Positions 1 through 64,000 of a DNA stretch of 64,000 nt are shown here, in pieces. The notes under the pieces are model-generated. The model saw only the letters and a list, made by a program, of their open reading frames with translations. It made no database searches and was not told the DNA's origin. The stretch's first letter is position 1, and every line of letters starts with the position of its first letter. The position numbers and the translations under genes were made by a program. Location of the stretch: NCBI GenBank assembly GCA_038146705.1, contig JAYQSB010000009.1:2374-66373 (forward strand). Reading direction: 5' to 3'. This DNA comes from Candidatus Poseidoniales archaeon. GTDB lineage: Archaea; Thermoplasmatota; Poseidoniia; Poseidoniales; Poseidoniaceae.

Positions 1-1582
1 AGTAGGTGATTGATTCTCTAGAAACAATTTCACCTTCGAATCGGGGTAGATCGCTAAAGTTAATCGCCTCGAGAATCTGCATATTTCTGTAGGTGTAATC
101 CGTTGTACCGAAGGGGTCTCGAACCTCGAGTGTGATGTTGTGCGGGCCAATGCCTAGTTCGTCTCCCGAAATATTGAGGTACTGGCCGTAACCAAGCAAG
201 AAGAAGCCTTCCCTCCATGTATAATTTAGGGGCTGCGAGGCTACACTACTGGTTCTTGCCTCAAAGATAACAGTTTCAGACGACTTGTACTCACCATTTG
301 AATTTGAAAGGAAAATGAAAGCGTTAATGCTACCTGCTTCAATATTGATGTCGGGTAGTGACTGACGATTGTTATTCGCCAAGTTCACATCTTGTCCTCC
401 AATACTATCACTCTGTATGGAAAAGCGGAACAATTTGTTTGCACCCGTTGTGTTGATATTGTATACACAAGTTTCGCTATCGCCGGGGTACAAGGTGGGT
501 ATTGTGCACGAAGCAGATTGCTCGATTTGGAAATTATTGCCGTTGAAAATGTCAAAATTAATGACCAAATTTTCAATTGTTTTGTTTCCAAAGTTCCCGA
601 CATCAGAATGAACACGTTCTGATCCATAGTAATAGAGCGTATCATCAGGGTCATGGCTTGGATGCCAGTCAATGATACCAACATCAATCGTATCATTAAA
701 CACAACGGGGATTGTCACAAGGTCATTGTATGAATTTTGGTCTCCATAAGGCGTTCCCGTGCTTGAAATCATTCCAAATTTAAGAATATACTCACCTTCT
801 TCAGAATAATTGAATGTTGGTAATTGAACTGTGTAGACATCAAGGCCACCCCAATTTGGCAAGTTGGTCACATTTTTGAATTGTGTTTTAAGCATCTGTG
901 TCTCTGTACTGTCCCACAGCTGCCAACCGAACTCGGATTCGAGATTGCATGAACCACACGATATGACGGTGCCTCTTGATTGTACGCTGTAATCCGTGTT
1001 CGTGTTGAGGATTCTTTGACCGTTGTATTCTGCTAAATGTTCTATGCTGTCGAAAGGATTGTAATTCTGATTGGCCGAAACATCGCTGAAGGTTTGGCTT
1101 ACATAGATATTAAATTTGATGTGATCATTTGCCGAAATGTCATCAGCTAAAGCGAATTGATACACGATGGTGTATATTCCATTCGCAGTTTCGCCTGGAT
1201 ACCAAAAATCAGTCGACGAGAAATTATCCATCGAGTCGCCCGGTATGTTGCTGAGCAGGAACGTCCCTTGGTCTGTTGGGCTTGATGTGCACTGCACGAC
1301 ATTAATATCCCCTGCACAAACGTACCAATTTGCTTGCCGGTTCGAACCTGTAGTGACGCTTCTCATATTTTCAACAGTCACGGTGAAGCCAATTGACTCA
1401 GCAAATGTGTACCAACGGTCTTCAACAGGTTGAACAGAGCCTACAATGGCCAAATCTGTTCCTGAAGTTGCTGCAGCAGAGGGGGTTAAAAGAAGCAATG
1501 AAAACGAAGAAAGGAGGAACAGCGCAACTAAAGCAATAGCACTGGGCTTTCGTTCTTTTTGCATAGGCTTCGCACCGCTCAT
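1..1582 (-). CDS. Secreted/surface protein with CARDB/PKD-like Ig-fold modules (partial, runs off the window start)
   Basis: Absent from the ORF track because it has no stop in the window. Manual translation from ATG 1582 (or 1564) gives MSGAKPMQKERKPSAIALVALFLLSSFSLLLLTPSAAA (signal peptide), then beta-rich N/T/S/D sequence with CARDB-like segments (VHSDVGNFGNKTIENLVINF, DVNLANNQ) and a PKD-like YTW...GPHNITLEVRDPFG. Frame stays open to base 2. Confidence 0.7.
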   Translation of the reverse strand, partial: MSGAKPMQKERKPSAIALVALFLLSSFSLLLLTPSAAATSGTDLAIVGSVQPVEDRWYTFAESIGFTVTVENMRSVTTGSNRQANWYVCAGDINVVQCTSSPTDQGTFLLSNIPGDSMDNFSSTDFWYPGETANGIYTIVYQFALADDISANDHIKFNIYVSQTFSDVSANQNYNPFDSIEHLAEYNGQRILNTNTDYSVQSRGTVISCGSCNLESEFGWQLWDSTETQMLKTQFKNVTNLPNWGGLDVYTVQLPTFNYSEEGEYILKFGMISSTGTPYGDQNSYNDLVTIPVVFNDTIDVGIIDWHPSHDPDDTLYYYGSERVHSDVGNFGNKTIENLVINFDIFNGNNFQIEQSASCTIPTLYPGDSETCVYNINTTGANKLFRFSIQSDSIGGQDVNLANNNRQSLPDINIEAGSINAFIFLSNSNGEYKSSETVIFEARTSSVASQPLNYTWREGFFLLGYGQYLNISGDELGIGPHNITLEVRDPFGTTDYTYRNMQILEAINFSDLPRFEGEIVSRESITY

Positions 1583-1723
1583 GATAAACGCTCGTCAAAC
1601 GAATTCAAAGACTCATCGCCTATTTGAAGCAAGAATGCATCAAAAATGGGGTTCTTGATAAATTCGGAAGAATAAATCGAGTTGTAGCGGTAACATCTTC
1701 AAATCATTGGTTATGGTCGTTGC

Positions 1724-2809
1724 ATGGCGGATGTTCAATCGTTCAACGACGATGAACAAGGATTGACAGCAGTCATCGAATTTTTGTCGGCATTCACGCT
1801 TTTTTTGATGATACTCACTGCATTTTTATCCTTGGCACAGTTGCAAATGGGTTCAAATGACCCCTCTCTCGACCGCTTAGACCGCTCTGCAATACTTGGC
1901 GTCGACCGCTTGACAAATTCAGAAGGTTGGTTTGTACCGGTGGTGGATGGCGTATCAGACTACGCAAATGCAACCTCTGATTGGCATTTGATCGCAATGA
2001 ATGATTTGGACAATGGTCGATTGCAGGCCGGATTAATTTCAGGAAACAAATTGGACCTTGAAAGAATTTCAGCACTTTCGAATATTACAGAGGAATCGTT
2101 TGCTGCAGGACTTGGGCTTGGAGAAAAGATGAGTGTTCACTTAACGATCAGGGTCGAAGAAAGCGATGTTGAAACTCGAATTGGCAAACTCATGTTCGAA
2201 GGAGGTACCCCAAGAACCACGGCAACTGCATCATCGACAGCATTCAGAACGTTCTATCAAGATGGAGAGCAGATTCGGGTTATTTTGGAAGTTCATACCA
2301 ATGCACAAGTTTCCACAAAAATGACACTCACCGAGGTGATGACTCGTCCATCAAGTTCAGGTCCCGAATGGATTGAAATTTACAATCCAAATCAGTTTGC
2401 TGTATCGTTGAGAGGTTGGTCACTGAACCACACATCGGGAATTTCCTCAACAAATTATCTCTTCCAAGGTGGCGTCGTTCCGGGCAATGCTACAACATTG
2501 TTTAGTGGCGACCCAACTACACAAGTCGTTGGCAATGCAACTGCAGTCATTGATTTGGGGAGCGTAGGGTTCCTTGGCGTGGGGCAAGTCAATGCAATAT
2601 CAGACGGATCTGGAACCCTTCGACTCCGATACACTCAACTCGACGAGTCCACTCCTGGCGAAATCGATTCGGTCTCCTGGGGTGGAAGCACAGGTCTCAT
2701 TGTGAATCTAGGCCATAGTATCGAGCGGCAAGATTCCTCACGTCTCAGTCAATCTTCTTGGGCAGTCCAAGATAACCCGACTCCAGGAGAGTACGTTCAA
2801 AGTGGTTAA
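1724..2809 (+). CDS. Pilin-like (class III signal-like N-terminus) protein with C-terminal lamin-tail domain
   Basis: N-terminus DDEQG|LTAVIEFLSAFTLFLMILTAFL; C-terminal TEVM..P...GPEWIEIYNP...VSLRGWSL is the lamin-tail-domain signature. Confidence 0.65.
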   Translation: MADVQSFNDDEQGLTAVIEFLSAFTLFLMILTAFLSLAQLQMGSNDPSLDRLDRSAILGVDRLTNSEGWFVPVVDGVSDYANATSDWHLIAMNDLDNGRLQAGLISGNKLDLERISALSNITEESFAAGLGLGEKMSVHLTIRVEESDVETRIGKLMFEGGTPRTTATASSTAFRTFYQDGEQIRVILEVHTNAQVSTKMTLTEVMTRPSSSGPEWIEIYNPNQFAVSLRGWSLNHTSGISSTNYLFQGGVVPGNATTLFSGDPTTQVVGNATAVIDLGSVGFLGVGQVNAISDGSGTLRLRYTQLDESTPGEIDSVSWGGSTGLIVNLGHSIERQDSSRLSQSSWAVQDNPTPGEYVQSG

Positions 2810-2866
2810 ACCAACCCTATGAGGCGGTTATTTCATCAACCATGACGACTTCGATGGAATGTTCCC

Positions 2867-3649
2867 ATGCAATCGCCTTCCACGTATCAGAGAGATAGAT
2901 GTGTCACCGGTATCCACGGATTGGATGAAATTCTTCGTGGAGGTATTCCATACGGCTCAACTGTTCTCGCAGCAGGCACCTGCGGTTCTGGAAAGACAAC
3001 ACTTGGCATGGAATTTCTCGTCCGAGGTGCTCTTGCAGGAGAAGCATGTGCCCATTTCACAGCAACAGAACCATCAGTGAAATTACTAGAAAATATCCGA
3101 CAATACCAATTTTTCGACATGAACATGGTTGACTCTGGTCTCATCAATGTGTTTGATATGGACGTATTGTACTCATGGTTAGGACTCGACAAAGCATCAT
3201 TTGATTTGGACGACGTTCATGCACTCATCAAGGCAATTGTCGATATTGTCAACACGATAGGTGTAACTCGTCTTGTAATTGACTCAGTGACAACGCTCTG
3301 TTACAAAATCAAATCAGAACAATTGATTCGAGATTTTCTGTTTACACTTGGAAAGAAACTTGCAACCTTGGGTTGCACAACAATCTTGATTTCTGAAATC
3401 ACATCTGCTACTGAGAATGCACATTGGTCTTCATTTGGTGTTGAAGAAGCAATTGCAGATGGCATTATTGTAATGGGAGATAATGAAAGAATGGGACACT
3501 TACTTCGATTTCTTCAAGTTGTGAAGATGAGAGGGACTTACCACAGCCGTGCGAAACATGCGATTGAATTGACTCCAGTTGGTGTCATGTTAACGCCGAT
3601 GTTAAAGTGGGGTGCTCAGATTGATACAACATCTCGATGGGGGCAATAA
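2867..3649 (+). CDS. KaiC/RAD55-family RecA-fold ATPase (single domain)
   Basis: TGIHGLDEILRGGIP, intact Walker A GTCGSGKTT, Walker B RLVIDS, GVEEAIADGII, LQVVKMRGT. Confidence 0.9.
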   Translation: MQSPSTYQRDRCVTGIHGLDEILRGGIPYGSTVLAAGTCGSGKTTLGMEFLVRGALAGEACAHFTATEPSVKLLENIRQYQFFDMNMVDSGLINVFDMDVLYSWLGLDKASFDLDDVHALIKAIVDIVNTIGVTRLVIDSVTTLCYKIKSEQLIRDFLFTLGKKLATLGCTTILISEITSATENAHWSSFGVEEAIADGIIVMGDNERMGHLLRFLQVVKMRGTYHSRAKHAIELTPVGVMLTPMLKWGAQIDTTSRWGQ

Positions 3650-4236
3650 TCATGTTTGAGTTTGACCAAAACATAGCCCAACAACTTTCTGAAGTTTCAC
3701 TTAATAGTTCGGTTCAAGTACGAGTTGGGAATTCAAATGCATTTAGTGTAACTGCGAGTACAATCATTCCACTTATGCAGATGTTTGAAATGGGGGGTGT
3801 TTACATTTCAGCAAGCAGAGGAGCAGTCGAAATTATTCAAGCATTCGAGGCCATAGGGGTGGACGTTTCGCATATTCAGTTTGTTGACTTGGTGTCTTCA
3901 GGCATCCTTGGTGGAACCGATGTTCCATACAACAACATTCACTTCGTCGATAGTCCAATTATGCTTGAAAGCATACTGCTCCGCACATTGTATATCTTAC
4001 AGGCATCTGGAAGCCCGAGGAACTTTGTGTTCATGGACAGTGTAAACGCACTGGCAATTTACAATGAGGATAGAATGTTAGCTGAATATCTCCACACATT
4101 TATCAACACATTTCGACAACGAGAAATTCTTTCCGTGATCATTAACGTCCCAGACCAAACCCCGCCACTCGTTTTATCCAATTTGGATTTGTACTGCACT
4201 GACCTCATCGACAGAGGAAATGTTGTTATCATGTGA
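3637..4236 (+). CDS. Inactivated RecA/KaiC-like small protein
   Basis: No Walker A; GVYISASRG, IQFVD and VFMDSVNALAIYN resemble KaiC-fold strands. Overlaps the upstream KaiC gene. Confidence 0.55.
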   Translation: MGAIIMFEFDQNIAQQLSEVSLNSSVQVRVGNSNAFSVTASTIIPLMQMFEMGGVYISASRGAVEIIQAFEAIGVDVSHIQFVDLVSSGILGGTDVPYNNIHFVDSPIMLESILLRTLYILQASGSPRNFVFMDSVNALAIYNEDRMLAEYLHTFINTFRQREILSVIINVPDQTPPLVLSNLDLYCTDLIDRGNVVIM

Positions 4237-4246
4237 GGTGAAAAAT

Positions 4247-5050
4247 ATGGCAAAGAAAATCGAGTTCTCAAAAGAAGACGAGGAGTTCTTCGGAACAATG
4301 GGCTCCTTCGGAATTCCAAAATTCGATAACGCCATGCGTGGTGGCGTTCCACGCGGCTTCACTATCGTAGCATTTACAGAAACAGGTAGCGGTAGCGATT
4401 TGTTTGCAAAACAATTTGTATCGCCAGCTGAAGAACCAGAAAATTCACTTTACATAGCAACGGACGAAGGTCAACAAGATATTGTTCGAATCTTTCAAAA
4501 ATACGACTGGCCTCTCGATATCAAAGTTCGAACGATTGGTGAGGAGTACAATAGTAACGTTCTAGAGAAACAATTACTCGCAAGTCGTTACAGGCTTGAA
4601 GGATTTCAGTTAAGCGATATTCAACGACTCGCACAAACGAGATTTGTTCAAGAATCGACACAGGATTTTCTTACCGAAGTGACAAATGAGGTCATGGCTC
4701 TTGGTCCGTACTTCAGGGCAGTCATCGATAACATGGATTTCTTCCTTCAACGAGAAGATCCGACTCGCGTCATTTCGATGATAAGAATGCTGCAAGCACA
4801 TGCCCAAATGGTTCGTGGACTTCTGTTCATCTGTGTATCATCCGAAGGACTTGACAAATCAGTTAAGCAAGAGTTGTCTTCAATTTCGGACATGACCCTC
4901 TCATTCAGAGTTCGAACCATCGGTTCTGATTTCGAGACTTCAATGATTGTATCAAAGTTTAGAAACGCTCCTGAAAATCTGAAAATGCTTGTGTTCCGGG
5001 TGACGCCAGAAGAAGGTATTACGCCAGAAACTGTGGAACGTATCGCTTGA
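4247..5050 (+). CDS. KaiC/RAD55-like protein with degenerate P-loop
   Basis: FGIPKFDNAMRGGVPRG, TETGSGSDLF (no catalytic Lys), VIDNM, VSKFRN. Start moved to ATG 4247 behind a GAGGTG SD. Confidence 0.8.
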   Translation: MAKKIEFSKEDEEFFGTMGSFGIPKFDNAMRGGVPRGFTIVAFTETGSGSDLFAKQFVSPAEEPENSLYIATDEGQQDIVRIFQKYDWPLDIKVRTIGEEYNSNVLEKQLLASRYRLEGFQLSDIQRLAQTRFVQESTQDFLTEVTNEVMALGPYFRAVIDNMDFFLQREDPTRVISMIRMLQAHAQMVRGLLFICVSSEGLDKSVKQELSSISDMTLSFRVRTIGSDFETSMIVSKFRNAPENLKMLVFRVTPEEGITPETVERIA

Positions 5051-5103
5051 TTGTATACTTCACCAATACGACAGGTCATTAAAGACCTGCAATTGGGGAG
5101 ATT

Positions 5104-5862
5104 ATGGCCGAACGCTCATCCACCGGAGGTTACGACCCCTCCGGCATTGATGACGATGAGTGGGAGATTCTAGAACGCCAACTCGAACAAACCATTCCAC
5201 ATTACGATAAAGTGAATGCATGGATGACATTTGGTCAAGACAAAAGGTGGAGGAAAAATGTCCGCAATCATGCTTCTGCTGGAATGAGCGTGCTTGAGGT
5301 TGGATGTGGCCCGGGTTCGTTTGCTGTGGATATCGTTGATGTTGACTTGACGTGTCTGGACCCTTCTGATGAGATGCTTAAAGTTGCAGAGTTGAGGGTC
5401 GGAGCCGCAAGAAAACATAGAGGTGAGCCCGATGCAAAATTCGTGCAAGCAGTCGCTGAAGATATGCCATTCGAAGACAACTCATTCGATTTTGTTTGCT
5501 GCCTCTTCTCATTCCGCGATTTCAAGGACAAAAAACAAGGTTTAACTGAAATTCTTAGAGTTCTCAAACCCGGTGGACAACTTGTCATTTGTGATGCTGG
5601 AAAAGCAAATTGGCTGCACGGTCTCTTTGGTTATCTTTGGATGAATACGGCGGTACAAGTCATCGCTCGACTGGTGACTAAGGAAAAAGATCACGCTTGG
5701 AAAGGCCTTGCTAAATCATACACGCATTATGGCACCAACGGGTATTACAGACGGATGCTTAGGGATGTCGGGTTCACTCACGTTCAAGGACGCCTTCTCC
5801 TCCCTTTCGGCATGGCAAGCCGATTCCGTGCTACAAAACCAAAAGGCAATACTGCAAACTAA
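5104..5862 (+). CDS. Class I SAM-dependent methyltransferase, UbiE/MenG family
   Basis: YDKVNAWMTFGQDKRWR, VLEVGCGPG, AEDMPFEDNSFD, EILRVLKPGG. Confidence 0.85.
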   Translation: MAERSSTGGYDPSGIDDDEWEILERQLEQTIPHYDKVNAWMTFGQDKRWRKNVRNHASAGMSVLEVGCGPGSFAVDIVDVDLTCLDPSDEMLKVAELRVGAARKHRGEPDAKFVQAVAEDMPFEDNSFDFVCCLFSFRDFKDKKQGLTEILRVLKPGGQLVICDAGKANWLHGLFGYLWMNTAVQVIARLVTKEKDHAWKGLAKSYTHYGTNGYYRRMLRDVGFTHVQGRLLLPFGMASRFRATKPKGNTAN

Positions 5863-5920
5863 TTTTCCACGAAAACTTAGCGTTATAGTCATAAACCCCA
5901 CTTGTCTCGTTTAGTCATAG

Positions 5921-6247
5921 GTGGTCTTTTTGGGTATTCGAGAAGTGAGAAAAAGTGTCTCCGAAGCCGCAGCACAAGCTGAGAAGCAGTTAGAAGACGC
6001 ACAAAAATCTGCTGAGAAAAAAATAGCCGATTCGAGAAAGAAAGCGGCAGATATGATTGCTCAAGCACACGATGACGCAAACACCTCTTCCAAATCAACT
6101 ATCGAGGAAGCTCGCTCAAACGCACAAAAAGATGCTGACAAAGTGAAGAAAGAAGGACTCAAGTCCATCGAATCAATCCAAGCATCGTATGAGAAAAATA
6201 AAGATAAGGCCGTTCAATCGGTTTTAGATGCAGTATTGAACTCCTGA
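5921..6247 (+). CDS. atpH: A/V-type ATP synthase subunit H (peripheral stalk)
   Basis: A/E/K-rich coiled coil at the head of the operon. Confidence 0.75.
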   Translation: MVFLGIREVRKSVSEAAAQAEKQLEDAQKSAEKKIADSRKKAADMIAQAHDDANTSSKSTIEEARSNAQKDADKVKKEGLKSIESIQASYEKNKDKAVQSVLDAVLNS

Positions 6248-6256
6248 GGTATAGAG

Positions 6257-8293
6257 ATGTTCGGCACTGTTGACATGGCCAGAATGACGCTGGCTGCAAC
6301 AGTTGAAAACATGGACGAAATCTTGTCGACCTGTGCCCAACTTGGCAATGTTCACATTGAAGACTATGTGAACTTCGAAGACGGGATTGGGGTCGGAAGA
6401 GCAAACTCAAACGACTCTGCAAACAAAGCGAGTTCATTGCTCGCTAAGGTGAGAGCGGCCAATGCACATTACAAAACTGTGAATACAGATGGTCCAATTT
6501 CAGCAAAAGAATTGAGATCATTGACTGAAGGAGAATTTGTTGAAGAGGTTGACAAAGCATTAGCATATGCTTCAACAATACGAGAGTGTGAGGCTGAACG
6601 TAATTCGATTTCTGAACAAATCAATTTACTTACAAAACTAGAACCATTAGGCATAGAAATTGAGTTGTTGACAAGCACATCCCACATTGATATGTTCGTT
6701 GCAGAGGTGGCAAAGGCGAGTAAAGTTGGACAGGCTTTCGCTGGCATAGGTAACGATGTTCGATTTGAAACTGGTCCTGGAATTGTTGTTGTCGCTTGCT
6801 CCCCGAACAAGGCAACAGAAGTTCAAACTATTCTTGGCGGGCTAGGTGCACGTCCGATACAAATTCCATCAGGCGAAGGTAAACCCTCCGACATCATTTC
6901 ACAACTTCGAGCGAGAATGGTCGAACTCGAATCTGAGATGAAGAATGCCGAAATGAAAGGAACTGACTGGGTAGAGAAGCACGGAAGAACCCTTGTTGCC
7001 TTAGAGGAATATCTTACCCGAATTGATTCGATCAATACAGCACCAACAATGTTGGCAGTTTCTGATATGGCATTTGTGCTTGATGCATGGGTTCCGCACC
7101 AAGATGCGAAGAGCATCCAAAGCGTTCTAGCACCACTCGCATCACACATTGAAATCGAAAAGCACGTCGACGATCACCACGGTCACCACGACCATGACCA
7201 TCATGAACCAACACCGCCAGTTGCATACGATAACGGAAATGTTTCGAAACCATTCGAACTGATGGTCGATTTGGTTGGGCGACCAAAGTACGGCACCATT
7301 GACCCAACATTCTTCATCATGATGACATTCCCATTCATCTATGGCTTAATCTTGGGAGATTTCGGCTATGGCCTCATTATCTTCTTGCTTGGATTATGGC
7401 TAGGAAAGCAACCATTTGCAGTCGACCCAGTGGCAAAGAATGGTGTAACGATCCTCAAGTGGATGGGTGTTTGGTGCATCATATGGGGGCTTATTTTCGC
7501 CGAAGGATTTGGGTTTGTTTGGGATAATTCAACATCTCACAAAACCATACCAATACTCGTCCCACTATACGACTGGACCTATGCACACATTCATTTCCCT
7601 CACTTCATGGATTCGCTGCTCAATTTGAATCTGCACGTTCCTTTCCACAGGGCTGATGAGAAGGTCATTTCCAACTACGTTCTCATCTCAATTTATCTTG
7701 GTGTAGGTCACCTTCTCTTTGGATTCATTATTGGATTTATCAATGCATTCAACGCCCACGGTATTGGAGCGGCGTTCTTCGAAAAAGGTTCATTCATCCT
7801 CATTCTCATTGGCGGATTTCTCCATGCCAGACAAGTTGTTGGCTATGGAGGTGAAATGTTCATTTTGTCCGCATGGACTGGAATGGTAATCGCTGGGGTC
7901 TTTTCACTCATCATAGGTCTTGCTATCTACGAGAAATTTGGATGGGCAGGCGGTGTGATTATGGGGCCTATCGAAACATTCGGCCTTCTAGCGAACACAC
8001 TATCTTACCTTCGAGTCATGGCTGTTGGTGTTGCTGGTGTGAAAATTGCTGAAATCTCAATCACCATCGGTTGGGACATGATGATTCATCCAAGCAACCC
8101 TGTGATGATTCTCGTTGGATTGGTACTCTTTATCCTCATTCAGGCATTTGCACTTGCACTTGGATTATTATCACCAAGTATTCACGCAGCCCGTCTTCAC
8201 TTTGTGGAATGGATGGGCAAGTTCCACGACGGCTCAGGCCGTCTCTTTACACCGCTAGGCGGAAGAACCCTTCACGTGGAGGGTCAATCATAG
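6257..8293 (+). CDS. atpI: A/V-type ATP synthase subunit I (a)
   Basis: YGTIDPT, FPFIYGLILGDFGYG, NTLSYLRVMA (essential Arg), IHAARLHFVEW. Confidence 0.95.
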   Translation: MFGTVDMARMTLAATVENMDEILSTCAQLGNVHIEDYVNFEDGIGVGRANSNDSANKASSLLAKVRAANAHYKTVNTDGPISAKELRSLTEGEFVEEVDKALAYASTIRECEAERNSISEQINLLTKLEPLGIEIELLTSTSHIDMFVAEVAKASKVGQAFAGIGNDVRFETGPGIVVVACSPNKATEVQTILGGLGARPIQIPSGEGKPSDIISQLRARMVELESEMKNAEMKGTDWVEKHGRTLVALEEYLTRIDSINTAPTMLAVSDMAFVLDAWVPHQDAKSIQSVLAPLASHIEIEKHVDDHHGHHDHDHHEPTPPVAYDNGNVSKPFELMVDLVGRPKYGTIDPTFFIMMTFPFIYGLILGDFGYGLIIFLLGLWLGKQPFAVDPVAKNGVTILKWMGVWCIIWGLIFAEGFGFVWDNSTSHKTIPILVPLYDWTYAHIHFPHFMDSLLNLNLHVPFHRADEKVISNYVLISIYLGVGHLLFGFIIGFINAFNAHGIGAAFFEKGSFILILIGGFLHARQVVGYGGEMFILSAWTGMVIAGVFSLIIGLAIYEKFGWAGGVIMGPIETFGLLANTLSYLRVMAVGVAGVKIAEISITIGWDMMIHPSNPVMILVGLVLFILIQAFALALGLLSPSIHAARLHFVEWMGKFHDGSGRLFTPLGGRTLHVEGQS

Positions 8294-8327
8294 TCCATAG
8301 GACAAAAAAAATAATGGAGGAAAAAAT

Positions 8328-8642
8328 ATGAAAACAAAAGCAATGAAAAATGTAATACGAGCATTGGTCGCACTTTTTGCAATCACAATGATTGCACAAG
8401 GTGTAGCTGCTGAACCAGGTGAAGATACACAAGCAAACTGGAACAATGGTATGTACGGTGACGTTGGTGTAGGTCTATCACTCGGACTTGCTGCTATTGG
8501 TGCAGGCTTTTCCCAAGCCGCTATCGGTAGTGCTGCAGTCGGCATGCTCGCTGAAGACGGATCAAAATTCGGACCAGCGCTCATCTTTACAGCTTTGCCA
8601 GAATCTATCGTGATTCTCGGTGCACTACCACTCTTCCTATGA
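8328..8642 (+). CDS. atpK: A/V-type ATP synthase subunit K (c, proteolipid), single hairpin with N-terminal leader
   Basis: GLAAIGAGFSQAAIGSAAVG ... ALPESIVI; GGAGG SD upstream. Confidence 0.95.
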   Translation: MKTKAMKNVIRALVALFAITMIAQGVAAEPGEDTQANWNNGMYGDVGVGLSLGLAAIGAGFSQAAIGSAAVGMLAEDGSKFGPALIFTALPESIVILGALPLFL

Positions 8643-8650
8643 GTGAATCA

Positions 8651-8676
8651 ACTCATTCAACATACGTTGATTGAGT
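8651..8676 (+). promoter_or_regulatory. Imperfect intergenic hairpin between atpK and atpE
   Basis: ACTCATTCAAC-ATAC-GTTGATTGAGT: 11-bp stem with one mismatch, ending 2 nt before the atpE GGAGG. Confidence 0.4.
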
Positions 8677-8690
8677 AAGGAGGATTGAAG

Positions 8691-9254
8691 ATGACACTTG
8701 AACAAATTAGCGAAGATGTGCGCAAGGAAGCGGAGGCGAAAGCCTCAGAGATTGAAGCATCTGCAAAAGCTGATTCGAAGAAAATACTCGATGCAGCAAA
8801 GAAACAAGCAGATGAAATTCGGTCAAACGCAGAAACGAAGGCACAACGCGAAGCAGAACAGATTGCACGGGAAGTCGTTGCAAGTGCTCGACAATCAAAT
8901 CAGAAAGAAGTTCTCATTGCCAAAAGAGCTGCTCTTGACGCAGCATATGGTATGGCAAAGGATTCTATTTCGGATGTTAAAATGAAAGGGAGGGAATCAC
9001 TTCTCAAGTCATTGATTGCTGAAGCAAAGAAAGTTGGTGAAAAAGGATTCATCCTTCATCCAGCGGAAATTGATAAAGCATCTCTTTCAAAACTATCTGG
9101 AGACTTTGAAGTTGGTGAAACCATTCACTGCATGGGCGGATTTATCCTCTCATCCAACGATGGTTCAGTATCCTTCGACATGCGATTTGATACTTTACTC
9201 GAGCGAGCTTGGTCAGACAACTTAGCGTCAATTAACAATACATTATTTGAATGA
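8691..9254 (+). CDS. atpE: A/V-type ATP synthase subunit E
   Basis: Coiled-coil N-terminus, C-terminal GGFILSS.DG...DMRFD; operon position; ATG 8691 after GGAGG. Confidence 0.9.
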   Translation: MTLEQISEDVRKEAEAKASEIEASAKADSKKILDAAKKQADEIRSNAETKAQREAEQIAREVVASARQSNQKEVLIAKRAALDAAYGMAKDSISDVKMKGRESLLKSLIAEAKKVGEKGFILHPAEIDKASLSKLSGDFEVGETIHCMGGFILSSNDGSVSFDMRFDTLLERAWSDNLASINNTLFE

Positions 9255-9263
9255 GGGAATACG

Positions 9264-10298
9264 ATGAGGGCAAACACAGCGTACGTTGCAGCACGAGCAA
9301 AGTCTCGTAAAAGCAACCTTGCAGACAAGGCAAGGTTAAGGCAACTCATTCGTCAATCACCAGACCAACTCACCATAGCAGTTGGTGACATGGGCTACAG
9401 AAATGAGATTGACATGTACGCAGGAAAACTAACAGGAGGCGACCTGGTTGAGGCAGCACTTACCCACAATCTAGAAGTCGAACTCTTGGATATATTACGA
9501 ATGTGTAATCCTAAAATCAAACCTGTTATTTCAGTGTACACATTGAGATTTGAATATCAGAATGCAAAAGTCGTTCTTCGTTCAGTCCTCAATGAGGTTG
9601 AAATCGAGAAGGTCAAAAACTCGATTTTGCCTGCCATCAATGAAATCAACACACCGTGGATTTCAATTATAGAAGAATCAGATACACTTCGTTCAGCAGC
9701 CATTGCAATGAAGAGAAAGTCCTTCGGCCAAGCATTATCAAAATTGCCTGAAAATGCGTCATTGTACGCCTACGAAGATGCATTGGATCGCCATTATTTC
9801 AACGAGGCTTTGAGTGCTCTGTCAGGTAACGACAAAGCGACAAAGTTTGCAAGGAAATTGCTTGCCTTGGAAATTGATCACAAGAACATCTTGAACATCT
9901 TGGAAGCGACATCTGTAGGGATGCAAGGAGAAGCACTCGTAGGTGCTCTCCTCCCCGGCGGACGTCTTGTACCCACACGTTCATTTTCGACAGTTTCAAT
10001 GGGTGGTAAAGATGCTCTTCTAGATGTCTTACGAGGCAACAATCAATTTGATTTGGCTGAATTCGAAGAGAAATTAAAGCAATGTGATGAGCGCAGAAGT
10101 TTGGACCCAATGGTGACATGGTTCAAGCAAAGAGAACATGATTTCATGGCAAAGATGAGTTTTCTCCATCCCATCTCTGCCTTGCCGATTATACATTACA
10201 TTGCAATGAAAGTTGAAGAAGTGAATGATTTGAGAATTATTGTTCGTGGCTTACTTGCTGGATTACCAGAATCTGTCATTGACGAACACGTATTATGA
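9264..10298 (+). CDS. atpC: A/V-type ATP synthase subunit C
   Basis: YVAARAKSRK, LDRHYF, EIDHKNI, EVNDLRIIVRG; operon position. Confidence 0.9.
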   Translation: MRANTAYVAARAKSRKSNLADKARLRQLIRQSPDQLTIAVGDMGYRNEIDMYAGKLTGGDLVEAALTHNLEVELLDILRMCNPKIKPVISVYTLRFEYQNAKVVLRSVLNEVEIEKVKNSILPAINEINTPWISIIEESDTLRSAAIAMKRKSFGQALSKLPENASLYAYEDALDRHYFNEALSALSGNDKATKFARKLLALEIDHKNILNILEATSVGMQGEALVGALLPGGRLVPTRSFSTVSMGGKDALLDVLRGNNQFDLAEFEEKLKQCDERRSLDPMVTWFKQREHDFMAKMSFLHPISALPIIHYIAMKVEEVNDLRIIVRGLLAGLPESVIDEHVL

Positions 10299-10308
10299 GG
10301 TGAATGAA

Positions 10309-10608
10309 GTGGAAATAGCAGTAGTTGGTTCTCCAGAATTCACCTTGGGCTTCCAGTTGGCTGGATTGTCCGAACTACACAACCCGGAATCCGATGATGA
10401 ATTACATTCAACACTCCGTGGCTTGTTATCAAATTCAAGTGTGGGAATCGTGGTTCTCGATTCGACCATTTTCCCTACACTTCCAGACAGATTGAGAGAA
10501 CAACTCTCTGCATCTGTCTCACCAACCGTCCTCGGTATTGGAACCGAAGAGGACACAACCTTGCGAGATACAATTCGTAAGGCAATAGGAGTCGATCTCT
10601 GGCAATAG
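10309..10608 (+). CDS. atpF: A/V-type ATP synthase subunit F
   Basis: EIAVVGSPEFTLGFQLAG ... IRKAIGVDL; GTG start after GAGGTGA. Confidence 0.92.
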   Translation: MEIAVVGSPEFTLGFQLAGLSELHNPESDDELHSTLRGLLSNSSVGIVVLDSTIFPTLPDRLREQLSASVSPTVLGIGTEEDTTLRDTIRKAIGVDLWQ

Positions 10609-10626
10609 AGAAAAGGAGGAAAAAAT

Positions 10627-12366
10627 ATGAGCAAAACAGGAGCAATATACAGAATATCTGGACCGGTTGTAACCGCTACAGGAATGAAAGCAGGAATGTA
10701 CGACGTGGTTCGAGTAGGGCATGAAGGTTTGATGGGTGAAGTTATCGAATTACACGGTGATAAAGCCATCATCCAAGTATACGAAGATACATCAGGTATC
10801 CGTCCGGGTGAGCCAGTTCAAAACACAGGTGAGACTCTTTCAGTTAGCCTAGGACCAGGTCTTCTCACCCAAATTTATGACGGAATCCAGCGGCCACTCG
10901 CTACACTGGAGGAGGTCATGGGTGTCTTCATTACTCGTGGTGTCGATGCAGATGCTTTCGACCTTGAGAAGACATGGACCTTTGAGCCAACCGCCAAAAA
11001 AGGAGATGAAGTCTCTGGTGGCGATGTCATCGGCCATGTACAAGAAACGGAAACGATTGTTCACAAGATTATGGTGCCTCCTACCGCATCTGGAACAATC
11101 AAATCGATTGAGTCCGGTGACTTCAATGTGACACAGACCGTGTGCACTCTTGAAGATGGTACAGAGATTCAAATGATGCAAAAGTGGCCGGTTCGAACAC
11201 CACGTCCTTACCGCCAAAAGTATGCGCCAGATACCCCACTTGTTACAGGAATGCGAATTCTCGATTTCTTGTTCCCACTTGCAAAAGGCGGTGCAGCAGG
11301 AATTCCTGGACCATTCGGGTCTGGAAAAACTGTTACTCAGCAATCCCTTGCAAAGTATTCTGACGCACAAATTGTCGTCTACATTGGTTGCGGTGAGCGT
11401 GGAAACGAAATGACAGAAGTTCTTGACGAGTTCCCTCACCTTATCGATCCAAACACTGGCAAGCCTCTGATGAACAGAACGGTCATGATTGCAAACACAT
11501 CGAACATGCCTGTAGCAGCACGTGAGGCATCTGTGTACACGGGAATTACCATTGCAGAATATTTCCGAGACATGGGCTACGATGTCGCTCTCATGGCAGA
11601 TTCAACATCGCGCTGGGCAGAAGCAATGCGTGAAATTTCATCACGTCTTGAAGAAATGCCCGGTGAAGAAGGATACCCTGCATACCTATCATCAAGAATT
11701 GCAGAATTTTACGAGCGAGCAGGTCGTGTTGAAACCCTAAGCGGCAACGATGGTTCAGTCACTGTGATTGGTGCAGTTTCACCACCTGGTGGTGACATTT
11801 CTGAACCAGTTTCCCAAGGAACACTTCGAATTGTGAAGGTGTTTTGGGGTCTCGATGCTGGACTAGCACGACAACGACACTTCCCAGCGATCAATTGGTT
11901 GAATTCATATTCACTCTACCCACAGAGTTTGGACCAGTGGTTTAGAGACAATATCGCACAAGACTTCCCAGAAATTCGAACACAGGTGAGTGGTTTACTT
12001 CAGGTTGAAGCTGAATTGCAAGAAATCGTTCAACTCGTTGGTTCAGATGCACTTCCAGTGGACCAGCAGTTAACGCTTGAAGTAGCCCGAATGATTCGAG
12101 AATTCTTCCTTCAACAAAATGGGTTCCACGATGTCGATGCCTTCTGTGATATACGTCTTCAATATAAGATGGCAAAAGCCATTCTCACGTTCCAAGACGC
12201 TGCTAAAACGGCAATGTCAAGCGGTGCTGTCCTCGGTGATGTCGTGAACGTCCCGGGTCGCTCTGACTTGATGAGAGGTCGATTCGAAAGCGGCTACATC
12301 GACACTATTGACGGAATGGTCAAAGAAATGGTGGCACAAATCGAAAATACAGTAGGTGGAAATTAG
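10627..12366 (+). CDS. atpA: A/V-type ATP synthase subunit A (catalytic)
   Basis: [38 protein letters not shown]; no intein. Confidence 0.98.
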
Positions 12367-12376
12367 AGGTGATCAT

Positions 12377-13756
12377 ATGAGTGGAAAAGAATACAGAACA
12401 ATTACAGACGTTAAAGGCCCTCTTGTTTTCTTGAACAAGACAGAGCCGGTTGCTTTTGGTGAAATCGTATCGATTCGATTATCCAATGGCGAAATGAAGA
12501 ATGGGCAAGTCCTTGATACATCGGATGACCTCGTCATCGTTCAAGTTTTCGAGGGCACTGCAAGCATCGACAAAGAAGCAGGTGTAACCTTCATGGGCGA
12601 TGTGTTCAAACTACCTGTGAGTACAGACCTTGTCGGAAGAATTCTCGACGGTGCAGGGCGACCAAGAGACGGTGGCCCTGAAATCATCGCCGACGAAAAG
12701 GCTGACATCATCGGTGCCGCCATCAACCCATACAGCCGACAATCGCCTCACGATTTCATTCAAACTGGAATTTCAGCGATTGATTGTTGTACGACACTTG
12801 TTCGTGGACAGAAGTTGCCTATTTTCTCTGCATCAGGTCTACCACACAATGACATCGCACTCCAAATTGCAAGACAAGCAAAATTGAAGGGTTCGGATGA
12901 ACAATTCATTGTGGTGTTCTGTGCTATGGGAATCACTGCAGAAGAATACAATTTCTTCAGGTCAGATCTTGAACGAACTGGAGCACTTGAGAATGCGGTC
13001 TTGTTCGTCAATCTCGCTGATGACCCAGCTGTCGAACGAATTATTACACCGCGTCTTGCTCTTACAGCGGCAGAATATCTTGCGTTTGAGAAAGATTACC
13101 ACGTTCTTGTTATTTACACGGACATGACAAATTATTGTGACGCACTTCGACAAATTGGTGCGGCCCGTGAAGAAGTGCCAGGACGGCGAGGTTACCCAGG
13201 TTACATGTACACTGACTTGGCAATGCTCTACGAGCGTGCTGGAATTGTAAAAGGAAAGAAAGGTTCCATCACCCAATTCCCAATTCTTACCATGCCTGGT
13301 GACGATATTACACACCCTATTCCCGACTTATCAGGATATATCACTGAAGGTCAAATTGTGATTAGTCGTGAATTGCACCAACAAGGTATCTACCCTCCAA
13401 TCAACGTTCTCCCATCGTTGTCACGATTGATGGGTTCCTGTATTGGTGAGAAAACCACACGAGAAGACCACAAATCAGTGTCAGACCAAATGTATGCAGC
13501 GTATGCACAAGGTCGAGAACTTCGAGGATTGGTTGCGATTGTTGGTGAAGACGCACTTAATGAGCGTGACAAACAATTGTTGGATTTCTCCGGTGTGTTC
13601 GAAGATAAATTCCTTCGACAATCAAGAGATGAAGACCGAACAATCGATGAAACTCTTGACTTGTGTTGGACATTGATGTCTTCCATTGACACCAAGTACC
13701 TTGTTCGACTCGATCAAAAGTGGATTGAAAAGTATCACCCAGAAAACAGAAGCTGA
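12377..13756 (+). CDS. atpB: A/V-type ATP synthase subunit B
   Basis: [47 protein letters not shown]. Confidence 0.98.
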
Positions 13757-13778
13757 GTAAAAAGAGGACGTGAGTAGC

Positions 13779-14396
13779 ATGGCTTTGGATATCAAACCAA
13801 CACGCAGCGAACTCATCAAACTAAAAGCTCGAATCAAACAAACCAAGAATGGGTATAATCTGCTCAAGATGAAAAGAGATGGTCTATTCCACGAATTCCG
13901 ACAACTTCTCTCGGAAATGATTGAAGCAAAGCGAGACTTAACCAAAGCATACCAATTGGCTAAACAGAGAATTGATCTTGCAAATGCCATCGAAGGCGGT
14001 CTTGCCGTTCGTGCGGCTGCAATTGCGAACTCCGCCCATCCCGAGGTAGAAGTTGAACGACGAAACATCATGGGTGTTGTTGTTCCTTCGGTCAGTGGAA
14101 CGAATTTGAAGTCTACGTTTCGTGAGCGTGGAGTTGGTTACATCGGTTCATCTCCGTACATCGATGAAGCGAGCGATTCATTTGGTGAATTGATTGAAAA
14201 AATAGTGAAAGCATCTGAGATGGAAGCAACACTCAAGCGACTCTTGCAAGAAATCGAGGCTACAAAGCGAAGAGTGAATGCATTAGAATTCAAAGTGATT
14301 CCCGAACTTGAAGAAGCAAAGGTCTTCATTCAATTGCGGCTTGAGGAAATGGAAAGAGAAGAGACGTTCCGGTTAAAGCGATTTAAGAATAAATAA
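13779..14396 (+). CDS. atpD: A/V-type ATP synthase subunit D
   Basis: KPTRSEL, LLKMKRDGL, TKRRVNALE, LEEMERE. Confidence 0.95.
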   Translation: MALDIKPTRSELIKLKARIKQTKNGYNLLKMKRDGLFHEFRQLLSEMIEAKRDLTKAYQLAKQRIDLANAIEGGLAVRAAAIANSAHPEVEVERRNIMGVVVPSVSGTNLKSTFRERGVGYIGSSPYIDEASDSFGELIEKIVKASEMEATLKRLLQEIEATKRRVNALEFKVIPELEEAKVFIQLRLEEMEREETFRLKRFKNK

Positions 14397-14474
14397 TCGT
14401 GAAGTTTTTTCATTCGTTCAATCGTTGGTTTCTTGATGGTTGCCGATGACAGCATGATGCGAGGGGGTTTTACT

Positions 14475-17012
14475 ATGGCCACAGATTTCATTGCTGAGAA
14501 AGGAGAAGAACCTCTCAATCTTCATCCTAAATCATGGAATCAACAAGATCTCATCGAACAAATCGTCGCACGTTACTTCGGAATTCTATCCAACCGAGGT
14601 GGACGTTGGCCAACATACACGATACAAGCATTGGATGAGGATGATGATATCAACGCAACACACCGCCTGTTGAATCACCATCTTGAAAAATTAGGTTGGA
14701 TGTCAAAAATATTGGATGATGAACCATATGCATTAATTGTTTTTCCTACCCCTGAACGTCAATTTGCATCGTCAAAAACGAAATCATTATTCTGGATTTT
14801 TTCTTTCTTTACCTCGTTGCTCGCAGGGAGTTTGTTTGTGGAGCATTTGTTCCCAACAACGTCGGAGCAATTGATGTACGCATTAACTTACTATGCAATT
14901 CCAATCATGTTCGTCCTCTTTATTGCAAACGCAATTCAAAAGTCGATTGCAAAGAAGCACGGTGTCCGATTAGGCCCAATTCTGCCCATACCTGACCCTT
15001 CGATTGTTTTGTTTTATTTTGGTATCCTGCCTCAATCATTACTTCTCTGGCCGTTTGGAATTCTGTTTTTGCCAACACTACCTCGTATGGATGCACGTCC
15101 ATGGCCCGATCGATATTCACTTGGAATTTCTTCAATCGTAGCACCGATTACGTTTTTCATCTCCGGCTGTATACTTTTTCTCTCAGGGTTGTTTTTCACG
15201 AACGAATTTGTTGAAATCTTCGGTCAGCCTTACGCTATCGAGCCCCCGCTACTTATGGAATTTCTGAGCCAGACCTTGCTTACAGAATCTGCTGATGTGT
15301 TGTATGCTTGGGCACATCCATTTGTTTTTGCTGGCATGTTCTTTCTTCTTCTCTCGTGGGTCCTTCTCCTTCCTGTACCTACATTCCCAGGCGGTAGAAT
15401 CATGATTTCCAGAATGGGCATGATGGAAGCTCGTAGTGCAAGCACCCAAACATTTCTGCTTCTTGTTTTCTTAATCTTTGCTTTGTTGTTCGATGTTTTT
15501 TCCTCGTTCGGCATATGGTTCTTGATTCTATCAATCTGTTTACCTCTTATTTTCTTCTATGGCAGCGATATCCGTAGTCCATTTATCACCAATGAAACAA
15601 TGGAATTGAATGAGTCACAGCATCGTCGATTGGGAACATTCCTCATCCTTATCTTTATTCTAGCTCTTCCGAATCAAGCACCTTTGGGTTTCAATGATTC
15701 TTGGGATGAACCTCTCATCTTGACGACAGATACGTTAGCCATAGCCAAACTACAAGATGATGGTACCTGGTTGTCAATGACTCAAATTGATTTTGAAAAT
15801 CCTTCTTCAATTGAACAAAAATTTACAATTTCAGCCTATATTGAGAACGAATTTGGGGATTGGCAATTACAATGGGATTGTGCAGGTGAAGAGACATATG
15901 CCCACGACGGTGAAGGCTGTGGCGCCGATGTTCGCCCCGGCTATCTCCATCGTATGTGGCTCAATCTTACTTGGAATTCCCCTCACGTACCTTACGCCAT
16001 GGATGTTATGATCGTTGTTGGAATCAACGATGAACTTGAATCATTTACATGGCAACTTGTTCCAGATGCTTCAGTGTATACCTCTGCGTCTTGGATACCA
16101 CAACCAACAAGTTCGGAATCCACGTGGTGTGCAGAGTTGTACACATCGTCATTACAAAAGCAACAGTTCAATGTAAGCCTTGAGTATCTCCACATCCAAA
16201 ATCTTCAAGCCGATGCTCTTCGAATTCAAGGCGTGCTTTCGAATGCAACAACATTTGCAGAGGATTTACCCGAAAAAATTTGTTTCAATGGTCTCGATGA
16301 GATTATTCACTTTGTCGCCCAACCAATTCTTCACATCAATAACCAAAGCTTTTCTCCAATGTTTCCAACGCTGCGAGAACTCCAAATGATTGTGCCTTCA
16401 GATGGATGGTTGATAAGAAACGATGAAGCGTCTTCATGGGGTTCATTTTTTGAACATGAACAAATCTTTGCAGCCAATGAACCCTGCCCTCTTAATGCAG
16501 TGGTGAGTGTACCAACAAAACCATCTCAAGGCCAATGGGTTTGGAACACGAATATTAAACCGATAGCCCGCTTACCTCACGTCGGAGAAGGCAGCAATTT
16601 GACGATGTTGGTTGAACCTTCACAGAATATTTCAGTCTGTGACGACTCCTTCAATCCTTATCCATTGTACCAGATGACCTCAATTGAAGGGCCAGAAATG
16701 GTTGCCTTATGGCAAGGTGGAATGACACGATTATGGACGACACCTTGGTTTGTTGCTATGAATGGCACATTTTTTGCAGCACAGGATGGAAATCTCACGC
16801 TTCATAATCCAAACGATGTGGATGTACCATTTCGATTATCGGTTGTTGGCGACGGGAATTCTTGGACTCTCCCCTCCATTCTAACCGAAAACGAAACATT
16901 GCCACAGGGCACACATCAGTTTCAATTTATACCACCAAATTCACCATACTCTGCATTTTGGATCAGTCACCAGTCTGGTGAAATTGTGTTCCATTTCACG
17001 AGTTTTAGGTGA
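14475..17012 (+). CDS. M50 (site-2 protease)-like polytopic membrane protein lacking Zn ligands, with large C-terminal extramembrane domain
   Basis: M50 scaffold recognisable (AKKHGVRL, WPFG...PDR..LG...AP, HPFVFAG...LLLPVPTFPGGRI) but HExxH and the LDG Asp are missing. Confidence 0.65.
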   Translation: MATDFIAEKGEEPLNLHPKSWNQQDLIEQIVARYFGILSNRGGRWPTYTIQALDEDDDINATHRLLNHHLEKLGWMSKILDDEPYALIVFPTPERQFASSKTKSLFWIFSFFTSLLAGSLFVEHLFPTTSEQLMYALTYYAIPIMFVLFIANAIQKSIAKKHGVRLGPILPIPDPSIVLFYFGILPQSLLLWPFGILFLPTLPRMDARPWPDRYSLGISSIVAPITFFISGCILFLSGLFFTNEFVEIFGQPYAIEPPLLMEFLSQTLLTESADVLYAWAHPFVFAGMFFLLLSWVLLLPVPTFPGGRIMISRMGMMEARSASTQTFLLLVFLIFALLFDVFSSFGIWFLILSICLPLIFFYGSDIRSPFITNETMELNESQHRRLGTFLILIFILALPNQAPLGFNDSWDEPLILTTDTLAIAKLQDDGTWLSMTQIDFENPSSIEQKFTISAYIENEFGDWQLQWDCAGEETYAHDGEGCGADVRPGYLHRMWLNLTWNSPHVPYAMDVMIVVGINDELESFTWQLVPDASVYTSASWIPQPTSSESTWCAELYTSSLQKQQFNVSLEYLHIQNLQADALRIQGVLSNATTFAEDLPEKICFNGLDEIIHFVAQPILHINNQSFSPMFPTLRELQMIVPSDGWLIRNDEASSWGSFFEHEQIFAANEPCPLNAVVSVPTKPSQGQWVWNTNIKPIARLPHVGEGSNLTMLVEPSQNISVCDDSFNPYPLYQMTSIEGPEMVALWQGGMTRLWTTPWFVAMNGTFFAAQDGNLTLHNPNDVDVPFRLSVVGDGNSWTLPSILTENETLPQGTHQFQFIPPNSPYSAFWISHQSGEIVFHFTSFR

Positions 17013-17017
17013 TTCAA

Positions 17018-17968
17018 ATGTTCAGAGTATCCATATTTGGTGTTGGGGCAATTGGAGGGGTTATTGCAGCATCACTTTCAAGTGAGGAAGAGACTGCAAT
17101 TCATCTCCATGTCCGAGGTGAATGGGGATCTCACCTATTGTTAGATGGCATACGAATTGACGGTGAAATATCAATTTCAGTTCCGCCTGATCGATTCGAT
17201 TTTACATTCCAAGAGCAACCTTATCCACATGCGATGGAGTCTTCTTCGGATGTAGCGATTATTTGTAGTAAGGCAACGGATATTGAGGCTTTGCTTCCAA
17301 TTGTTCAACGTACTCTAAAACCGGAAGGAATTGTCTGTATTCTTTCAAATGGTTTAGGCCTTGTTGAAATATCCCGTCGATATTTACCTGTTGAAACATT
17401 GGTCTACTCGTCGATCACCCATGGTGCTTTTCGTGATGGAAATAGCATTACTTGGGCAGGAAAAGGGGGGATACAAATAGAACATCCTGACCAAGTGCAT
17501 TACAATACAATTCTCAAGCATCTTCTTCATTTATTTCAAGCGTCAGGATTGAATCCGATAATCAAAGATAAGGGTCGGGAAATTGTTTGGGATAAGGCAT
17601 TACTGAATATTGCAATCAATCCAATCGCCGCATTAACAGGAAAGAAAAACGGAGAGTTACTAGAACCCAATCTATTCCAAAATTGTATGCATCTTTTCAA
17701 AGAAGCTTCGACGATTGCTTCATACGAAGGTGTTGATGTGATGGACGAATATCAATTTGAACTTCGATTACAGGAAGTTCTCAGTTTAACTTCTGAAAAT
17801 CAGTGCAGCATGCTACAAGATATTCAGTTTGGGAGAGAAACTGAAATCGATTTTCTCAATGGAAAAGTTGTTGATTTAGCTGAAAAACATGGTATGTTTG
17901 TGCCTAGGAATACACTCATAACAGACCTTATTCGTTCAATTCATCCAACGAAATCCGTATTGAAATGA
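17018..17968 (+). CDS. panE: Ketopantoate reductase (2-dehydropantoate 2-reductase)
   Basis: GVGAIGG, SNGLG, VWDKALLNIAINP, SMLQDI..GRETEIDFLNG. Confidence 0.88.
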   Translation: MFRVSIFGVGAIGGVIAASLSSEEETAIHLHVRGEWGSHLLLDGIRIDGEISISVPPDRFDFTFQEQPYPHAMESSSDVAIICSKATDIEALLPIVQRTLKPEGIVCILSNGLGLVEISRRYLPVETLVYSSITHGAFRDGNSITWAGKGGIQIEHPDQVHYNTILKHLLHLFQASGLNPIIKDKGREIVWDKALLNIAINPIAALTGKKNGELLEPNLFQNCMHLFKEASTIASYEGVDVMDEYQFELRLQEVLSLTSENQCSMLQDIQFGRETEIDFLNGKVVDLAEKHGMFVPRNTLITDLIRSIHPTKSVLK

Positions 17969-19554
17969 AGTCCACAATTTTCCTTTTGTTTGATGGCATC
18001 TTGGATGACTAATTTTCCAACAAGAACAAGATTTCTCAATTCAATCAATTCTCTTGTTGGGATGCTTGATTCCCATATAAGGTCGATTTCACTTTCCAAT
18101 AATTCAACTCTACGCTCTGCTCTATAGAGCCTTTGATTTGTTCGAACAATGCCGACTTCATTGAACATTGTATGTTGTAGCGACTTGAGATCATTACGCA
18201 ATGGAGCATGTTCCTTTAGACGTTCTAATCCATCTGCTCTCCAATCAGGTATTTCTCCTTCATACGATGTACAATGATGTTCAATGATGTGCTGTGCCGC
18301 ATTGTAAGCATAGACAACTGCTTCAAGTAAACTGTTGGAAGCCAATCGATTTGCGCCGTGCATCCCTGTGCAAGCAACTTCACCGATTGCATACAATGAA
18401 GATATGACTTGTTGAGTTCCCTGAAGATATGATTGGCCGTGTTCATTTACACTGATGCCTCCTACCATGTAATGGGCTGCAGGGGAGACAGGGATTGGGT
18501 CAACACCTAATTTTAATCCGAATTCGTGAAGATGATTACTCATGGTTGGAAATTGATCATTCAATTCCTCGGCATCGAGATGGGATGTAATAAGATAAAC
18601 ACAATTATCTCCTGTTCGTTTGAATACAGTATCTATTGCTCTCGCAAGAACATCTCTTGTTGCCAACGAGCCCATGTCTGAGTATTCAAGAGTGAAGGAA
18701 TACCTTTCTGGAGACGGTTTTTTCAAGGGGAAATTTTGGCAGTCTTGCATCCATGAATGCAGTCCGGCGGAGTCCAGGAGCACTGCTCCGTGACCTCTCA
18801 GTGCTTCAGTGACCAAAAAAGGACGATGTTCTTTGAGTGTAGATGCTGTTGGATGAAATTGTACAAAAGCCATGTCTTTGATGTGTGCTCCGAATCGGTG
18901 TGCCATGCCGATTCCATCGCCAGTTGCCACATCTGGATTGGTCGTCTTTTCCCAGAGTACGCCAACACCACCTGTGGCGAGGATTGCGACATCACATTGA
19001 ATTGTTTGAATCTTTTTTGAGATTTGATCGTAACACCAGAGACCTTTGACGCCATGTTCAGGATTTGAGTAATCTTTACGAATCAAGTCAATGGCAAGTG
19101 TGTTCGATAAAATTGTAATTCTTGGATGTGCTTCGGATTTTTTGACCAGAGCACGTTCAATTTCTTTACCAGTTGCGTCTTTTGAATGTAAAATTCGGTG
19201 TTCGCTATGACCTCCTTCTCGGGCAGTAGAAAATCGACCATCGCTCTCTTTTTGAAAATCAACCCCATAAGAAACGAGGTCATGAATCCTAAGATGTGCT
19301 TGTTCCACAACCATCCGAACGACTTCTTTGTCACATCTGCCATCGCCAGCTGTTAATGTGTCGTTGATGTGAGATTCAATGCCGTCTTTGTTGGTTTGAT
19401 CTAAAATAGCTGCAATTCCTCCCTGAGCCCAATTTGTTGAGGAATCTTTCGTTCTTTTTTTTGTGATGATAGTGACTGAGTGGCCTGCTTCAGCTAATTG
19501 GAGTGCAGTAAAGAGCCCAGCAATTCCAGAACCCACAATCGCAACATGCACCAT
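17941..19554 (-). CDS. nadB: L-aspartate oxidase
   Basis: GSGIAGL, WAQGGIA, REGGHS..RILH, QFHPT, HYMVGGI, GMHGANRLASNSLLE. Confidence 0.95.
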   Translation of the reverse strand: MVHVAIVGSGIAGLFTALQLAEAGHSVTIITKKRTKDSSTNWAQGGIAAILDQTNKDGIESHINDTLTAGDGRCDKEVVRMVVEQAHLRIHDLVSYGVDFQKESDGRFSTAREGGHSEHRILHSKDATGKEIERALVKKSEAHPRITILSNTLAIDLIRKDYSNPEHGVKGLWCYDQISKKIQTIQCDVAILATGGVGVLWEKTTNPDVATGDGIGMAHRFGAHIKDMAFVQFHPTASTLKEHRPFLVTEALRGHGAVLLDSAGLHSWMQDCQNFPLKKPSPERYSFTLEYSDMGSLATRDVLARAIDTVFKRTGDNCVYLITSHLDAEELNDQFPTMSNHLHEFGLKLGVDPIPVSPAAHYMVGGISVNEHGQSYLQGTQQVISSLYAIGEVACTGMHGANRLASNSLLEAVVYAYNAAQHIIEHHCTSYEGEIPDWRADGLERLKEHAPLRNDLKSLQHTMFNEVGIVRTNQRLYRAERRVELLESEIDLIWESSIPTRELIELRNLVLVGKLVIQDAIKQKENCGLHFNTDFVG

Positions 19555-19665
19555 CTGAGGTTCTCCTTGGACTCCCGTCGGTCATCATGGTTATCTCATT
19601 TATCATAGGGAATTCAAGCATTGATGATGCGATAATTCTAATGATTGGTTACGTTTTCGAGAATC

Positions 19666-20433
19666 ATGGGCGCGAAGAAAGGTCTAGGGACCATCATTGG
19701 TGGTGCCATTGTCGCCTTTGTTGTACTCAACGCCCAATTTGGCCTTGTTGCTCCTATGTTTATCGAAGATTCCGAAGGCTACAAACTGGATGTTGTTCTC
19801 CTCGCAGACCCAAATTGTGCGTTTCAAACCATCGAAAATGAATTGCAGACCTCCGGTGCATCATACTGTCTTCAGGAAAAGGGACAATGGGATGGTGCAG
19901 ATTTCATGATGTTGGCAGAAGGTCTCGTGATTCTCCTTGCTGGTCGGTGGGAATTGCCCCAACATAAGAGATGGGCTCAACGAGTTCGTAAAGTTGGCTT
20001 TGTCACCGGAATTGGCCTCTTTTCGATTGCTATCCTCGACCGCTTTGGCTGGCTCCCACATGCTGCAAGTTCAGAAGGATTAGCGACCTTGATGCCTTTC
20101 AATATCCAACCATGGTTGCTCCAAATCGCTATTGCAGGACTCGGGTATATGTTGATTCGTGGACCCAAATATTGGGACCCAATCGCCCTTGAGCAAACTA
20201 GGGAAAAGACTCTAGTAAAGAGGGAGCGAAAAGAAGCCTTTGCAAATGCCTTTTACGCCAAAGAAAACACGACTCACGACAAAACAAAAAATCGTATTCA
20301 GCGGTCTCGTCTCCTACAACAAGACGCGAATTTGAAGATGAAAAAGCGGAGGAAAGGCCTCCTTGTCATGGCCACATGCCCGTATTGCAAAGGGAAAGGC
20401 TGCAAAAAATGTAATGAGTTGGGCGTATTTTGA
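19666..20433 (+). CDS. Hypothetical membrane protein with basic tail and C-terminal CxxC..CxxC zinc knuckle
   Basis: About four hydrophobic segments; ends CPYCKGKGCKKC. Confidence 0.6.
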   Translation: MGAKKGLGTIIGGAIVAFVVLNAQFGLVAPMFIEDSEGYKLDVVLLADPNCAFQTIENELQTSGASYCLQEKGQWDGADFMMLAEGLVILLAGRWELPQHKRWAQRVRKVGFVTGIGLFSIAILDRFGWLPHAASSEGLATLMPFNIQPWLLQIAIAGLGYMLIRGPKYWDPIALEQTREKTLVKRERKEAFANAFYAKENTTHDKTKNRIQRSRLLQQDANLKMKKRRKGLLVMATCPYCKGKGCKKCNELGVF

Positions 20434-20560
20434 CGTGGCTCGGCAAACAAAAACAACCAACAAAATCGTGGTGCTAAGGTACATTTAATTCAAATTCTTT
20501 AAATCCTGTTAAATTTCGGTGTAAGGGGTAGGCCGGGAAAAACCTTCTCGGTTGGAGGGA

Positions 20561-23500
20561 ATGGGATTGTATCTTAAATCAGTCGAAGTGGAAAATTTCA
20601 AGTCTTTCAAGGGAGAAGTTTCCATACCTTTAGACCGAGGCTTTACTGCGATTACAGGCCCAAATGGCTCTGGAAAATCGAATTGCGGAGATGCAATACA
20701 ATTTGTTCTCGGTCCAAAATCCAACCGCGTCATTCGGGCTCAAAATGTCAAAGACCTCATTTTCAACGGAGGGAAAAATTCCAAACCAGCGAGGCAATGT
20801 AAAGTAACCTTGAAATTTGCAAATCCAAAAATGTCGGATGGCCGACGACGATTAGCACTCGACTTTGATGAGGTAGAGATGACCAGAGAAGTACGACTCA
20901 CTTCATCGAATAATGCCGTGACGACATATCTTCTCAATGGTGAAGAAAGTTCACAAAAATCGTTTCATCGCATTCTAACCTCTGCCAATGCGAGACCAGA
21001 TGGTTACAACATTGTGCTACAAGGCGACGTAACCAGTTTAGCAAAAATGACAGCAATCGAGCGGAGAAAAGTACTCGATGGCGTCGCTGGAGTCACTCTA
21101 TACGATGATGAGATTCGAAAAGGTGGCAAACAAAAAGAAAAAGTCGAGGCCTACATTGAACGAATTGAACTGCTTCAAAAGGAACAACTTTTGAGGCTAA
21201 ACACATTAAAAGAAGAAAAGAAGGTTGCAGAAAAAGCAAAAGCAGTTATTGACTCTATTCATGAAACAAAAAAGTTACTCCTTCAATCGAGATACCTAAC
21301 ATCGAAAAATGAAGTCGAGTTTCAAGTCGCTGAGCGACAGCGGTACTATGATTCCGAAAAGCAACTCCGAAATCTTCACATCGAAACGATGCAAAGTGTT
21401 CAACAACTCGACGATCAAGTTTCAGAACTACAAAAACAAATCAATGAAATTCTTGGAGGTGAAGATAACAAAATCAACACGATAATCCAAGATTTACATG
21501 TGAGTATTGCTCGAATTAGTGATAAAAAAGACGCTCTGCATGAGCAATCTGATGAAGATGAAATTGATCTGAAGTACATCGATGAAGAATTGGTCGGTGC
21601 AGAAAAAGAACTCACTGATTTTACAGCTGAGTTGTCAAAAGCAGAAGAACTTCTCACTGAAGCAATGAATCAACTCAGTATTGCTCAAAGAGAAAAACTT
21701 GAACTTGATGAAGCACTTTCCCAAATTGGTGAACAACATCAATCCTTAGCCAATGCATTAGAGGGCGCAGAGACTCAGGTTGAATTGTGCCAAACTACTG
21801 TGCAAAAGGCTCAATCCGAAGTCGACAAAATTGCTACACAAGTCGAAGTCTTGCATGAGGAACTAGCAAATTCAAAAGAAGAACTCGAAAAGAATCAAAT
21901 CGCTCTAGGTGAAATTGAACTTCAGGAAGAAGATTTGAAAGATGAGGCACCACAATTTGACCGTGAAGCTCTATCAAAGCGACTGATCGAATCTCAAAAC
22001 GCCGAATCAAAATTGGTTGAAGAGATTGCCCTCATTGAATCAAAATTGAGAGATTCTGAACGAAAATTGTTCACCGCCCGTCAAGAATTAGAGTCTAAAT
22101 CTGGTTCGAAGGGACTCGTAGGAGGTGCGAGTTCAGTCATCTCTGCCCGAGATAAAGGCGAATTGTCTGGAATCATTGGAACAATCGCAGAGCTGTGTGC
22201 TCCAAAGAACCCCGCTCATGAGAATGCACTTGGTACTGCTATTGGCGGCGGTATGACGTCAGTGGTTGTTGAGAGCGATGAAGACGCCGCACGAGCAATT
22301 CGATGGCTAAATGAAAAGAAAGCTGGCCGTGCAACCTTCCTTCCATTGAACAAATTAACCAATACAAGGGCATTAGGTAAGTCGCTCATTGTCGCTAAAA
22401 AAGATGGCGTTGTGGGCTTTGCCCACGATTTACTCGATTTCGACCCTCGGATTGAAATTGCTGTTCGGTATGTGTTGCGAAACACGCTCATCGTCGATAA
22501 TTTGTCCACAGCGAGAAAACACATGGGCGGTGTTCGGCTGGTCACTCTTCAAGGTGATGTAACCGATGCTGGAGGGGCGATGGTCGGTGGCTCAAAGCGG
22601 AAACTTCCAGTGACGTTTGGAGGTAAAATCCAGGGGGCATCTGAAGTTGATAAATTAACCAATGAAGTTGAACGCTTACAATTGATGGCAGATACGGTTT
22701 CTGCAGCTCTCCTTGAAGCCCGATCGATACAAAAGGAAGTGAGGCAACAAATCAATCAAGTCGTTGAAAATGATTACACAGAGCGAGTCCAAACACTTCG
22801 TGCTGAAAAGAAACAAATGAAACAATTATTATCCAACGCTCAAACAAAACATGAGAAGTTAGAACGTAGATTACAAGAACTTCATGGTCAAGCAGAATCT
22901 GCTTTACAGGGCCTTGACGTAGCACAACGTACACTGGATGAAAGCAAAAGTCAACGAGAACAAGCATCCAAAGCACTTCAAGACGCAAGCCCAGAGCAAC
23001 TTCGAGTTCGAATTCATGAAAATGAACTGTTGATGGTTTCCGCCGAAAGTCAGAAATCTCAGGCCGAGAGTTCACTAGAGAAGGGAGGCTCGCATCAACA
23101 AATTTTGCAACGACGGGTTGATGAATTAAACAATAGAAGAGCAAAACTTTCATCAAACGTTGAACAAATTAAAATTGATTTAGTCAAACTTCAAGATGAG
23201 AAGGAAGCGCTTGAGGTTCAACTCATTGCAAAAGAAGAAGAACGTGCTGAGTTCCTTTCTGAGCATAAAGAATTGGAAGATTCGAGAATGGAACTTGTTG
23301 AATTAAGAGGTCAAAAGAAATCTCTTGCTGAGCAACATTTGGAAAATGCAAACCAACATCGAAGATTAGCTGATGACATCAATCGGACGATCATGGATCG
23401 AGTCCGAGAGCGAGATGAAATGTTGGAGGCAATGCTCGAGGATGGTTTGTCTGAAGATGAATTACCAGAATCAATTCCGAATGTCGGTGAACTTGAGCGA

Positions 23501-24448
23501 AAATTGCGTACTCTTGACAAAAAATTGGATGAGTTTGGTGCAGTGAACATGCATGCAATCGAGCAATACAATGAGGTCGAAGAACGATTAAATCTCATGA
23601 AAGACGATTTTGCATCGTTGCAGTCTCGTCGAAAAGAACTCATTCAACTCACTGAACAACTGGAAGACCAGCGAAAAGACAGATTGCTCAAAGTCTTGAA
23701 AGAAGTCAATAAAAATTTCAAAGAAGCTTACAAAATACTCTCCGATGGTGGTCGAGGTGAATTGTTCCTTGAATCGCCCGATGACCCATTCAAAGGTGGT
23801 CTAGAATTGTGGGCACAGCCAAGAGGAAAATCGGAGAAGGTAAATCGCCATCAACTGTCAGGTGGTGAACAATCAATGGCTGCATTGGCCCTCATTTTCG
23901 CAATTCAAGATTATGACCCAAGTCCATTCTATTATTTCGATGAAGTTGACCAAAATCTCGATGCCTACAACGCTGAAAGAATAGCAAAGATGTGCAGGGC
24001 TCGTAGTCAAAAAGCCCAATTCATAATGGTGACATTGAGAAAAGTCTCCTTGATGCTTGCAGACCACCACATTGGTATTACCCACGGCGGTGATGGGTGT
24101 AGTCGACGAATACTTGATTTCGACAGAGAACGAGCAATAGAAATCGGTGAGAAACATTTTGTTGAGTCTCCAAACGATGCTAAAATCAATGAAACGAGGT
24201 TGCTTGAAGCCGAAAATGTAGAATCTTCAATGCCAAGAATTCCTGAAGAGTTGCCGCCACCAACAAGTTTGGGTGGATTGCTATCACATCTTGAACCCAC
24301 GGCTGAGAATGGTCTCGGGCATCTCTCAGAGCGTGCTTCAGAAATGACTGAGGAGATTGAGGAGACACAAGAATACCTTCAATCTTTAAGAGAAGTCGAT
24401 GGTGAAATAGAACAAAATGACGAAGAATCAATTGAGATTGAAGAATAG
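20561..24448 (+). CDS. smc: Chromosome segregation ATPase SMC
   Basis: NFKSF, GPNGSGKSN, LQGD, hinge GRATFLPL, LSGGEQS, FDEVD. Confidence 0.97.
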   Translation: MGLYLKSVEVENFKSFKGEVSIPLDRGFTAITGPNGSGKSNCGDAIQFVLGPKSNRVIRAQNVKDLIFNGGKNSKPARQCKVTLKFANPKMSDGRRRLALDFDEVEMTREVRLTSSNNAVTTYLLNGEESSQKSFHRILTSANARPDGYNIVLQGDVTSLAKMTAIERRKVLDGVAGVTLYDDEIRKGGKQKEKVEAYIERIELLQKEQLLRLNTLKEEKKVAEKAKAVIDSIHETKKLLLQSRYLTSKNEVEFQVAERQRYYDSEKQLRNLHIETMQSVQQLDDQVSELQKQINEILGGEDNKINTIIQDLHVSIARISDKKDALHEQSDEDEIDLKYIDEELVGAEKELTDFTAELSKAEELLTEAMNQLSIAQREKLELDEALSQIGEQHQSLANALEGAETQVELCQTTVQKAQSEVDKIATQVEVLHEELANSKEELEKNQIALGEIELQEEDLKDEAPQFDREALSKRLIESQNAESKLVEEIALIESKLRDSERKLFTARQELESKSGSKGLVGGASSVISARDKGELSGIIGTIAELCAPKNPAHENALGTAIGGGMTSVVVESDEDAARAIRWLNEKKAGRATFLPLNKLTNTRALGKSLIVAKKDGVVGFAHDLLDFDPRIEIAVRYVLRNTLIVDNLSTARKHMGGVRLVTLQGDVTDAGGAMVGGSKRKLPVTFGGKIQGASEVDKLTNEVERLQLMADTVSAALLEARSIQKEVRQQINQVVENDYTERVQTLRAEKKQMKQLLSNAQTKHEKLERRLQELHGQAESALQGLDVAQRTLDESKSQREQASKALQDASPEQLRVRIHENELLMVSAESQKSQAESSLEKGGSHQQILQRRVDELNNRRAKLSSNVEQIKIDLVKLQDEKEALEVQLIAKEEERAEFLSEHKELEDSRMELVELRGQKKSLAEQHLENANQHRRLADDINRTIMDRVRERDEMLEAMLEDGLSEDELPESIPNVGELERKLRTLDKKLDEFGAVNMHAIEQYNEVEERLNLMKDDFASLQSRRKELIQLTEQLEDQRKDRLLKVLKEVNKNFKEAYKILSDGGRGELFLESPDDPFKGGLELWAQPRGKSEKVNRHQLSGGEQSMAALALIFAIQDYDPSPFYYFDEVDQNLDAYNAERIAKMCRARSQKAQFIMVTLRKVSLMLADHHIGITHGGDGCSRRILDFDRERAIEIGEKHFVESPNDAKINETRLLEAENVESSMPRIPEELPPPTSLGGLLSHLEPTAENGLGHLSERASEMTEEIEETQEYLQSLREVDGEIEQNDEESIEIEE

Positions 24449-24461
24449 AAAAGGTGAGAGC

Positions 24462-25616
24462 ATGGAAAAACAAGCAGCACTTGACAGATGGTTCCTTCGA
24501 CAGGACATCATTGACAAGCTGGTTGCTGTAGGCGAAGACTCGACATCTGCATCCGAGTTCTCCGATCGAATCATGGCTTTTGCAAGTCTTGAAGAAGCAG
24601 AATATCAAACGCTAAGTGATCCATTTGATCGCTCTGTCGCACTTGTGTTTTCACTCGTCAAAGAAGAACAATTCAATGCTTGGAATATCAACCTTGAATC
24701 ATTTTTGAAAGAATTTACGACTCGTGTAAAGCAGGACGCTAAAGCATTGGATTTGCCTGCTTGTGGCCGCCTCATACGTATGTCGTGGGAAGTCTTGCAT
24801 CATCAATCATCTGAATTATTTGAAAAAATTCAGTATTCAGAAGAAGAGTTTGAAGAAGAGGATTTGCACTACACTTGGCAAGAAGAGTATGTTGACGATG
24901 AATATTTGTTCACCCAAACAGTTCTTGAAGGGAAAAGCGAGGAATTTCTTCCTCAATTCTTTGATAGCAGAATTCGACGTCAAGAAGGTAGAAATGTTAC
25001 ACTGGCAGAATTACTTGCAGCATTTAAGGATGCAGCGGATGATGCAGAAATGGTCAAGCATCGTGAAGAAATGCGCATACTGAACAAGGCAGAACTTGAT
25101 CAATATATGTCAAATGTCGATGGGAGGATGCACAATGAAGACCTTGAAGGCGATATTCTTCGTTCTTGGCAAGCAATCCGAGGCGTAAGCAAATCCCGAA
25201 AGACAACAAAAGTTGCAATAGATGATGTCGTAGATGGCCTCTATGAATTGAGTGAAAAACATGAAGATAGTCATTTAGAAGCAAAGGTTAGCGCATTCAT
25301 CTCGGGACTTTTTTTAACCCATAGAGGATTCATTTCAGTCTCACAATCTAGTGAGTCAGAACCTATTTACTTTGAAGATTTACATCCTGGTATCGATGAA
25401 TTTGATACAATTCTCAATATTACGAAAGCGATGATGGATGACGCCTCCGAAGAGATATCTTCAAACAAAACAGGACAAGAACTCTATCTCGAAAAGTTAG
25501 CAAAACGTGCTGAAGAGCAACGATTGAAAGAAGAGAGAAAACGACTGAAAGAAGAGAAAATGGAAGAAAGAGAAGAAGAACCCTCTATCCTAGATGAAAG
25601 CTGGTTGGTGGAATAA
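24462..25616 (+). CDS. scpA: Kleisin ScpA
   Basis: Between smc and scpB; AWNINLE..L, RRQEGRNVTLAELL, FISGLFL..RGFISVSQ. Confidence 0.75.
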   Translation: MEKQAALDRWFLRQDIIDKLVAVGEDSTSASEFSDRIMAFASLEEAEYQTLSDPFDRSVALVFSLVKEEQFNAWNINLESFLKEFTTRVKQDAKALDLPACGRLIRMSWEVLHHQSSELFEKIQYSEEEFEEEDLHYTWQEEYVDDEYLFTQTVLEGKSEEFLPQFFDSRIRRQEGRNVTLAELLAAFKDAADDAEMVKHREEMRILNKAELDQYMSNVDGRMHNEDLEGDILRSWQAIRGVSKSRKTTKVAIDDVVDGLYELSEKHEDSHLEAKVSAFISGLFLTHRGFISVSQSSESEPIYFEDLHPGIDEFDTILNITKAMMDDASEEISSNKTGQELYLEKLAKRAEEQRLKEERKRLKEEKMEEREEEPSILDESWLVE

Positions 25617-26203
25617 TGGAAACAAGTGAAGAGATTCCACTTGAAACTTTGCTTGAGGCAACAATGTTTGGAGCAGGACGATCAATGTCAGTCACAGAAT
25701 TGTGTGAATCATTAGGTTATGATGAAGAGGAAATGCTTGACTCCCTCAGCGCTCTACAAGCAACACTACGTCGAAGGAGGTATGGTGCGTTACAACTTTC
25801 AGAAATTGGTCAAATGTGGGCCTTAGAAGTGAAACCTTCGATCACACAAATGCTTCCAAAGGATGTAAAAACCGATATGCCTCAAAAGTTATTGAAAGCG
25901 GCATCACTTATTGCATATCACCAACCGATTGCTCAATCGAGATTGGTGGACATGCTCGGTCCTAAAGCGTATGACTATGTTCGAGAGTTAGCTCAAGCCG
26001 GAATGATCGATCGTCGTAAGGATGGTTCAACCCGACGTTTGACAACAACTCGAAGGTTTGCGGAACTTTTTGGCTGCCCTGAAACTGATAAAAAGAAGGT
26101 AAGAGATTGGTTTAGAGAGAAAGTCAAATCTTCGGGAATTCTAGACTCATTACAAGAAGAGCATTTGGTCTTAAAAGAAAATGAAGATGAAGAGGAAAAC
26201 TAA
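25616..26203 (+). CDS. scpB: KITE protein ScpB
   Basis: LEATMFGAG, KAASLIAYHQPIAQS, TTRRFAELFG. Confidence 0.92.
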   Translation: METSEEIPLETLLEATMFGAGRSMSVTELCESLGYDEEEMLDSLSALQATLRRRRYGALQLSEIGQMWALEVKPSITQMLPKDVKTDMPQKLLKAASLIAYHQPIAQSRLVDMLGPKAYDYVRELAQAGMIDRRKDGSTRRLTTTRRFAELFGCPETDKKKVRDWFREKVKSSGILDSLQEEHLVLKENEDEEEN

Positions 26204-27495
26204 ATCCGCCTTATTTCGTTGAGCAAATCATTCACCAAGGTTTGTGTAATTTGACCTTGTTGGGTTTGAATCCGTTGAACCAGTTCATCGATTTCATGCT
26301 CAAGAGCACCGGATGTCATTGCCATGTTTTTTACATGGAGTTTCATGTGTCCTTTTTGGATTCCATCAGTAGCCAGTGCACGCATTGCTCCTAGATTTTG
26401 GGCCAGTCCTGCACTCACCATGATGCCTGCTAGTTGACTGGCAGATTTGATACCTAGAATATTCAGATTTGCAATTGCTGTTGGATGAACTTTGGAAGCA
26501 CCACCTACAATTCCAACAGCAATCGGCACTTCAATTGAACCAACTAAGTTTCCGTCTTCATCCACGGACCATGTTGACATCGACGTATATTGGCCCCCAA
26601 TCGATGCATAAGCATGACAACCTGCTTCAATAGCTCTCCAATCTTGGCCACACGCGACTGCTATGCTACTTATTCCATTCATGATTCCTTTGTTGTGTGT
26701 AGCGGCCCGATAGGGGTCACCTTTTGCAAAGAGGTATGCTTCCATGATTTTCTCAATGACTTCAGAGCCAGATTCAACCGTGCCATCCAGACTCATCTCT
26801 TTGGGTGTGAATGTGGCTGATGAACGTGCAAGTCGATGGGTTGCTAGATTCGATAAAATTTTGAGATGGGCCCTTCCTTTCGTTAGGGATTCGAGAAACG
26901 GTGCAATTCGCTCGACCATCGAATTGACAGCATTTGCACCCATGGCATCTTGGCAATTGATGTGTAAATGAACGATGACCATGTTCAATCCATCCACTGA
27001 GATGCTTCTGCAGGTGATGTCTTTACAACCGCCACCCAATTCAATCATTTTCGATTCGACATTATTTGCTTTCTCGATGATCTCTTGTTTCTTATTTTGA
27101 ATAACTTGTATCGCTTCATTTTCATTTTTTAGGTCAAGCAATTGAATTTGTCCAATCATCACAGGAGGGTCGATATCTGTTTGAAATCCACCAGTCGACC
27201 TACATCGCTTCGCAATGTTTGATGCAGCGGCAACAATACTGGATTCTTCAACACAAAATGGGATGATGTATTCATGGCCATCAATCAAGAAGTTGGTTGC
27301 AATTCCTACTGGAAGGGACATTGTGCCAATCACATTCTCAATCATATTGTCTGCTTTCTGACGAGTTAATCCCTTTTCAGTATCGAAAACTGATAATTCT
27401 TCGATGCTGATGCCAGTTGTTTGTGATATTGCTTCTTTTCTTTGGTCAACAGATTTGTTGTACAAACCAGGGATTCGGCTGTTGTTAACTGGCAT
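26200..27495 (-). CDS. mvaA: HMG-CoA reductase, class II (bacterial/degradative type)
   Basis: ENVIG, EESSIVAA, DAMGAN, ILSNL, THNKGIMNG, GQDWRAIEAG, GIQKGHMKLH. Confidence 0.93.
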   Translation of the reverse strand: MPVNNSRIPGLYNKSVDQRKEAISQTTGISIEELSVFDTEKGLTRQKADNMIENVIGTMSLPVGIATNFLIDGHEYIIPFCVEESSIVAAASNIAKRCRSTGGFQTDIDPPVMIGQIQLLDLKNENEAIQVIQNKKQEIIEKANNVESKMIELGGGCKDITCRSISVDGLNMVIVHLHINCQDAMGANAVNSMVERIAPFLESLTKGRAHLKILSNLATHRLARSSATFTPKEMSLDGTVESGSEVIEKIMEAYLFAKGDPYRAATHNKGIMNGISSIAVACGQDWRAIEAGCHAYASIGGQYTSMSTWSVDEDGNLVGSIEVPIAVGIVGGASKVHPTAIANLNILGIKSASQLAGIMVSAGLAQNLGAMRALATDGIQKGHMKLHVKNMAMTSGALEHEIDELVQRIQTQQGQITQTLVNDLLNEIRRI

Positions 27496-27549
27496 GCCCA
27501 TTCCTCTCTCATCGATTGGTGAAGGTCTTGTCATTTCAAGACGACGGCA

Positions 27550-27660
27550 TAACGATTTGGATGAAATTAACGCGTTAATATTGTGTTAGCAATGTGTTAC
27601 TGACGCGTTATTGTGAATTGAAAAAAGCGATTGGTCTCGACCTTAACGCATCATAACACA
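27550..27660. repeat. Operator-like array of GYGTTA/TAACRC hexamers including a 14-bp palindrome
   Basis: GCGTTA 27572, GTGTTA 27583, GTGTTA 27594, GCGTTA 27605 (11-bp period); ATTAACGCGTTAAT palindrome 27566-27579; inverted TAACGC 27644 and TAACAC 27654. Confidence 0.7.
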
Positions 27661-27718
27661 TACGATAGAGTGCAAATCGAATAGAAAGAATATATACTAT
27701 GGTTATTGATGCTGATGT

Positions 27719-29467
27719 ATGGCTAAAGTTTGGCGTCATCTTCAACTGCCTCATGTTCATCAGAACCCATTTTCGATACGCCCCCTCTCAGCGGAAGACT
27801 CGAATTTATTTGTCGGCCGCAAAGACATGCTATCGATGTTTAAGCAGTTTATTCTTAGAAAATCATCTCGACAAATACTCCTTGTCGGGCCATACGGTTC
27901 TGGGCGTTCTTCATTGGTGCAATGTTTACAGCCGATTGTTACATTATCTGCATATATCGATCATCTTAATGCCACACATCCCGGGCATAGTCTGCTTCAG
28001 TCAGTGTTCTCACAATTTTTTGCATCCGAGCCCCCACAAACAAGAAGTGAAGTGACAAGCGCACTCATCAACGCTTCTTTCTCATCAGATAGGGCCCCAT
28101 TAATCGTTCTTGATTTTCAATCAGGAGACACATCGACGCTTCATGTCGCTTTACGAGATACTCTTGGAGTACTTGAGAGGACACAGGCTCTTGTCATCAT
28201 GATATGCGACCAAAGACAGCGTCAGTTGTTGCCTGTAGAATTGGCACAACCGTTTGAAGAATTTGCCATGCCCCGATTCAACCAAAATGATGTGATTCAA
28301 CTCGTTGAAACACGACTTGAATCGGTTGGGCATCCTAATTTTGAGTTAACTGTAGAGGCAGCAAATGAAGTGCTGGAGGTTACAGATGGTTATCCAAGGA
28401 GCATCTTGCAACTGCTTCGAAATCATGTCGATGAACAACACAGAGATTCAGGTCATGAAATGTCATATAAACCGATACAAAATGAATATGATGCAAGGCC
28501 GGAATTGAGAAATGAACCAGATATGTTACACAAATTCATGGGTACAGGTCATGAAGAAATGGAAGAAATTCGAACAGAGGAGCTCGAGAGTGCAAGTGAA
28601 TCACTGCAAGACAATATCATCGATGCTTCTGTACCTTGGCATGAACGAGATTCATTCATCGGTGTTCAAGAAAATCAACTCTTTGATCTTGATTTAGAAG
28701 AGTTAAATCAAGACATCGAAGATGACGAACCACTTCTTGCGTCTCCCGCTGTTGGATCATTTGCACATGAGGTCCCCGATGACCCTCCAAGAGTTTTCAC
28801 AGGTGCATTCAAGAGCTTACGTAGTCGAAATATTTCGGCTCTTGAAGAAGAAAAAAATGTGACAAATGAGGAGAGAGTACTGGAATCAGATGAAGAGTTT
28901 GTATTGACCGCCTCGATTTCCGAACCACCTCAATACGAGGATCATGATCAAAATATTTTTGATTATCAAGGTATAGAAACTGGAGTAGACCTTCAAGACA
29001 ATCAAATATTCGAACATGTTGAACTTCATTCGGACCAGCCTTCTACCCCTCATTCAACTGAGATTTCAACATTGATTGGACTTCTGCAGGGTCTCATTCA
29101 AACCAATCAAGAAAAAGATGGTGTACTGCCAGCTCATGTCATCGAGATGTTATCACGTCATCACATGCCGAAATTGGGCCACAGAAATGAGTATCCTCTA
29201 AACGGAATGGCCCTACAGCGGTTATCATCCACAGAAATCTATGTTGTCACTATCGCAAGTAAACGAATGTTTTCACCCTCGGATGAAGAGATGCTTCGTC
29301 ATTTGAACATTCGACGTTCGAGATTATCACAAATTTCAAACTCGCTACTCAAAGCAGGTATACTGACCTCAAGAATGGTGGGGCGAAAGAGTATGTACAC
29401 ACTTACAAACAATGCTAGGGCACAATTAGTTGTTTGGTCGAACGCGGAAGGAGGTGGTGCAGAATGA
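27719..29467 (+). CDS. Degenerate P-loop NTPase with acidic linker and C-terminal winged-HTH (putative regulator)
   Basis: NPF..RPL...LFVGR, GPYGSGRSS (Lys to Arg), IVLDFQ, GYPRSILQL; C-terminal LNIRRSRLSQISNSLLKAGIL..RMVGRKSMYTLT. Confidence 0.65.
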   Translation: MAKVWRHLQLPHVHQNPFSIRPLSAEDSNLFVGRKDMLSMFKQFILRKSSRQILLVGPYGSGRSSLVQCLQPIVTLSAYIDHLNATHPGHSLLQSVFSQFFASEPPQTRSEVTSALINASFSSDRAPLIVLDFQSGDTSTLHVALRDTLGVLERTQALVIMICDQRQRQLLPVELAQPFEEFAMPRFNQNDVIQLVETRLESVGHPNFELTVEAANEVLEVTDGYPRSILQLLRNHVDEQHRDSGHEMSYKPIQNEYDARPELRNEPDMLHKFMGTGHEEMEEIRTEELESASESLQDNIIDASVPWHERDSFIGVQENQLFDLDLEELNQDIEDDEPLLASPAVGSFAHEVPDDPPRVFTGAFKSLRSRNISALEEEKNVTNEERVLESDEEFVLTASISEPPQYEDHDQNIFDYQGIETGVDLQDNQIFEHVELHSDQPSTPHSTEISTLIGLLQGLIQTNQEKDGVLPAHVIEMLSRHHMPKLGHRNEYPLNGMALQRLSSTEIYVVTIASKRMFSPSDEEMLRHLNIRRSRLSQISNSLLKAGILTSRMVGRKSMYTLTNNARAQLVVWSNAEGGGAE

Positions 29468-30525
29468 CATGGAAAATCTCGTGGTCTTGGCAGGCACCTT
29501 CTCGTATTGCTTCAATCCTTGCAGTTGATGAAGGTATCATCGTCAGTTCAGGCCTTCAATTGACATATTTGGACGCCGCTGGAAAGGTGACATGGACAAC
29601 CAATGTCCCATTCAAAGTTCATGGAATGGCTGCACAATCAGGCAACCTAGGCGTTCTTTTAGCTCATGGATTCTACTTGTATTCCCTTACAACTTCGAAG
29701 CAAATCACTGACGGGAGGAGCACTCCATCTGGATTCAAGGAGATCATTGCTAGGCCAGGAGGTGGATGGGTTCTCTCTTGTCGAAAAGGACAATTGCATC
29801 TTTTTTCACAGGAAGGGCGAGGAATTCGAAGGATGGAAAGTGGCTCAGTTCGAAGGCTTCTTGGTTGGCTTGACAGGGAACATTTGCTCTGGCAAGACAA
29901 CGATGGTATCATTTGGTGCGGTCGCTTAACTGGAAATGACAAAAAGCGAATGTTAGAAGAAAGAACTTGGAGTTGGATTTCCACATTGTACGATGGACGC
30001 TTGTTGCTCCAAAGCAGCGATGGAGCAGTTTGGGAGGGTGTTCCCCACCCATTTGGCTGGGACAAGTTAGAATGCCTTGAAACAATGTCCATTGAGCCGA
30101 TGAATTCTGTACGAACAGGCGATGGTTGGTGGACATTATCACTCCACGGTGAACTTCATCATTTGGGCAACCTTGAATACGATGAGCATGACCAAACTTC
30201 AATTCTTGGTAAAGACATGGAGTTAGGGGATCTTTTATCAAACAATGTAGGCGATTCAATGTTCACTGCTACTCGTGAGGGACTCGTTCGTAAATGGGTT
30301 GCACCTCATTTATTTGATGTTGAACGTCAAAGTAGATACAAGGCTGCTGCAGATGCGGCAATGGCGAGAAATTGGGAAAAACGAAGACAGATGTTTACAA
30401 GAGCCCAAGAAGCAGAGGACTTGGGCAAGGTCTCACTTGCCATTGAATTGTATGAGGCATTGGGCCGAAAGGAGGATGTGAAACGCTTACTTTCAAGACA
30501 AAAAGGAGACGATATCGATGATTGA
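29464..30525 (+). CDS. Hypothetical beta-propeller-like protein with C-terminal helical pair
   Basis: Repeated W/G-rich beta strands; ATGA overlap with the upstream gene. Confidence 0.55.
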   Translation: MTWKISWSWQAPSRIASILAVDEGIIVSSGLQLTYLDAAGKVTWTTNVPFKVHGMAAQSGNLGVLLAHGFYLYSLTTSKQITDGRSTPSGFKEIIARPGGGWVLSCRKGQLHLFSQEGRGIRRMESGSVRRLLGWLDREHLLWQDNDGIIWCGRLTGNDKKRMLEERTWSWISTLYDGRLLLQSSDGAVWEGVPHPFGWDKLECLETMSIEPMNSVRTGDGWWTLSLHGELHHLGNLEYDEHDQTSILGKDMELGDLLSNNVGDSMFTATREGLVRKWVAPHLFDVERQSRYKAAADAAMARNWEKRRQMFTRAQEAEDLGKVSLAIELYEALGRKEDVKRLLSRQKGDDIDD

Positions 30526-30811
30526 ATCTGACATCTCTGAAGAACGGCTTGTTCATTATCTTGATTTAACAAGAACAGCAAGAGAGAAAGTTTCTCTCAT
30601 TAGTGAGTTGAGTGCAGAAGATCACAAAAAAGCCAACGTCCTGCTTGAGATGGCCGATGCTTACATTTTTGATGCGGGATTTTTTTTTGAGAAAGGAGAT
30701 TACATCCGTTCATTTGGTGCAATAAACTATGCGCATGCATGGATTGATGCCGGAGTGAAATTGAAACTCCTTGATGGGCACGATGATGATGTCCTTTTCA
30801 CATTACCATAA
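30518..30811 (+). CDS. DUF357-family archaeal protein
   Basis: EMADAYIFDA.FF.EKGDY..SFGAINYAHAWIDAG. Confidence 0.85.
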   Translation: MIESDISEERLVHYLDLTRTAREKVSLISELSAEDHKKANVLLEMADAYIFDAGFFFEKGDYIRSFGAINYAHAWIDAGVKLKLLDGHDDDVLFTLP

Positions 30812-31210
30812 TCAAACTGAATCAACCAAGTGTAATCTGTGACCTTTCCGCACTTCAAGAATTGGAATATTGAGTTGATATGCTCGCCTTTTGAGTTCTA
30901 CATCGACTGTGAGCAAGGTAGAATTGTTTTGAAGAGCAGATTCAATGAGCAAATCATCGGTGTGCGTGCTTTCCATGTCGGATGTATCAACGACCACAGC
31001 CTTATCTTTGAGCAAATCAAGAAGCATTGTTGATTTTGAGATGGTTTTCTCTTTTTGCAAGAGTTCTAATTCTTCGAGGACAACATCGAGGACAAACCAT
31101 TGTGGTTTACCCAAATACCGTTGTGCTTCGTTGTCGATGTTGATACTCGAATGACGACATGCAACCCAACCACAAGCGTCGATGAGTAAAGATTGCACCA
31201 AGGACACCAT
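30812..31210 (-). CDS. PIN-domain RNase (Fcf1/Utp23-like)
   Basis: LLIDAC, VLEEL, TDDLLI, LLTVDVELKRR; conserved position after eif2g. Confidence 0.85.
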   Translation of the reverse strand: MVSLVQSLLIDACGWVACRHSSINIDNEAQRYLGKPQWFVLDVVLEELELLQKEKTISKSTMLLDLLKDKAVVVDTSDMESTHTDDLLIESALQNNSTLLTVDVELKRRAYQLNIPILEVRKGHRLHLVDSV

Positions 31211-31213
31211 TCC

Positions 31214-32452
31214 TCAAAGAATTGTGCCGTATCCAATGAGTCTCCATCGAGAGCCAACTCGACGAGAAAGTGATACGCGTTGTCCTACATCAGCACAAAT
31301 TGGGAGGCGTAATTCAAGCGACGTCGTGCCTTTCTCAACGTTTCGAGTTACACCAACAGATGTGGCTGTGGCAACATTGAGCATGAGCATCTCATTGTTT
31401 CGTAATGGTTGAACGACTTCTGCAGACTTATCATTTCCTGAGACCATGTTCTCCATGAGGTGAATTTGGATTTTTACAGTGGAGTGAAGTGGCGGCAACT
31501 CGTCTTTACGAGCTACGACTTGACCGGATAGATTATCCGAGGTTGTAATGGCTGGGTCGAGAAGCGTAGCCATACCACATAGGCCACCAGCATGCATATT
31601 CTCAAGGTTGTTCCCTCCACCTTGAAGTGAGGAAATCACGGCAGGTATTGGCTCCCAAGTCGATTTGTTTCCCTTCTCAATTTTTTTTCCTGGACCAATA
31701 ACAATCTCATCACCGACCTTGAATTGACCCTCTACGATACTTCCACCAATGACGCCACCTTTCAGTTTACTTGGTCGAGTTCCTGGTCGATTAATGTCAA
31801 AGGACCTTGCAACATACATGAGTGGTCGTTCATCAAGGTTCTTTTCTGGGGTTGGAATGTACTTCTCAATAGCCGCAATGAGAACATCGAGATTTACATC
31901 ATGGTGTGCAGAAACGGGAATCACAGGGGCATTCTCGGCAATCGTTCCTTTGAGGAATTCTTTAATTTCTTGGTGCGACTCTAATGCACGTTCTTTAGAG
32001 ACAAGGTCGATTTTGTTTTGAACAACGACGATGTTTTGAATCCCTGCAATTTCAAGCGCCATGAGATGTTCTCGTGTTTGTGGTTGAGGACATGGTTCGT
32101 TTGCTGCAACCATGAGAAGGGCCCCATCCATGATTGAAGCCCCAGTGATCATGATGGCCATGAGGGTTTCGTGACCGGGTGCGTCAACAAAGGAAACCAC
32201 CCTTTGAAGCTCGTCTTCTACATCTTCGGAACCATCAGGTCGTCGACCAGTTGGATAATAATCTCCTTCTTTGGTCTGATAAAATGCTGTATCGGCGTAA
32301 CCCAATTTAATTGAGATACCACGCTTGCGTTCTTCAGAATGCGTGTCTGTCCACACACCAGAAAGTGCTTGAGTTAGCGTTGTTTTACCATGGTCAACGT
32401 GACCTACAAGTCCAATGTTCACAATCGGTTGAGTTGGTAGCGTCCTGGACAT
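31214..32452 (-). CDS. eif2g: Translation initiation factor aIF2 gamma subunit
   Basis: GHVDHGKT, RGISIKLGY, DAPGHE, QNKID, RRVGSRWRLIGYG; start set to MSRTLP behind GAGGGG. Confidence 0.97.
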   Translation of the reverse strand: MSRTLPTQPIVNIGLVGHVDHGKTTLTQALSGVWTDTHSEERKRGISIKLGYADTAFYQTKEGDYYPTGRRPDGSEDVEDELQRVVSFVDAPGHETLMAIMITGASIMDGALLMVAANEPCPQPQTREHLMALEIAGIQNIVVVQNKIDLVSKERALESHQEIKEFLKGTIAENAPVIPVSAHHDVNLDVLIAAIEKYIPTPEKNLDERPLMYVARSFDINRPGTRPSKLKGGVIGGSIVEGQFKVGDEIVIGPGKKIEKGNKSTWEPIPAVISSLQGGGNNLENMHAGGLCGMATLLDPAITTSDNLSGQVVARKDELPPLHSTVKIQIHLMENMVSGNDKSAEVVQPLRNNEMLMLNVATATSVGVTRNVEKGTTSLELRLPICADVGQRVSLSRRVGSRWRLIGYGTIL

Positions 32453-32486
32453 TGTCCCCTCACGCTCCTCGATCAACCTCTCGGTT

Positions 32487-32984
32487 TCACTGGCTATCTC
32501 CTTCAGCAGGTGATTGATTGAAGATGTCGTCGAGTTTTTTCTTTCCATGCTCGACAACTTTCAAATTAATTTGACGTGTGTCTTGAGTTACAGTGTTTCC
32601 ACGGAATGTTCGGCGCTTTCGAAGACCATCGGGCTTCATTCGTACTTCTGTACCGCCACCTTTCTTTTTCTTGATGTTCTTCTTGATACCCTTGAATCCT
32701 GTAGAGCGAGTAACGAGAATAGATTGACGAGACCCTCCGTCGAGGTCCTTTCGCATTGGCGTCCCGGTTTTGTCAGAACCACCGGTGATTTCAAGTTTGT
32801 ATCCTCCGAGGTTTTGGTCGCTTTCAGTGGTCACAAAAAGACCATCGACAACATCGCCGATTCTCTTTCCAAGCACTTGTGCGTGATTGTTTCCTGTAAT
32901 CTTTGCTGAGTAGGATTTTCCGTCGTTCTTGGGGTCGGTATCATTGACAACTGCAATGAATTCTCCGCTCGTTCCTTGTGCCAT
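32487..32984 (-). CDS. rps6e: 30S ribosomal protein S6e
   Basis: LGKRIGD, LEITGGSDKTGTPMR, RKRRTFRGN, QINLKVV. Confidence 0.95.
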   Translation of the reverse strand: MAQGTSGEFIAVVNDTDPKNDGKSYSAKITGNNHAQVLGKRIGDVVDGLFVTTESDQNLGGYKLEITGGSDKTGTPMRKDLDGGSRQSILVTRSTGFKGIKKNIKKKKGGGTEVRMKPDGLRKRRTFRGNTVTQDTRQINLKVVEHGKKKLDDIFNQSPAEGDSQ

Positions 32985-33053
32985 ACGCTCACCTTACAGA
33001 CTTTGCCGACTAACGACCCGTATTTAGCCCCTCCGCACGATGTTAAGGCTCGA

Positions 33054-34256
33054 TTACTTCCGCAATCGCTTTGGAATGAGCATTTCCAACCTTGAAGCAA
33101 TATCTGCCGGTAGGAAGTGTGGCATGGTAAGGTGTGTTGTTCTACCACGTCCGCCTTCAACGGTTGACACGTTTGAGACGATGATTTGTGTGTGTTCAAG
33201 GTGCTTCACATATTTCCACATCGTTGTGTGGCTTTTTGGGTTCTGTCCGTACTCCTCACAAATCAAATGATACAATCCAGAAACATCGCCCATGGTCATT
33301 GTTGGTGTCTTCCTGAGGCGCCGACACATAGCGAGCAAGGTCATCATAGCATGAGCACTTAAGTCATCAATGTGGTCCATTTTCGTTGAGACATTCAAAG
33401 CGACCAGGTCTGAAGATTCATGTACATCTTGAATTGTTAAAAATGGCTCTGAATGACCGTCTTGTCGAAATTCACAACGCTCAACTGCAGCATTGAGAAA
33501 TTCGATCACACGACGTGCATCTCCGCTGGGGCCAGCCTTTTCTGCAATCAGTCGAATCACATCAAAATCCCATGTCCCCTCCACAAGTCCTAATTCGGCA
33601 CGTTGAAGGGCGATTGCTTCAAGTTCATCGACCGTATATGGTTGAACACGAATATGATTTGATTGACCAAGCCGAGATAGAACTGCAGGCTCAAGAAAAT
33701 CCAAGACTTGTTCTTGACTGATGAGTATGAGTGACACAGAACCATTTCTTCTCTGGTCTTCGTCAATTCGGAGAAGGTGATACAGCAATTCATCACCTGA
33801 ACGCCGTAGAACATGGTCGACTTCATCGAGAACGACGATGAGATGGGATGCGGCACGATCGAGTAACTTGCGGATACTGTTGAGCAGTTCTCCAATTGAC
33901 AAACCTCGGTCGGGGTGCCCGGGGTCAAGCGTGTGGACAATTCGTTGAACGACTTGCATACTCGTCGATGCGTTTCTGCAGTTGATGTGTGCGGTACGTA
34001 TTGTTCGTTGGTCTGCAAATTTCCTTTGCACATCTTCACAGAACCGACGAATAAGAACGGTTTTTCCACTTCCAACAGGGCCTGTGAGGACGACTCTTCC
34101 ACTTCCTTCAGGCTGTGCAATTGTGGTGAATTTCGATGCTAACTCTCGTTGTAGTTTGCTTCTCCCGACCAAACGTGGTGGTACAAAATCGAAATTGAAC
34201 GCTTCCGCATTGGCGAGAATGATGCCTGCACCAATACTGTCAAGATAATCAGTCAT
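33054..34256 (-). CDS. cdc6: Orc1/Cdc6 replication initiator
   Basis: FVPPRLVGR, GPVGSGKT, HINCR, VVLDEVD, GDARRVI, C-terminal wHTH GGRGRT. Confidence 0.93.
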   Translation of the reverse strand: MTDYLDSIGAGIILANAEAFNFDFVPPRLVGRSKLQRELASKFTTIAQPEGSGRVVLTGPVGSGKTVLIRRFCEDVQRKFADQRTIRTAHINCRNASTSMQVVQRIVHTLDPGHPDRGLSIGELLNSIRKLLDRAASHLIVVLDEVDHVLRRSGDELLYHLLRIDEDQRRNGSVSLILISQEQVLDFLEPAVLSRLGQSNHIRVQPYTVDELEAIALQRAELGLVEGTWDFDVIRLIAEKAGPSGDARRVIEFLNAAVERCEFRQDGHSEPFLTIQDVHESSDLVALNVSTKMDHIDDLSAHAMMTLLAMCRRLRKTPTMTMGDVSGLYHLICEEYGQNPKSHTTMWKYVKHLEHTQIIVSNVSTVEGGRGRTTHLTMPHFLPADIASRLEMLIPKRLRK

Positions 34257-34455
34257 CTCATTACATGCTTATGGCAACCGTTCTAAAAGATGTGCATCAA
34301 AAGTCGAGCAAAGAGCAGTGTTCCTCGATGGAATTTCGTCGAATTGGTAGCCGTATTGCAACCGCTTTCACCAATTATAACTTCAGGTTCAAATGATGTC
34401 GTTAGCGTTGCTTGGAGCCCACAACGCTCAAAGAGGTCGGTGCTAAGGAAGAGGT

Positions 34456-35691
34456 ATGAGCACCCGGCGACTCTTTGCTGCAGTTCGGGATCTCGACCCA
34501 CCTGGTGGTGGTGCAGAGCGTTCTTTGGCAGCTTTGTTGAATGGTATTGCAGTATCTGGGCCAACGCTTGAGACCGCACCAACATTTGTACCAATGTCGC
34601 CCTCCGAAGATGCTCCAACGCACCCAGCGTGGACGGTGAGTGCATATGCAAGTCACGATAGAGGCGACCGTATTGGTTTGCTTGAGCCCGAAGTGAACTT
34701 CACCACCACGCCTCTCCCTATCGAAGGGTTCTGGTCGAAGGTAGCGTGGGCTTTGCGAGAGCGTAGAGGTGAGTTGAGGCGTAGAAAGTGGGCTCTTGAC
34801 CGGCATATTGCCCGACGAAGTTCCCAGTTTGCCACTCGTGTGGGCTCGTGGTTAGACAAACAGGATTACACTGGCGGCATCGGGTTGACTCAACTCGATT
34901 GGGCACCAGGTGCTGCAGAAGCGTTTACCGCACGTGGAATACCTTACATCATGTTCGTTCGAGATGATACGGTGTTCCGGCTTGAGAAACGATTTCGACC
35001 TATAATGGAAGGTGCTGCCCTCGTGTGTGCGGCAGGTGAAGGTCTCCTCGCTGACATTGGGTCTCGGTTCTCTATTCAACAAGGGCATAGCGTGCCTCTA
35101 CCCATCGATTTCAGTGGGCGTTTTGGCAGCATGGATGACGTCAATGCCTTGCGATCTTCTGAGCAGGCAAAGCGACCTGATGGGTCGCCACCGACGATTG
35201 GTATCATGGTCGTGACGCCGGAAAAAGGGTTACGAATGTATCAACGACTCCTACCGAAGTTGCTCGAGCAGTGGCCGGAGGCTGAAGTTCACATAGCAGG
35301 GGGGAGTTCTTATCCTCAACAACTGGCCCATCATCCAAACGCACGCATACGAGGTTATGTAGACGCAGCAACCTTTTTTGCAAGCATCGATGTTCACCTT
35401 ATTTTATTTGAGACCACAGGTTCGTGGGGACGAGTTATCGGCGAGGCTGGTTTATTTGGTGTACCAAGCGTTACATCCGACGTTGGTTCCCAAAAGGAAG
35501 CCTTGGGTGAGGGAGGCATTTTGGTTCCAGACGGCCATGATGTAGATGCTGTTATTGAGGCTCTGAGGAATGTTTACGCCGATCGTGAGCACTACGGTGC
35601 GTTGGCAAGGAAGCACACCCAGATGGTTGACCATCGGCGTTCGGTTGCAGCATTCCGCACCGGCCTTGAAAATATCCTGAATAAACGTTGA
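34456..35691 (+). CDS. Glycosyltransferase, GT4/GT-B type
   Basis: PGGGAERS, KGL, IAGG, SWGRVIGEAGLFGVPSVTSDVG; visibly more GC-rich than its flanks. Confidence 0.8.
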   Translation: MSTRRLFAAVRDLDPPGGGAERSLAALLNGIAVSGPTLETAPTFVPMSPSEDAPTHPAWTVSAYASHDRGDRIGLLEPEVNFTTTPLPIEGFWSKVAWALRERRGELRRRKWALDRHIARRSSQFATRVGSWLDKQDYTGGIGLTQLDWAPGAAEAFTARGIPYIMFVRDDTVFRLEKRFRPIMEGAALVCAAGEGLLADIGSRFSIQQGHSVPLPIDFSGRFGSMDDVNALRSSEQAKRPDGSPPTIGIMVVTPEKGLRMYQRLLPKLLEQWPEAEVHIAGGSSYPQQLAHHPNARIRGYVDAATFFASIDVHLILFETTGSWGRVIGEAGLFGVPSVTSDVGSQKEALGEGGILVPDGHDVDAVIEALRNVYADREHYGALARKHTQMVDHRRSVAAFRTGLENILNKR

Positions 35692-35736
35692 ACGGGCCTT
35701 GGGCCCCTGGCTTGCAGCAGGTACGCTTTCCGAACC

Positions 35737-36492
35737 TTATTTCGTCAATTTATCCTTCACGCCCCAATACAACCGTTTGGCAGATTGTTTAGCCTTCGTT
35801 CCTACCGGGACCGAGGCTTTCTGGAACAAGTAGGTCGGTGTTGCGGCGTAATTCACCATGTCCGTTGCATATCCAAACTGGGCCACGGCTTGCTTGAAAT
35901 TTTTAAATTCAGCCTTCGTGGCTAATTCTGCGAAAATAACTGGCGACTGCGTCTCAAGAATGTGTTGAGCACCTCGAATAATGTCCAATTCAAATCCTTC
36001 AACGTCCATTTTGATCAATGCAATGTTGTCGACGCCTTGCATGACATTATCAAGCGTGTCCACCTCCCTGTTCGTACCTTCGACATTAACGATTTTTGTC
36101 ATACCGGCATTGAGGTGGTTTGTGTCGGAGAGGTCAACAAATCCCTTCTTGTCCAAAATACCGATGTCACTAAGGTGGTAGGTGCCGTCTTTGCAGTTGT
36201 GTTCCATGTTTCTCTTCAATATAGAAAAAATGGCTTCATCGATCTCAAAGCTGTACACTTTGGTGGCGTTGCAAAATCGATTAAAGTACACCGAATGGTT
36301 GCCAATGTTGGCACCGATGTCAATGTATACGCCTTCAAGATTCAGGGATTGTGCTTTTTCCAATAACTGATGCTCGTAAAACGTCTGCTCTGTTGCAATT
36401 CGGTCAAAAATCGAATCTTCGGCGTGGTAACCTTCCATTGTGATCCGCTCATCAGCGTACACAAATTCAGTCACCACACGGTCCCGACCCAT
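35737..36492 (-). CDS. FkbM-family methyltransferase
   Basis: YIDIGANIGNHS, VYSFE, LIKMDVEGFE. Confidence 0.9.
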   Translation of the reverse strand: MGRDRVVTEFVYADERITMEGYHAEDSIFDRIATEQTFYEHQLLEKAQSLNLEGVYIDIGANIGNHSVYFNRFCNATKVYSFEIDEAIFSILKRNMEHNCKDGTYHLSDIGILDKKGFVDLSDTNHLNAGMTKIVNVEGTNREVDTLDNVMQGVDNIALIKMDVEGFELDIIRGAQHILETQSPVIFAELATKAEFKNFKQAVAQFGYATDMVNYAATPTYLFQKASVPVGTKAKQSAKRLYWGVKDKLTK

Positions 36493-36527
36493 GACCTCTC
36501 TTCCGAATCTTAGTCTTTAATCCTGTT

Positions 36528-37721
36528 TCAAAGGTGATTTGTTGAAAGAACGGTCTCGTAAACATCCAGCAACTGGTTGCGAATCGAATCCTTGCTGTAC
36601 CTCGCTTCAACTCCTTTGCGCATGGTTTGCGTGTCCCAATCCTTTCCGATCATGCTGCGCATGGCTTCTGTCAAGCCGTCTGCATCGTCAACATCGACGA
36701 GTATGCCATCCTCGTTTCGGACGATGTCGTTTGGTCCGCCGCATCGCGTGGCGACGACTGGTCGGCCAGAGGAGAGTGCTTCGATTAAAACGATGCCAAA
36801 TGTTTCGTATCGGCTTGGGTGGACAAAGGCATCGATTGCTTGAAAAAATTCACTTGCTTTTTCCCGTGGTATAGCACCAACAAACTGTACCCTGTCGTCT
36901 ATTCCGTATGTAGAGGCTAGTTCTTCCAACTGTTTCCGAAGTGGTCCTTCTCCAGCCAACAAAAGTCTAGCGTTTGTGACATTTTTGAACGCTTGCAACA
37001 ATGTGCTGTGACCTTTATCTTTCACCAAATTAGCCATGTATCCAAATGTGAATGTGCTGTTGTTGGGTTGAGGTGTGTATGGGAATTTTTCTACATCGAT
37101 CATGTTTGGTACTGTGGTGAATTTTGATGCCTGAATGCCAAGGATTCGTTCTAAATCTTTGGCTAGTGTACTGCTGACGGACAAAAGCCGGTTGGCTGAT
37201 TCCAGGGCCAACGCTGCGGTGATACGTTCCCTCGGCCCAACAATATTTCTTGCGAATACACTCGAATGAACTGTGACAAGATAAGGGATGTTTTCCCTTT
37301 CAGCGATGGCTTTCGCAAGAATGGCTCCCCACATCGTAGCTTTGGCGTGAATGATATCTGGAGCACCGTGGACTGCCTTGTATGCATCGTACATCTTCAA
37401 TGCTAATTTCTCATGAGACCGGACGAATGAACGGTATATCCACGGTATTCTGTGAAATGGGCCAGGTTGGTACAACCGTTTGCTGGCTCGTACTACTGTC
37501 AGGTTGTTTTCAACATTCATTTCAATGGGACGACTTGGCCCATTTAGCCAAGTTGAAGATGGGAGGTGGTGAAATCTCGCATGAAGAACACCAACTTTGT
37601 GACCGATTTCTGCAAACATCTCGACCTGCTCTCTGAAGAAGGTTCCTGAAAGGGGAGCGTCTAGGCTTGGGTACCACGAGGGAATAAAGAGGATATGGCG
37701 TTCATTCAACGGCATCACCAC
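36528..37721 (-). CDS. Glycosyltransferase family 4
   Basis: SWYPS, GTFFREQ, DIIHA, VPNMID, KGH, PSRYETFGIVLIEALSSGRPVVAT. Confidence 0.9.
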   Translation of the reverse strand: MVMPLNERHILFIPSWYPSLDAPLSGTFFREQVEMFAEIGHKVGVLHARFHHLPSSTWLNGPSRPIEMNVENNLTVVRASKRLYQPGPFHRIPWIYRSFVRSHEKLALKMYDAYKAVHGAPDIIHAKATMWGAILAKAIAERENIPYLVTVHSSVFARNIVGPRERITAALALESANRLLSVSSTLAKDLERILGIQASKFTTVPNMIDVEKFPYTPQPNNSTFTFGYMANLVKDKGHSTLLQAFKNVTNARLLLAGEGPLRKQLEELASTYGIDDRVQFVGAIPREKASEFFQAIDAFVHPSRYETFGIVLIEALSSGRPVVATRCGGPNDIVRNEDGILVDVDDADGLTEAMRSMIGKDWDTQTMRKGVEARYSKDSIRNQLLDVYETVLSTNHL

Positions 37722-37938
37722 TCATTCTTCAACTACTGACGGTCAGCGCCCTTGTGGACACGCATGTACATCACCAATCTTCTTAAATTAAATTCGGTTC
37801 ATTTGTGCTTAAACCTTTCCAAATCACAGTTGTACCCGCTGAACCAGCCTGCTGAACACCTCCAAAATATGCCGCTTTCAATCCTATCTGACTGTTTTGG
37901 GGATTGGTTATTTTAATGATGGCGCAAGTGTCATCACT

Positions 37939-38538
37939 ATGACAGAAAGTCCTGAGGGAGGTTCATTTTTCAAAAAATGGGCCATGAGACAATACTGGAG
38001 AATGCAACAATCCCAAGCCGTTGTAAGTTTGTTGTTGTGGGGGACTACCATCACCCTCCTCGTTTGGCCTTTAATCCAATGGAGATTCACAGCAGAATGC
38101 ACAACAGGAATTTGTATTTCCGATGAATTTTTTGGCATATCGAGTACGTACTTTGCACTAACAGCCATCTTCTTCACTGTGATGTTATCCGTTCTTTCAA
38201 TTGGATTTCTTTACGATCAAGTGTTTTCTCTTTGGACCGAGTGGCGAAGTGTCGATATGGAGCGCAATCCCTTTGTAACCTATGCCCTTGCTCCAATTTG
38301 GGTTATAACGATTGCATTACAAGCCGAGGTCTTGAAGCGCACCTCGCCCGAAGATGAAGCAATAGTCAAGCAAGCTGATTGGTGTCTCAAGTGGTGCGAG
38401 ACCTACACTGAGGGTGAAATGTTCGCTCGTGCTGTTCAACGATGGGACGAAGATTTAGGTGAGACGCCAACATTTTGGTTCACCAGCGATGAGGCGATGG
38501 AGCGTGCTCGCCAGACTTCATTCGTTGACGAAACTTGA
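37939..38538 (+). CDS. Hypothetical membrane protein (two TM segments)
   Basis: Hydrophobic stretches SLLLWGTTITLLVW and FALTAIFFTVMLSVLSIGFLY; long open frame filling the gap. Confidence 0.6.
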   Translation: MTESPEGGSFFKKWAMRQYWRMQQSQAVVSLLLWGTTITLLVWPLIQWRFTAECTTGICISDEFFGISSTYFALTAIFFTVMLSVLSIGFLYDQVFSLWTEWRSVDMERNPFVTYALAPIWVITIALQAEVLKRTSPEDEAIVKQADWCLKWCETYTEGEMFARAVQRWDEDLGETPTFWFTSDEAMERARQTSFVDET

Positions 38539-38648
38539 TACACTGTTGCTAAAGATTTTCTTACAGAAGAAATGTTAGCCAATCTTGTGAGATGTTCAAG
38601 GCAATCCTTCTAGAACATGTGCCTGAACAAGAGAATAAGCAATTTCAT

Positions 38649-39758
38649 TCACGGAATTTCATCGAATTGATACCCGTGTTGCCACTGTTTTTCACCGAGG
38701 GCAACTTCAAGTTCAAATGGCGTGATGAGCGGCTTTCGATATCGAACAGCATCATCAATGGCGATTCGAGGGCATGCAGTATTGACAAAAGCATCAACAG
38801 GATAGAAATCAATGAGATCAGGTCCTATGTGCTCAAGTGCGAGCAGATAGCCCTTTTTGCCATGCTGTTCCAAGATTTTTTTCATTCGAAGAGCGAGCGT
38901 CCTTCGCATTTGGCCGGGTTTTTCTCCAATGAGGATGCCAAAAGTTTTTGCATCTTGACACGACATGATGAGGCCAAAACGTTGCCTAAGGATTCGCTCG
39001 ATTCGCTCAAGTGACATTTCTTCTGCATCGCCTGTGTATGGGTCGAGCATTGCTAGTGGTTTTCCGGTATGAAGTACAAGTCCTATTGGATGAAAATCAC
39101 CTGATCCAAGGAAAAGATAATGCCCTATAGAAGCATCATCTCCGCTGTAATTGCATCCTAAAACTTGACCGGGGAATGAAAGTCTCGCACCACCGATGGG
39201 TATTGTTACATCATAGCCTGCTTTTTCCAAACGTTCAACAAAGTCAGGGAGCAAATGAAGGTGTTGAATTGACCCGACGAGTCCAAGTTTTGCATCAGTC
39301 AGGGGGGCAAGTCGTCCAACTGCATCCATAAACCGTTCTTGAGCTTCTTCATCACTCATCTGTGAATCATCATGTTGCTGTTGAAGTCGTTGTTGAGCCA
39401 TCGTTCTGTGCTTTTCTAAAATTGGAAGAACAGGCAGGAGTTCAGGGTCTCCGTCATACGTTACATTGATGAATTGGGTGGGCATACCAGAATCAATATT
39501 CATTTGGGAATGGCCCATGTGTGCAACGAGTTCGACACCCATAAGTTTCATTTTATCATGAACAAGGTCACATGCTCCGTAGCAAGGGTCTGCAGCAAGA
39601 ACAATTTTTGCACTCGTCTCGCTTTCGATGGCATCCATCATTTCCAGTGCTTGCATCTTGAGCCCCTCAGGCACTTGAAGGGCAACAAGTCTGTGGTCGT
39701 TGGTTTGTATCTTATCAATGAGGTCATTAAGTTCAAAATCGTGACGTTCCATATCCAT
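38649..39758 (-). CDS. dph2: Diphthamide biosynthesis protein Dph2
   Basis: LQVPEGLK, CYGACD, HMGHS, GQVLGC, TACPRIAIDD. Confidence 0.93.
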   Translation of the reverse strand: MDMERHDFELNDLIDKIQTNDHRLVALQVPEGLKMQALEMMDAIESETSAKIVLAADPCYGACDLVHDKMKLMGVELVAHMGHSQMNIDSGMPTQFINVTYDGDPELLPVLPILEKHRTMAQQRLQQQHDDSQMSDEEAQERFMDAVGRLAPLTDAKLGLVGSIQHLHLLPDFVERLEKAGYDVTIPIGGARLSFPGQVLGCNYSGDDASIGHYLFLGSGDFHPIGLVLHTGKPLAMLDPYTGDAEEMSLERIERILRQRFGLIMSCQDAKTFGILIGEKPGQMRRTLALRMKKILEQHGKKGYLLALEHIGPDLIDFYPVDAFVNTACPRIAIDDAVRYRKPLITPFELEVALGEKQWQHGYQFDEIP

Positions 39759-39767
39759 ATCTTCACC

Positions 39768-40361
39768 TCAGTTTAGGATGTGGACATTGCCATCAACCAT
39801 TTCAACTTGAAGAAGCGATTGAAAATGGACGTCCGGAAAATTTTCTTGGAGCATCCTCGTTCCAGTTCCCTTCTCAACAACCGTGATCACTTCACTGACA
39901 GTAACATTCGCTGCAATGAGGCCCTCGAGAATGGCAAACAGTGTTCCTCCGGTTGAGATCACATCATCAAAGATGGCCACCTTTTCACCCTCATAGACAT
40001 CGTTGATGTACATTGATGCTTTGGAATATCCCGTTTTTTGTTCAATTTTTATCTCTCCTTCCATACCGTACGGCCTTTTTCGAATAACTGCAAATGGAAT
40101 ACCTGTTGCCATACTCAAGGGTGCGGTCAGTGGAAGACCCATCGCTTCAATACCTAACAGCACATCGATATTTGACCAATCGATTCGAGTGTTGACATCT
40201 TCAATAATTTCTGTCAACACTTCAGCGGGCAATCGAGGTACGCCATCGGTGATAGGGTGAACGAAGTAGGGGTATCCATCTTTCCAAATAATTGGTGCGT
40301 CAATTAAACTCTGTCTCAAAAATGACAGATTCTCACTGGTCATACTAATCCGAAGAGCCAT
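39768..40361 (-). CDS. Purine phosphoribosyltransferase (archaeal Hpt/APRT-like)
   Basis: YPYFVHPITDGVP, EAMGLP, IRKR, FDDVISTGGT. Confidence 0.88.
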   Translation of the reverse strand: MALRISMTSENLSFLRQSLIDAPIIWKDGYPYFVHPITDGVPRLPAEVLTEIIEDVNTRIDWSNIDVLLGIEAMGLPLTAPLSMATGIPFAVIRKRPYGMEGEIKIEQKTGYSKASMYINDVYEGEKVAIFDDVISTGGTLFAILEGLIAANVTVSEVITVVEKGTGTRMLQENFPDVHFQSLLQVEMVDGNVHILN

Positions 40362-40378
40362 CGGCGTTTGAGTCTTCC

Positions 40379-40786
40379 CTACAACTCAGAAATGTATTCA
40401 ACATACTCATCCGGGTCAAGTAATTGCTCCATGTCGATAGCGTGAGGCTCAAGAACGATAATCCATCCGTGGTCGTATGCGGAATCATTGACGAGATCTG
40501 GATTAATTTCGACTTCACCGTTGACTTCTCGAATCACACCTGAAAAGGGTGATGGGAATGAAATTTTTTCATCCGAAGTCCAAATTGAAAACAAATCATC
40601 ACCCTCATCAACCTCAGTTTCGGCTTGTGGAAGAATGACCCTGAGTACTTCGCCAGCATCAAATGCTAGAAATTCGCTTACTCCTATCATTAATTTTTCT
40701 TCCTTATCCTGATACCACAGGTGATCAAGGGAGTATTTTCGGTTATGTGCAACTTGAAATTCAACATAATCATAATCATCGTCCAT
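40379..40786 (-). CDS. GcvH-like protein (lipoyl-Lys position not conserved)
   Basis: YSLDHLW, IGVSEF...GEV..V.LP, SPFSG.I.EVN, P.LVNDSAYDHGWI, LLDPDEY; the ESVKA motif is replaced by WTSDE. Confidence 0.8.
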   Translation of the reverse strand: MDDDYDYVEFQVAHNRKYSLDHLWYQDKEEKLMIGVSEFLAFDAGEVLRVILPQAETEVDEGDDLFSIWTSDEKISFPSPFSGVIREVNGEVEINPDLVNDSAYDHGWIIVLEPHAIDMEQLLDPDEYVEYISEL

Positions 40787-40886
40787 AAGGCATCTGCACC
40801 GCCGTACAACAGGTGGTATATGAATAATGAGTTCCGGCAATCCGTTGTAAACAATCAAACGGGTTAAGAAACACCGCGACATCCAA

Positions 40887-42074
40887 TTGATTGGTGAGCC
40901 TTTGAACTACGGAGAAACCGATGAACAGCAAATGATTCGTGAGATGGTGAGAGATTTTGCTGAATCCGTGCTTGTTGAAACAATAGAAGAACGTGATAAG
41001 AATCAAATTCCTCCATCGAAAGAATGGCAATCGTTTCTTGAATTGGGCCTTCAAGGTATCACAATCCCGGAAGAGTATGGCGGAATGCCAATCGATGATA
41101 TTTCTGAAGCAATCATTGTAGAGGAACTGGCTCGTGTCGACCCTTCCTTCGCAGTGATGTATTGCGTTCATGTTGGTCTTTGTTCAATGACCATTGCACT
41201 TCATGGGAACGATGAACAAAAAGCAGCGTATCTCCCTCGACTTGCTGCTGGGGAAGTCGGTGCTTACTCACTTTCCGAAGCAGGTGCAGGAACAGATGCA
41301 GCAGCAATGTCCTGCAAAGCCGAACTATCCGAGGATGGCACACATTACATTTTGAACGGCGAAAAAATGTGGGTTACGAACGGCGTTCAGGCTGAAATTT
41401 TGGTGTTGTTTGCTAAAGACATCAATCATCCAGACTACGGTGTCAAAAAGCATGGAGGGACGACAGCATTCATTGTCGAATCCTCGTTTGAAGGTTTTAG
41501 TGTCGGAAAGAAAGAGGATAAACTCGGCATTCGTTCATCAGACACATGTACCCTTGTACTCCAAAATTGTAAAGTCCCAGTTGATAATGTGCTAAAGGGC
41601 TCTGGAAACGGCTTCCCAATCGCAATGAATGCTTTGGATAACAGCCGAATTGGCATCGCAGCACAAGCTTTGGGTATTAGTCAAGGTGCCTATGAGGCGG
41701 CATTGCAATATTCGAAAGAAAGAGAAGCGTTTGGAAAACCGATAGGTCACCACCAGATGATTATGGCGTATCTTGCAGACATGGCAACTCGAATTGAGGC
41801 AGCACGTCATCTTGTCTACAAGGCGGCGTGGACGAAGCAACAGCACTACGAAGACGGGGGGCCACGCCATTCGATGGAAGCCAGTATGGCAAAATTGTTC
41901 GCAGGTGATACAGCGATGTGGGTTTCCGAACGAGCAATTCAAGTTCTCGGCGGATATGGGTATACCAAAGAATTCCCCGTTGAACGATTCTTCAGAGATG
42001 CAAAAATCACCCAAATTTATGAGGGTACGCAAGAAGTCCAACGCATTGTTATCAGCCGAGGAATTAGCAATTGA
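40887..42074 (+). CDS. Acyl-CoA dehydrogenase
   Basis: YSLSEAGAGTD, LNGEKMWVTN, KLGIRSSDT, RIGIAAQALG, RDAKITQIYEGT. Confidence 0.95.
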   Translation: MIGEPLNYGETDEQQMIREMVRDFAESVLVETIEERDKNQIPPSKEWQSFLELGLQGITIPEEYGGMPIDDISEAIIVEELARVDPSFAVMYCVHVGLCSMTIALHGNDEQKAAYLPRLAAGEVGAYSLSEAGAGTDAAAMSCKAELSEDGTHYILNGEKMWVTNGVQAEILVLFAKDINHPDYGVKKHGGTTAFIVESSFEGFSVGKKEDKLGIRSSDTCTLVLQNCKVPVDNVLKGSGNGFPIAMNALDNSRIGIAAQALGISQGAYEAALQYSKEREAFGKPIGHHQMIMAYLADMATRIEAARHLVYKAAWTKQQHYEDGGPRHSMEASMAKLFAGDTAMWVSERAIQVLGGYGYTKEFPVERFFRDAKITQIYEGTQEVQRIVISRGISN

Positions 42075-42078
42075 TTGC

Positions 42079-43185
42079 CTAGATTTTCTTCATAATCAAC
42101 CTATTTCTTGCAAGTGACCAAGCAATAGGCGTGCATGTTACCTCGATCGTTTTGTTCATTGGGATGATATCAGATTGCTCGATAGGGAATTGGATCTCCA
42201 CTTCGTGTTGCTCATCCAATTCGAAACCAACGAGCGATGTTCCTCCTTTGTAGCCTTTTTCTGAAAGAAGTGTTGTTTGTTGAGATACTGGAGTGAATTG
42301 AAACGTAAATTGAACATGTTTTGATTCAATTTTCTCTGCATAGTCTCTTGATAATCGACATTTCTCCAAACTGTGAAGAAATTCAAGTAAATTTGTTGCA
42401 ACAACTTGACGAGGTTCTGCTTCATCTTCCTCTAAGACTTCAGGTTCTTGTTCATCTTTGTTTGGGGGTTCATATTGTTCAATGTCTAATGTAACTGCGT
42501 CTAGCAACTTTGATTGAGATGAGTTATTTTCGAAAAGTCGAAGTGAATACTTTCCGGTTTGAAAGACATTTTCAATCTCAACATCGATGATATCGGTTGA
42601 CATTTTTTCATTGAAGTAGAATTTAGAATTCTCATAAAGAGTATCGCTTTGGATGTCAAAAAAGCCAATCCAGGCATCATTTTGATATGGTGGAAGGAGC
42701 AATCGAACGATGATGATTGATCCATCTTCGTTCAATTTAGCATCGAGGTGAATTTCCGGCTCTTCGACAGTTTCTTCTTCAATTTCCTCAACAATTGGTT
42801 CTTCTTTCTTGAGAAATGAATCGGGGGGTGATATTCCTAAGGTGGTTAGATATGCATAATATTCAGTTAACATGATGCCTTCACTCGTGTCCTTTCCCAT
42901 GAACTTAAACAGGAGTTCGCTGACCCAAGGAGGTGGATTTTCGTTTGTCAATTTGAAAATAAGATTGTTAAGTTCGCCTACACTAATGACATTGTCTTTG
43001 TTTTCGTCTGCTTCGTAAATGAGCGTGGTCGGGTCATAGGTGCCGTTGAGAATATTGTCACGAAAATTTTGTTGGAGCAACCCCGCCATTCGGTTGGAAG
43101 AAGAAATTGCCTCAATTCGCTGCGTCGTTTGTTGGACTTGCTGTTCAAAGACTTCTTGGAGATTCACACTAGGTACTGCACTCAT
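42079..43185 (-). CDS. Hypothetical protein with canonical EF-hand
   Basis: DENKDNVISVGE loop; acidic linkers; beta-rich middle and C-terminal domains. Confidence 0.6.
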   Translation of the reverse strand: MSAVPSVNLQEVFEQQVQQTTQRIEAISSSNRMAGLLQQNFRDNILNGTYDPTTLIYEADENKDNVISVGELNNLIFKLTNENPPPWVSELLFKFMGKDTSEGIMLTEYYAYLTTLGISPPDSFLKKEEPIVEEIEEETVEEPEIHLDAKLNEDGSIIIVRLLLPPYQNDAWIGFFDIQSDTLYENSKFYFNEKMSTDIIDVEIENVFQTGKYSLRLFENNSSQSKLLDAVTLDIEQYEPPNKDEQEPEVLEEDEAEPRQVVATNLLEFLHSLEKCRLSRDYAEKIESKHVQFTFQFTPVSQQTTLLSEKGYKGGTSLVGFELDEQHEVEIQFPIEQSDIIPMNKTIEVTCTPIAWSLARNRLIMKKI

Positions 43186-43249
43186 GACACTCGGTTTGAT
43201 GCTAATGAACTGAATTCAAAAGTTTTAGGGAAAACTGCAGAAAGTCGCA

Positions 43250-44593
43250 TCACTCTGAAATTTGAATTTCCAACCGTGGAATTTCATCAACCTCAATGTA
43301 TGCCCAATCGATTTGTGCCAGTTCAATCATCATATCTTCTTTTGTTAGGATTGCTTTTTCAATTTGTATTCGATGCATCCATTCCTTTATCCTTCCCAAT
43401 TTGATTCCTTCAGAAATTCCAGTCGATTGCATAATATCTTGTCCGTTAAGAATCGATGTAGTCGAATCAATCAATGAAAGATCATTTGATAATTTTTGCA
43501 CTTCTTCTGCATCCTTAATTGAGATGTATCTTGTCTTGTGGACATGAATTTTGTTGCGAGCTAAATACCCATGAAGTTGAATAAAGTCTTCCATTGTGTT
43601 TTGGGTAAAATAATGAAAAATTCGAATCGAGGATTTCGATGGCATTGGCAGTTTTGCAAGGATTGAATGAAATTGAAGGATTTCTTTTTTCTCCTTGTTT
43701 GAGGCCTTCAGCCAAGTGAGGTGCTGATTCAATATATTTGGTTCGGCTTCAGCCCAAAGAAGTCCAAATTTTTGATGAACATTCAGTGTTGTTGAAACTG
43801 TAGAGATGCAGTCGATGATCTTCTGAGTCGGTGTACTCGATGAAGGAAAGATTTGGGTGAAGACACCCGAATCAATCATTAGATGTAGAATTGTGTGGCA
43901 CATATCTTTGTCGAGTATACGTTTTATTTCACTCCATATTCTTTCGACCGATAAATTGTGAACTTGAGGTGCGGTTGATTTTACGGCGGTGAGTAAATCT
44001 AGATCCATTTGAAACATGACACCCGGGCTAGGGGATAGAAAACGGAATGCACGTAATACGCGTAAGACATCTTCGTTACACCGTTGAAAAGGGTCACCAA
44101 CACCCTTCAAGAGTCCTCGTTGAGCATCATATTTCCCATGAAAAGGGTCGTACAACATGCCTAACCCAATATCGATTGCCATTGCATTTATTGTGAAATC
44201 TCGACGTTCTAAATCCGTCAAGAGCGACTTGCCCCAGGTGACATCGACAGGATGACGTTGATCTTCATATATTCCGTCTGTGCGGAGGGTCGTGATTTCA
44301 ATCACTATTTCGCCCTTCAGTGTTACAGTCCCAAAATCAATACCAGTTGGAACGGCTCTCTCGCCAAAGAGTTCTATAGTTTGTTCAGGCGTAGAAGTGG
44401 TTGCGATATCATAATCTGTGGTTTTGTTTTTTAGGAACAAATCACGCACGCATCCGCCCACCAACCATGCTCCATGTCCTTCCAATTGTAATGTTTCAAG
44501 TGTACTTCGTACATGTTGAGGTATGTCTTGAATTGCTTGTTTCAATTCATCATTGAGAGTCTCGCCTTGAATATCAGCATGAATCCATGTCAA
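43250..44593 (-). CDS. cca: Class II tRNA nucleotidyltransferase (CCA-adding/poly(A) polymerase family)
   Basis: LVGGCVRD, DYDIAT, TTLR, RRDFTINAMA, EDVLRVLRAFRF, SVERIWSEI. TTG start uncertain. Confidence 0.85.
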   Translation of the reverse strand: MTWIHADIQGETLNDELKQAIQDIPQHVRSTLETLQLEGHGAWLVGGCVRDLFLKNKTTDYDIATTSTPEQTIELFGERAVPTGIDFGTVTLKGEIVIEITTLRTDGIYEDQRHPVDVTWGKSLLTDLERRDFTINAMAIDIGLGMLYDPFHGKYDAQRGLLKGVGDPFQRCNEDVLRVLRAFRFLSPSPGVMFQMDLDLLTAVKSTAPQVHNLSVERIWSEIKRILDKDMCHTILHLMIDSGVFTQIFPSSSTPTQKIIDCISTVSTTLNVHQKFGLLWAEAEPNILNQHLTWLKASNKEKKEILQFHSILAKLPMPSKSSIRIFHYFTQNTMEDFIQLHGYLARNKIHVHKTRYISIKDAEEVQKLSNDLSLIDSTTSILNGQDIMQSTGISEGIKLGRIKEWMHRIQIEKAILTKEDMMIELAQIDWAYIEVDEIPRLEIQISE

Positions 44594-44665
44594 TGCACCA
44601 CCTCCCTCACACTTCTGTCAACAACAATAGAAAATGAATTATGCGGTCTTGTCTTCGGGCAGACC

Positions 44666-45079
44666 ATGGATTATGATGGGGAGGATGTTTCACTCGTACC
44701 TATTGAATGGCTCAAGCCCCATGAGGAGATTAAAGAGAAAAATTGCCAATCATTGTTGATGATGACAAAAAAATGGGGAGGATATACCAAACCCCTCATC
44801 GTTGACAAAGTGACTGGGGCTATATTGGATGGGCATCATCGATATAATGTCGGATTACGACTTGAACTTCAATTACTTCCAGCATTGTGCGTCGATTATC
44901 TGACAGATTCAAGAATTCGTGTTGAGACATGGCAAGCGAGTACCTATGAAGAGATCACAAAGCAACAAGTCATCGAAATGTCGTTGTCTGGTGATGTTTT
45001 TCCAGCAAAAACCAGCAAACATACACTTGAATTCGATATCCCTCCAATTTTTGTTCCTCTCGAACAACTTCAAGATTGA
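44666..45079 (+). CDS. ParB/Sulfiredoxin-fold protein, SerK/SbnI-like
   Basis: LVPIEWLKPHEE, PLIVD, ILDGHHR, FPAKTSKH. Confidence 0.65.
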   Translation: MDYDGEDVSLVPIEWLKPHEEIKEKNCQSLLMMTKKWGGYTKPLIVDKVTGAILDGHHRYNVGLRLELQLLPALCVDYLTDSRIRVETWQASTYEEITKQQVIEMSLSGDVFPAKTSKHTLEFDIPPIFVPLEQLQD

Positions 45080-46869
45080 CGTGAGGACAGATATCTACTC
45101 CAATGTTCATTCTTTTTTCCTTCAATAGTCCACGTTGATGGCGGTTGAGGAGGCAGGTGCAGTTGAATTTCTTTTGTGACACCCTCCGAAGCAAAAAGTA
45201 GGTTGACTTCAGAATTCGCCTTGCCATGTAACGCAGCGTCAATCGCTTTCATCGACGATGTTCGCAATGAATCAATGGCTAAGATTTCATCACCGACTTT
45301 GAGATGGAGTCGTAACGGTGAATCCTTTAGAAACCTTAGAATCTCTATGCTGTGGCATTTTTGAGTTAATGCTGTGCCCAACCAAGCATTTTCCACCTTT
45401 GCTTCTTCTTTGTGGACGATGTTTCTTCCAAAATATCGTAATGCTTTTTTGAGAGGCAAGGGTCCTTTGTTTTTGACAATTTGACGAACAAATCTGCCCA
45501 TATTTTGACCCCCTTCCATCGATTGAATCGTTTTCACGATATCATTTAGGTCAATGCCTTGACCATCTGAATTTGGATAATCTAACGCATGTTGCTCACA
45601 TAGTTTTTTCAAAAGGAGTCCAACGGTCGATTTTCCTTTCGATCTTCGTTGTAATTCAGCATCAATACACAATATTGCTAATTCGCCTTCAAGATAGTAT
45701 GATATTTGGCGCTCTCTTGAGTAAGGTCCGCTTCTATAGAGGTGTATCCAAGCATCGTGGCTTGATTCTTCAAGAGATTCATAATCAAGCCCGTTCAAGC
45801 TATAATGCCGTTTTAATTTCTTTTCAAATTCTGCAATCCAGTCTGTCTCATTCCAAGCACCAGACCGAACGCATTGCATGTCCCCAATCCACGATGTGCA
45901 TCCTTCAAACCACCACAATAAATTCGAATGTCCTTCAGTTTGCAAATTATAATCATGGAAGGATTTGGGCCTTAACCGCTTCACATTCCATTGATGCACA
46001 TATTCATGAGAAAATAGACTTAACAAATCTCGATATATGTCATCATTGCCTGGAAGTAAGCATTGACGTGGCATCATTGAGGTTTGAGAGTTGAGGTGTT
46101 CCAAGCCTCCTCGATTGGTTTGTGTGAGGTGGAGGACTGTCAGGTAATCGCCCCAGTTTTGAATACCAAATAAGGCATGATACTCTTTGACAATTCGTTC
46201 GCAATCATCGAGAAATTTAGCGATCATTTCATCATTTAATTTGTAGTCTCCACTGTCCCAAAACTTGAACAGATGCGTCCGCCCATCAATCGTTCTCGAT
46301 ATTGTGGGGTTGCTGTTTGCTTCCATGATTGAATCGAGGAAAATATCTCTATTTCTTGCAGAGTAGTTCCAATGTTTCATTCCATTCTTGACCTTAGCAT
46401 CTAAAAATGTCAGCTGAGTTGCAGGCTCCCATGCTTCGGGAAGTATGTATTCAATACCTTGCTCTAAATCAAGCCGCTCCAGTGCAATACCTTTGACCGG
46501 TAAGAACCAAGTATAAGGAGGCATAAGATGAAGGTGCGTAGCATCGAGATGATTTGAACGCACACTCAATTCTAAACAGAAGAGTTTGTATTCTATGTGT
46601 ACTGTTTTTTTGTTTTTTACATTGAAAATTTTGAGAGAATCAACACCCTTCCGCTCATGTTTCAGAGACGTTCCTTGTTCATCTCGGACGATGATATCAA
46701 AAACATGTTGAATAGGTTCTCGAAGAAAGTATGAGCCAGGCACCCAACGTGGAAAAGATAACAAGAGATTTGAACTGGTGAATGGAGATTCTACTCTGAT
46801 TCCAACGGTGAGGTGATGAGAGTTTGGCATCTCCGCTTTAATGTAAAAATTCAATCCAGAAGTAGTCAT
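45070..46869 (-). CDS. M61 glycyl-aminopeptidase family metallopeptidase with PDZ-like C-terminus
   Basis: FPRWVPGSY, GGLEH, HEYVHQWNVKRLRP, LWWFEG, ISYY..G, GDEILAID. Confidence 0.9.
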   Translation of the reverse strand: MTTSGLNFYIKAEMPNSHHLTVGIRVESPFTSSNLLLSFPRWVPGSYFLREPIQHVFDIIVRDEQGTSLKHERKGVDSLKIFNVKNKKTVHIEYKLFCLELSVRSNHLDATHLHLMPPYTWFLPVKGIALERLDLEQGIEYILPEAWEPATQLTFLDAKVKNGMKHWNYSARNRDIFLDSIMEANSNPTISRTIDGRTHLFKFWDSGDYKLNDEMIAKFLDDCERIVKEYHALFGIQNWGDYLTVLHLTQTNRGGLEHLNSQTSMMPRQCLLPGNDDIYRDLLSLFSHEYVHQWNVKRLRPKSFHDYNLQTEGHSNLLWWFEGCTSWIGDMQCVRSGAWNETDWIAEFEKKLKRHYSLNGLDYESLEESSHDAWIHLYRSGPYSRERQISYYLEGELAILCIDAELQRRSKGKSTVGLLLKKLCEQHALDYPNSDGQGIDLNDIVKTIQSMEGGQNMGRFVRQIVKNKGPLPLKKALRYFGRNIVHKEEAKVENAWLGTALTQKCHSIEILRFLKDSPLRLHLKVGDEILAIDSLRTSSMKAIDAALHGKANSEVNLLFASEGVTKEIQLHLPPQPPSTWTIEGKKNEHWSRYLSSRQS

Positions 46870-47073
46870 ACGCCCTCTTTTTTTCCTTTTTTTACGAACT
46901 TCAATATACATTGCGCAAAGAATAATTCATTTTCCAATCTAAACGTGCTGCCTATTGTGCATTACACTGACATAGAACGCTTTACACCTTTTCCTTTAGC
47001 ATAACAACCGAGAATGATATTACTCAAAAAAATCTTCGGAAATAATTCTAAACCGAAAATGTGACCAAGTTGC

Positions 47074-48603
47074 ATGACAACATATGTGATTGACTCAAAT
47101 TGTTTTATCCACATGGGGTCATTTGCAAAAGATGTGGTTGTTCAGTATATTTTGAGATCAACTTTACCCCTCAATGTTACATCGGGTGTGTTGGATGAAG
47201 TCCATACAGTAAAATTTCAGAGAATTGAAAAAAAACCACGTCTTCTCGAAGTTATCGGTGAGAAATTAACAGTTCATTCAATTGATGATGCTCAGATTAA
47301 GGCTCTCGCTACAAAAATAGGTGAACGAGCAGCACCACAAGATGTTGATGTATCCCTTCTCGTTTTGTCCTATCAATTGAAACAAAAAGGCGAAGAGGTT
47401 CTGCTCGTTACTGATGACTTCAAGTTAGCAAACGCAGGAACAAACCATCAACTTGTCTCAGAAGTTTGTCCGCCATCAACTTTTTTTGAACGACTTTACA
47501 GACTTGAATCAGGAAAAATAGCAAATGATATCAAGAAACTCGCATGGAAAATTCGTTCAGCAGAAATGAAGTATGCCATAAGCCGAAAAGAACAGTACAA
47601 CATTCAAGAAAAGTTGACTTGGCTTATTGAATCTCTCATCGACCAAGAAGTTCAAGAAAATGAATCTGAAGTCCAAGAGGTCAATATACCTCAACAATCT
47701 CCATCGATTCGAAAACTTGTTCAAAGTTTAGTGAAATTATCTCGCGGTGGAAAAATAAAAACAAGCATGAACGAACGAATTCAGCATCTTCTCCCAATAT
47801 GCGCAAATGTCACTGGTTTGCTAGATTCTATCGATTCCCTTTACAAATCAGATGATCTAACAAATCTCGATAACAAATTAGCGAAATTACAGAATGAAAC
47901 GAGACATGTATACGAGAATGTTGCTTATGGTTTGACCTCATTGAAAGGTGAAGACCTTGAAATCATTCAACAGTACACATTCAAAGCATTAACAAAGTCA
48001 TATCTTCTTCAAGGTATTTTGTTTCAAAATCAAGGTCAAGCAGACCAATCAAAAACAGCATTCTCAAAAGCATTATTCTACACAAGTCTACTTGACGATG
48101 ACGTTAACGAATCAAAAATATTGGTGTCACTTGCAACGATACACATCACAAAAGAAGACTATGGAAATGGTATGTCATGCATTCAAAAATCGATGAATTT
48201 AGGTACCGAAAACGATACAATGAGCATTCAACGACACATTTTGGTCGCAATTTGTCTTGAGTTTATTGGTAAATCAAACGAGGCTTTGGAAGCAATACGG
48301 CAAGCAGCAATGAAACTAAAGGAAAATCTTCGAGGTGGTGCTGAAGCTATCTCTGGTCTTGGAAAATCATTCTTAGCACTCAATGCCCCACACATAGCAG
48401 TTGAATTATTTGATGAAGCATTGGAATGTCACGCTCAGTTGGATTCGTGGCCAGAAGATGTATTCAGTTTGTACATGACTGCCCTTAACAGAAGTGAAGA
48501 TGCCAGCGGTAAACCCTCAATACGAAAACTCCTCGACAAAATACATCACCAATCGGATGAAGTCCAAACATTGATCGAAGAAAAAGTCAAAGAAAATTTA
48601 TGA
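47074..48603 (+). CDS. PIN-domain nuclease fused to TPR-like helical repeats
   Basis: YVIDSN, VLDEV, DVDVSLL, LVTDDFKL; C-terminal helical repeats (QGQADQSKTAFSKAL, GKSNEALEAIRQA, AVELFDEAL). Confidence 0.65.
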   Translation: MTTYVIDSNCFIHMGSFAKDVVVQYILRSTLPLNVTSGVLDEVHTVKFQRIEKKPRLLEVIGEKLTVHSIDDAQIKALATKIGERAAPQDVDVSLLVLSYQLKQKGEEVLLVTDDFKLANAGTNHQLVSEVCPPSTFFERLYRLESGKIANDIKKLAWKIRSAEMKYAISRKEQYNIQEKLTWLIESLIDQEVQENESEVQEVNIPQQSPSIRKLVQSLVKLSRGGKIKTSMNERIQHLLPICANVTGLLDSIDSLYKSDDLTNLDNKLAKLQNETRHVYENVAYGLTSLKGEDLEIIQQYTFKALTKSYLLQGILFQNQGQADQSKTAFSKALFYTSLLDDDVNESKILVSLATIHITKEDYGNGMSCIQKSMNLGTENDTMSIQRHILVAICLEFIGKSNEALEAIRQAAMKLKENLRGGAEAISGLGKSFLALNAPHIAVELFDEALECHAQLDSWPEDVFSLYMTALNRSEDASGKPSIRKLLDKIHHQSDEVQTLIEEKVKENL

Positions 48604-49254
48604 TGATGCATCAAGAAATTTAATTTCCTCAAGTTTTCTTTGAAGTGTGTCTGGCATAGTTTTGAGTAAAGATTCAACGATGCGGTCACGTTCAACAGTG
48701 TAACCTAGTTTGTGGAGAGACGTCGTCGTCTGCGCATCGAGGCCACATCCTTGGACGTCCTCGACACGACCTTCTGGTGTATGGTAGTTGATTGTGAATC
48801 CATGACGGCTGACCCACCTAAGAAAGGATAACCCGATACTACAAATTTTGAACCCATCGACCCAAACCCCTTGCATACGGGAATCTCGAGACGCATCAAT
48901 GCCAAGGGCTTTGAGAGTATCAATAACCCATTGTTCAATTTTTGAAATAATATCTTGGACAGAGCGCTCATCGTCGAGTTCCCAAAGGAATATCGGGTAG
49001 ACAACCAGTTGGCCAGGGCCATGCCAGGTTAATCCTCCTCCTCTATCAACAACATGAGTGGCATAATCCTTTGGGGGATGCAGCCCTTCGTTTCTAGCCT
49101 TTGGTCCCACGGTGACGATTTCAGGATGTTCAAGGAAGAGCAAGACATCTCCAATTTCGTTTTCAATTCTCCTCGCTTGAAGTTCTCTCATGTATGCGTC
49201 CGCTTCAGTGTACGCCATCACTTGATGAATTTCGACTCGGACAGGATGCGTCAA
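48598..49254 (-). CDS. lipB: Octanoyltransferase LipB
   Basis: LEHP.IVTVG, DRGGGLTWHGPGQLVVYPI, KICSIG, HGFTIN, GCG. Confidence 0.9.
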   Translation of the reverse strand: MTHPVRVEIHQVMAYTEADAYMRELQARRIENEIGDVLLFLEHPEIVTVGPKARNEGLHPPKDYATHVVDRGGGLTWHGPGQLVVYPIFLWELDDERSVQDIISKIEQWVIDTLKALGIDASRDSRMQGVWVDGFKICSIGLSFLRWVSRHGFTINYHTPEGRVEDVQGCGLDAQTTTSLHKLGYTVERDRIVESLLKTMPDTLQRKLEEIKFLDASS

Positions 49255-49269
49255 TTTCTCCCCTCTTGG

Positions 49270-49722
49270 TTAAAATTGACCCGTTGATCCAAAACCACCG
49301 GTACCACGTGTTGTATCGCCCAAGTGTTCTTTTTCAACTTCAAACAATGTGACTTTAGGAACCTGTGCAAAAATCAATTGAGCAACCCTCTCTCCTTTTT
49401 CGATGGTCATCGTTTCACCATCGCCAATAAACGACGCTAGAACTTTCAACTCACCTCTGTAATCTGAATCAATTGTTCCAACTCCATTTGGAAGCATCAT
49501 GCCTCTCTTTCCTAGGGATGAGCGGCATCGAATTTGACCCTCCCAGCCAACAGGGATGGCAATTGCAAGGCCAGTGGGAATGAGCACTGTTGCATTTTTT
49601 CGCACCACAGTTTGTTCTAATGCGTACAAATCCCATCCGGCCGCTTCTTCTGAACCTTGGGTTGGCAGTATTGCCTCTTCATGCAACTTTGAAATTTGAA
49701 TGTGAAGTTCGTCGCGGCTCAT
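49270..49722 (-). CDS. dut: Trimeric dUTPase
   Basis: AAGWDL, RSSL, GTIDSDYRGELKV, GERVAQL, RGTGGFGSTG. Confidence 0.95.
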   Translation of the reverse strand: MSRDELHIQISKLHEEAILPTQGSEEAAGWDLYALEQTVVRKNATVLIPTGLAIAIPVGWEGQIRCRSSLGKRGMMLPNGVGTIDSDYRGELKVLASFIGDGETMTIEKGERVAQLIFAQVPKVTLFEVEKEHLGDTTRGTGGFGSTGQF

Positions 49723-49940
49723 GTGTGTCTCAAGTGCATTCCTCGATTGAACTTTTTGTCAAAGTAAATCGATACCCACTTGTCGAATTTCATTCAGAAC
49801 AAGCAATTTTCGAAGGAAAATGTTATTTTTTTAGACGAAAATAAAAACCAATTAAAAGTAAATTCTTTTTTGCAGTCTATTGATTCCTATCAAATGCAAG
49901 GGTTCAAAATCAGTCATATTTTATTCACACCATGTGCAAC

Positions 49941-49991
49941 AAATATAAACCCTATACGAGTGAATTACAAATCCGTGTCGGCGGGAGGTGA
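49941..49991 (+). promoter_or_regulatory. Candidate TATA box and SD for nrdBA
   Basis: AAATATAAAC at 49941-49950 in an AT-rich intergenic region; GGAGGTGA at 49984-49991. Confidence 0.35.
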
Positions 49992-49996
49992 AGAAT

Positions 49997-51034
49997 ATGG
50001 TCATGGACAAAGCATCATCGGATTCAAACATTGAGATTGACTTGTCACAAGAGCATATTGAGCCTATGCTGCAAGAGAATTTAGATCGCTTCGTTCTGTT
50101 TCCTATCCAGCATCACGATATTTGGAAAATGTACAAACAGGAACAAGCATCGTTTTGGACAGCTGAAGAAATAGACTTGGCCCAAGATAAGAAAGACTGG
50201 GAGAATTTGAATAACGACGAACGCCATTTTCTTAAACACGTCCTTGCATTTTTTGCAGCAAGTGACGGTATCGTGAACGAGAATCTTGTCATGAATTTCT
50301 CCAATGAAGTCTGTTGGCCTGAAGCACGTGCGTTTTATGGATTTCAGATTATGATGGAAAACATCCACGCAGAAACATATTCTCTGCTTATTGATACGTA
50401 CATTTCTGACGAAAAAGAAAAAGATCACTTGTTCAAAGCACTTGAAACAGTCCCATCGGTCCAAAAGAAAGGCGAGTGGGCACTACGATGGCTTTCGAGA
50501 AAGCGAGGCTCATTTGCAGAGCGACTCGTGGCATTCGCCGCAGTAGAGGGCATCTTCTTCTCGGGTTCATTCTGTGCAATCTTCTGGCTCAAAAAGAGAG
50601 GATTGATGCCAGGACTAACATTTTCAAACGAATTAATTTCAAGAGACGAAGGACTTCATTGCGATTTTGCCTGTTTGTTGCACAACAAACTCATCCGAGG
50701 CGCAGGTGAAAATGTGATTCGAAGAGTCATTGCTGAGGCTGTTGAAATTGAAATTGAATTCGTGACCACTGCATTACCGGTCAATCTCATCGGTATGAAT
50801 GCAGAGTTAATGAAACAATACATCGAGTTTGTTGCGGACCGATTGCTTGTTTCTCTGAATTGTTCGAAGATTTACAATTCGAGCAATCCGTTCCCATGGA
50901 TGGAAATGATTTCTATGCAGGGAAAAACCAACTTCTTCGAGAAGCGGGTCGCTGAATATCAGAAAGCTGGTGTTATGGACGGCGCATCTCTAGGAAGTGT
51001 ACAACAAAGGTTTTCTGTAGACGAAGACTTTTGA
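49997..51034 (+). CDS. nrdB: Class Ia ribonucleotide reductase beta subunit (eukaryote-like subgroup)
   Basis: [22 protein letters not shown] (radical Tyr), [27 protein letters not shown]. Confidence 0.97.
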
Positions 51035-51091
51035 ACTGTCCGCGCACGAAGAGCGTTGTTGCGCTCAACTTGAACAAGAAACGGTGATAAA

Positions 51092-53485
51092 ATGACAATG
51101 CAGGTAATCAAGAGAAATGGAGAGAAAGAAGCGGTTCGATTCGATGCTATTTTAGAAAAACTCACTCGACTTTCTGAAGACCTGAACAATGAATGGATCG
51201 ACCCAGGCATGGTCACGAAGTTAACCATCGAAGGTTTGTATGATGGGGTCACAACACGAGAACTCGATATGCTAGCAGCGGAAACAGCTGCATCACTCAC
51301 ATCGCAACATCCTGACTACAGCCGACTTGCAGCCCGTATTTGTGTTGATGATTTGCATCGCTCTACGAAAGGTGTATTTACAGAAGTCATCAAAGATTTA
51401 AGAGAATATATCGACCCTGAATCAGGAAAACATGCACCTCTCATCTCCGAAGAAGTATTTGATATCATCATGGCAAACAGCGATGTTCTCAACAACCACA
51501 TCGATTACAACCGAGACAACAATTACGATTATTTCGGTATCAAGACTCTTGAACGCTCTTACCTACTTCGACTCAACGGTGAAATCGCAGAGCGACCTCA
51601 AGATATGCTCATGAGAGTTGCTGTCGGCATCCACCACTCAAATATCGAAAAGGCACTCCAAACCTATGATTTGATGAGCGAAGGCTACTTCACACATGCC
51701 ACACCCACACTCTTCAATTCAGCTACACCAATGCCACAGATGTCCTCCTGCTTCTTGCTCACCATGCAAGATGACTCTCTAGATGGAATTTATGATACGC
51801 TCAAACAGTGTGCGTTGATTTCGAAATCAGCAGGTGGTATTGGATTGTCCATTCACCACATCCGGTCACAAGGTTCGTACATCAAGGGAACAAACGGAAC
51901 ATCAAATGGAATTGTTCCCATGCTTCGTGTGTTTAATGACACAGCACGATATGTCGACCAAGGCGGTGGCAAGCGAAAGGGTTCAATCGCAATATACCTC
52001 GAACCCTGGCATCCAGATCTTCTCGATTTCTTGAACCTTCGAAAGAATCATGGAAAGGAAGAAATGCGTGCAAGAGATTTGTTCTATGCTCTTTGGACCC
52101 CTGATTTGTTCATGCAACGTGTCGAACAAAACGGAAATTGGTCATTTTTGTGCCCCAACGAATGTCCAGGATTGCAAGATGTGTATGGTGAAGAATTCAA
52201 AGCACTGTATGAGAAATATGAATCGGAAGGCCTTGCAAGAAAAACAATGCCAGCTAGGGAAGTATGGGATAAAATTGTCGAAGCACAGATTGAAACGGGA
52301 ACACCCTATATGTTGTACAAAGATGCTGCTAACCAGAAATCGAATCAAAAGAATTTGGGAACAATCCGTTCGTCAAATCTTTGCACTGAAATCATGGAAT
52401 ACACGTCCAAAGACGAAGTTGCGGTTTGTAATCTCGCATCAATCGCACTTCCGAAGTATGTCAATCTCGAAACGAAAGAATTCGACCATCAATTATTGTA
52501 TGATGTAACTTATCACGTGACTGGCAACCTTAACCGAGTCATCGATGTCAATTATTACCCCGTTCCCGAGGCACGAAATTCAAACATGAGGCACAGGCCT
52601 ATAGGATTAGGTGTCCAAGGTCTTGCAGACACATTCGCAATGCTTGGAATGGCATTTGAGAGCCCTGAAGCAAAAGCATTGAACAAAGAAATTTTCGAGA
52701 CCATCTATTATGCAGCATGTGCATCATCGAAAGATCTATCAAAAGTCGAAGGTCCATATTCCACTTTTGAAGGCTCACCAGCCAGCCAAGGAATCCTTCA
52801 ATTTGATTTGTGGAACATGAACGACCACAGTGGTCGATGGGATTGGGACTCGCTTAAAGCAGAAATTGTGGAACATGGTATGCGAAACTCACTTCTGCTT
52901 GCTCCAATGCCGACTGCTTCAACTTCACAAATTCTTGGCAATAACGAGTGTTTTGAGGCCTTCACGTCAAACCTCTATGTTCGAAGAACATTATCTGGAG
53001 AATTCATTGTCCTCAACAAGCACCTCGTGAATGATTTGATTTCCGAAGGTATTTGGAGTGTTGAATTGAAAGACCAAATTCTAATACAAAAAGGTTCGAT
53101 TCAACATATTCCTTCAATACCAGACAGAATTAAAGACATTTACAAAACGACATGGGAGATTAAACAGAAAACAATATTGGAAATGGCAGCAGACCGTGGA
53201 GCATACATTGACCAAAGCCAATCCCTCAATATCCACATGGTCGATGCAAATCCTGCAAAGGTATCATCGATGCATTTCTATGGTTGGAAGTTGGGATTAA
53301 AGACAGGCATGTACTACTTGAGAACAAAAGCTGCAGCCGATGCAATTCAATTTACAGTGGAAGCTAAAGGTAAAGATGATCAAACTGTGAACGGACTTGC
53401 AAACAGGGCTGATGAAATCAATTCGATGGATGCGATTGCGTGCAGTCTTGATAGCCCAGATGACTGTCTTTCCTGTGGTTCGTAA
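51092..53485 (+). CDS. nrdA: Class Ia ribonucleotide reductase alpha subunit with ATP-cone
   Basis: [45 protein letters not shown]-terminal CLSCGS; no intein. Confidence 0.97.
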
Positions 53486-53542
53486 TGTTCCAAGAATGAA
53501 TAGTCGTTCAATTGTTATATCATTGACTCTTTGGAGATATCA

Positions 53543-53992
53543 ATGAATTCAGTTGGACATTACGTTCAGGCTCTGCCAGATGAAAGAAAAGAAGTCATTT
53601 CATCTATTTTGAACACTATTCGAGAGCACTTACCCAACGGATTTCAGGAGTGTATCATCTATAACATGCCAGGTTGGGTAGTACCACATTCAATGTATCC
53701 AAAGGGATATCACGTGGACCCAAGTTTGCCCCTACCATTTTTGAATGTGGCCTCACAGAAAAATCACATTGCGTTGTATCACATGGGGGTGTATTCAGAC
53801 CCCTCCTTGCTCGAGTGGGTACAACAAGAATATCCAAATCATAGCACGACAAAATTAGACATGGGTAAAAGTTGCATTCGCTTCAAAAACATGAAGAAAA
53901 TACCCTATGAATTCATAGGATTACTATGTGCAAAAATGACTCCACAGCAATGGATTCAGCAATATGAATCAAGTGTAAATCCAGCACAATAA
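53543..53992 (+). CDS. DUF1801 (YdhG-like) protein
   Basis: YNMPGWVVPHS.YP.GYH, ASQKNHIALY, MGKSCIRFK. Confidence 0.8.
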   Translation: MNSVGHYVQALPDERKEVISSILNTIREHLPNGFQECIIYNMPGWVVPHSMYPKGYHVDPSLPLPFLNVASQKNHIALYHMGVYSDPSLLEWVQQEYPNHSTTKLDMGKSCIRFKNMKKIPYEFIGLLCAKMTPQQWIQQYESSVNPAQ

Positions 53993-54081
53993 ATCAAGGG
54001 TGCTCTGTGGTTCAAACATCTTAAAATACTGATGTCTCAGAAATTGTGAAGGGTTCAAAACGAAGATGCCGTACGCTCTGC

Positions 54082-55038
54082 ATGGACGTCGCTTCGTTGT
54101 ACAGGAATGCTGCCAGCGGTCTTCCATTCTCATTGGAGATTCTTCCCCCGAACAGAGGGCTTGGTCTTGAAAACATTCACGAGTTTTTCAACAGCCTTGA
54201 TGGATGGCAGCCTGCCTTTGTCAGTGTGACATACCACCAAGCACACAAAATAGACCGCATCAATGAACACGGCCAAACAGAGAGAATTTGGAATCGGAAA
54301 AAACCCGGGACGCTAGGCGTCTGTGCCATGCTCAAGTTTCAGTACGGCCTAGATGTTATCCCGCACGTTATTTGTGGTGGTTTTTCGAAGTTTGAATCCG
54401 AAGATTTCTTGGTTGATTTGGATTATCTTGGTTTCAACCATGTGTTGGCCCTTCGCGGCGACCCGAACAAGACAGAACCTCATTTCACTCCCCATCCGTA
54501 TGGTAACACCTACGCGAACGAGTTGGTCGAACAAATCATGGATATGAACGCAGGCAAATATCTGGAAGATGTGAGCGAAGCTCGAGCTACGAACTTTGAA
54601 ATTGGCGTAGGAGGGTATCCTGAAGTCCATGCGGAAGCCCGTGATTTGGAAGAAGAGGTCACCAACGTCAAGAGAAAAATTGACGCTGGAGCATCGTTTT
54701 TGATCACACAGATGTTCTTTGATAACGAATGCTTCTTTCGGTTTGAGAAATCATGTCAAAAGGTAGGCATCGATGTACCGCTCATTCCTGGATTGAAAGT
54801 CATCACCTCAAAACAACAACTCACGGTCTTGCCCGAAATTTTCGGAACGAGCCTACCTCAGAAACTCATTGACGATGTCAATGCCTGTGAAACCGATGAC
54901 GAAGTGATTCAGGTTGGGATTGCACATACCGTCAACCAAGCACGAGCCTTGCTCGATTATGGCGTAGCTGGTGTGCACTTCTTCACGATGAACAACAGCC
55001 GTGTGTTCAACCAAATTCTTCGAGAGTTCCAGGGGTGA
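54082..55038 (+). CDS. metF: Methylenetetrahydrofolate reductase, bacterial type
   Basis: SLEILPP, FVSVTY, PHVICGG, LALRGD, GYPEVH, ITQMFFD, HFFTMN. Confidence 0.93.
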
Positions 55039-55043
55039 ACACC

Positions 55044-58000
55044 ATGTCTCCAAAGGATGAACTGGAGAGGGTGGCTCAGGACCGAATGCTCATCATCGAT
55101 GGTGCCATGGGAACCATGATTCAGCAGCATCCTTTGAAGGAAGAAGACTTTCGTGACAAGTTGTTAAAGGACCATTCTATAGACCTTAAAGGCAACAACG
55201 AGATGCTCAACATCACTCAACCCCATCTCATTGAGGCCATCCATACGCAATACCTCCAGGCTGGAGCCGACATCATCGAAACCAACACATTTGGTGCCAC
55301 CAGCATTGCACAATCGGAATACGGTTTAAGCGACCGTGTTGTTGAGATGAACGAGCGAGCAGCGAAGATTGCGAAAGAAGCCGTGAGCAAACATCAGGAA
55401 AAAACCGGTAAGCGTTGTTGGGTGGCAGGAGCCATCGGCCCGACAAATGTCACGCTTTCTGCCTCTTCGGATGTGGATGACCCCTCTGCAAGAGCGGCGA
55501 ACTGGGATGAAGTTTACCAAGCCTACCTTGAACAACTTCTTGTCCTCATCGATAACGGCTGCGACATCATTCTCATTGAGACAATTTTTGACGTGCTCAA
55601 CGCAAAAGCCGCCATCAAAGCAACGCTTGATGCCTTTGAGATGAAACAAATTGACTTGCCCATCATGATCTCGGTAACGTTCATTCAAGAAAAAGGAGAC
55701 AGGACCGTATTTGGACAAAGCGTTGAAGCCTTTTGGGCCACCGTAAAACATGCACAACCATTCAGCATCGGCATCAATTGCGGATTGGGAGCATCTGGTT
55801 TACGCAGTAAGTTATCCACCCTCGCTAACATCTGTGACACTCGAACTCACATCTATCCAAACGCTGGATTACCCAACCCACTTTCTCCCTCAGGATTTGA
55901 TGAAACGCCGCACATTACAGCCTCCCACATCGCCTCATTGGTTCGAGATGGGTTGCTCAATCTCGTTGGTGGATGTTGTGGCACCACTCCAGATCACATC
56001 CAAGCCATTCACGATTCTGTTCAAGGATTGCGTCCCCGGGTACCAGGAAAACCAAGCGAGGTACCGACGTACGCTGGTTTGGACACCTGCACCATCCTTC
56101 CGGACTCCAATCTTATCATGGTTGGAGAGCGGACCAACGTTACGGGCTCGGCTCAATTCCGCAGGCTTGTAACCTCTTTAGATTTTGAAAACGCCGTGGA
56201 AGTAGCACGAGACCAAGTGCAAAACGGTGCCAACATCATCGATGTCAACATGGATGAGGGATTGATAGAAAGCGAAGAGGTCATGACCCGATTCCTCAAC
56301 ATCATTGCCACCGAGCCAGACATTGCTTCTGTCCCCATCATGATCGACTCCTCAAAATGGAGTGTGCTCGAAGCTGGCCTCAAATGCATCCAAGGCAAAC
56401 CCATTGTCAACTCCATTTCCCTCAAAGAAGGCGAAACGGTATTTCTCGAGCAAGCGAAGAAGATTCATCGCTACGGTGCAGCCGTGGTCGTGATGGGTTT
56501 TGATGAGAAGGGCCAAGCAGAAAGCGCGGAAAGAAAAGTAGAAATCGCACTTAGGGCTCAAAAACTCCTGGTTGAACGGGTTGGTTTTCACCCATCAGAC
56601 ATCATTCATGACCCAAATGTCCTCGCCGTAGCAACTGGTATGTCGGAGCATGATGACTTCGCAAAAAACTACATCGAGGCAACGAAGATGATCCGTGAAT
56701 CATGTCCACAATCCATGGTTAGCGGAGGTATCAGCAACCTCTCATTTTCGTTTCGAGGCAACGATACGGTTCGCCAAGCCATGCATGCCGTCTTCTTGCA
56801 CCACGCCATCGGAGCAGGTCTAACGATGGGCATCGTAAATCCTTCCCATCTAACCATCTATGAAGATATTGAAGATTCCTTACTAGAGATGGTTGAGGAT
56901 GTGATCCTCAACCGCCGCCCCGATGCAACAGAGCGTTTGGTGTTGATGGCCGACCGTTTTTCGAAACAAAAAAGCCTCCAGGAAGATGCTCAGGAGTGGA
57001 GAGAACAAGATGTAGAAAAACGGTTGGCTCATGCTTTGATTCACGGAATCACGGAATTTATCGAAAAGGATGTCGCTGAAGCCTACGACGATATTGGTGA
57101 TGCGTTGAGCATCATTGAAGGCCCTCTTATGGACGGCATGAATGTTGTAGGGGATTTGTTTGGTTCGGGCAAAATGTTTCTTCCACAAGTCGTCAAAAGC
57201 GCTCGAGTGATGAAGAAAGCTGTTGCATGGTTGGAACCCCACATGCATCATGCTGATACTGAGCAGAAAAAACGGGCAGAGGTCGTGCTTGCAACCGTCA
57301 AGGGAGATGTGCATGATATTGGAAAAAACATCGTGGGTATCGTGCTGCAATGCAACGATTACGCCGTCCATGACCTTGGCGTCATGGTACCGCTGTCCAC
57401 CATTTTGGATAAAGTAGAAGAGGTGCAGGCCGATGTACTCGGACTGTCTGGTCTCATCACACCCTCTCTTGATGAAATGATTGAAGTGGCCAAGGAAATG
57501 CAACGAAGAGGCATGACCATCCCGTTGCTCATCGGTGGCGCCACCACCTCGCGCCAGCACACGGCCGTCAGAATCAACCCTGCCTACGAAGCAGAGGTTG
57601 TGCACGTGAAGGACGCTTCGCTCATTTCGGGGGTGCTCAATCAATTGCTTGACGAGGAAAAGCGACTTGAATTCAAGAAAACACTGGACGATGAAAACGC
57701 ACGATTGACAGCCCTATTTGAGCGAAAAATCAACCAACCCCTCCTCACCTTGCAAAGAGCAAGACAACGAAAACCTGTCCTCGAGTTTAACGAACAGACG
57801 TGCGCTAGGCCCCCTTTCACCGGTGTGAGAGAATTTTCGCTCAGCCTTGCAGATGTCGAGCCATACATTGACTGGAATTTCTTTTTCACCGCTTGGAACA
57901 TGAAGGGGACCTATCCAGACATTCTCAACCACCCGGAAAAAGGTGAGGCGGCGAGCGATGTGTTTGAAAACGGCAAGAAAATGTTAGCAGAGGTCATGCA

Positions 58001-58688
58001 AAACCAGTTGTTGCACATCAAGGCCATCGCCGGTTTTTGGCCAGCCCATTCAGAAGGCGATGATATCGTTATCCAAGGGGAAGTAGAGCATCGGTTTGCC
58101 TTCTTGAGGCAACAACGGAGTGTTGGAGAACAGAACGTTTGTCTCGCCGACTTTGTAGCACCTCAAGATGAGATTCAAGATCATGTAGGGGGATTTGCAG
58201 TTGCTGTTCACGGGACTGAGGCTCTCGCACAGTCCTTTGAAGATGAGCAAGACGATTACAACGCCATCATGATCAAGGCTATTTCAGACCGCCTTGCTGA
58301 AGCAACTGCCGAAAAATTACACCAGGTCATCCGGTCAGAATGGGGCTTTCCTGACGGCGAAGACATGACGCATGAACGCTTGATGAAGGCCGATTACCGC
58401 TCAATTCGACCGGCATTTGGATACCCTGCTTGTCCCGATCACAGCGACAAACGCTTGCTTTTTGCTCTCTTAGATGCTGAAACTCACGGGTTCCATCTCA
58501 CTGAATCCTGTGCAACATCACCTGCATCAAGTGTTTCAGGGTTGTATTTTGGTCATCCTAAAGCCACCTATTTCGGCGTCAATCGAATCGACGAAGGTCA
58601 GGTTATGGATTTAGCACAACGTAAACAAGTACCACGAAGAGAAGTTGAATATTGGCTCGCCTCAATCATTGACTACGACCCGAACTGA
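55044..58688 (+). CDS. metH: Cobalamin-dependent methionine synthase (full-length, four modules)
   Basis: [65 protein letters not shown]. Confidence 0.97.
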
Positions 58689-58799
58689 ACAGATTCAAGG
58701 ATATTCGAAGAACTTAAACCTGCACAGGCGAAGACCAAGCCGGACGTTCAGAACTGGATGCCTAATCACAGGGTACCTTATGGTGAATTTGATAGGAGT

Positions 58800-60095
58800 T
58801 CAAACAGCTGGCAGGATACCAATTCGTGCAAGTCCAGCCCAAATTGGGTCGAGGAATGCAGGTAAGAATCTGTGTCGTAGGTACACAGCAGCAGCAAGTG
58901 AGATTTTCTGAACCTTGTTGAGTTTCACACGATTTGTGAACACATCGCCTTGTTGTTTCTCGATTTGTTTCAAAATCTTGTCGTAGAATGCGATCATGGC
59001 AGCCGGTGAATATCGTGAACGGCGTGGAAGAAGGGGTAAGAGTTGGCGAGCCTCTTCGAGATATGTTCGTGCTCGTTTTGCATAATGGTGGCAATATGGT
59101 TCCCAGTGTTTGTTGACAACAATCCGGCCATCCAATTCCTCTGCAGTCATTTTGTTGCGCTCAATTTCATCAAGTGGAAGGTAGATCCGGTCCCGTTGAA
59201 TGTCTTCTCCGACGTCTCGAAGAACATTTGTAAGTTGCATGAATATACCCCATGATTCAGCAAATTTCTTTGCTTGAGGGTCGTCATAGCCATAAATTTC
59301 GATGCACATGAGTCCTACGACAGATGCCACTCTGTAGCAGTAGAGGTAGAGTTCGTCAAATGTGCGGTATCGGTTGTGAAACAAGTCATCCTCCATTCCT
59401 GTGATGAGGTCGTCAAAATGTTGTTTTGAAATATTGAATCTTGTGACCGTGTCTTTGAGTGCTAAGAATACAGGGTCTGTAGAATAGACATCTGTGTAGC
59501 AAGTGGACAACTTCTTTCTAAAGAAAAAGAGTTGACTGATCTTCTTTTCATAAGCCTCTGGATCGATGATGGTGGACAAATCTTGAAGATTCTCGAGTTT
59601 TTCTCTATATTCCACTGCCTCCGGGTCAAGCGCACCTCGACTTCCAGGAAATCGGTCACTCCAGTCGCCATCAGCGATGTCATCAGCTCGTCGGCAAAAT
59701 GCGTAGATGGCACACATTGCAAAGCGTTGTTCATCTGGAAGATACTTGAAGGAGTGGTAGAAATTACCAGCTTCTCTCATGGTTAATTCTTCACAATACT
59801 TGTAAGCAAGTTTGTACAATTCAGCAGGTGGATTTTCGGACCAAATCGGTGCATCGAGATGTGCGAACGGGTCGACCAACTCATTTTTCTCGCCGACAAT
59901 ACCAATGTATTGTGCACCTTCTCGAATGGCTTCCATAGCAGTTACGCTTACAGCCTTCACAGCGTCTTTTGCAAGAGTTACACCAGCACGGAATCTGGAA
60001 AGTGTGGTCGGTCGTGAGGGCTCAGTGTTCATCTCTGAACGAGCGTTTCCCTTGAGTGGGAAGAGCAAGTCCAAAGGTTTCCTGCGCTCTAACAT
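58800..60095 (-). CDS. hpnD: Presqualene diphosphate synthase HpnD-like (squalene/phytoene synthase family)
   Basis: GNFYHSFKYLP, IYAFCRRADDIAD, YCYRVASVVG, QLTNVLRDVGED, GRIYLP-like DRIYLP; start may be 60032. Confidence 0.8.
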   Translation of the reverse strand: MLERRKPLDLLFPLKGNARSEMNTEPSRPTTLSRFRAGVTLAKDAVKAVSVTAMEAIREGAQYIGIVGEKNELVDPFAHLDAPIWSENPPAELYKLAYKYCEELTMREAGNFYHSFKYLPDEQRFAMCAIYAFCRRADDIADGDWSDRFPGSRGALDPEAVEYREKLENLQDLSTIIDPEAYEKKISQLFFFRKKLSTCYTDVYSTDPVFLALKDTVTRFNISKQHFDDLITGMEDDLFHNRYRTFDELYLYCYRVASVVGLMCIEIYGYDDPQAKKFAESWGIFMQLTNVLRDVGEDIQRDRIYLPLDEIERNKMTAEELDGRIVVNKHWEPYCHHYAKRARTYLEEARQLLPLLPRRSRYSPAAMIAFYDKILKQIEKQQGDVFTNRVKLNKVQKISLAAAVYLRHRFLPAFLDPIWAGLARIGILPAV

Positions 60096-60197
60096 CCCAA
60101 TCGTTTTGCCCTATGCGTTTTCCTTTTTGATTCCTTTCTTTTTACGGGCTAGAATTCTCCACCCGAATTACGATAAAATTTCAGACCATATGAATGC

Positions 60198-61151
60198 TTA
60201 TTTTTTCTTAGAAATTTTCCGCCATTTCCGTTTCGCATAGAAGAGCAGTCTTGCTTGTTTGAATTTACTTACCTTAGGCCGTTTGACCCAAGTATTGTAC
60301 CTTTGTTTTCGAATTGATTTGAGTATTTCCTCACCTCCAAGAGTGAACATCTCGAGGTCGACTGCAAGGTGAGGGTCGACTTTGTCCCACAATTTCTTAC
60401 CCGCATCAAACAATGTTTGGGCTCGGTCAACTTCTTCTTGGAGTATCTTTACCCAACGTTCATCGTAGACCATGTTGTTGTAATCTTCAATGGTGTAGTT
60501 GTGTTTCTCCATTGTTTCCAGCGGCAAATATCTTCTGTCTTGAGCTAGGTCTCGTCGAATATCTTGCCAGTGGTTAGCAAGTTGTAATGCAGTACATGTT
60601 GAGTCGGCGAGGCCTCGTAATTCATCGCTGTCATGGCCATACACATAGAGGAAAAGATGACCAACTGGATCTGCGGAGTGTTCACAATACTCTCTTAATT
60701 CATCCCAAGACGAATATTGTATCCTCTCTTGGTCCCACATGAATGCGGTAATGAGTTTTTCATATGGCTTGATGGGGATGTTGAATGTTTTCGACGTATG
60801 TGCTAAAGCGATTAAAATTGGATGCCGTGGCTTGCCATTCCAGTTGTCTTCGTGAGCTTTTCTCAAATCTTCAAGCCATGCTTGTAAGAGCAACATTCTC
60901 TCATTTGGTGGAAATGGTGCATCATCGCCTAAATCGTCTCCGTACCTGCAAAAAGCGTACACATTCTGAATATGGTTTCGAACTTCTGGTGGAGTAAAGT
61001 GATTGGTAATGACAAAATTCTCATAATGTGCCTTGGCTATTTTTTCACAATAAGCCTGTGCTTCTTCGATGCTTTGATGTGTATCCCATCCAGCTAACGT
61101 CACACCATGTTGATCGATAGTATGTTGGCCCCAATCAAATTTCTCAGCCAT
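60198..61151 (-). CDS. hpnC: Hydroxysqualene synthase HpnC-like
   Basis: HYENF, VYAFCRYGDDLGD, YCEHSADPVG, CTALQLANHWQDI; start set to MAEKF behind GGAGG. Confidence 0.85.
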   Translation of the reverse strand: MAEKFDWGQHTIDQHGVTLAGWDTHQSIEEAQAYCEKIAKAHYENFVITNHFTPPEVRNHIQNVYAFCRYGDDLGDDAPFPPNERMLLLQAWLEDLRKAHEDNWNGKPRHPILIALAHTSKTFNIPIKPYEKLITAFMWDQERIQYSSWDELREYCEHSADPVGHLFLYVYGHDSDELRGLADSTCTALQLANHWQDIRRDLAQDRRYLPLETMEKHNYTIEDYNNMVYDERWVKILQEEVDRAQTLFDAGKKLWDKVDPHLAVDLEMFTLGGEEILKSIRKQRYNTWVKRPKVSKFKQARLLFYAKRKWRKISKKK

Positions 61152-62613
61152 GCGTGAACCTCCATTCAGCGATGGTGTCATCTTTTCTTTCCGGGGGACC
61201 TGGCCATGCACTCCAATTTGAATCAGGGTTCCATTGTTGACCAAGGATTTGTGCTGCTGCTATACATCCTGAACGTACTGCTCCTTCCATTGTACTTGGC
61301 CACTTGGTCGCAGTATAGCAGCCAGCAAGAAGAACTGATGGATGAATATAGTCTGGCTTTGGACGAAGTCTCGCAGTTCCCGGTCGAGGTGCGAATGTTG
61401 CTTTGGGCATTCGTACAATGAGGGTCTCAACAGGTAGGTTGTCCTTTGTATCGGGAAACATTCGGCCTAAGACTCGCTCTAATTCGACCAACATATCTTC
61501 ATCGTTTAGATTCAAAAAATCGTCAGCATGACTCACTGGAACGGAAATCCATTGAATACCAGGTGCTATTTGTTCTTGCAATTCATGATTTCTATTGAAC
61601 ACCATTTGAATCAATGGCTCATCAATAATCGCAGAAAATGCGAAGGTTTTCGGTACCTTTTCTCCTCTATAGAACGCATGTATACCCATCAGTGCAGTGT
61701 ATTCAATTTCTTCAAATGCCTCCAACTTTTCCTTCGAGGTTGTTAGAATTGATCCTGAAGAACCAAGTAATTTCTTCGTGATATGAGGGGGGGTTGCCAA
61801 AACAACTTTTTGCCCATGGTATGTTTTTCGATTTGTACTCACTGTACATTCACCTTTCGTATCGACCTCAACACTGTTCACCGAAGATGACAATTCGACG
61901 TTCACTCCGGCATCTTGAAGAGTTTCAAGAATTTCAGATTGAAAAATATGAGAAAGATGATGTTGAAAACAAGCAACATCGAATGCATCACTTGAACCGA
62001 AAATTCCAGTTTTGTAAAGCATACAGCCCTGTGCAGCACTTGCTTCTTTCACCTCAATGTTGAGGGCTGCGAGGATGAAAAAACCCCAAAACCGTTCAAT
62101 GGCCTCAAATGTTTGTCCATGTTCGATGAGCCAGTCGTAAAATGAGATGTTATCAAGTGACCAAATTTCATCCTCAGTCATTTTGTCTAATTTCTTGATG
62201 ATTTTCCTCATTGCTAATTTATCTTTTAACCCGAGAAACGGGAATTTGAGCATCGATCTCGCCATGTGATTCGGTGGATTTAATTTGCCAGATTTCAATG
62301 AAGCAAATTTTTGTGATTTAGGGTCAAAAAAAGGAAGAACCGTTTTCTTTTGAATTTTCATCGCCCTATGAGCATTACATCTGAATAAAAATTGAAAAAA
62401 GCGTGAGTATATCCGAAAGGCTGCATGCTGGCAGTTGTCCATTTGGAAATGTAGTCGAGGATGCTCCACACTCGCAACTCTCCCGCCGAGAAAACGTCGT
62501 GCTTCGATAAGGACAACCGATTTGCCTGCATCAGCTAGTGCCAAGGCACATGAGACCCCAGCCAGTCCCCCACCAACGACAATGGCATCATCTGTTTCCA
62601 AGAATCCCACCAT
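61144..62613 (-). CDS. hpnE: Hydroxysqualene dehydroxylase HpnE-like FAD oxidoreductase
   Basis: VVGGGLAGVSCA, EARRFLGGR..S, DNCQH, LAGCYT...WPSTMEGAVRSG; overlaps the hpnC start by 8 nt. Confidence 0.85.
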   Translation of the reverse strand: MVGFLETDDAIVVGGGLAGVSCALALADAGKSVVLIEARRFLGGRVASVEHPRLHFQMDNCQHAAFRIYSRFFQFLFRCNAHRAMKIQKKTVLPFFDPKSQKFASLKSGKLNPPNHMARSMLKFPFLGLKDKLAMRKIIKKLDKMTEDEIWSLDNISFYDWLIEHGQTFEAIERFWGFFILAALNIEVKEASAAQGCMLYKTGIFGSSDAFDVACFQHHLSHIFQSEILETLQDAGVNVELSSSVNSVEVDTKGECTVSTNRKTYHGQKVVLATPPHITKKLLGSSGSILTTSKEKLEAFEEIEYTALMGIHAFYRGEKVPKTFAFSAIIDEPLIQMVFNRNHELQEQIAPGIQWISVPVSHADDFLNLNDEDMLVELERVLGRMFPDTKDNLPVETLIVRMPKATFAPRPGTARLRPKPDYIHPSVLLAGCYTATKWPSTMEGAVRSGCIAAAQILGQQWNPDSNWSAWPGPPERKDDTIAEWRFTHG

Positions 62614-62739
62614 AACGAGCGAAGAAGAAGGTTTACAAATAGTCATGCAGAGAGACCCTAATGTTGATGCTCTTTCAGGCCTAAATATCACAATGCTTTA
62701 GTCTAAGGAGCAGAACCACTAAACTGGGGAGGGCAAAAG

Positions 62740-64000
62740 ATGAATTGCGGGTCATGCAACGAAATGATTCCAGATGATAGTATGTTTTGCCCAGAATGCG
62801 GGGCCCGCCAAGACACATCAATTGCAGGCTCATTCCAACAACCAATGCCACAGCGTGATTTCGAACCTGTGACCGGTATGAATGCTCGAATGCAACAAGA
62901 GACAAACATGGGGGCGTTCCCAAATATGCAGCCTGAGCAATTCCAAAATATGGCTCAAAACATTCAACAAAATCCAAATCTCCCTCCAAATATGTACCAA
63001 CAAAATCAGATGGGATTCCCAAATCAAAATATTCCAATGGGAAACCAACCGATGCCCAATCAGAATATGCCCATGGGAAACCAACCGATGCCCAATCAGA
63101 ATATGCCGATGGGACGACCTCAAAATGTCGTACCTATGAACAATCAAATGGTCAATGTTCCTTCGAACCAGCCATCTGACATGCCAAAAGCAACTCGGGG
63201 CCCGAGTCTTTCGAGTGGAGCAATTCCAAATGCTCATCGCACACAATTCGACCCTGCTCATTCAGGGGGGACGATGATTGCCCACAACCCAGAAGTGTCC
63301 CAAACAGACGCCATGGTTAATCGACTGGCGGAAGCAGAGCGAGCGGTCAAAGATGAGCGAAGATCACAATGGTTAAACATGAACCAAAACGCAGCATCGG
63401 ATGTTCTTTCTAATCTCGGTGGAGATGTCCCTTCACATCTCAAGAGCAAGGGGGCTTCTGAGGTGAATGCTGCACAAATTCTATCCGGTTCAAACGCCGA
63501 TGATACTCCAAATGATGCACTGTTGAGAAGGATTGCAGAAGTCGCATCTAGGCGAGTTGCCCGAAAGCGTGGCGTTGCAGTTGAGTCGCCACAAGTGAAA
63601 CTCGTCGACGATATCATGACAGTGAATTTAACGTATGTTGATGATGGAAGAGTGCTTGATACTCCTGAAGATTTATCACAGGCATTCGAACAAGCCATCC
63701 AAACTGAAATTGCATTGAAAGGTTACGACTTTTCTGCAGAAATCCAACTCTTTAGAAACAAAGATGGTACGACTGAAAAAATCGGAGAAGAAGAATCTGA
63801 AGAGGATATGTTTGCTTGTGAAATGTGCGACGGCCTTGTCAAAGAAACTGACCCTGTTTGTCCTCACTGTGGTGCAATGTTTGAGGAAGAAGAGGATGAT
63901 GAACTATCATCTGAGTCAAGCCCGCAGCGTAGCGGCGGCCCCCCAGGCCCCAGTCGTAGTGGTGGCCCTCCGGGTCCTAAGAAAGGCGGCCCTCCAGGCC
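62740..64000 (+). CDS. Zinc-ribbon protein with Q/N/P/M-rich low-complexity region and GGPPGP repeats (partial, runs off the window end)
   Basis: Absent from the ORF track (no stop in window). Manual translation: MNCGSC...FCPECG, QQNQMGFPNQNIPMGNQPM..., ACEMC...VCPHCG, SGGPPGP repeats; GGAGGG SD upstream. Confidence 0.8.
   Translation, partial: MNCGSCNEMIPDDSMFCPECGARQDTSIAGSFQQPMPQRDFEPVTGMNARMQQETNMGAFPNMQPEQFQNMAQNIQQNPNLPPNMYQQNQMGFPNQNIPMGNQPMPNQNMPMGNQPMPNQNMPMGRPQNVVPMNNQMVNVPSNQPSDMPKATRGPSLSSGAIPNAHRTQFDPAHSGGTMIAHNPEVSQTDAMVNRLAEAERAVKDERRSQWLNMNQNAASDVLSNLGGDVPSHLKSKGASEVNAAQILSGSNADDTPNDALLRRIAEVASRRVARKRGVAVESPQVKLVDDIMTVNLTYVDDGRVLDTPEDLSQAFEQAIQTEIALKGYDFSAEIQLFRNKDGTTEKIGEEESEEDMFACEMCDGLVKETDPVCPHCGAMFEEEEDDELSSESSPQRSGGPPGPSRSGGPPGPKKGGPPG
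63019..63114 (+). repeat. 36-bp coding tandem repeat (PNQNMPMGNQPM, about 2.7 copies)
   Basis: Near-identical units at 63019, 63055 and a partial unit at 63091. Confidence 0.9.
63931..64000 (+). repeat. Coding GGPPGP tandem repeats
   Basis: SGGPPGPSRSGGPPGPKKGGPPG; synonymously diverged, truncated by the window edge. Confidence 0.85.

Follow-up and report, generated by a model that had tools for sequence, protein, structure and literature searches.

The minus strand of the window, the whole 64,000-nucleotide stretch of DNA that was analysed, carries hpnE, hpnC and hpnD as co-oriented neighbours in its list of open reading frames, and these genes probably form a functional, operon-like unit through which a Poseidoniaceae (Marine Group II, MGII) archaeon would make squalene from farnesyl diphosphate (FPP) by the bacterial three-step route. 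Profile scores, phylogeny and motifs, all read from sequence, show the families to which the predicted proteins belong, and we infer the pathway chemistry from the bacterial enzymes. Archaeal squalene has long been associated with haloarchaeal Sqs, and MGII archaea are uncultured. In earlier work on Poseidoniia, Santana-Molina et al. (MBE 2020, PMC7306690; PNAS 2022, PMC9907078) already reported HpnCDE, Sqs and CrtN, and stated that these are the sole archaea with HpnCDE, the genes having been gained by lateral transfer. In the usual state of the lineage, hpnC and hpnE have been lost and replaced by sqs, while hpnD and sqs are kept, and hpnD adjoins crtN (PMC7306690, PMC9907078); the 'squalene route' leads to C30 polyenes (PMC9907078). 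The cluster is confirmed as HpnCDE, already known for this lineage, and since the route had been reported for Poseidoniia, the observation of the preliminary description is correct yet not new. Its significance for archaeal squalene was likewise drawn in the earlier papers (PMC7306690, PMC9907078).

The order along transcription is hpnE, hpnC, hpnD. The first gene, hpnE (61144..62646, minus strand, as publicly called), encodes a predicted FAD-dependent hydroxysqualene dehydroxylase of 500 aa, and its open frame spans 61144-62691. The preliminary description had started this gene at 62613, which would yield 489 aa; that start is used in some close homologues, but the public call begins at the ATG at 62646, and the exact 500-aa product is present in public collections. 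The second gene, hpnC (60198..61151, minus strand), encodes a putative hydroxysqualene synthase of 317 aa that begins with MAEKF at 61151 within an open frame of 60198-61244. With its start at 61151, hpnC shares 8 nt with the end of hpnE, whose stop lies at 61144; this had been noted along with the shared orientation of the three genes, and the overlap implies co-translation. An A/T-rich spacer of 102 nt, read directly (60096..60197), separates hpnC from hpnD (58800..60095, minus strand), which encodes a predicted presqualene-diphosphate synthase in an enlarged archaeal form of 431 aa. Divergent to the squalene genes lies a plus-strand gene (62740..63999) for a Zn-ribbon protein rich in Q/N/P/M repeats, for which no Pfam family was matched. 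Its orthologues (38-58% identity) border the squalene slot in four of six Poseidoniales loci (G014, G003, G004 and G015); the stretches covered for the other two, G027 and G091, showed none. The gene is a conserved flank of the slot and lies outside the pathway.

HpnC and HpnE both pass the equivalog cut-offs of their NCBIfam families. HpnC scores 271.8 bits against TIGR03464 (cut-off 250.45; E 6e-81), its top structure match is PDB 4hd1, 'Squalene synthase HpnC' (E 3.6e-64), and in a tree it joins a clade with 4hd1 and the HpnC proteins of S. fredii and S. fungicidicus at a support of 100/99. The motifs named in the preliminary description are present as claimed, namely HYENF and QLANHWQD in HpnC, FYHSF, DDIAD and NVLRDVGED in HpnD, and DNCQH and TMEGAVRSG in HpnE. 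HYENF and ANHWQD are common to the window HpnC, 4hd1 and other Poseidoniales HpnC, the ANHxQD motif standing where NILRD would be; the S. fredii and S. fungicidicus proteins share only ENF and have a looser second motif (CNHLQD, VEHLQD). HpnE reaches 319.3 bits against TIGR03467 (cut-off 283.05; E 5e-95), matches Pfam Amino_oxidase and retains an intact N-terminal GGGLAG FAD-binding motif. It clusters with the HpnE proteins that PGAP annotates in Sinorhizobium and Streptomyces, and a 100/100 split parts them from CrtI/CrtN/CrtP; the references of the trees were annotated bacterial HpnC/HpnD/HpnE, CrtB, CrtM, CrtI, CrtN and SQS. When genome contigs were searched with an HpnE alignment, the matches listed were Streptomyces loci at ~32% identity.

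HpnD is best matched by TIGR03465, at 237.9 bits (E 1e-70), with CrtB as the runner-up family at 193.8 bits against a cut-off of 550. The TIGR03465 match is split in two and lies below the cut-off of 278.6, a shortfall attributed to an N-terminal extension of ~100 aa and an insertion of ~40-58 aa after DDIAD; the protein also has a hydrophobic C-terminal tail. Because the cut-off was missed, it is treated as a divergent HpnD-type enzyme and not as a strict equivalog. Its Asp-rich Mg-binding motifs DDIAD and DVGED are intact, as is every invariant column of a nine-sequence family alignment, and the gene adjoins hpnC and hpnE. In the tree, which holds few reference sequences, the window HpnD joins the proteobacterial HpnD proteins with moderate support (90/79) and Streptomyces HpnD takes no firm position; HpnC and HpnD together part from CrtB/CrtM at 83/89. 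The E-values of the three proteins against their family models rule out chance matches, and HMM scores, trees, family motifs and the 4hd1 match agree on the reading as HpnC, HpnD and HpnE that had been proposed at the outset.

In the proposed pathway, HpnD would condense two FPP to presqualene diphosphate, HpnC would convert this to hydroxysqualene, and the flavoprotein HpnE would reduce hydroxysqualene to squalene, following the bacterial chemistry that PMC7306690 summarises from Pan et al. 2015. The product may remain a neutral membrane lipid, or it may be the substrate of a CrtN-like desaturase whose gene lies outside this cluster in the same genome and whose presence suggests that squalene may also serve as a precursor. 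The genome is estimated to be 94.8% complete with 0.52% contamination. The earlier remark that no squalene-hopene cyclase lies in the window can be extended to this whole genome, which gave no match to TIGR01507 and no tblastn match with the S. fredii SHC, and without a cyclase squalene here would be no hopanoid or sterol precursor. Only three SQS_PSY genes are encoded; with a threshold of E <=1e-40, the Sqs-type profile made for Poseidoniales hits none of them, and the TIGR01559 (Sqs) scores are 31.9 and 19.2 bits. The CrtN-like gene stands beside a second HpnD paralogue. This second locus was considered as a set of genes for retinal or beta-carotene, a reading rejected because neither crtY (lycopene cyclase) nor blh was found in the genome. 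Blh calls rest on TIGR03753, as PF15461 matched no control genome and is hence uninformative; 6 of 61 relatives across the family were positive, and none of the eight searched genomes of the genus was.

A survey of 151 Poseidoniales species genomes places this archaeon in a minority (~12% of species) that retains hpnC and hpnE. The enlarged HpnD has an orthologue in 150 of the 151, and HpnC occurs in 18, each of which also has HpnE; the match coordinates of HpnE, HpnC and HpnD are adjacent in all 18, and the order E-C-D was read directly in two other genomes, from families f2 and f3. Most relatives carry a single Sqs-type gene in the slot beside hpnD (129 genomes), and no genome has both this gene and HpnC. 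These counts, the sharing of one slot by sqs and hpnE-hpnC, and the finding that the two never co-occur are what the present analysis adds. The Sqs-type count comes from a purpose-built profile, made after TIGR01559 had given only weak matches (73-88 bits) across the order. These matches were at one stage taken as HpnC orthologues, an assignment rejected when NCBIfam, PDB and the tree showed a divergent Sqs-type gene. Additionally, ~11 genomes hold hpnE, sqs and hpnD together.

Several other explanations were weighed against a working squalene pathway. HpnD, HpnC and HpnE could act on geranylgeranyl diphosphate (GGPP) to give a C40 analogue of squalene, lycopersene, via prephytoene diphosphate. 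Archaeal lipid synthesis proceeds via GGPP, the dominant archaeal prenyl diphosphate, whose large pool leaves room for C40 products, and the archaeal HpnD is structurally altered by its extension and insertion. The residue equivalent to F26 of CrtM, however, is Phe in the window HpnD, as in C30 enzymes, a bulky M or I in bacterial HpnD, and Ser or Thr in three CrtBs. In CrtM this residue sets substrate size, and the variants F26A/S/L take GGPP (PMC13304436), so the Phe favours C15 substrates. The models whose equivalog cut-offs HpnC and HpnE pass were built from C30 enzymes, and the two polyprenyl synthase homologues in the genome make an FPP source plausible. C40 synthesis is judged quite improbable. 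A carotenoid cluster, with crtB/crtM and a crtI-type desaturase making pigment or retinal for the rhodopsin that the genome encodes, would fit the public annotation of HpnD homologues as 'phytoene synthase'. Against it, the CrtB models yield only 104-194 bits in the window (cut-offs 480-550), lycopene cyclase and Blh were not found in this genome, and the trees, in which a placement of the synthases within CrtB and of the flavoprotein within CrtI was specifically looked for, keep all three proteins apart from CrtB, CrtM and CrtI; this explanation is very improbable.

The near-universal presence of hpnD, even where hpnC and hpnE are missing, indicates that the role of HpnD may exceed feeding HpnC. 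Taken further, HpnD might mainly supply other enzymes with presqualene diphosphate or a dehydrosqualene-type product, leaving hpnC and hpnE as a dispensable, decaying accessory, an idea to which the paralogue adjoining the CrtN-like gene also lends itself. It is nevertheless quite improbable, since both genes are intact, translationally coupled and above their equivalog cut-offs, and since the constant pairing of HpnC with HpnE, never with an Sqs-type gene, is the pattern of a working alternative module and not of decay. If bacterial DNA had been binned with an archaeal MAG, this would account for a pathway that is bacterial in type and was gained by lateral transfer, but the genes lie on a 66-kb contig of a genome with little estimated contamination, and their nearest homologues are all from Poseidoniales MAGs (68-94% identity). 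The best of these bear the names Poseidonia, Poseidoniaceae or MGII, which bears out the archaeal host assumed earlier. Contamination is rejected as extremely improbable because synteny is conserved across the order, the slot and its Zn-ribbon flank being kept in the four loci from three of its families.

Within a working squalene pathway, a more specific and still doubtful idea is that every Poseidoniales squalene route must begin with HpnD. Its presqualene diphosphate would go to either of two modules that can replace each other in one slot, namely HpnC with HpnE, as in this genome, or an Sqs-type enzyme performing the second half-reaction only, and the genomes with hpnE, sqs and hpnD would be intermediates of the exchange. 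The extension and insertion of HpnD could then be explained by its handing presqualene diphosphate to swappable modules. If true, this would amount to a third, split squalene route in archaea that rank among the most abundant of the plankton.

Among known systems, the Staphylococcus CrtM/CrtN and Pantoea CrtB/CrtI pairs share superfamilies with the window proteins, as SQS_PSY head-to-head synthases and amine-oxidase-fold flavoproteins, but in the trees the window proteins lie apart from the CrtB, CrtM and CrtI/N/P groups, and their scores are far under the cut-offs of those models. Mislabelling of the cluster as carotenoid genes, which the preliminary description had expected, does affect the HpnD homologues; IMG, however, already names members of the HpnC and HpnE clusters at identities of at least 90% ('squalene synthase HpnC' and 'squalene-associated FAD-dependent desaturase'). 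The bacterial HpnC-HpnD-HpnE systems, such as those of Zymomonas and Rhodopseudomonas, comprise the same three families, clustered and co-oriented, with conserved catalytic motifs. They differ from the present locus in gene order, which is E-C-D here and C-D-E in the clusters of Sinorhizobium fredii pSF25509a and Streptomyces fungicidicus p1, and in genomic setting, as shc and other hpn genes were found here neither nearby nor elsewhere in the genome. The archaeal HpnD is further set apart from its bacterial counterparts by its N-terminal extension, insertion and hydrophobic tail, and the host, unlike theirs, is an archaeon with ether lipids. The closest counterpart is the Poseidoniia complement described by Santana-Molina et al., which comes from the same lineage and consists of the same genes, and from which the locus presented here differs in nothing essential.

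A bacterial-type squalene gene cluster, hpnE-hpnC-hpnD, is present in the window, and the interpretation offered in the preliminary description is correct and already published for this lineage. The ORF listing confirms three co-oriented minus-strand genes, namely hpnE (ORF 61144-62691), hpnC (ORF 60198-61244, with an MAEKF start at 61151 that gives 317 aa) and hpnD (58800-60095, 431 aa), whose products carry two SQS_PSY domains and one Amino_oxidase domain in Pfam. The stop of the upstream hpnE overlaps the start of hpnC by 8 nt, as previously noticed, and these two genes are translationally coupled, while a gap of 102 nt, read from the sequence, separates hpnC from hpnD. The hpnE start formerly placed at 62613 is used by some close homologues, but the exact public product starts at 62646; public records hold exact matches to this 500-aa flavoprotein and to the 317-aa HpnC.

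Family models and phylogeny assign the three products consistently. HpnC scores 271.8 bits against the NCBIfam cut-off of 250.45 (TIGR03464), and HpnE scores 319.3 bits against 283.05 (TIGR03467). For the 431-aa protein, the best family is HpnD (TIGR03465), as proposed, but its 237.9 bits fall under the cut-off of 278.6; CrtB comes second, with 193.8 bits where its own cut-off is 550. The top PDB match for HpnC is 4hd1 ("Squalene synthase HpnC", E 3.6e-64). The motifs HYENF and ANHWQD, previously cited as HpnC signatures, also occur in 4hd1 and in other Poseidoniales HpnC, with looser forms in two annotated bacterial HpnC. Tree references were PGAP-annotated genes from plasmid records, comprising hpnC-hpnD-hpnE-shc of Sinorhizobium fredii and of Streptomyces fungicidicus, hpnD of Mycetohabitans, crtB and crtI of Pantoea ananatis and Streptomyces anulatus, crtB of Thermus, and crtM-like, crtN and crtP-like genes from a Staphylococcus xylosus plasmid. 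In the maximum-likelihood synthase tree, HpnC falls within the HpnC clade with 4hd1 (branch supports 100/99), the 431-aa protein joins other Poseidoniales HpnD beside proteobacterial HpnD with moderate support (90/79), and CrtB/CrtM are split from HpnC and HpnD (83/89). The flavoprotein tree separates HpnE from CrtI/CrtN/CrtP at 100/100. A carotenoid reading, with both synthases as CrtB and the flavoprotein as CrtI, is therefore very unlikely, since both trees place the window proteins elsewhere.

Three additions account for the sub-threshold score of HpnD: ~100 extra aa at the N-terminus, ~40-58 aa inserted behind DDIAD, and a hydrophobic tail at the C-terminus; the insertion, following the first Asp-rich motif, breaks the HpnD match into two stretches, and both Asp-rich motifs are intact. 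The best 120 homologues of HpnD span lengths of 430-470 aa and share 68-94% identity with it, and the named sources among them are Poseidonia, Poseidoniaceae or MGII MAGs. In CrtM, F26 gates substrate size, and F26A/S/L variants accept GGPP (PMC13304436). The equivalent residue is Phe in the window's HpnD, Met/Ile in bacterial HpnD and Ser/Thr in three CrtBs, which favours C15 substrates for this predicted enzyme. By analogy with the bacterial enzymes, HpnD would convert two FPP to presqualene diphosphate, HpnC would turn this into hydroxysqualene, and HpnE would reduce it to squalene. The putative squalene may serve as a neutral membrane lipid or as a substrate for a CrtN-like desaturase.

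Across 151 Poseidoniales species genomes, the enlarged HpnD is found in 150, at 54-100% identity in 148 and at 40-42% in two genomes of one family (f2), and its additions are conserved throughout the order. Bona fide HpnC occurs in 18 genomes from 9 of 22 genera, and within the window's own genus only in this genome and two close relatives (HpnD 94% identical). HpnE exceeds its cut-off in 21 genomes, including all 18 with HpnC, and ~30 score >240 bits. A profile built from a divergent SQS_PSY gene found beside hpnD in relatives detects this Sqs-type gene in 129 genomes, adjacent to hpnD wherever coordinates of both are listed on one contig. Its best PDB matches are eukaryote-type squalene synthases, and it groups with SQS in the synthase tree (97/93). 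HpnC and the Sqs-type gene occur together in none of the 151 genomes, and exactly one of them is present in 147; hpnE, the Sqs-type gene and hpnD coexist in about 11.

In the 129 genomes, the Sqs-type gene takes up the site beside hpnD that hpnE-hpnC fill here (window 60198-62646), as in four relatives: L097 (G014, a congener), L098 (G003), L099 (G027) and L100 (G091). In G014 and G003, the Sqs-type gene lies between a Zn-ribbon gene and hpnD, the same flanks as those of hpnE-hpnC here. The hpnE-hpnC pair and the Sqs-type gene are mutually exclusive alternatives at one locus. The Zn-ribbon gene is the divergent neighbour of this site in four of six Poseidoniales loci examined. In the window (62740-63999), its product, which matches no Pfam family, has CxxC…CxxC at both ends and an extended stretch of repeats rich in Q/N/P/M (NQPMPNQNMPMG repeated). 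On the other side, at 54046-58688, MTHFR and a 1217-aa cobalamin-dependent methionine synthase are convergent to hpnD. The congener G014 carries different genes there; the locus has therefore undergone rearrangement on one side within the genus.

Archaeal HpnCDE has been reported as restricted to Poseidoniia (MGII) and explained by lateral transfer, with triterpene cyclases in no archaeon (Santana-Molina et al. 2020, PMC7306690). Poseidoniia were later described as having HpnCDE or Sqs, plus CrtN, the usual loss being that of hpnC and hpnE while hpnD and sqs stay (Santana-Molina et al. 2022, PMC9907078). What is added here is numerical: all three genes occur together in a minority of the genomes (12%), HpnD is universal, and hpnE-hpnC and the Sqs-type gene exclude each other beside hpnD. 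The expected mislabelling as carotenoid genes applies to HpnD, whose homologues are called phytoene synthase, but in IMG, proteins that share a 90%-identity cluster with the HpnC and HpnE here are named "squalene synthase HpnC" and "squalene-associated FAD-dependent desaturase".

The absence of a squalene-hopene cyclase, first noted for the window, extends to the whole genome (2.04 Mb, 94.8% complete, 0.52% contaminated), in which the Sqs-type profile, CrtY and Blh also found no match. Blh is likewise absent from all eight searched genomes of the genus and present in 6 of 61 of the family. A rhodopsin (contig C53:1530-2225, L103) is encoded without a detected Blh or lycopene cyclase; the retinal source in MGII is a known puzzle (Tully 2019, PMC6336850).

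Only three SQS_PSY genes occur in the genome, the third lying in a second isoprenoid locus (contig C1:121771-125738; L004:9771-13738). It encodes a 337-aa HpnD-like paralogue, which scores 178.6 bits on the HpnD model, under the cut-off. Like the window's HpnD, this paralogue contains the insertion behind DDIAD, and its residue corresponding to CrtM F26 is Phe. The neighbouring CrtN-like gene contains an imperfect 34-nt tandem duplication (…CCAGAAGATTGGGGAGACCATTGCTAC… twice; C1 ~123130-123200, minus strand), which shifts the frame and thereby puts the last ~70 aa, with the FAD motif GGGTHPGSG, into another frame. Either the duplication is an artefact of metagenome assembly, produced by concatenation of two strain variants, or the gene is genuinely inactivated. 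Directly adjoining the paralogue are this gene, which belongs to the CrtI family and is nearest to CrtN, and a UbiB-like kinase, an arrangement that agrees with the published genomic context of crtN, which includes hpnD (Santana-Molina et al. 2022, PMC9907078).
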